From IMG/VR virus record IMGVR_UViG_3300031519_000166, positions 1 to 28,222 of that record: a stretch of 28,222 nucleotides of DNA; one strand, given 5' to 3'. Each line of letters opens with the position of its first letter. The stretch's first letter is position 1. Positions 1 to 28,222 of this stretch are shown one piece after another. The translations under genes and the position numbers were made by a program. This DNA is from a virus. Taxonomy: Duplodnaviria > Caudoviricetes. The notes below the pieces were generated by a model. It ran no database searches and had not been told where the DNA came from. It saw nothing but the letters and a program-made list of their open reading frames with translations.

Positions 1-343
1 TCCAGCTTCCGCCAACCCCGCCACCCACTGAGGATAAGAATGCGTTCTCAGTGTAGTGCCCGGTTAATCCTTCTCTGCTATCTTCAACATAGTTGAGAAA
101 ACAAGAGATAGGGAGCCCACGGGTTGTCCCCCCGTTCGAGAGAATTGGGGTAGAAAACATAAACCACAAATTGCTTGCGTAATCGTACAAACGCTGTGCA
201 TGACTTTCATCATCTGCAAAGGCTTTCGCCGCACGTGCGAAAGCGTCCTGAGGAGAAGTTTCTCCTTCAACCATATACCTATCTTCTAACGTCTGGATAC
301 CAAACGTAGATAGAAGACGATCTCTTCCATAATCAATTAACAT
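1..343 (-). CDS. nrdA: Ribonucleotide reductase class Ia alpha subunit, N-terminal part (runs off window)
   Basis: Not in ORF track. Manual translation from ATG 343 gives MLIDYGRDRLLSTFGIQTLEDRYMVEGETSPQDAF...WFMFSTPILSNGGTTRGLPISCFLN...GGGVGGSW, with the NrdA STPxLxNxG/ISCFL and GGGxG motifs and no ATP-cone. Start overlaps the D15 stop. Confidence 0.93.
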   Translation of the reverse strand, partial: MLIDYGRDRLLSTFGIQTLEDRYMVEGETSPQDAFARAAKAFADDESHAQRLYDYASNLWFMFSTPILSNGGTTRGLPISCFLNYVEDSREGLTGHYTENAFLSSVGGGVGGSW

Positions 344-1184
344 CTATATATTCCTTTACTCGTTCATCTATTTCTAGTAGACTATGCCCAGGATGTTCTA
401 TTGCTTCAGCACAGTAGCTGACCAAATCCATCATCCTATAGTTCTTTAATATCATTTCCTTGCTCGCATTAAGAGCCTGAATATATTTATACTTACTATT
501 TATTGGTAAAGCATCATGAATATCAAATGCTGTACCGTATTGCTTTATAAGTTCTGTAGCCCTCTTGGGGCCAATACCTGGAACTCCATCTACATTATCT
601 CCTTTATCTCCTGTCAGAACTTTAAAAGAGATATAGTCTTCTTGAGGAAAATCGAAAAACTCATTCCAGTTAAATACAGTAGTCTCTTTGCGAGTTACTG
701 TAGAAAATCTTGATACATTTTCGTTTACAAGTAAGTCCCAGTCACGGTCACTTGAAATCATCCAGATGTCTTCAATGCCCATTTCTTCTCGCTTAGACAC
801 TACATAAGCAACCAAGTCATCGGCTTCTACGTTAGCGTATCTTAACAAAAGAAACTGGTCTTCTAGAGCTTCTAGAGTTCTTTCAAATTCTTCGAAAAAT
901 AACTTAATGTCTTCTTTTTCTTGTTCTGTTTGGTCTTTGTACTTCTCTGCTCTATTAGCTTTATACTGAGGGTCAATAAACTTTCTGTAACCACTAGAGC
1001 CTTGATCTCCTGCAATTATAATCTTACTACAATCATAGGATTGAGCGAGACTCTTAACAGTATTGATATAGTCCTGTTTAAAGTCTAGTTTACCTTGATG
1101 CTTCCAGCGAAACGCTAAATTCATACCATCTACAATAAGAGCATTCTTATTTGGTTCCATTATTTGTTGTTTAAAACTGGCCAC
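333..1184 (-). CDS. D15: Flap endonuclease / 5'-3' exonuclease (T5 D15-like)
   Basis: LIVDGMNLAFR, YKANR, EADD, SSDRDW and GDKGDNVDGVPGIGPKRA motifs. Start placed at GTG 1184 behind GGAG; the ORF track extends to 1205. Confidence 0.95.
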   Translation of the reverse strand: MASFKQQIMEPNKNALIVDGMNLAFRWKHQGKLDFKQDYINTVKSLAQSYDCSKIIIAGDQGSSGYRKFIDPQYKANRAEKYKDQTEQEKEDIKLFFEEFERTLEALEDQFLLLRYANVEADDLVAYVVSKREEMGIEDIWMISSDRDWDLLVNENVSRFSTVTRKETTVFNWNEFFDFPQEDYISFKVLTGDKGDNVDGVPGIGPKRATELIKQYGTAFDIHDALPINSKYKYIQALNASKEMILKNYRMMDLVSYCAEAIEHPGHSLLEIDERVKEYIDVN

Positions 1185-1614
1185 GAGTCCACTCCATCTT
1201 TTCATTTTCCAACCATTCTTCGGCTAGACACACATAACAGTCTAACCAAGAAATATACATAAATTTAGTATTTTTTGGTTGTATAGTTGTTACTACAAAT
1301 ACTTTTGATCTAGAGTACTTAAAGAACAACAAAGGTTGCTGAAGTTTAAGCTCTGCTTGTTTTACTATTTTTTCCCACCAAACTAATAGATAGTTAGTTT
1401 TATTCGTAAATACCTTATCACTTAGAGGGGATTTCTCGTAATTCTTTACCTCAATACAAAACGCATTATTAGCGTCCGGTATGTATAAATCGCCCTTTAA
1501 GTAAGCAAGAGCCCCCGAACTGGGGACTCTCTCGAACTGTAGGCCGGATGCATCACGAAGCATGTCTCTTACAAGATACTCTCCTCGCTGTCCTTTTGCT
1601 CTTGAATCTACCAT
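1171..1614 (-). CDS. D14: PD-(D/E)XK nuclease, Holliday-junction resolvase-like (T5 D14-like)
   Basis: SRAKGQRGE...KGDL...IEVK motif; syntenic between D13 and D15. Confidence 0.88.
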   Translation of the reverse strand: MVDSRAKGQRGEYLVRDMLRDASGLQFERVPSSGALAYLKGDLYIPDANNAFCIEVKNYEKSPLSDKVFTNKTNYLLVWWEKIVKQAELKLQQPLLFFKYSRSKVFVVTTIQPKNTKFMYISWLDCYVCLAEEWLENEKMEWTRGQF

Positions 1615-3413
1615 TATGCTACCAACCTACTTATATTGCGTGGATCTTTTATTACTTCTATTTTCTCTAGTAGAGGGTGTGACCAACCATGATTTACTAG
1701 ATAAGTATTGAGATTTTCTTCTAATAGGACTTCTACTAGCTTTTCTTTCCCTGTTTCATCTAGGACAGTCATAACTTCGTCCAAAAATAGAACATTAATC
1801 TGACTAGAAGATAAACTATTCATTAACTTACGAATTGCAAGAAGAGTAGCTGTATTTACTCTAGCAAGCTCTCCGCTCGAAAGTGCGAGAATGTCTATTA
1901 TCTTTCCGTGATCAGTTACTTCTACGTTAAGTTTGTCATTGTTCACAGCAAAATTTAAAGTAAAACGACCGTCTGAGAGTTCTGCTAGATACTCGCTGGT
2001 TAGTTCCTCTAGTTCTTTAACAAGGTTCTCTATTTTATACGCAATGAGTCCATTTGTGCTGAAAGCTTTCTTTAATATTTCAAGGTTGCCTCTCTTGACC
2101 CCTAGAACTTTATATCGATTTACTACTTCTGCTAGTTGTTTCTCAAAATCAGCCGTCTGCTCGGTTATAACTTCTATCTTAGCGTTAAAGGCTGAACGAA
2201 CATTATTCTCTCGCTGTAAAAGATCTATTTGATTCTTTTGGTGAGCGATTGTAGTTCTAATATCCGTAATACGAATCTTTAAAACTTCTTCATCAACTAA
2301 AACAGTAGGCATATCATTGTCTACAGATCGATAAAGCTCTTCCCATTCTTGTTGCTTCTTACTTTTCAAGACGAAGCTTTCATTGTTCTTTTGAATTTCT
2401 TTAATTTCCTTCTGGATATTAAGATGCTCGTCTTTTCTGGTTTGGACTTTTTCTTGTTCTTGGGAGATATGCTTTGTTTTAAAGTCTTCTGTAATGGGTT
2501 GTTCACAGGTAGGACATACATTTTCCAAGTTCTCCATTTTTCTTATTGCTTTTTCCCCTGAACTGATCGACCCCGCTATAGCTCCTAACTGTGCCTGCAA
2601 CTCATCATAAGAAATATGTTCAGAGGCTTCAATTGCTTGAATCTCCTGTATATTAATTTCTTTCAACAAACTTTTGAATTGGTTATTTTGAAAAATTTTA
2701 CGATTAGTTGATGCAATGTTTTTAATTTCAGTTGTAAGAGAACTATGTTCTTCCTCGTCAGCTTCCGAGATTTTCGGAAGCTCTACAAGTTCTTGTGGGG
2801 TAGTATCCGTTAGTTTGTTATTTTCTAACCATTTTTCTACTGTTGAAATACGCCCTTCGAGGTTTGCATACTCATGCTCAACTTCTCTTGAGGCTTCTTT
2901 AAAAATATCGAAGAGTTTTACATACTTCTCTAGTCCTAACAAGTCAATCAGAAATTTTTTACGATTAGCATCGGTTGCAGTAAGAAAATTCAAACTAGCA
3001 TTAGTATTCTGATATACGACTTGAGAGAAAGTTTTAAAGTCAATGCCTAAAACTTCCTCAATAGACTTATAAGTATTAGTAGCCGTATGACTACTAATAT
3101 CTTCTCCATTCTTAGTAAACTTTACTTTTAAATTAGACTTTCTTTGTAGATCTATTTCGTACTCGTCCGAACTTTTGGTAAAATTGAGACTGATAGAGTA
3201 ACCTACGTTTAATTCTCTGTTGGGAATATCGGCTTTCTTTATCCCCTTAGAGTTCTTATTAAACAATATTTCTTCTAGTATAAGAGGAATAGAAGATTTA
3301 CCTACTCCGTTTACCCCTAATATTTGGGTGAGTTGAGCACTTGATAAATCCAATGAGTTATTCTCCCCGTAAGAAAAACAGTTATTCCACTTCAAGGTTT
3401 TTAATATAATCAT
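1614..3413 (-). CDS. D13: SbcC/Rad50-like recombination ATPase (T5 D13-like)
   Basis: Walker A GVNGVGKS, coiled coil with CPTC zinc hook, LSSGE signature, LFLDE Walker B. Confidence 0.95.
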   Translation of the reverse strand: MIILKTLKWNNCFSYGENNSLDLSSAQLTQILGVNGVGKSSIPLILEEILFNKNSKGIKKADIPNRELNVGYSISLNFTKSSDEYEIDLQRKSNLKVKFTKNGEDISSHTATNTYKSIEEVLGIDFKTFSQVVYQNTNASLNFLTATDANRKKFLIDLLGLEKYVKLFDIFKEASREVEHEYANLEGRISTVEKWLENNKLTDTTPQELVELPKISEADEEEHSSLTTEIKNIASTNRKIFQNNQFKSLLKEINIQEIQAIEASEHISYDELQAQLGAIAGSISSGEKAIRKMENLENVCPTCEQPITEDFKTKHISQEQEKVQTRKDEHLNIQKEIKEIQKNNESFVLKSKKQQEWEELYRSVDNDMPTVLVDEEVLKIRITDIRTTIAHQKNQIDLLQRENNVRSAFNAKIEVITEQTADFEKQLAEVVNRYKVLGVKRGNLEILKKAFSTNGLIAYKIENLVKELEELTSEYLAELSDGRFTLNFAVNNDKLNVEVTDHGKIIDILALSSGELARVNTATLLAIRKLMNSLSSSQINVLFLDEVMTVLDETGKEKLVEVLLEENLNTYLVNHGWSHPLLEKIEVIKDPRNISRLVA

Positions 3414-4338
3414 TGTATATCCCTAATATAGCTGGTATTTTATCTTCGGTTATCTCTAGAATATACGTTAGATATTCTACTAGTTCTTCTCCTAAAGTCA
3501 TCTCTTTATCTAGAACTAATGCTGCTTCTGAGCTTCTCCTAACTACTTTCTTGTCAAGAAGATCAGAAGAAGACACTTTAGCTAAATCACCTAAATCCCC
3601 TTCTAGTTCGTAAATAACGTGGTCATAAAGCCCCGTGGTCATTTCCGCAGGGTTACTAACCGTTTTACGAATAAGTTGTGGTAGCTCTAACTTATCCCAG
3701 TACCAGTCCCAATCATCCAGTATCATTATTATTCCTGTTTCCACTTTAGATCTATGGAAACTAGTCGTCATAGGACTTCCTGGGTAGACTATATTTTTCT
3801 GGCAGTTGGAATGAGAATGTAAGTCTCCCGCAAAAACTACGGGGAACCCACTAAAGCGATCTAAGTCAACTTCCGGGGTCACATGAGGAGGTATTTCACC
3901 CCTCACATGAGTAAAAACCGGAAAGTTTTTATTAAGCATCTCGATAGAACCTTTCTTATGTAAGTCACAGTAGGGAAGAATACTAAAACCACGAGAGTCT
4001 TCGTAAGCTTCGTCTACTATAGTAACTAAACTATTTAAAGAAGTTGTTACTTCCTTTAAAGAATTAAAAAAAGTTTTATTCTTTCTAGTTGCTTCATGGT
4101 TGCCGTCATATATTAGAGTCTCTATAGTGCAGCCTCTAATAAAATGAAAGTATAGCTCCAACTCATCTAGAGTTGGTATTCTATCAAATATATCACCGCC
4201 AATAATATGCAAGTCTGCATCGTCTTCTAACAGGTAAATCTGGTGAAAGAAGCTATCATATCGAGCACGCGCCCAGTTTACGGGTACGTTTTTCTGCCCT
4301 AACTTTATATGCCAGTCGGCGGAGAATAATATCTTCAT
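3382..4338 (-). CDS. D12: SbcD/Mre11-like metallophosphoesterase nuclease (T5 D12-like)
   Basis: ADWH, GGDIFD, GNHE, GDLH and YPGSP motifs. Confidence 0.95.
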   Translation of the reverse strand: MKILFSADWHIKLGQKNVPVNWARARYDSFFHQIYLLEDDADLHIIGGDIFDRIPTLDELELYFHFIRGCTIETLIYDGNHEATRKNKTFFNSLKEVTTSLNSLVTIVDEAYEDSRGFSILPYCDLHKKGSIEMLNKNFPVFTHVRGEIPPHVTPEVDLDRFSGFPVVFAGDLHSHSNCQKNIVYPGSPMTTSFHRSKVETGIIMILDDWDWYWDKLELPQLIRKTVSNPAEMTTGLYDHVIYELEGDLGDLAKVSSSDLLDKKVVRRSSEAALVLDKEMTLGEELVEYLTYILEITEDKIPAILGIYNDYIKNLEVE

Positions 4339-4973
4339 TAGGATATATCAAATTCGTCAGAGATAGATTCGTCCTGGTTTGCGTCGGCACCTGCATTCAT
4401 AATGCGTTCCAACAGCTCTTTTTGAGCGTCTGGAGTAGGTCGCGGTAGCATCTCGGAAATAGGCTTTGCAGCACTACAAGCTTCTGATTCTGCATCAGTG
4501 AGAGGACGAATACCTTTTTGACTCTTCAAAGTCTGTAGCTGGTACTCTACGTTATACACGTTAGGCCCAGTTTTAGTTCTTTTGAAGTGAATATCCCAAC
4601 CAACAGTTGAATCTGTGGGATCTCCAAGATCTTCTGCTGCTACTAAAATTTGATCCATCAATTTCTTTTTCAGGTTAAGTACTTTTACTTTACCGTCACC
4701 TAAATCAATACACTGAATAGAGTAAGACCAACCACATTTAAGGTCGGGATAGTACTCTCGTACCCAATCTTTCTCGCTATTCATAAACTTTTCAGCGTCA
4801 CGGTCAAAAGATAAGCACTCCATAGGAATGTTCTTGTCGTTTTCGCCTTTAACCCAATAAATATACCTAGGGAGAAGATCTCCGAAGATTCGTACTGAGT
4901 TATCGCCATTTTTATAAGTGTACTGCTCTAAGTTAGATTTCTTAGCGCCGCCTGATGATGTCATAAATTTCAT
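4338..4973 (-). CDS. D11: Single-stranded DNA-binding protein (T5 D11-like)
   Basis: LPRYIYWVKG, CGWSY and GDPTD motifs, acidic C-tail (SDEFDIS), synteny. Start ATG 4973 behind AAGGA. Confidence 0.82.
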   Translation of the reverse strand: MKFMTSSGGAKKSNLEQYTYKNGDNSVRIFGDLLPRYIYWVKGENDKNIPMECLSFDRDAEKFMNSEKDWVREYYPDLKCGWSYSIQCIDLGDGKVKVLNLKKKLMDQILVAAEDLGDPTDSTVGWDIHFKRTKTGPNVYNVEYQLQTLKSQKGIRPLTDAESEACSAAKPISEMLPRPTPDAQKELLERIMNAGADANQDESISDEFDIS

Positions 4974-4984
4974 AATGTTTTCCT

Positions 4985-5374
4985 TTAGTGTGTGACTTCT
5001 TCCCAACAAAAGTATATTTGCTCATTTATTCGGGTAAGTAGCCTGTTGTAGTCGATTAGTTTTTGCCCTGTAGGTGCTAATAGCATATCTAGGGTAGTTT
5101 TGCGTGTGGCTTTATATTCAGCATAGCTGCGAAAACTAGCCAGTGCCACATACTGTGCTAGTTCCGGGTCTCCGAATTCTTTCCTATGTACTATAAGTTT
5201 TTCTGGGAACAATAAAAAACTATCCCCAGACCAATCCTGTAAGCTTAATTGATATGTAGCATCATATCTATTAATAGGTAAGTGTGGAAATGTTAAGTAT
5301 GAAATGATAGACAGTATGCCAGAAGTTTTACCTCCAGTATCCCTGTATATTTTTTCCCAGTTATAAAAAATCAA
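4985..5374 (-). CDS. Conserved T5-like hypothetical protein between D10 and D11
   Basis: ORF with YVALASFRSYAEY. Start moved to TTG 5374 because the track start (5428) is the -35 box of the upstream promoter. Confidence 0.7.
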   Translation of the reverse strand: MIFYNWEKIYRDTGGKTSGILSIISYLTFPHLPINRYDATYQLSLQDWSGDSFLLFPEKLIVHRKEFGDPELAQYVALASFRSYAEYKATRKTTLDMLLAPTGQKLIDYNRLLTRINEQIYFCWEEVTH

Positions 5375-5399
5375 AGTATAAGTCTCAAATTCAGTGTAT

Positions 5400-5439
5400 A
5401 TTATACAGGCAAACAGTAACCATGTCAAGAACTATTTTT
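5400..5439 (-). promoter_or_regulatory. sigma70-type promoter
   Basis: AAAAATAGTTC-TTGACA(5428-5423)-17 nt-TATAAT(5405-5400). Confidence 0.9.
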
Positions 5440-5441
5440 CG

Positions 5442-6731
5442 TCACATCTCCCTGAAATGTATCTTATAGTTCTGTTGCATATAGTGCCCTAAGCGAAGTT
5501 TTGCCTGCTTTTGTGCGGTCTTGCCCTTTAAGTTAATGTCAACTATTATAGGACTAGGTTTATTTGGGTATTCTCTAACTACTCTTCCTATTAACTGAGT
5601 TAACAGTGGAGTATTATTCACAGGAGTTGCTAGAATAAGACAGCTTAGAGGATTTACACTAATCCCCTCTGAGAAAATACTTTGAGTCCCTAGGAGTATA
5701 TTTACTTTTCCACTTTGAACTCGTTCTATTTTCTTCTCTCGCTCTTTAAGAGGAACTTTCCCAGTTATTAACTCGCAAGCCTCCCCTAATGTTTCACTTA
5801 TTCTAGTGAGAAAATGTACCCTGTCAGAAACTAGTAATACTTTGTGCCCCTTAGCTCTATAAGCTGCGGCCAAAAAACTTACAAGTTTTCCATACTCTTC
5901 TTGTTGGACTAAATCATTAATTCTATTAGCCCAAGGTATCTTAGCTCCATCCATAAAAACAATGTTACTTTGAATAACTTCTATAGTAGGCTCCATAAAG
6001 TTTTCTTTAGGGGGCGTAAACTTAGTATGACCAAAGTAATCTGGCATTAAAACATGCTTACCATCTTTTCGTTCTACAGTGCCAGAGAGCCCTATCTTAT
6101 ATCTAGCGTAGCTGGCATCTACTAGTCTATTAAAAGTATTTGCTGGAATATGATGGCACTCATCTATAATGATGCAGCCAAAGGATTTAGTAATCTGGTC
6201 TTTTATCTTATACAAGGTTTGTATATTGCCTACAACTATATCAGCCGTTAGGTTATGTTGTCCTGACCCTATTATCCCTGGCTCTATTCCAAAAACTTTT
6301 CTAATCTCTTTCTCCCACTGAGATCTTAAAGCAACTGTATGCGTAACTATTAAAGTCTTCTGACCAAGTTTAGCTGCTATAGCTAGGGCAGTAAAAGTCT
6401 TGCCCCAAGATACAAAAGCGTTAATAACCGCATTATCATCAAGAGCATCGTAAACATCCTGCTGGCTTTTCCTAAGCTCAAATCTGAACTTAGGAAACTT
6501 CACAGGTATCTCTACTCTTTTATCCTTAATTTCATATCCTGGAGGAATGAGATCAAATCTCCCAACAGGTATTGATACTAAGCCACTGCTAATTTTTCGT
6601 AAATTCTTAATGACTTGAGGAGGGTCGTCTCTCCTGTAGGTATCAATTTTATAGGTTAAAGCCTTATCTAGCTCTGGGAAGGTAGAAGGGTCTATATCCA
6701 TATAAATTCTGTTAGAAACTATTGCTTTCAT
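5442..6731 (-). CDS. D10: Superfamily 2 DNA helicase (T5 D10-like)
   Basis: SWGKT, DECHH, GLSGT, SEGIS and QLIGRVVR motifs. Confidence 0.93.
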   Translation of the reverse strand: MKAIVSNRIYMDIDPSTFPELDKALTYKIDTYRRDDPPQVIKNLRKISSGLVSIPVGRFDLIPPGYEIKDKRVEIPVKFPKFRFELRKSQQDVYDALDDNAVINAFVSWGKTFTALAIAAKLGQKTLIVTHTVALRSQWEKEIRKVFGIEPGIIGSGQHNLTADIVVGNIQTLYKIKDQITKSFGCIIIDECHHIPANTFNRLVDASYARYKIGLSGTVERKDGKHVLMPDYFGHTKFTPPKENFMEPTIEVIQSNIVFMDGAKIPWANRINDLVQQEEYGKLVSFLAAAYRAKGHKVLLVSDRVHFLTRISETLGEACELITGKVPLKEREKKIERVQSGKVNILLGTQSIFSEGISVNPLSCLILATPVNNTPLLTQLIGRVVREYPNKPSPIIVDINLKGKTAQKQAKLRLGHYMQQNYKIHFREM

Positions 6732-6895
6732 TTAGTCCACATTTCTTCTTCTAGGTTTCTTTTAGAGCGTTCTTCATTTCTTCGACTTACTACGAAGTTT
6801 TCCACCCCCGCTAGTCTCTCACTAATAGTCTCTACTCTACTTAGTAGTCTATCTATTTTCCTGTTTATTTCATCCATTTCTACATCGTATTTCAT
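6728..6895 (-). CDS. Small coiled-coil hypothetical protein (55 aa)
   Basis: Not in track. MKYDVEMDEINRKIDRLLSRV...EMWTK fills the gap, with ATGA overlaps at both ends. Confidence 0.75.
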   Translation of the reverse strand: MKYDVEMDEINRKIDRLLSRVETISERLAGVENFVVSRRNEERSKRNLEEEMWTK

Positions 6896-7566
6896 AGTAT
6901 ACCTTTTGTGTACTTCTCTGTAAGATAGCTCCTCACAAAGTTACTTCTTACAATGTCCGATATGTCGAACTCAATAAAATCAAACTCATTCATACCTTTA
7001 ATTATCTTCATAAAGTCTTTTAAACCACTATTTCTCAAGTCAGACTGGAAAAAATCGCCGCAAAAAATAATCCTACAATTTTTACCTACTCTAGTAATGA
7101 TACTGTCTAACTCATGGAAAGTCATATTTTGACACTCATCCACAATAATTACACTATCATTAAAAGTTGTGCCTCTAATATAAGAGGTGGTTAAAAAATT
7201 GATAACTCCTTTCTGCTTCAATTGTCCATAAGGATTATCTCCACGACTAAACAATTCTTGCATAATACTTACATAAGGAGCTTCGTAGACCTTAGATTTT
7301 TCATCTTCTGTTCCGGGAAGAAATCCCATTTCCCTTGTGGGGACGGCACTTCTAACTAAAACTATTCTACTATACTCTTCTTTCTGTAAATCATCTAATG
7401 CTAGATAAAGGGAAATAAATGTCTTACCTGTTCCTGCACACCCATGTAACATTAAATGCTTACTGGTGTCAAACACTTTGACCTGCGCCGTAGTTAGAGG
7501 CTCGATCTCTTTCAAATAGAAATTAAGTGCAGATAAAACGTCTCTCTTTGTATTCCTTCTTCCCAT
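6892..7566 (-). CDS. phoH: PhoH-family ATPase
   Basis: GCAGTGKT, MGFLPG, IRGTTF, DECQN, TRVG and GDFFQSD motifs. Confidence 0.95.
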   Translation of the reverse strand: MGRRNTKRDVLSALNFYLKEIEPLTTAQVKVFDTSKHLMLHGCAGTGKTFISLYLALDDLQKEEYSRIVLVRSAVPTREMGFLPGTEDEKSKVYEAPYVSIMQELFSRGDNPYGQLKQKGVINFLTTSYIRGTTFNDSVIIVDECQNMTFHELDSIITRVGKNCRIIFCGDFFQSDLRNSGLKDFMKIIKGMNEFDFIEFDISDIVRSNFVRSYLTEKYTKGIL

Positions 7567-8063
7567 TAAATTTTCCTTTTGCTATCTTCTAGCTTATCTT
7601 CGGACAAACTATACAACAGCCACGGGCTAGAGTCTAAATATAAGACCTGTGCCCAGTTTTTACCAGTAGGAGGTCTTCTTAATATAAAGGGAAAATTAAC
7701 TCCTTTTAACCATATTCTACTATGGGTATCAAAAAGTTCCTTCTTTTTTATTTTTAACGATACACACTTCTCAAAGCTAGTCTTAGTATACTCAAAGACT
7801 GCACCATTGGTGTCAATCAATACGGTGCTAGGAAACTTTACTAAGTCTAAAAACTCCCAGTATACTTTAGATATACGTTTAATTTTGTGTGGTGTCTGTA
7901 ACCTGCGTTGCCCTAGAGTATCCCCAGGCTGGTTCTTATCATCGACAACTAACTCATTCACTAGTAATAAGCCATCACGAACATAGAAGTCCTCGGTATC
8001 TAGAGCATAGACAGGAAACTTTACTAAACGAAGTACTTGTTTATACGTTAAAGATACTACCAT
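7566..8063 (-). CDS. Conserved T5-like hypothetical protein downstream of DNA polymerase
   Basis: FPVY and DDKNQPGDTLGQRRL motifs; likely start ATG 8063 overlapping the end of polA. Confidence 0.75.
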   Translation of the reverse strand: MVVSLTYKQVLRLVKFPVYALDTEDFYVRDGLLLVNELVVDDKNQPGDTLGQRRLQTPHKIKRISKVYWEFLDLVKFPSTVLIDTNGAVFEYTKTSFEKCVSLKIKKKELFDTHSRIWLKGVNFPFILRRPPTGKNWAQVLYLDSSPWLLYSLSEDKLEDSKRKI

Positions 8064-10389
8064 ATTTTTCGCTGAACTTACCCATTGAGTAGTCCTCTCC
8101 AATTTCAAAGTCACAGCCTACAGGCGCCCCAGAGATATAAATACCTCGGTCTTTCTGTATCTGTTCCTGTAGTATCTTACAGTACTCGTCAATTTCGTCG
8201 AGAGGTACTTCAGCTAGCACAGAGTCGTGTACAAGAGCAAACATTTTACTCTTCATATTTTTCTGTTCTATAATAGCATGAGCTTCCATAGCCCCGATTA
8301 AGTTTATATCAGAAGCCGCAGACTGAACTAGGAAGTTAATTCCTGATCTTACTCCATGACTTTGCGCTTGAGTATTGTGATGATGCTTTTCCCAACCGCC
8401 TCTGCCGACGCTCTTGTAACTTTGCGACCCACGATCGAGCACTGGAATTTTCGCTTCAGGCAACCTTCTCTTTCTTCCAAAGTGAGAGTATATATATCCA
8501 TGAGTATTTATATCATCTTTCATATTGTCCAACCACTCTCTCAGTTTCCAGAATGCACCAAAGTACTCTTTAATAATTTCTGACGCTTCTGTAGGGCTTA
8601 ACTTTCCACCGTCTTTAGTGACCTGCTCACTAATTTTCTTTGGTCCAGCACCATACATGATACCAAAGGTTACAGCCTTAGCAGCTTGGCGATATGTTTT
8701 ATACTGTTCTGCAACGTCTTCGATTTCACAATCTAACTTAAACACCTTGTGAGCGATCGTAGAGTGAAAATTACCTCCAGAACGGAATACGTCCTGAAGT
8801 TCAAGGTCGTCTGCTAGAACTGCGGCAACATATACTTCGGCAGTTGTTAAATCCATTGCAACAATCTTATGCCCCGCGCTCGCTTTAATACATCCTTTCA
8901 CAATAGGATTATCACGAGGAAGCTGTTGCATATTCAGTTTACCACTAGAAGACAGTCTTCCAGAGGTAGTTCCGTGTAAATTAAAGTTAGTTCTCAAGTG
9001 ACTATCTCGATCAAGTTGAGGAATAATCTTATCAAGATAAGTATTCTTAATCTTAGTTTTCTTACGAACGTCTAGGATTAGTTTAGGAATTTCATGCTGA
9101 AGAGACAACTTATCTAATACTTCCGCATTAGTAGAGTTTTCTCCTTTAGCAGTCTTAATTCCAACTGGCTCTAGCTTTAAATAGTCGAATAGTAACTTTC
9201 TTAATTGAAGAACACTGTTAGGATTAAACGTCTTCTCTTCTTCTTTTTGAAACTTTATTACAGCTTCGTGAGCCTGTAAAGTTTCTACTGCTGCATAGAT
9301 TTCTTTCTCCATAAGAGTTTGTCCAGCAACTAGTCTATCTACATCAAAGGGGACACCGTTATCTTGCATAGAGATAAGAAATCTACATGCAGGCAACAAT
9401 ATATCTTTGTATACGCGCATTAACTTGGGGTTACCTTTCTGTAATGCTCGTTCGAATTTCTCAAAAATTGTAAAGGTAGCACAGGCATCAATGGCAGCAT
9501 AAGTCTGCATAACCTCAAAAGGAATCCACTCCCATTTGAAATCATCTTTTAATACACCGTGTTGTTTACGATAATCATCCATCCAAGTATACATAGGTTT
9601 CTCGTAGTCACCGTAATCTGTATACCTCATAGCTAGCATCTTCAGGCCGTGAGTGCCTGGGTTTTCATCAAGCATATAGTGCAAGAGCATTGTATCTTCA
9701 AACCGTGAGATTTTCACATTGAAGTGATACTCAAACATTGGAATATCGAACTTAGCATTATGGAATACCATACGCTTCTTGTCAAACAACTCCTGAAGTT
9801 TCTCTTCTACGGAGTCATCAATAGTATCGGCATTAATATAAGCACCTGCATCAAGTTTATAACACAAGCTAATACCAAGAATATGCCCATTCCGAGGATA
9901 CAGACCAGTAGTCTCTGAGTCGATTCCGATATAGTCGAGGGGCGAGTCAATACATCTCTGAATGTACTCCAAAGTTCCCTCAGTCGTTGTAATACCGACA
10001 AATTTTTCGTCATTTATTTCTACCTTCTTCTTGTCCCCCGATATGTATCCTTGTATGTTGGCTCTAGCAGTATCATACGCCTTCTTAGCTTCTGGTTTAA
10101 AGGAGAGCATTGCGGGATTAATAATAGGTAAAAATTTATCGTCTACAATAGTTCCTGCATACTGCATAACTTGAGTTACTTTCGTGAAGTATTTTAAGGC
10201 TTCTGAACCCACAACAATAACCCACTCATAAGCGTCAACATCAATTTGAATATCTACATCTTTTTTAAGAACTTTCGTTAGTGTAGGATCTGAAGCGAGT
10301 GAATAAACGTCTATCTCAAACGCTTTATCAAAGTTCTGCTCCCAATCCATCTTACCAGGTTTAGATTGTACTAGGGCTACCTTAGCCAT
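8041..10389 (-). CDS. polA: Family A DNA polymerase with 3'-5' exonuclease
   Basis: Exo DSETTG, HNAKFD, YAAID; pol TTSGRLSS, DLTTAEV (motif A), RQAAKAVTFGIMYG (motif B, Phe at the E. coli 762 position), LVHDS (motif C). Confidence 0.97.
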   Translation of the reverse strand: MAKVALVQSKPGKMDWEQNFDKAFEIDVYSLASDPTLTKVLKKDVDIQIDVDAYEWVIVVGSEALKYFTKVTQVMQYAGTIVDDKFLPIINPAMLSFKPEAKKAYDTARANIQGYISGDKKKVEINDEKFVGITTTEGTLEYIQRCIDSPLDYIGIDSETTGLYPRNGHILGISLCYKLDAGAYINADTIDDSVEEKLQELFDKKRMVFHNAKFDIPMFEYHFNVKISRFEDTMLLHYMLDENPGTHGLKMLAMRYTDYGDYEKPMYTWMDDYRKQHGVLKDDFKWEWIPFEVMQTYAAIDACATFTIFEKFERALQKGNPKLMRVYKDILLPACRFLISMQDNGVPFDVDRLVAGQTLMEKEIYAAVETLQAHEAVIKFQKEEEKTFNPNSVLQLRKLLFDYLKLEPVGIKTAKGENSTNAEVLDKLSLQHEIPKLILDVRKKTKIKNTYLDKIIPQLDRDSHLRTNFNLHGTTSGRLSSSGKLNMQQLPRDNPIVKGCIKASAGHKIVAMDLTTAEVYVAAVLADDLELQDVFRSGGNFHSTIAHKVFKLDCEIEDVAEQYKTYRQAAKAVTFGIMYGAGPKKISEQVTKDGGKLSPTEASEIIKEYFGAFWKLREWLDNMKDDINTHGYIYSHFGRKRRLPEAKIPVLDRGSQSYKSVGRGGWEKHHHNTQAQSHGVRSGINFLVQSAASDINLIGAMEAHAIIEQKNMKSKMFALVHDSVLAEVPLDEIDEYCKILQEQIQKDRGIYISGAPVGCDFEIGEDYSMGKFSEKYGSIFNV

Positions 10390-11212
10390 ATAAATTCTTC
10401 CTTAAAGTTTCAATATATTTACTGTCTAGAGACCCCGGGTCTCTATCATTTGGTAACTTTACTATTTTTGTAGGGAAATTACCGGCTATTTTTCTTACTT
10501 GCTCGGCTCCTTCTTTTCCCGCATGGTCTCCATCAAACATTATATCAAGACCTTGTACTCCAGAAATCTTCAGAAAGTTAAGTTTTGTTTCTGAAAAGTT
10601 CTTCACTCCAAAACAACATATAGCATTCTCTAGTCCGTTGTCATGAAGGTTTAACATATCAAATATGCCTTCTACTAGAATGACTCGCCCCTGAAGTGGG
10701 CGAACATTAGGGAACAAAGGCAGCTTAGCCCCGCTGGGGTGGAACATATATTTGTTGGGTAGAGTGTCTGTATCATCTCTACCTTGAAACGCAACAACCC
10801 TTCCAGAAGTGTCCGTAATAGGAAAGTTAATCCTACCACTAAAAGGCGAAACGTGATGGCGAAAAGCGCCAAACTTCTTATACGTTTCTGGTTTTATGCC
10901 CCTGTAATTACCTATGTATGGCATAGCCTGTTCTGGAAGCTGTAGGCCCACCCCAGCGGACCGCAAATTCGCAATAATTCTATTAATCTGTTCTCTTTTA
11001 ACGGCTGTGGTACTATAATCTACGTCGTAATGAGCAAATAGATTACCTTTATACCCACAGGAAAAACAATGGAACACACCTAGAACTTTATCAATTCTCA
11101 TACTTGGGCTTCTATCTTCATGCTCAGGATTTAAGCACGCCACTAGTACATCCCTGCCAGACAGCTTATAAAATATACCTCTGTCTTCTAATAATTCTAT
11201 AACTTGACTCAT
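10382..11212 (-). CDS. DNA primase (CHC2 zinc finger + TOPRIM)
   Basis: CLNPEHEDRSPS...CFSCG, VEGIFD, FDGDHAG, DPG. Confidence 0.95.
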   Translation of the reverse strand: MSQVIELLEDRGIFYKLSGRDVLVACLNPEHEDRSPSMRIDKVLGVFHCFSCGYKGNLFAHYDVDYSTTAVKREQINRIIANLRSAGVGLQLPEQAMPYIGNYRGIKPETYKKFGAFRHHVSPFSGRINFPITDTSGRVVAFQGRDDTDTLPNKYMFHPSGAKLPLFPNVRPLQGRVILVEGIFDMLNLHDNGLENAICCFGVKNFSETKLNFLKISGVQGLDIMFDGDHAGKEGAEQVRKIAGNFPTKIVKLPNDRDPGSLDSKYIETLRKNLYG

Positions 11213-12567
11213 GCAAAACCGCCTTCAATATCGTCATAAGACTCTTCCCCAGAATCAGCGGAAGGTATTGAGGCACTTTCAGGACCAAATCTTAAAGAGT
11301 CCCAGTCAACCAAAGAGGTAAAGTTTTTCTCTTCAGCGTTTCTCATTTTTGTACACTCGAAGGTAACAGCATTTTCTTTGACACCTTCTTTATTATAGTA
11401 AGTTTCTAATACAAAAGCGGCATCCGCAGCATCTAAGATACCTTTTGCGAATCTAGCTTCTCCTGTAGCATCAATTTGATACGGAGAAACCATCAAAACA
11501 TCGTAGTCTTGCGCAAAAGTCTTCAACGCTTTGGATACCTCTATTTGTTCTGTCCAATCATACTGTCCCATTCTATTAGGGACGGAAGATCGCTTCACTT
11601 GATTAATATAATCTACTAAGATCACTCTAGGTTTAAGCCTAGCCATTTTCTTATCAAGCTCAGTACGGATTTGACCAAGATTAAGAGAAGGTGCATATAC
11701 TATATCTATTTGCTTTTCCCGTAAAGGCTTAGCAATTAGTTCAGCATGATACTTATCAAAGTCTCTGTGGAACAGGTACTTTGTGTATGCCTTCTCGCCA
11801 TCTTCGTATCGTCCAGACCACCACAGCGCAAGGGTCTCCCACTCATTTACTGAGAGGTTACGAGTCCTTAGAGCTTTCTGTGGTATACCTGTAGCAATAG
11901 AACAGCATCTCTGCATAGTAGCTCGCGCGGTCATTTCTATAGTGAAATATATCACGGAGTTACCAGCTTCATATACTGTAGAAGCAATGTTAGCACAAGT
12001 AACAGATTTACCTGTACCTTTCTTGCCTCCTATTAATACAAGCTCGGTAGGCCCAAAAGTTTGTATGCGGTCGTAGTCTAAGTTTAAGCCCAGAGGAACA
12101 TTTCGTATCAACGATTCTTCTGGCTCAAACAAGGACATTCTTCGCATATCCTCATTTACGTCTTTCAACTCAACTTTCTGTTCTACTTCCATTACAATGT
12201 TCTGTAAGCCCTCGATATTCTCGGAAGCTGACTCCATTGCGATAGAGTTAGTAAGATAGGTCTCTAGTTGATTCATAATTTCTATTTGAGTGAACTCATT
12301 TTTGAGGTACTCAAGTAAAGTCTTACCTTCAATATCCACTTCCTCAACTTTTTCTAGCGCAAAGAATCTTTCTCTAAGGTTAGAGTCTCTGATAGCTAGA
12401 TTAGCTGCGGGGAAAGAAGGTAGGGCACTGTGTGTGCTTACATAGGAGTCTAGATAGTCCCACACAGGTGAGAACTCTACGGGGAAATAGTGTTTTTGAG
12501 ATGCAGCCCACGTATCCATGTCGCCGTTAGCGATTATAGATTTGAGCAGTACACTTGCAAGATTCAC
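11209..12567 (-). CDS. Replicative DnaB-like helicase
   Basis: GGKKGTGKS, FTIEM, LVDYINQ, KMRN. Confidence 0.93.
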   Translation of the reverse strand: MNLASVLLKSIIANGDMDTWAASQKHYFPVEFSPVWDYLDSYVSTHSALPSFPAANLAIRDSNLRERFFALEKVEEVDIEGKTLLEYLKNEFTQIEIMNQLETYLTNSIAMESASENIEGLQNIVMEVEQKVELKDVNEDMRRMSLFEPEESLIRNVPLGLNLDYDRIQTFGPTELVLIGGKKGTGKSVTCANIASTVYEAGNSVIYFTIEMTARATMQRCCSIATGIPQKALRTRNLSVNEWETLALWWSGRYEDGEKAYTKYLFHRDFDKYHAELIAKPLREKQIDIVYAPSLNLGQIRTELDKKMARLKPRVILVDYINQVKRSSVPNRMGQYDWTEQIEVSKALKTFAQDYDVLMVSPYQIDATGEARFAKGILDAADAAFVLETYYNKEGVKENAVTFECTKMRNAEEKNFTSLVDWDSLRFGPESASIPSADSGEESYDDIEGGFA

Positions 12568-12599
12568 TATTACTATCTCCGTAAGAACTGTTAGGCATT

Positions 12600-12634
12600 A
12601 AAAAGCTAGGACGCGACCGAAGACCCGCCCTAGC
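12600..12634 (-). terminator. Intrinsic terminator after D5
   Basis: Imperfect GCTAGG...TTCG...CCTAGC hairpin followed by TTTTT on the minus strand. Confidence 0.75.
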
Positions 12635-12651
12635 AAGGGTACAACGGTAGA

Positions 12652-13374
12652 CTAGCCAGCAGTTTTGGCTGCTTTGGCTGCTCCATCATAGTTTGATGCA
12701 GTTAAACCGCGTCGTGTCAACATAGTTTTAACACCTCGGGCAGTTTTACCAATCGCTTCAGCGATTTCTTCAACAGTCAGACCGTTAACGTCAACGCCTT
12801 CGAGAGGATCAACGCGCGATGCAGCTTTGCTTTCTTTCTGTGCAGGAATCGCACTGATTTCACCAGAACGTAACAAAGAAAGAGCTTTGCCTCGGATTTG
12901 ATTAACAGTTCGGCCAAGAGCCTCTGCAATATCTTCCAAGAAAGCGCCGTTACTTGCGTGGTCAACAAAGATAGTTTCTTCTGCTTCAGTAAAGGTACGA
13001 GCAGCTTCTACTTTAGGAGTAGGTTTGACGTGCTCGGTCAGTTGCATTGATAACAACTTGCCTTGGATCTGCTTTGAAGAAAAGTTTCCGCCTTCAAAAG
13101 CGTCTGCGATCTCACCGTAAGTGTGAGCGCCTGCATTGTCAGATACAAACTGACGCAACGTAGACTCTTGTGCGTCTGTAAAGGCACGAGTGGTTACAGT
13201 TGCTGAAGATTCAACGGCAACGTCCATCTTGCGAAGTTTAGACGCGATAGAGCGAGGTGAGGTTTCTAGCTGGTTAGCAGCTTCTACGACTGTAGCGTAG
13301 GATACTGGAGACTCATCGCCTACAAACTCTACAAGAGATGCGGTGCGTTCGTCGTTCCACTTTGGAATAGCCAT
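12652..13374 (-). CDS. D5: DNA-binding protein with repeated HTH units (T5 D5-like)
   Basis: RSIASKLRK, QIQGKLLS, QIRGKALSLLR and RGVKTMLTRRGL..YDGAAK resemble T5 D5; synteny. Confidence 0.9.
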   Translation of the reverse strand: MAIPKWNDERTASLVEFVGDESPVSYATVVEAANQLETSPRSIASKLRKMDVAVESSATVTTRAFTDAQESTLRQFVSDNAGAHTYGEIADAFEGGNFSSKQIQGKLLSMQLTEHVKPTPKVEAARTFTEAEETIFVDHASNGAFLEDIAEALGRTVNQIRGKALSLLRSGEISAIPAQKESKAASRVDPLEGVDVNGLTVEEIAEAIGKTARGVKTMLTRRGLTASNYDGAAKAAKTAG

Positions 13375-13377
13375 ATT

Positions 13378-14130
13378 TTAATTTCCTAATAATTGGTTAA
13401 GGTTTGTTATGATAGAGACTCCACTGTCTCTAGCTTTTTTAGTTTTTGAAGATTCTACTTGACTCTCATTAACGAGGATAGTTACCTCCTTTGTAAAGGA
13501 ACTTTTTACTATATAGCCTCGACTAATAAGAGCTTTTTCTGCTTCTGCTTTCGTTTTGAAAGATGTTAGTTTCCCACTAATACATATCACACCTTTCGGC
13601 TCAATAACAGAAACTACTTCGTCGGACTCAAATGCAAAAGGTAGCCACTTGTAGTCGCGGAGAAACGTGGTATTGTACCAGTCCAGCAAGTTATTGCTGG
13701 CCTTAGGGCCAAGCCCCGCTTTAGTGCACGCCTCCTCATTAAAGTCATAGATACTACTTACTACTGAACATAATTTGGAAGAAGCCGATTTGCCTATCAG
13801 TGGGATAGAAAAAGCGGGTAGAATTTCAGAAAGACTAGCTTTCTTAGACTCTTGTATCTCGTCAAATAGTTTAGTAGCAAGTTTCTCGGAGTTAAGAGAC
13901 TCTACCATATCGCCCAAACTCAGCTCATATATTTGTGGTATTGAAGTAATTCTGAGTTTCTGGATAGATGATGGGCCTAGTCCCTTGATTTTCAAAGTAG
14001 TAGAGAAGTGCTCTATCAGCTTATGAGTTTTAGACTCACAAGAAGTATTATAGCAGAACAACTGGTCGTTTTCCCACACCAAAGGCGTGGAACAACTGGG
14101 ACAGTGTGTTGGGGCTACAATTTCTTTCAA
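13378..14130 (-). CDS. ligB: NAD-dependent DNA ligase, C-terminal subunit (Zn finger, HhH, BRCT)
   Basis: CPSC...CYNTSC, IKGLG, IPLIG, ICISGKL..F (BRCT), SSKTKKA; TTG start behind AGGAG. Confidence 0.92.
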   Translation of the reverse strand: MKEIVAPTHCPSCSTPLVWENDQLFCYNTSCESKTHKLIEHFSTTLKIKGLGPSSIQKLRITSIPQIYELSLGDMVESLNSEKLATKLFDEIQESKKASLSEILPAFSIPLIGKSASSKLCSVVSSIYDFNEEACTKAGLGPKASNNLLDWYNTTFLRDYKWLPFAFESDEVVSVIEPKGVICISGKLTSFKTKAEAEKALISRGYIVKSSFTKEVTILVNESQVESSKTKKARDSGVSIITNLNQLLGN

Positions 14131-14157
14131 CAGAGTTTCTCCTACATTTGAATAGAT

Positions 14158-14197
14158 ATTATACGGGGTTTAAGTTGAAAAGTCAAGAACTATTTTT
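14158..14197 (-). promoter_or_regulatory. sigma70-type promoter for ligB-D5
   Basis: AAAAATAGTTC-TTGACT(14186-14181)-17 nt-TATAAT(14163-14158). Confidence 0.88.
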
Positions 14198-14552
14198 GTG
14201 CTGGTATAGCTAAAATAATCTCTTTCTGTATTTCGAAACACTCTGTGTATCCACCGAACTTTTGTTGAGGTATATATTTATACTTCTTATACTCTTCATG
14301 TAAGGCTTGTTCTAGTGTCCATACGTTAAAAAGGGAATCGTGGTATGTTCTTTGAATACGAATTTCATACCCATTAAACCCACGACTTCTTTTTAATACA
14401 TCTTTCCAATTCCTTCCTGAAGCGATGCCTATCTTGAGACATTCTCGTTTCATAGTACGTTTATTAACTAATACTACACAGTAGAGTACCCCTTCGCGGG
14501 TAGCTTCTTCAGGATGATTTTCAAAATAAGTAAGGTTATAAACCCCGCTCAT
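14190..14552 (-). CDS. GIY-YIG-related T5orf172/MUG113-like domain protein
   Basis: GVLYCV...LKIGIA...R...EQALH...GGYTECF pattern. Confidence 0.7.
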   Translation of the reverse strand: MSGVYNLTYFENHPEEATREGVLYCVVLVNKRTMKRECLKIGIASGRNWKDVLKRSRGFNGYEIRIQRTYHDSLFNVWTLEQALHEEYKKYKYIPQQKFGGYTECFEIQKEIILAIPAQK

Positions 14553-14851
14553 CTAATAATTTTAGGAAAAGGAATAATATTGTCCGTAGACTTATCCTCT
14601 ACAGAGTCCTCACAAGCAGAGATATACAAAATGCCGTCATCAGGCACTATATTATCGATATCAAAATCCTCGGATAAATATGCTTCTAAAGCAGTGATCC
14701 ATCCTGTAATGATTTTAGTTCGTGTTTCTTCCTTCACAGCCCAGAAGTAATCATACAGACCTGCTGCAGCTACATAATGTGACCCATTATCCTTTAGACC
14801 AATCCACCCAAAAATGTTCTCGTCTTGGACATCTCCTGTTTCATCAAACAC
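14549..14851 (-). CDS. Acidic hypothetical protein
   Basis: 100-aa ORF overlapping both neighbours, GGAG before the GTG start. Confidence 0.7.
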   Translation of the reverse strand: MFDETGDVQDENIFGWIGLKDNGSHYVAAAGLYDYFWAVKEETRTKIITGWITALEAYLSEDFDIDNIVPDDGILYISACEDSVEDKSTDNIIPFPKIIR

Positions 14852-15794
14852 GTACTTCTCCTTCTACTCGTCTCACGACTCTGGGAATAATTTCTCCGGA
14901 TCGAATTACTTCGACGTTACAACCTATCTCAAGGTTAAGCTCGTTTATGTACCTCATGTTATGCAGAGTAGCTCGGGCTACCTGTGCTTCTCCAACCATT
15001 ACTGGTTCTAGAATCGCTACAGGAGATACTACTCCTGATTTGCCTACTTGCCAGATTACATCTAGCAGTTTTGTTACTACTCCGGCGGGCCTTTCTTTTA
15101 AAGCGAAGGCACCACGAGGATGGTGAGCGGTGTAACCCAACTCTTCATATTTCGCATTGTTGTCAACACGGAACACTAGACCATCCTGCGGGTATCCTGC
15201 CCAGTTAGACGCAAGAACAGTGTCGAAATTGTCCGAAGAGAGATTCGACATGTCTTCCGTCCACAACTTTTCCACACGAGGCTGAATATCATAAGCTACG
15301 AATCGGACTTCTCGGGTGAGAAACTCTTCTTCGGACTTGAGATTCAACGCACCAGAAGCATAGTTTCTAGCGTTGGGAATAGTCTCGGGGGCAACAACTT
15401 CTCCTGTAATCTGAACAACACCCTTGCGAGTAATGCTAGTAGGAACAAGATGTTTAACTTTATTCATAATATTTCTGCCCTTCTTACCATTACCCCGAGT
15501 AAGAGCCAGCACTAATTCACCATCGTAGTAGCCCAGCGAAACCGCTGCTCCATCTAACTTGGGTGTGATTACTGTTGCTCCAGTAGCGTGGTCGTAAGGA
15601 GGATGTTCTTCACCTACAAAAGCTTTCTGTAAGCTGTACATAGGGTACATGTGATCGAATTCAAAAAATTCGTCACTATAACCTACTAAAGCGTAGTCAG
15701 CGTCTGCGGCAAGAACATCAAACTCAGCGTCAGAAATTATGGGGTTGCCCTCATAATAAGCTTTGGCTGCTTTGGCTAGAAACATATTAGTCAT
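14844..15794 (-). CDS. ligA: NAD-dependent DNA ligase, N-terminal subunit (adenylation + OB)
   Basis: YYEGNPIISDAEFD, MYSL, KLDG, TRGNG, GEV, NARNYASG, DGLV, ATLHN, RSGEIIPRV. Confidence 0.95.
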   Translation of the reverse strand: MTNMFLAKAAKAYYEGNPIISDAEFDVLAADADYALVGYSDEFFEFDHMYPMYSLQKAFVGEEHPPYDHATGATVITPKLDGAAVSLGYYDGELVLALTRGNGKKGRNIMNKVKHLVPTSITRKGVVQITGEVVAPETIPNARNYASGALNLKSEEEFLTREVRFVAYDIQPRVEKLWTEDMSNLSSDNFDTVLASNWAGYPQDGLVFRVDNNAKYEELGYTAHHPRGAFALKERPAGVVTKLLDVIWQVGKSGVVSPVAILEPVMVGEAQVARATLHNMRYINELNLEIGCNVEVIRSGEIIPRVVRRVEGEVRV

Positions 15795-15817
15795 AAATAC
15801 CTTGATTTAAAAAGAAT

Positions 15818-15846
15818 ATTATGAGGGCTTTTCGATAAAATGTCAA
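15818..15846 (-). promoter_or_regulatory. sigma70-type promoter for ligA
   Basis: TTGACA(15846-15841)-17 nt-CATAAT(15823-15818). Confidence 0.75.
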
Positions 15847-15849
15847 GAG

Positions 15850-16131
15850 TTATTTAGTGTAAACGTCTCTAATAATTTCACCGAAAAACTCCTCTAGTAC
15901 TTGTTTATTCTCTGCCATAGATAAAATCTCTGACAAGCCAATAAACAATTCTTTTGAGTTTTCAAAATCTAAAGGAATAGAAATGCCTTTATTAGAGGGC
16001 TTCCAGTCTTCTTCAAAATCGAGATAGTACTCTCTCAAATGAAGGTATTCCTCTTCTCTAAACTCATTTACCGTCAGTCGAACCTGTCTATAAGGTTCCG
16101 ATACGATTATTTTTGAATAAACATCCATCAC
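15850..16131 (-). CDS. PC4/p15-like ssDNA-binding protein
   Basis: VRLTVNEFREEEYLHLREYYLD...WKPSNKGISI is the PC4-fold signature; T5 synteny. Confidence 0.88.
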   Translation of the reverse strand: MMDVYSKIIVSEPYRQVRLTVNEFREEEYLHLREYYLDFEEDWKPSNKGISIPLDFENSKELFIGLSEILSMAENKQVLEEFFGEIIRDVYTK

Positions 16132-16391
16132 TCATTCCTTAAAATATTTGCTAAGGGTACAACTGAGGTGACGTTATCCGCTTTCATTAGGCGAAAGGAA
16201 TCCGTGTCCCAACAAAACATTAGGACAGTTTCTTCATCTTCTTTAGCCCGATTCTTTTTATCCTGAATATAGGGAGTGCTGAAATCTATTGTACAAACAT
16301 TATATTTTGTTTTCCTAGAATTAGGACTTTTGTAAGTAATTACAGCATCCCCTGCACTATTAATTTTCAGTTTTAAGTCTTCTTTTTTCAC
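16128..16391 (-). CDS. Conserved T5-like hypothetical protein
   Basis: YNVCTIDFSTPYI...FCWDTDSFR..VTSVVPL; GGAG before GTG start. Confidence 0.8.
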   Translation of the reverse strand: MKKEDLKLKINSAGDAVITYKSPNSRKTKYNVCTIDFSTPYIQDKKNRAKEDEETVLMFCWDTDSFRLMKADNVTSVVPLANILRNE

Positions 16392-16398
16392 TAATTAG

Positions 16399-16507
16399 CT
16401 CCAAATTCACGTTGAGCAAAACCTCTTTTGTCGTAGTGAACTGGTCTAATATAATGGTTGCCCCACGAAGAGGACTGAGCGACAAAGCGCAATCAAGCTC
16501 CGTGGGG
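16399..16507 (-). promoter_or_regulatory. Candidate structured cis-regulatory RNA (two hairpins with cross-complementarity)
   Basis: 10-bp stem CCCCACGGAG/CUUCGUGGGG, second stem UUCAC/GUGAA abutting the RBS, cross pairs UUUGUCG/CGACAAA and CCUCU/AGAGG. Confidence 0.55.
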
Positions 16508-16512
16508 ACTTT

Positions 16513-16875
16513 TTATGCCGCTACTTTAGCGAGCGCATCGGCAAAATACTGAGCAGCTTTACCAGTCAACTTAGAGACAATATCACTGTCAATGTCTACA
16601 CCGGCATCTGTGAGAGCTGCGGTTAAGGATTCCTGTGCGGCAGCCTTACTAATTCGAGTTCCACCAGTAGGGGCAGCTTTAGCACCACCACTAGCAGCAG
16701 CAGGAGTTTTCTTAACATATACTCCAGCTTTTGTTAGAATCATTCGTACACCATTAGGGCTTTCACCCATTTCTTCGGCAATACTTTTTACAATCTCCAT
16801 ACTGTTTTCTGGAGTTGGTTCTTCGTTCGTGTAGGCTTCGATAGCCTGTGCTTTAGATTCGTCTGTCCAAGGCAT
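16513..16875 (-). CDS. D3: DNA-binding protein (T5 D3-like)
   Basis: SMEIVKSIAEE..SPNGVRMILTKAGVYVKK...SKA...KLTGKAA; ATG 16875 behind AGGAG (in-frame GTG at 16959 is an alternative start). Confidence 0.88.
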   Translation of the reverse strand: MPWTDESKAQAIEAYTNEEPTPENSMEIVKSIAEEMGESPNGVRMILTKAGVYVKKTPAAASGGAKAAPTGGTRISKAAAQESLTAALTDAGVDIDSDIVSKLTGKAAQYFADALAKVAA

Positions 16876-16991
16876 TTTTCTGCTCCTATTAGGTTTAAAT
16901 GGTAGACCGGCAGCATTGCCAGTCGCGTCAAGTTGTCTCTGGTAAAAATTGTAGCCCACTTTTTTGGTCTCTTCTCAATCTTTGAAAACAT

Positions 16992-17020
16992 ATTATACTA
17001 GCTTTTGTCATCTGAGTCAA
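16992..17020 (-). promoter_or_regulatory. sigma70-type promoter for D3
   Basis: TTGACT(17020-17015)-17 nt-TATAAT(16997-16992). Confidence 0.85.
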
Positions 17021-17270
17021 GATATATTTCGGTGATGTACCCCTTTAAGTTATTGTAGTATTTAGCACTTCTAAATATGTATATTAGAAAAAATATAGGT
17101 GCTCCTACTAAAAAACAGGGGGTAGAGATCCCATAATAAATGAGACCGCCTCTAAAGTCCCACCCATACCCTACTTCTCGAAATGCTTTTACATTGAGTC
17201 GTAACATACAGATAGCAGTTGTTATACAAAAAATTGCATAATAACTAAATTCGTCCGGTATTGATTCCAT
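16998..17270 (-). CDS. Hypothetical membrane protein
   Basis: Two hydrophobic stretches; fills the gap between D2 and D3. Confidence 0.65.
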   Translation of the reverse strand: MESIPDEFSYYAIFCITTAICMLRLNVKAFREVGYGWDFRGGLIYYGISTPCFLVGAPIFFLIYIFRSAKYYNNLKGYITEIYLDSDDKS

Positions 17271-17892
17271 AAGCTTTTAAATGCTCCAATTTTCCGAGAT
17301 CATATGCGGGGACAAACGCATTGTAACCTCCCCCGATATTATTCTCACTACTAGCTTCTCGTATCCATACTCGATAGCATAATCCATAAAGTTTTTCGTG
17401 CTTAGCGTTTACAGCTTCCAAGACTTCACACGAAGTGTGGTACTTGGCTGACCAAGCAACTTCTCCTGTAGCAAAGCTATCTGACACACACTCGTCTGGA
17501 AGATATTCTGTTTCGTATCGTTCATCCCCAGCTACCCTTCCAGGCACGCCTAAGTTCTCTACGATATTCTTGACAAAAGCTACAGAGCGAAAGAGTCTTC
17601 TAGCAACATCTGAGAAGCTTTCCCCTACTAAGTAGGACTCTACGACTTCTGCAATTTCAGCATTGTCAGCGGGTCTACCACGCTTTTGGGCTTTTCGAGT
17701 TCTTCTGTACTCTTGGTCGAACTCATAATCTTCGATAACCTTACTAAGGCGAGTGGTATTATAGCTAATATTAAGAATACTACACGCTTCTTTTTTTGTA
17801 ATCGGCTTTTCCGCCGACAAAAGACGTACAACTTTTTTAATGTTTGCATCTGTTAAGTTTTCTCCTTCTTGTTTTTTAATACCTCTTCTCAT
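17245..17892 (-). CDS. D2: T5 D2-like protein
   Basis: TKKEACSIL, KRG, YLVGESFSDVARRLFRSVAFVK, CYRVW and LEHL resemble T5 D2; synteny. Confidence 0.85.
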   Translation of the reverse strand: MRRGIKKQEGENLTDANIKKVVRLLSAEKPITKKEACSILNISYNTTRLSKVIEDYEFDQEYRRTRKAQKRGRPADNAEIAEVVESYLVGESFSDVARRLFRSVAFVKNIVENLGVPGRVAGDERYETEYLPDECVSDSFATGEVAWSAKYHTSCEVLEAVNAKHEKLYGLCYRVWIREASSENNIGGGYNAFVPAYDLGKLEHLKAYGINTGRI

Positions 17893-18491
17893 GCTGCCCT
17901 CGTAATTCGTTGTTCATAATCTGCAAAGTCTTCTGACCACCAAGGTGGCTTCTCCCGATACTTCCAACTAGCAAAGGTTGCTTTGTCAAGATGGTAATAT
18001 CGACGATAAGATTCTACAGGGTCATTGTAATCTTTTAGTTCTTCTGGCATGGCTAACCCGAAAGTAGTAAAACCTACACGCTCCATTCTTTGAGGTTCTG
18101 GCAGGTTATTTACTACTTGGGCTATAGACTTGTGGTCTTTACCATAGCGGTAACGATACTCTTCATTAAGAGCATTACCGTAACAGTGAGTCCATTCATG
18201 ATTGTCAAGAGAAGACCTAGCCCATATCGTACAAGGATGATTGTACATCATTGGTAGGTATGGGGTCAGGGGTCTTTCCTCTGGGGGTAGATGTTTGATT
18301 TCTGACTTTAAAACATTAAGGTAGTCTCGTTCTGGTTTATCTAATGCGCGGGGCACAAAGCCAAGATACTGATCGATCCATATAGAGGTACACAATATTT
18401 GCGCTACTTCTAAAGGCATCTTTACTACATGTTTGTCTACATGATACTCCGCGCAGCGGTCAAGGTCTTTATCTAAGTAAAATAAATTCAT
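17889..18491 (-). CDS. Pyrimidine-dimer DNA glycosylase / endonuclease V-like protein
   Basis: MNLFYLD...HVDKHVVKMPLEVAQIL...NHPCTIWAR...EYRYRYGKDH...YRRYY family pattern. Confidence 0.78.
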   Translation of the reverse strand: MNLFYLDKDLDRCAEYHVDKHVVKMPLEVAQILCTSIWIDQYLGFVPRALDKPERDYLNVLKSEIKHLPPEERPLTPYLPMMYNHPCTIWARSSLDNHEWTHCYGNALNEEYRYRYGKDHKSIAQVVNNLPEPQRMERVGFTTFGLAMPEELKDYNDPVESYRRYYHLDKATFASWKYREKPPWWSEDFADYEQRITRAA

Positions 18492-18515
18492 CTCAATCCT
18501 TTGTCAATTTCCTCT

Positions 18516-18555
18516 ATTATAACAGCAGAAGAAAAAAATGTCAAGATTTATTTTT
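18516..18555 (-). promoter_or_regulatory. sigma70-type promoter
   Basis: AAAAATAAATC-TTGACA(18544-18539)-17 nt-TATAAT(18521-18516). Confidence 0.9.
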
Positions 18556-18563
18556 GCCCTCAA

Positions 18564-18725
18564 CTACCAATGATGCAGTGTATTGGCAATTATGAAGAAG
18601 CAGGTAACAAAGTTTACTAGAACGAGAATGCTACGAAATAGCATAATGTGATTGTCGTAGCCTTCAGTTTTATCATCGCTAAAAGAACCTATAGCAAACT
18701 TCCAAATTGTGGTTAACTTACGCAT
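18564..18725 (-). CDS. Small membrane protein (53 aa)
   Basis: Not in track. MRKLTTIWKFAIGSFSDDKT...FRSILVLVNFVTCFFIIANTLHHW; one TM helix, start overlaps the upstream stop. Confidence 0.75.
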   Translation of the reverse strand: MRKLTTIWKFAIGSFSDDKTEGYDNHIMLFRSILVLVNFVTCFFIIANTLHHW

Positions 18726-18969
18726 AACCCTGCTGTAGCATTTTCGTTAGTCTTTTCTGGACTAAGTCCTCTAGGTTGCTTCCATCTATTTGGTAAGTCT
18801 TTTTAAGAACAGTCATCATAGCCATAACATCCGCCATTTCTTCTGTAAGGTTCTGTAGATATTTGGGGTCGTCTACGGTTCCGTGTCTTAGCACTTTAGA
18901 GCACGCTCTGATTAACTCTCCACATTCTTCCATAGTAATTACTAGTTGTTTCAATTTATTTAATTCCAT
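18718..18969 (-). CDS. MazG-like NTP pyrophosphohydrolase
   Basis: EECGEL...K...EEMADV (ExxE...ExxD). Confidence 0.82.
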   Translation of the reverse strand: MELNKLKQLVITMEECGELIRACSKVLRHGTVDDPKYLQNLTEEMADVMAMMTVLKKTYQIDGSNLEDLVQKRLTKMLQQGYA

Positions 18970-19180
18970 TTGTGTATTCCATTAGCTCGTCGAATCCTCC
19001 GATGCACGTTCCATCCACGAAAATCTGAGGAAAGGTTTTAAACTTAACCTTTGCCCACAGTTCCATAATAGTATAGTGATCATCGAGGTGATAATATTTA
19101 TAATCTAGTTTAAGGTTTTTGCATACTTCCTGTGCTCTCACACAATAGTTGCAGTCCATCTTTCCGTAGATCTCAATCAT
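18956..19180 (-). CDS. grx: Glutaredoxin
   Basis: IYGK..CNYC, TFPQIF, IGGFDEL. Confidence 0.93.
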   Translation of the reverse strand: MIEIYGKMDCNYCVRAQEVCKNLKLDYKYYHLDDHYTIMELWAKVKFKTFPQIFVDGTCIGGFDELMEYTNGIK

Positions 19181-19311
19181 AGATTTCTGTTCTTTAAGAA
19201 TGTAATGTACTCAGGCCATCTAAATAACCCACCCCTTATATGGCAGTAGAACAGCCCGTTGTAGGGAGCTTTACTGACATCTTTAGGGAAGTTTAAGTTA
19301 GTTTGTCTCAT
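19177..19311 (-). CDS. Small hypothetical protein (44 aa)
   Basis: Not in track. MRQTNLNFPKDVSKAPYNGLFYCHIRGGLFRWPEYITFLKNRNL; GGAG upstream, ATGA overlap with grx. Confidence 0.65.
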   Translation of the reverse strand: MRQTNLNFPKDVSKAPYNGLFYCHIRGGLFRWPEYITFLKNRNL

Positions 19312-20128
19312 AGTTTAATATCTCCAGATTAGTTTTTAAGTGTTCCCATGCGTCTCCAAGGGCTACCTCTTCAGGAAGCCACTGGCACCACGCTAAATTA
19401 TTAAGCCATTGCGTTCTATCAGGTTTTGGAGGATCTGTAAGTTCTGAAAAATCTTTCATAGCTAGGTCCCAGCACATAGACCCCGGGTCTAAGTTTAAAA
19501 CGGGCACTCCATAAACTAAAGAATCTACTCCTGAATTACTATTAATAGTTACTAATGCTTTTGCTGAATCAAGTTGTTTTTCTAAAGGCTCTCTGCAAGA
19601 AATAACTCCTGCCCTAGTAGATGGTGCCTTTGGGTGAGGACGGATTAAAGTCGGAAGGTCTACAACCTTTTTTATTCCCTCTATAATCGCATCATAGGAG
19701 CCTGTGAAATGTCTAAGAGAGGCATCCCCAGGTACTTGCATTGTCACAAGTATGTAATTTCCTGCTTCTCTGTAAGGCTTTACTCTGCCGTCATCAAAAT
19801 GCTTATTAAATCTTGTAGAGTCTTTATTCTCGTTTAAGTAGGTACCCCTACCATTCAACCCATTAAAGCCTAGAGAATACCATAGAGGCCAACTTTTAGT
19901 GTCTATTCGTGGCTGTAAGTAGGCAGCCTCTAACAAAAGAAAGTTACGATACTTTCCTTTAAACTTATCAATATTTCTCATACCCCAGGTTACTAGTAAG
20001 TCACATTTACCTGGAGCATTCATGTCCCAGATCTCGTATTCTTGCCCATGCTTTTTTAAGCCGTCTATAAACTTATCGGCCGAAAAGGTGTGGTGAGGAG
20101 CTGTCCCCCTGTATATAGCTATTTTCAC
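19298..20128 (-). CDS. GT-B glycosyltransferase, capsule biosynthesis KpsS/KpsC-like
   Basis: QVPGDASL, IRPHP and VTINSNSGVDSLVYGVPV resemble the QxxxD/HP/NS motifs of CMP-Kdo-type transferases. Confidence 0.7.
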   Translation of the reverse strand: MKIAIYRGTAPHHTFSADKFIDGLKKHGQEYEIWDMNAPGKCDLLVTWGMRNIDKFKGKYRNFLLLEAAYLQPRIDTKSWPLWYSLGFNGLNGRGTYLNENKDSTRFNKHFDDGRVKPYREAGNYILVTMQVPGDASLRHFTGSYDAIIEGIKKVVDLPTLIRPHPKAPSTRAGVISCREPLEKQLDSAKALVTINSNSGVDSLVYGVPVLNLDPGSMCWDLAMKDFSELTDPPKPDRTQWLNNLAWCQWLPEEVALGDAWEHLKTNLEILNYETN

Positions 20129-20682
20129 GATAAAGTTAGTAAAAAGCTCTCGCTGATTCTATTCTCGGATGGATACATCCAATCAACCTTCCCGTACTCT
20201 TCTAGTTTTTCTTTCCATTCGGGGTATGTTTTAATATTAATATGTAGATCTCTACCGTCTGGTAAATGACTAGGATTGTTGCTAATTGTAAAGTAAATAT
20301 ACTTTTTCGCAACCCTAACAAACTCTTCTAGTATAGCATCAGTTTGCTTAGGTAGGTAATGCTCCATAGCATCTAAATTGGTGATGAAGTCAATGCTTTT
20401 ATCTTCAAAGGGTAGTTCATGACTCCACGCGAAAACTATGTCAGACTTTAGAAGTTCTGGTACTATTTCTGTACCGCTACTCTGTACTCCTTTATGACGA
20501 ATATGTTCTACAGTTTCCCCTCGACCAGCACTAACATCCAAGTGTGTTTCTATAGTAGAGTCTTTTCCTAAGATTTCATCTATACACTTAAAAGCACTTT
20601 TTTTCCTGCTATCACCCATTCTATACGCGGGAAGGGTATATGCACTTACATATTTAGCTTGTTCTATATTATTCTCTTCCAT
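20125..20682 (-). CDS. Class I SAM-dependent methyltransferase
   Basis: LDVSAGRGE, LPFEDKSIDFI..DAMEH, EFVRV, LHIN. Confidence 0.85.
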   Translation of the reverse strand: MEENNIEQAKYVSAYTLPAYRMGDSRKKSAFKCIDEILGKDSTIETHLDVSAGRGETVEHIRHKGVQSSGTEIVPELLKSDIVFAWSHELPFEDKSIDFITNLDAMEHYLPKQTDAILEEFVRVAKKYIYFTISNNPSHLPDGRDLHINIKTYPEWKEKLEEYGKVDWMYPSENRISESFLLTLS

Positions 20683-21292
20683 ATTTTTTTAATTCCTTCT
20701 CTAAGTCCGCTGCTTTAAACATAGTTAAAGCAGAATCGGGGGTACAGTTAATGATTAAGTCTTTTATCTTTGGTTGAATATTTGTGTAGGCGGAAACAAA
20801 TTGAGCATAAGGACTTGTAACTTTCAAACCTTTAGGATGATCCCCGAAATAGTGTGTTAATCCAGCTACTTGTTTCATGTTATACCCTACTAGGATAAAT
20901 CTATTTCCTCCCATTAGAAAAGCTAAGTTTAGGCTCTGAAACCCCGAGTTAGACCCGTAATGAATGTAGTTAGAGTCTAAACTTAGTCCCTCTTTATGCT
21001 GCCCCGGTATATGAGTAACGCCATATTGGTCACATAAGTCTTGTCCTGCCTGTGACCAACAACTTAATTCTGGCCTTAATTTTCGTACAGCTTCTCCGTG
21101 ATGCCTCCACCACTTGTCGTCGCAAGCATAGTGCTCATGTAAGTAATCAACTCTTTCATATGAATCATTACACCCTAGCATAATGAACTTGTCTCTGTAC
21201 GGTCTTATACTCTCTACCACTTCTTCAGTGAGTGAGGGCCCTGTTGCGAATAGAACAAAAGGTTTATTCCTATACTTAAGGGGTATTTTCAT
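20669..21292 (-). CDS. Maf/MptE-like or sialyltransferase-like (GT-A variant) protein
   Basis: ATGPSL, GCND, NSGFQSLNLAFLMG..FILVGYNM, HYF, IINCT motifs. Confidence 0.68.
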   Translation of the reverse strand: MKIPLKYRNKPFVLFATGPSLTEEVVESIRPYRDKFIMLGCNDSYERVDYLHEHYACDDKWWRHHGEAVRKLRPELSCWSQAGQDLCDQYGVTHIPGQHKEGLSLDSNYIHYGSNSGFQSLNLAFLMGGNRFILVGYNMKQVAGLTHYFGDHPKGLKVTSPYAQFVSAYTNIQPKIKDLIINCTPDSALTMFKAADLEKELKKYGRE

Positions 21293-21305
21293 AATTATTT
21301 TCCAA

Positions 21306-21335
21306 TAAAAAAGCCGGGGCTATTGCCCCAGCTTT
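21306..21335 (-). terminator. Intrinsic terminator after the hsp20 unit
   Basis: GCTGGGGC-AATA-GCCCCGGC followed by TTTTTT. Confidence 0.88.
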
Positions 21336-21341
21336 CACCGT

Positions 21342-21452
21342 TTAAGCGTGGACGTAACTAATAGCCATATACGCAAGCGGTGCAGATAGCACCACCATAA
21401 TTTGTAATACAGCCTCAAGTACATCCCACTTTTCCTTTACGAAGTTCTTCAT
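21342..21452 (-). CDS. Small single-TM protein (36 aa)
   Basis: Not in track. MKNFVKEKWDVLEAVLQIMVVLSAPLAYMAISYVHA; GGAG RBS; ends just before the terminator. Confidence 0.7.
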   Translation of the reverse strand: MKNFVKEKWDVLEAVLQIMVVLSAPLAYMAISYVHA

Positions 21453-21467
21453 TTAAATCTCCAGAAG

Positions 21468-21863
21468 TTACCCAATAGGTATTGACGTGGGCTTACTAGA
21501 GGGCGAATACATTAGACTTATCTGTAACATTCCATCTTCCATAATAGCTTCGACAACCTCTAAGGTGTTATCAAGCTTAAGATTCTTCTCGAAACTTTTA
21601 CCGGAGATGCCCTTATGAATCCATTCTTTTCCAGCGCTATCTTCTTTCTTATCTCCTTTAATGGAGAGAATACGGTTGTGAACGTTCACTGATACTTGTT
21701 CTCGTTTCCAGCCTGGTACTGCTACATGCACTATGTAACCGCTGGGAATTTTTTCAATGTTGTAGCGTGGATACTCTGGAGTCATCTGATGCTGAGCATA
21801 CATGGGACTGTTAATTAAATTGTCGAAACCGACAAAAAACCTATCTAAATCTATTTTATTCAT
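21468..21863 (-). CDS. hsp20: Small heat-shock protein Hsp20/IbpA-like
   Basis: FVGFD, YPRYNI, AVPG, HKGIS..SF, A.MEDGML. Confidence 0.95.
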   Translation of the reverse strand: MNKIDLDRFFVGFDNLINSPMYAQHQMTPEYPRYNIEKIPSGYIVHVAVPGWKREQVSVNVHNRILSIKGDKKEDSAGKEWIHKGISGKSFEKNLKLDNTLEVVEAIMEDGMLQISLMYSPSSKPTSIPIG

Positions 21864-21972
21864 AGTTTTCTCCTTACAAGAAAGAATACTTGCCCCTTTC
21901 GGAAGCGTAACAATCGTTTTAATTTACGGATTTGAAAAAAGCACAGCTATACTGGTACTAATTTCAGAGTAT

Positions 21973-22011
21973 ATTATACCACCGATAGCAAAATGTGTCA
22001 AGAACTTTTTT
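21973..22011 (-). promoter_or_regulatory. sigma70-type promoter, leftward half of a divergent pair
   Basis: AAAAAAGTTC-TTGACA(22001-21996)-17 nt-TATAAT(21978-21973). Confidence 0.9.
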
Positions 22012-22030
22012 TGCTCAAGTTAGCATCGCG

Positions 22031-22069
22031 AAAATAAGTCTTGACATACAACCCGGAACGTCCTATAAT
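22031..22069 (+). promoter_or_regulatory. sigma70-type promoter, rightward half of a divergent pair
   Basis: AAAATAAGTC-TTGACA(22041-22046)-17 nt-TATAAT(22064-22069). Confidence 0.9.
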
Positions 22070-22093
22070 ATATACTTAATCAGAGGAGATTGT

Positions 22094-22720
22094 ATGTTAG
22101 TAAACTTAGTTTGGATTACCCCCGAGGCCATGAAAGTCATCGCCTATTGTGCGAGAGTTAGTAATCCTGCAAATCAGGACAATGAGAGAACAGCTCCGAA
22201 GTTGTTAAAGTATCTTAAAAAAGAAGCACACTTTAGCCCTTTTGAGATGGCAAGTGCTTGTATTGAGATTGAAACTACAAGAGATATTGCTAGACAGATT
22301 CTGCGGCACCGTTCTTTTAGTTTTCAGGAATTTAGTCAACGCTATGCAGACCCTACTCAAGCATTGGATTTCTCTACGAGAGAGGCTAGGCTGCAAGACC
22401 CACGGAATAGACAGAATAGTATTCCTGCGGATAATGATGGTCTAGAAATTGCTTGGCATACAAAACAGAGAGAAGTAATCGATGCCGCTACTGAAGCCTA
22501 CACATGGGCTATAAGAATGGGAATTGCAAAAGAACAAGCGAGAGCAGTATTGCCAGAAGGTAACACTCATACTCGACTATATATGACAGGAACTTTACGC
22601 TCGTGGATGCACTTCTGTGATCTTCGTGGCGGTAACGGCACTCAGAAAGAGTGCTCAGAAATTGCAGTAGCCTGCAAAGAAATTCTCTGCCAGAACGGTG
22701 GAGACGTCTGGGGAGACTAA
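22094..22720 (+). CDS. thyX: FAD-dependent thymidylate synthase
   Basis: ARVS, HFSPFE, RQILRHRSFSFQEFSQRY, EQARAVLP; ATG 22094 behind GAGGAG. Confidence 0.96.
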   Translation: MLVNLVWITPEAMKVIAYCARVSNPANQDNERTAPKLLKYLKKEAHFSPFEMASACIEIETTRDIARQILRHRSFSFQEFSQRYADPTQALDFSTREARLQDPRNRQNSIPADNDGLEIAWHTKQREVIDAATEAYTWAIRMGIAKEQARAVLPEGNTHTRLYMTGTLRSWMHFCDLRGGNGTQKECSEIAVACKEILCQNGGDVWGD

Positions 22721-22845
22721 TGAAACGTATTAGAAACATAATTTTAACTGTAGCAATTCTAGCTGGATTGTTATATACTAACTGGCAAGGCAGTATGATG
22801 CTTGCTCAGTACCCTGAAATGTATGGAGGAAATCCTTATTTATGA
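22720..22845 (+). CDS. Small membrane/exported protein (41 aa)
   Basis: MKRIRNIILTVAILAGLLY...; TAATG coupling to thyX and ATGA coupling downstream. Confidence 0.65.
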   Translation: MKRIRNIILTVAILAGLLYTNWQGSMMLAQYPEMYGGNPYL

Positions 22846-23174
22846 ATGACGTTTGGAACGGAGAGTCAAGAGGAAACAGTGATGTTATGCAACAGCGCAT
22901 ACGAATCTGGCACAGAGACCGCAATTTGATTGATGGCAGCACTGATAAAGATCAGTTCTGTAAGCTCATTCAAGAATGTGGGGAACTGTCAGACAATATG
23001 TGCAAAGGCAGAGACATGAAAGACGATATTGGCGATATTATGGTTGTGCTTATTAATATTATGGAACGGAACAACTACTCTATGATGGATTGTCTAGAGA
23101 CCGCGTGGATTGACATTAAAGATCGCAAAGGAAAGATGATTGATGGCATCTTTGTAAAGGAAACAGATTTGTGA
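22842..23174 (+). CDS. MazG-like NTP pyrophosphohydrolase
   Basis: W..DRNL, KLIQECGEL, DDIGD..VVL, IKDRKGKMIDGIFVKE. Confidence 0.85.
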   Translation: MNDVWNGESRGNSDVMQQRIRIWHRDRNLIDGSTDKDQFCKLIQECGELSDNMCKGRDMKDDIGDIMVVLINIMERNNYSMMDCLETAWIDIKDRKGKMIDGIFVKETDL

Positions 23175-23386
23175 AACTTGAACAGGCATTGAGAAACGGC
23201 AATGTCGATATAACGTATGAAAGTTTAAACAGTGGAAAAGAGATAACAAAAACATACACTTTGAAAACTATATTTAAAGTAAATTTTAGTCTCTTGTCAA
23301 ACAAACTTATCGCTTATGATGTAAAAGCAAGAGAATGGGAAGACATCGAAAGGTCTACCATTAAAAATTGGAGTATAAATGAATAG
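23171..23386 (+). CDS. Hypothetical protein, possible SH3/WYL-like fold
   Basis: Coupled ORF; ITYESL...TL...AYDV...WEDI pattern. Confidence 0.6.
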   Translation: MKLEQALRNGNVDITYESLNSGKEITKTYTLKTIFKVNFSLLSNKLIAYDVKAREWEDIERSTIKNWSINE

Positions 23387-23825
23387 AGAAGAAGTATTTA
23401 ATCAACTGAAGGAGGACGAAGGTGTCAAGTATGAAATCTATAATGACCATCTTGGCCTGGCTACTTTTGGTGTTGGTCATCTTGTTATTGAGAACGATTC
23501 GGAATTTGGTTCACCCTTGGGTACGCCGATATCGACAGAGCGGGTTTGGGAAGCGTTTGAACAGGATCTGGATACGTCTATTGACGAATGCGAAGTTCTT
23601 TTTGGCCCCAAATGGAATGACTTTCCGGGAGAAGTTCAAGAGATTGTGGTAAACATGATGTTCAATATGGGACGTCCTCGTTTGTCAAAGTTTAAGAACT
23701 TCTGTGCTGCACTAGACGAAGGAGATTGGACGAAGGCTGCCGTCGAAGGACGAGATTCTCGCTGGCATAAGCAAGTGACGAATCGTGCGGAACGCCTCAT
23801 GGTACGACTAGAAAATGTATCTTAA
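23379..23825 (+). CDS. T4-type lysozyme (GH24), probable endolysin
   Basis: E-x8-D-x5-T triad (DEGVKYEIYNDHLGLATFGVGH), NMMFNMG, SRWHKQVTNRAERL. Confidence 0.93.
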   Translation: MNREEVFNQLKEDEGVKYEIYNDHLGLATFGVGHLVIENDSEFGSPLGTPISTERVWEAFEQDLDTSIDECEVLFGPKWNDFPGEVQEIVVNMMFNMGRPRLSKFKNFCAALDEGDWTKAAVEGRDSRWHKQVTNRAERLMVRLENVS

Positions 23826-24234
23826 AGTCATCCTTCTTTTAGGCGTAGTCGGAGCTGCTGGTGGTGCATATGCGTATCACCAAGTTACTGTTGCGAAGTT
23901 AGAGAATGCGGTTATTCAGTTAGAAGCTAATAACCGTACTCTTAAAGAGAACAACAATGTACTACAGGCAGCAGCCGAGAACAATGCGACGAAGGTCGCG
24001 GAACTAGAAGCTCGAAGAGAAGTACAGCAGGCTCAAGTAACTGAACTTACTGCTGTAACAGCCTCTCTTCAAGCTGAGAAGTCTAACTTTATGAAAGTAT
24101 TTAAAGATCACAATCTTACTAGGCTTGCAAGAGCAAGACCTGGCATGATTGAAAAAAGAGTAAATAAAGCCACCGCAGGTATCTTTAGAACAATAGAAGA
24201 AGAGTCGAAGGAGGTTGAAAATGAGGACGATTAG
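23815..24234 (+). CDS. Inner-membrane spanin (Rz-like)
   Basis: N-terminal TM, long coiled coil, immediately after the lysozyme. Confidence 0.72.
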   Translation: MYLKVILLLGVVGAAGGAYAYHQVTVAKLENAVIQLEANNRTLKENNNVLQAAAENNATKVAELEARREVQQAQVTELTAVTASLQAEKSNFMKVFKDHNLTRLARARPGMIEKRVNKATAGIFRTIEEESKEVENEDD

Positions 24235-24670
24235 TATAGCATCATTACTACTTGTTAGTGGGTGTTCTTGGTTTGGGGGTAAAGACATGCCAGCACCATA
24301 CGTAATGCCGGAGCCTGTTGTAATTACTAAGATAGAAACAGTTCCTATTCGTATCTATCAGCCACCTCTCCCCCGTGAAATAGACTTACTCGATGTTAAT
24401 TTCTGGATAATAACAGAAGAAAACTATGAAGAGAAGCGAGCAGAGATTGAAAAGATGCTTGACGGACAATTTGTAGTATTTGCACTTACTCCAGACGGGT
24501 ACGAGAAGATGTCCGAAAATTTACAAGAGTTACGCAGATACTTTAAAGAGACTAAAGAAATCATTCTATACTATAAAAAGGCTACTACTTATGAGACTGA
24601 AACAGAAGATCAATCAGAGAATGGACAAGCTCCAGCAGATAATGGAAAGCAACCAACATCTGGAGGATAA
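24221..24670 (+). CDS. Outer-membrane lipoprotein spanin (Rz1-like)
   Basis: Lipobox LLVSG-C, Pro-rich segment, overlaps the i-spanin end. Confidence 0.72.
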   Translation: MRTISIASLLLVSGCSWFGGKDMPAPYVMPEPVVITKIETVPIRIYQPPLPREIDLLDVNFWIITEENYEEKRAEIEKMLDGQFVVFALTPDGYEKMSENLQELRRYFKETKEIILYYKKATTYETETEDQSENGQAPADNGKQPTSGG

Positions 24671-24794
24671 AGAGGCTGCCTATGATCTTACTCTCGAAGT
24701 AAGTAAGTTTTGGTCTATACTAGGTGAAGAAGATAAAGACTATATACAAATGTGTCAAATGGCTATCGAAGAAGAAAAGGAGTGGAATGTATGA
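24621..24794 (+). CDS. Hypothetical protein (57 aa)
   Basis: MDKLQQIMESNQHL...KFWSIL.EEDKDYIQ; start uncertain. Confidence 0.6.
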   Translation: MDKLQQIMESNQHLEDKEAAYDLTLEVSKFWSILGEEDKDYIQMCQMAIEEEKEWNV

Positions 24795-25012
24795 GTGCGT
24801 GGGACAAGCAAATTGGTGGAGACCACTATAAAAAGTATGCTATTCAACCTACAGAATACGCAGAAAAGAATGGATTAACTTTTTCTGAAGGGTGTATTGT
24901 AAAGTACATTACTCGTTGGAGAGATAAGGGTGGAGTCGATGACTTACGCAAAGTTATTCATTATGCAGAACTCCTAATCGATCTAGAAATAGAAGCGAAT
25001 AAGCAGGTATAA
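24791..25012 (+). CDS. DUF3310-family protein
   Basis: QIGGDHYK..IQP, G.IVKYITRW..KGG..DLRK..HY. Confidence 0.85.
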   Translation: MSAWDKQIGGDHYKKYAIQPTEYAEKNGLTFSEGCIVKYITRWRDKGGVDDLRKVIHYAELLIDLEIEANKQV

Positions 25013-25017
25013 AGTTG

Positions 25018-25046
25018 TTGACATAACAAGCAGAAGCCCGTATAAT
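25018..25046 (+). promoter_or_regulatory. sigma70-type promoter
   Basis: TTGACA-17 nt-TATAAT. Confidence 0.9.
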
Positions 25047-25083
25047 ACATCTCATACGAAAGCAAACAAAGGAAAAAATTAAA

Positions 25084-25287
25084 ATGTCAGTAAAATTCAA
25101 GCCTAATGAAACATTTGTTGACCGACAAACTAAGGTCAAGACTGTGCGAGTATTCCCAATGGCAGGCGTGAAAACCTCTGAACTTGTGGAACTGTGCACG
25201 AAACCAGATGCTGACCTACGTTCAGGTGAGCGTAAAACCCGTGTGAAAGCACGAAAAGAATTAATCAAGAGAGGTGTATCTGTATGA
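25084..25287 (+). CDS. Small basic hypothetical protein
   Basis: AAGGA RBS, first gene after the promoter. Confidence 0.75.
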   Translation: MSVKFKPNETFVDRQTKVKTVRVFPMAGVKTSELVELCTKPDADLRSGERKTRVKARKELIKRGVSV

Positions 25288-25580
25288 GAAATTTTAATTT
25301 CAGTATGAATGACCGTGACCACAATGATGAATCTATCTCTTTTAGCTTTGACAGTAAGAATGATTTTGAAGTACGACATAAGCTGCGTAAGTTTTTCAAG
25401 GCTTGTGAAATGTCTACTAACGATGATTTTAGTGATGAGTTGTTCGAAATGAGGTCAATGGTCTCCATTAATTTAGAGGCGGTATGCGCTAAGGGTAACG
25501 ACCCTTCCGCTGAAGAAGAGCTTTATGACTTACAAGAAGCTTTTGATAGGGTAATTGCATATGTCGAATCCGAACTATAG
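25284..25580 (+). CDS. Acidic hypothetical protein
   Basis: ATGA-coupled ORF with GAGG RBS. Confidence 0.72.
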   Translation: MRNFNFSMNDRDHNDESISFSFDSKNDFEVRHKLRKFFKACEMSTNDDFSDELFEMRSMVSINLEAVCAKGNDPSAEEELYDLQEAFDRVIAYVESEL

Positions 25581-25794
25581 ATTACTTCAGCAAGCGCTGA
25601 CGGAATTAAACGCAGACGGTAATGATGAACGTGGTCGTGATGGAGAAGATTTGAGAGTAACGTCTGACGGGTATATTAATACAGCCCCGTCGGGCGAACT
25701 CCCGAAGTGGAAAAAGGTAACGGCCCCCGGTCATCACGCAGGTGTTACAGAGGAAGAATGGGCAGAGGTGGTGAAGGCACTACACGAAAAATAG
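25561..25794 (+). CDS. Hypothetical protein
   Basis: Fills the gap before the next promoter; likely start ATG 25561. Confidence 0.65.
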   Translation: MSNPNYRLLQQALTELNADGNDERGRDGEDLRVTSDGYINTAPSGELPKWKKVTAPGHHAGVTEEEWAEVVKALHEK

Positions 25795-25826
25795 TTCTTG
25801 ACAAGAATCCTCTCTGCTAGTATAAT
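25787..25826 (+). promoter_or_regulatory. sigma70-type promoter
   Basis: AAAAATAGTTC-TTGACA(25798-25803)-17 nt-TATAAT(25821-25826). Confidence 0.9.
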
Positions 25827-25847
25827 TAGATATTAAGAGGGAGAACA

Positions 25848-26129
25848 ATGGTAATTTCAGGAAGTATTAATTACTCTTACTCGGGCAGGAAGCGTAGTGT
25901 GAAAAGGACTCGGAAGACCGAACCAGTGTTTCGCCCCGCTTCCGAGCCTTTACTTGTAGCCGCTAGAGAGGATAAGTATTATCCTTCTGCGCCTATGACA
26001 AAGTATAGACCTCCAGCGGATACTTCGTATAAGCAAGAGGTTAGTAAGAACTACACTGTAGCAATAGCCTATAATAAGGGTGGTTATATGGTTATACCTA
26101 AATCAAATATTAAGGATATTGGACGGTGA
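25848..26129 (+). CDS. Phage hypothetical protein with IAYNKGGYMVI motif
   Basis: GGGAG RBS; basic protein with C-terminal AYNKG motif. Confidence 0.78.
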   Translation: MVISGSINYSYSGRKRSVKRTRKTEPVFRPASEPLLVAAREDKYYPSAPMTKYRPPADTSYKQEVSKNYTVAIAYNKGGYMVIPKSNIKDIGR

Positions 26130-26404
26130 GGCACTACAAAGGATTATTTGAGTCGGCGGAAAAACATTTAGAAGTTAAAAATACTATAATGGCTCTTGAG
26201 TTTATTGAGTTTAGTTACGGTAAGAAGTTAAGCCAACTAACGCGTGAAGAAGTAAAAGAGTTGCAAGACTTTGCATTTCTTCATGTTAATTCAGTGATGT
26301 GTTTTGGTATGAGAAAGTGTATCAAAAGGTGGGAAGAGTTTAATGAAACCACCGTGGAGGGAGGTGAGTACTTGAAAGAGCTACATCTTCGAGAGGGGGA
26401 CTAA
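26126..26404 (+). CDS. Hypothetical protein
   Basis: GTGA-coupled ORF. Confidence 0.65.
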   Translation: MRHYKGLFESAEKHLEVKNTIMALEFIEFSYGKKLSQLTREEVKELQDFAFLHVNSVMCFGMRKCIKRWEEFNETTVEGGEYLKELHLREGD

Positions 26405-26607
26405 TGAATAACGATACGTTCGATGAATTAATGAGGAGTGTTAAGGAGATGGACGACATAGTTAAAGGGTTACCTCAGTCGACTCGGGTAAGCAAAATTA
26501 GAATGAACGTCCAAACTTTATCAAGAGGATGGACTAAACGACTCAAAAAGATTCGTGAGACCAAACAGCGTCAAGCGGGTAAAAAGGATAGTGAAGATGG
26601 CATATAG
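26404..26607 (+). CDS. Hypothetical protein
   Basis: TAATG-coupled ORF with GAGG RBS. Confidence 0.62.
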   Translation: MNNDTFDELMRSVKEMDDIVKGLPQSTRVSKIRMNVQTLSRGWTKRLKKIRETKQRQAGKKDSEDGI

Positions 26608-26977
26608 CGAGCAAGTTATGGATCATTACAACAATCCCCGCAACGTCGGTAAGCTAGATAAAGGATCTCAATCCGTGGGCACTGGTATGGTAGGCGCTCC
26701 GGCTTGTGGAGACGTTATGGTACTACAGATTGCAGTAAGTGCAGAAGGTATCATTGATGAAGCTAAATTTAAAACTTATGGGTGTGGAAGCGCTATTGCT
26801 TCTAGCTCCTTACTAACCGAATGGGTGAAGGGTAGAACTTTAGAAGAGGCAGGGAGTATAAAGAATACTGACTTAGCTACTGAACTTGCACTTCCTCCCG
26901 TTAAGATTCACTGTAGTGTACTAGCTGAAGACGCTATAAAAGCCGCAATAAAGGATTACAAAGAGAAACAAGTATGA
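26597..26977 (+). CDS. iscU: Fe-S cluster scaffold protein IscU
   Basis: MAYSEQVMDHYNNPRNVG, GAPACGDVM, FKTYGCGSAIASSS, LPPVKIHCSVLAEDAIKAA. Confidence 0.97.
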   Translation: MAYSEQVMDHYNNPRNVGKLDKGSQSVGTGMVGAPACGDVMVLQIAVSAEGIIDEAKFKTYGCGSAIASSSLLTEWVKGRTLEEAGSIKNTDLATELALPPVKIHCSVLAEDAIKAAIKDYKEKQV

Positions 26978-27228
26978 TGGATAGATTGTATCAAGAAGCA
27001 GAGAGCATTGTTTTAGCGATGTGGGACGAAGAACCAGAGGAGATTGCAGCAGAAATTTCTGTTCAGCTTTCAATTAGCGCAGATTATGCGTGGGACTTAG
27101 TTCAGCAAGTTATTGTAAACGAAATTCGTATTGAACAAGATTACAATGACGGCGACAATGATTTATTTGATTGGGACGGAGACGCATTAACCTCCGCAGG
27201 ATTTGGAACTGATGAAGACTACCTCTAA
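26974..27228 (+). CDS. Highly acidic hypothetical protein
   Basis: ATGA-coupled to iscU; C-terminal DGDALTSAGFGTDEDY. Confidence 0.75.
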   Translation: MMDRLYQEAESIVLAMWDEEPEEIAAEISVQLSISADYAWDLVQQVIVNEIRIEQDYNDGDNDLFDWDGDALTSAGFGTDEDYL

Positions 27229-27397
27229 TATTATTGATTTTAGTAAGTATAGAAAAGTTAAACAGAGATGTATCTCCGTGGTAGTAAACGACAGTTTCGA
27301 CACTGCTACTTTCACCTACACTATAACCAATGATGAGGGAGAAATATTTCAGTTTGAGATACCTTATCCAAATTATGATAAGTATTTTGACAGCTAA
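27212..27397 (+). CDS. Hypothetical protein
   Basis: MKTTSNIIDFSKYRK...; ends just before the next promoter. Confidence 0.6.
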   Translation: MKTTSNIIDFSKYRKVKQRCISVVVNDSFDTATFTYTITNDEGEIFQFEIPYPNYDKYFDS

Positions 27398-27439
27398 GAA
27401 AAAATACTTCTTGACATGCAACCTATTTACCGTTATAAT
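27398..27439 (+). promoter_or_regulatory. sigma70-type promoter driving the non-coding region
   Basis: AAAAATACTTC-TTGACA(27411-27416)-17 nt-TATAAT(27434-27439). Confidence 0.92.
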
Positions 27440-27445
27440 AATATC

Positions 27446-27948
27446 CATAGACAAGAGAGCTCTTGTTTAGAATCCACTAGAGATACTACCTAGTTATATG
27501 TAGTATCGCCCACACCCCTCAGGCGTAAATGAGTGGAGGATTCTAACTTCCTCCTAGTTAGACGGCGTAGTTGCTACGATAAGTGACTCTTCGGAAGGCA
27601 GTCCGATGCGGATACAAACTGCCCTTGGGGAGCTAATGACCCCGTTGCCCCATAAACTGGTACCAATTCCTATGGGCACGTCGAGTATTCCAGGTTATAG
27701 ACGACGCTAAAACATAAACGCTGGCGAGAAGAGAACTCGTAGACCATCTCCGTGTATGCACGTCACGTTAATCAAAAGGATCTAATCCGGGTGTAGGTTT
27801 TAAGGCTTTTTCCCTTGATAAAAGGCCACTATTTCCAAGGTGAGGTAAACTGTCGTGGAGTAGGTAAGACTTTTTACGAGAAAAGCACTACGCCTCACCG
27901 AACACCGGGGGTGAGCATTCTGCCTTAAAGCGTAACGCGCCCCCACCT
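27446..27948 (+). ncRNA. Candidate large (~500 nt) multi-domain structured non-coding RNA
   Basis: No ORF of 60 aa or more, starts at the predicted +1, about 15 predicted helices including two long-range closing stems. Confidence 0.68.
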
Positions 27949-27963
27949 ATTATAGAGGTCTTT

Positions 27964-28143
27964 ATGTATATTTGTATTTGTAACAATATATCCAGTAAAG
28001 ACTTAGAAAGAGACCCCTTTCTTATTCATAAAGTGGGGTCTAAATGCGGCAAATGTGTTGAGAGAAGTCAACAAGTAGTTTGCGGAAACCTTAATGTATT
28101 ACTAGAACCGGAGGACAGACTTCCAGCCAGTCAAATGGCATAG
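27964..28143 (+). CDS. Mini Bfd-like [2Fe-2S] ferredoxin (59 aa)
   Basis: Not in track. MYICICNNIS...VGSKCGKC resembles Bfd MYVCLCN...VGxxCGKC; GAGG RBS. Confidence 0.72.
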   Translation: MYICICNNISSKDLERDPFLIHKVGSKCGKCVERSQQVVCGNLNVLLEPEDRLPASQMA

Positions 28144-28178
28144 CCTTACAGGAAGGCACAGCACTATGGAGCAATTTC

Positions 28179-28222
28179 ATGGCTGTACGCAAGAAAAGAA
28201 CAGTTAAGAAGAAAGATTCTCG
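28179..28222 (+). CDS. Basic hypothetical protein, N-terminus only (runs off window)
   Basis: GGAG RBS then MAVRKKRTVKKKDS. Confidence 0.6.
   Translation, partial: MAVRKKRTVKKKDS

Follow-up and report, generated by a model that had tools for sequence, protein, structure and literature searches.

What does a phage lineage keep in a stretch of some 500 nt that follows a perfect promoter and holds no credible open reading frame (ORF)? The question is raised by positions 27446-27948 of an IMG/VR virus record of 28,222 bp, the whole of which is called the window here, and for which an earlier note had proposed a large, promoter-driven non-coding RNA in a T5-like phage. The estimated completeness of the record is 27%, and the related contigs are all pieces of genomes of about 100 kb. 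The window encodes a family-A DNA polymerase (8041-10389, - strand) with ~42% identity to the polymerases of T5-like phages (Demerecviridae), and the name T5-like is thus fair in the sense of a distant relative only. Further genes encode a DnaB-like helicase, a DEAD/ResIII helicase, ThyX and an IscU/NifU-like protein, and a PHROGs search with 13 neighbouring proteins returned nothing informative. The ORF upstream of the element stops at 27397 and is followed by the promoter. On the downstream side lies a 59-aa gene (27964..28143, + strand) with its own GAGG Shine-Dalgarno sequence (27955-58); it is conserved in 6 loci and weakly resembles BFD-like [2Fe-2S] proteins (Pfam Fer2_BFD, E = 0.002, which is under the curated cut-off). 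The G+C content is 0.47-0.48 in the element region vs ~0.39 in its flanks.

The promoter matches the sigma-70 consensus TTGACA-17-TATAAT at 12 of 12 positions (27411..27439, + strand), exactly as had been claimed, and transcription is predicted to start near 27446-27447. It belongs to a family of phage promoters and is not unique to the element locus: 11 TTGAC-N18-TATAAT sites with at most one mismatch occur in the window vs 0.95 expected. Of 33 distinct homologous sequences, 30 have a TTGAC-N-TATAAT promoter ahead of the element, and the other three are cut by contig ends. With this promoter, no conserved ORF and a conserved element, the region is non-coding and promoter-driven as proposed, and we annotate a predicted non-coding RNA gene of ~385 nt (27446..27835, + strand, both ends predicted), which contains no conserved ORF and matches no known RNA family. 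From 5' to 3' the predicted RNA consists of a 5' hairpin, a variable 5' domain, a near-invariant core and an end hairpin. The end hairpin, T (27804..27827, + strand; GGCUUUUU/AAAAGGCC), resembles a weak terminator; it was not called in a terminator scan, and in 18 distinct sequences of the window type all of its cells are paired. L114 and L288, two divergent homologues, have a different 10-bp hairpin at this position. The tail after the end hairpin reads ACUAUUUCC in the window, ACUUUUAAU in L114 and ACCAUUAAU in L288, and a proper U tract is missing in the window and in L288.

Homologues were collected by way of the downstream 59-aa gene, an upstream 84-aa gene and motif scans of viral and metagenome contigs. 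The scan of metagenome contigs returned 80 stretches, in 32 of which nhmmer confirmed the element, and in all the element is present in 109 loci representing 33 distinct sequences; nhmmer sufficed to detect even the most divergent copy. All homologues belong to one lineage of uncultured marine T5-like phages and fall into four clades. The window-type clade carries the full element in 19 distinct copies (87-93% identity over 611 nt). The L114-type clade has the same promoter, a 5' domain that cannot be aligned with that of the window, and a conserved core minus helix H4 and its linker; its different end hairpin is followed by an ORF for a 49-aa membrane protein, a 3' element and a BFD-like gene. 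L288 combines an L114-like 5' domain with a much more diverged core; its 49-aa ORF is reduced to a remnant, and its 3' element precedes a lysine/arginine-rich gene. In the L174-type clade the promoter stands directly before the 3' part of the core (H5 to T), which is followed by the 49-aa ORF, and tRNA-Trp and tRNA-Met are encoded within a few kb. One further copy, L205, carries insertions of ~150 nt and ~70 nt, the longer of which resembles a partial duplication.

Beyond this lineage, a blastn search with 27380-27990 found no match in 50,697 deposited phage records, and blastn and nhmmer found the RNA in none of 80 IscU-bearing viral loci, where the sole match was a promoter-like one of 39 nt. 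Of two motif scans that covered 185,579 prokaryote species genomes, one returned 0 stretches and the other 9, and all nine are chance matches, only one of them having an nhmmer match (32 nt, E = 2e-4). Chance also accounts for 27 of 46 stretches in one search of the viral motif scan; the motif-scan candidate L163 has no nhmmer match, and L293, from another scan, is unrelated.

Conservation along the element is uneven. When the window is compared with four window-type loci (L084, L085, L086 and L088), 90-91 of 92 positions are identical in one part of the core (27588-27679; 98-99%) and 72-74 of 75 in another (27726-27800; 96-99%), and the core is thus more conserved than the neighbouring genes (IscU 77-78%, orf84 93%, orf64 82%, and the BFD-like gene 62-89%). 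The 5' domain (87-90%), H4 (59-87%) and the 3' element (84-97%) are more variable. Boundaries are sharp between the near-identical blocks (96-99%) and the 5' domains or end hairpins that cannot be aligned, which suggests that modules may have been exchanged recently and that such exchange would explain part of the conservation.

Is this region a single folded RNA? The earlier note had drawn one ornate RNA of ~500 nt with three domains, and this architecture does not survive comparison. Among the 18 distinct window-type sequences, 6 of the 21 pairs in the three closing helices (TAGAATCC/GGATTCTA, TAAGTGAC/GTCAC-G-TTA and GGTGT/ACACC) vary, and every change breaks the pair with no compensatory change. 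Moreover, a rival local helix, TGCAC 27757-61 with GTGTA 27791-95 (H6), is compensated by the very changes that break GGTGT/ACACC: two changes in 5 sequences destroy the latter yet keep H6 paired. Another long-range helix, GCCCACACCCC/GGGTGTAGGT, was proposed by RNAalifold and was rejected, being broken by G-to-T and T-to-C changes in 5 sequences in favour of H6. The third of the supposed domains is separable. It forms a separate 3' element of two hairpins (27839..27944, + strand), hairpin A (27839-27899, + strand; inner GTAG/CTAC at 27860-91) and hairpin B (27907-27944, + strand), the stem of which is invariant and the loop of which varies in length. In the L114-type clade the 49-aa ORF is inserted between T and this element. 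This insertion, the occurrence of the 3' sub-module alone in L174 and the different gene after the 3' element in L288 together indicate at least two units, and the comparison points to a modular region that consists of a predicted ~385-nt RNA (27446 to ~27835) and the separate two-hairpin element.

Folding energy alone is weak evidence here, as the stability over shuffled sequences is modest or absent. The z-score of the minimum free energy is -2.06 for 27446-27948 on the + strand (3 of 100 shuffles as good) and -2.58 on the - strand, and for 27446-27840 it is -2.33 (0 of 100). Among the homologues it is -1.85 for L114 and -0.19 for the divergent L288 (42 of 100 shuffles as good).

The local helices are another matter, and those listed in the earlier note are present where it had placed them. 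All helices given below are on the + strand. Hairpin P1, at the extreme 5' end (27449..27468), keeps its fold while its sequence differs: it forms at the same place in the window, L086, L114 and L288, which represent the full-length types, from unrelated sequences, and the pair 27452/27465 is U-A in 9, A-U in 7 and C-G in 2 sequences. In hairpin P2 (27482..27507; GATACTAC/GTAGTATC) two pairs are changed on both sides, and 93.8% of cells are paired. The conserved core (27587..27795) comprises H1 to H7 and the block ACAUCUCC. Its helices are H1 (27597-27623, with an inner hairpin at 27602-12), H2 (27627-43), H3 (27646-78, with a 16-nt loop that contains GGUACC), the variable H4 (27679-27706), which is absent in two clades and is present or absent as a block, H5 (27725-39), after which the block ACAUCUCC follows, and H6 (27757-95), which encloses H7 (27778-88). 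CUCUUC (27587-92) could form a pseudoknot with GAAGAG of the H5 loop in the window and L114 types; L288 does not preserve this pairing, and L174 lacks the partner.

The covariation count covered 18 distinct window-type sequences, 17 local helices and 96 pairs. In this set 97.3% of cells are paired, 6 pairs (24 cells) are changed on both sides, and the covariation score of 0.074 compares with a mean of 0.048 in shuffled data and was reached by 0 of 500 shuffles; when the partners are slid by 1-3 columns the score drops to 0.010-0.026. These counts are suggestive in favour of the helices and do not amount to a formal test, the related sequences being few and close. The variation of the window type is located in P1, P2, H6, H7 and hairpin A; H1, H2, the H4 stem, H5 and hairpin B do not vary among the 18 sequences, and most core helices, being invariant, therefore carry no covariation information within this set. 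In hairpin A the outer GGTGAGG/CCTCACC becomes GATGAGG/CCTCATC, GGTAAGG/CCTTACC or, with a G-U pair, GGTGGGG, and the middle GTAG/CTAC becomes GCAG/CTGC. The comparison across clades adds to this. Of the 8 pairs of H3, 7-8 persist, and in L288 A-U is replaced by U-G; the CGAG/CTCG of H5 gives way to CGTG/CACG; H6 occurs as TGCAC/GTGTA, AGCAA/TTGCA and TGCAC/GTGCA, with CGAGC/GCTCG at the equivalent place in L288; H7 changes through G-U only; H1 in L288 is still paired, G-C having turned into G-U and the loop having lengthened; and H2 is absent in L288. Taken together, compensatory change supports P1, P2, H3, H5, H6, the end hairpin T and the 3' hairpins as predicted helices. Base pairing that persists through compensatory change is seen in P1, P2, H3, H5, H6 and hairpin A, and the unvarying H1, H2, H4 stem and hairpin B give no information. 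G-U pairs occupy 84 of 1720 cells (summed over the window-type table) and would be A-C mismatches on the other strand, which fits an RNA read from the + strand and agrees with the direction of the promoter.

To what extent is such an RNA seen in nature? A word search with 27000-28222 (1,223 nt) hit 24 sequencing runs from 14 studies with 7-20% of the words, a share roughly as large as the conserved core; 23 of the runs are recorded as RNA. The abundance data are assembled contigs, with one mean depth per contig summed over strains, and are unsuited to ranking genes. In the estuarine library X5 (study P2) the summed depth is 19,418-57,968 over 27530-27709, against 249 upstream and 95 downstream; in finer bins it reaches 70,002 at 27603-25 and falls from 4,964 at 27764-86 to 91 at 27856-78. 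The interval 27485-27529 has no contig cover in X5, a gap that carries no inference on processing or ends. In a second estuarine library of the same study, X17, the depth is 4,443-13,748 over 27580-27671, with 326.6 for the upstream contig (from the upstream gene to 27614) and 28.6 for the downstream contig. In these two metatranscriptomes, both from one study, contigs of the core are thus ~40- to 700-fold deeper than contigs of the neighbouring genes, ratios that are inflated by strain pooling since the invariant core collects all strains. Libraries from three other studies each contain one contig of the element only, namely X1 (study P1; 27503-27754, no mismatches, depth 2), X7 (study P3; 27489-27684, depth 2.4) and X8 (study P4; 27404-27765, depth 4.4), and their other pieces fall on IscU genes of other organisms. 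The X8 contig begins 42 nt upstream of the predicted start, which could reflect read-through from upstream, or DNA. Single long contigs cross the region at flat depth in X16 (study P8; 18.5) and X19 (study P10; 52.2) and inform neither way. Because contaminating DNA cannot produce a local peak, we take the core to be a far more abundant RNA than its neighbours; and because the neighbouring genes stand behind promoters of the same type, the excess is more likely to come from stability than from promoter strength. For the discrete, abundant transcript that the earlier note suggested looking for, the depth of the core contigs far above the flanks is a good sign, and its ends and strand are predictions.

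Could the region nevertheless encode a protein, or a known RNA in disguise? The longest + strand ORF within 27446-27955 has 37 aa, and no ORF, short ones included, is kept across the homologous clades, which upholds the view that no credible ORF is present. A small protein such as MTPLPHKLVPIPMGT... on the + strand or PIGIGTSLWGNGV... on the - strand would find some backing in the 3 of 4 substitutions in 27645-27666 that are synonymous in the + frame, and in a GGGGAG 3 nt upstream of the ATG. Against it, the sole recurring + strand ORF (MTPLPHKL...) has 20, 24, 29, 34 or 47 aa and a C-terminus that differs from strain to strain, through indels (1, 2 and 7 nt inside the region) that are not multiples of three; its ATG and the entire H2 segment are missing from L288, where no + strand ORF of 20 aa or more occurs; and the similarities on the - strand appear in several frames at once, which places the conservation at the nucleotide level. 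Readings as small ORFs were ruled out by the unstable ORF length and the absence from L288, and a coding role is very improbable. That the RNA belongs, in degenerate or unrecognised form, to a known class (for instance tmRNA, RNase P RNA or a group I/II intron) is scarcely credible. What recalls tmRNA is the string GCU AAU GAC CCC GUU GCC CCA UAA, which would read ANDPVAP* like the start of a tmRNA tag, and a genuine permuted tmRNA ~500 nt downstream of the element in L114-type phages. The tag idea was rejected: ARAGORN finds no tRNA or tmRNA in the window, no covariance model matches, and the AND segment, which lies in the H2 segment, is missing with its frame from L288. Moreover, L114-type phages carry both the element RNA and a true tmRNA, the same tools detect the permuted tmRNA in L114, L143, L195 and L227, and a tRNA-like domain is not seen in the element. 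The L114-type tmRNA is covered by the two-piece tmRNAs of marine phages already described (PMC9004378). Rfam 15 gives no match at the gathering score in the whole window and, at E<=10 in 27350-28050, only three chance-level microRNA or lncRNA matches; covariance models of RNase P RNA, group I/II introns, 6S, SRP, GOLLD, ROOL, HEARO, OLE, raiA and IMES have no match, and in related loci Rfam 15 matches nothing apart from tmRNA and tRNA. These results agree with the earlier note, which had set the element apart from tRNA, tmRNA, RNase P and introns, and they set it apart from GOLLD and ROOL as well. A self-splicing intron is further contradicted by the element's own promoter and by its surroundings, in which no split host gene flanks it and the downstream ORF has its own Shine-Dalgarno sequence and start codon.

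Two explanations accept the sequence as non-coding and differ from ours in what they make of it. If a mobile mosaic non-coding module had been exchanged recently, with no RNA function under selection and hairpins that are incidental, one would expect the sharp block boundaries described above, the two insertions in L205 and an H4 that comes and goes as a block. This is unlikely as the whole account: changes inside the window-type clade are compensatory or preserve G-U pairs, L288 is diverged yet keeps H1, H3, H5 and an equivalent of H6, the promoter is retained wherever it is visible, and the depth in RNA libraries is very high. Module exchange could explain part of the identity, and not the compensatory changes or the abundance. 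The chief rival is a leader that acts in cis, on the pattern of the terminated lambda pR' 6S transcript or the HK022 put RNAs. Here a strong promoter would drive a structured RNA that either stops at T or alters the polymerase, and this would control read-through into what lies downstream (the 49-aa gene, the 3' element, and the BFD-like and lysine-rich genes), with the abundant species as a terminated by-product; by our analysis this is possible, with well under an even chance. A scan of 26000-28222 found no further promoter-like site besides that at 27411-27439, so that the RNA is also the leader of the downstream genes. The L174-type phages have only the 3' sub-module (H5, ACAUCUCC, H6/H7 and T) between the promoter and the 49-aa ORF, in L114 this ORF directly follows T with no promoter seen, and the downstream depths in X5 and X17 are far under the core, as efficient termination predicts. 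On the other side, T lacks the U tract of a proper terminator in the window and L288, the 5' two thirds (H1, H3) are conserved in three clades without a visible link to an expression platform, and the variety of downstream genes, BFD-like in two clades and lysine/arginine-rich in L288, suggests no ligand or factor. The element does lie in the leader of downstream genes, as a riboswitch would, but the class of these genes differs between clades and no platform is evident.

We therefore return to the reading that we prefer, with an about even chance of being right: a non-coding RNA gene of a narrow marine T5-like lineage, whose transcript of ~385 nt is likely stable and would, by prediction, act in trans by means of the near-invariant core. 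Transcription would begin near 27446; P1 and the end hairpin T would protect the RNA, which would then accumulate; and a minority of transcripts would extend past T to cover the 3' element (27839-27944) and the downstream genes. All full-length clades preserve the H1 hairpin including its loop and bulge, H3 together with its loop AAAYUGGUACCRAUUCC, the GAGAA of the H5 loop and the block ACAUCUCC, a pattern that would suit recognition by a conserved partner. Such a partner, of host or phage, may be bound by single-stranded blocks and loops, for which the H1 inner loop and bulge, the H3 loop, the GAGAA and ACAUCUCC are the candidates, and two copies of the RNA may pair loop to loop through the self-complementary GGUACC. 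It is tempting to go further, and we do so tentatively: this may be a new class of phage RNA, ~385 nt long with a near-invariant core and among the most abundant coastal phage transcripts, which would act on a conserved host factor or self-assemble by way of its GGUACC loop, and so serve as a decoy, scaffold or catalytic RNA. If the abundance is true, this RNA would exceed the mRNAs of its own phage by one to two orders of magnitude in natural communities, and few functions are known, to our knowledge, for phage-encoded non-coding RNAs. The compact element with its defined promoter, and the natural variants with a swapped 5' domain, with H2 or H4 missing or with the 3' sub-module alone, would ease deletion and complementation work in a cultured host.

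How does the element compare with systems already described? Literature searches found no description of this RNA and no function for non-coding RNAs of marine T5-like phages. As far as checked, the element is a genuine and undescribed candidate for a phage non-coding RNA; of the undescribed class suggested in the earlier note, the lack of an Rfam or literature match stands, and the RNA is smaller and more modular than envisaged, its ornate architecture being unsupported. A survey of IMG/VR, the same data source, reported 8,495 candidate structured RNA motifs of 29-151 nt, among which single hairpins of the element locus could be found (PMC10690425). Three 21-nt strings of the element, also in RNA letters, are absent from six supplementary files of that survey; its alignment files 1, 2 and 4 lie outside this search, and a fragment may be listed there. 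GOLLD, ROOL and OLE are treated in a cryo-EM paper (PMC12286853).

The element is set in a T5-type phage with early-type consensus promoters, its RNA is probably stable, and a relative of the L174 type has tRNAs nearby; in these respects it resembles the stable small RNAs that T5 and T4 encode beside their tRNA genes, on which a search of the open literature found nothing. It is much larger than these, shows no sequence relation to them and, as given above, has no match among the deposited phage records. The lambda pR'-tR' 6S transcript and the HK022 put RNAs are structured RNAs directly after a strong constitutive promoter, and the element shares with them the strong promoter, the structured RNA that begins at once, the hairpin and the co-oriented genes downstream; unlike them, its RNA is much longer, its end hairpin is a poor terminator and no antitermination factor was identified. 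IMES-1 to IMES-4 are orphan abundant marine RNAs of Rfam, and high abundance is the signature behind the discovery of the IMES, GOLLD and ROOL RNAs. Compared with these the element is shorter (~385 nt), is so far confined to one phage lineage and has no covariance-model similarity; its core structure is a prediction, and the formation of multimers would be a guess from the GGUACC loop. It is like them in being an orphan, structured, ORF-free RNA from uncultured marine or phage sequence, with high abundance in metatranscriptomes.

The predicted non-coding RNA gene of the window sits between the genes for an IscU/NifU_N-like Fe-S scaffold protein (26555-26977, E = 1.6e-50), relatives of which are present in ~3,400 viral stretches, and for a small cysteine-rich protein (27964-28143) with a weak BFD [2Fe-2S] likeness (E = 0.002, under the curated cut-off). 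In all clades of the RNA, the BFD-like gene is followed by a row of small ORFs with a very high lysine/arginine content (28170-28222 in the window; 3204-3776 in the related locus L086), one of which matches phrog_7595, a family of unknown function.

In L114-type relatives, a permuted (two-piece) tmRNA gene is located directly 3′ of the BFD-like gene (L114:1910-2208, + strand), as found by both Rfam and ARAGORN, and the same holds for L143, L195 and L227. Its Rfam scores are 94-96 bits for tmRNA_permuted and 62 bits for alpha_tmRNA, the latter of which may hint at the host group, and ARAGORN gives its tag as ANDEVYDLAIAA*. The tmRNA is absent at the corresponding place in the window-type loci (L084-L086 and L088). 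A gene for a 49-aa predicted membrane protein (MPG[MI][VI]IAMILVG...) is conserved 3′ of the RNA in two clades (L114:1462-1611 and L174:1334-1483). This gene has decayed in L288, with a remnant near 4120-4170, and is missing from window-type phages; its product has no PHROG match.

The L174-type phage has, 5′ of the promoter, an ORF-free stretch of ~440 nt (L174:701-1140; G001:C1 about 7290-7730) that contains strong hairpins, with tRNA-Trp and tRNA-Met a few kb or less away. This stretch may be a further RNA locus. L288, alone among the relatives, has a 2OG-Fe(II) oxygenase gene (215 aa, L288:2764-3411) inserted 5′ of the RNA, where it separates the 85-aa gene from the 74-aa gene. Within the RNA itself, the metagenome-contig copy L205 bears insertions of ~150 nt after core hairpin H3 and ~70 nt after the end hairpin T. 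The former looks like a degenerate copy of the H4-H5-AUCUCC segment; internal duplication is evidently tolerated by the RNA, or is a route of its growth.

Near-consensus TTGAC-N18-TATAAT promoters number 11 in the window versus 0.95 expected (for example, 5400-5428 and 14158-14186 on the − strand, and 22041-22069 and 25798-25826 on the + strand). These 11 sites, which occur on both strands, make up a family of strong promoters of the early type, as in T5.
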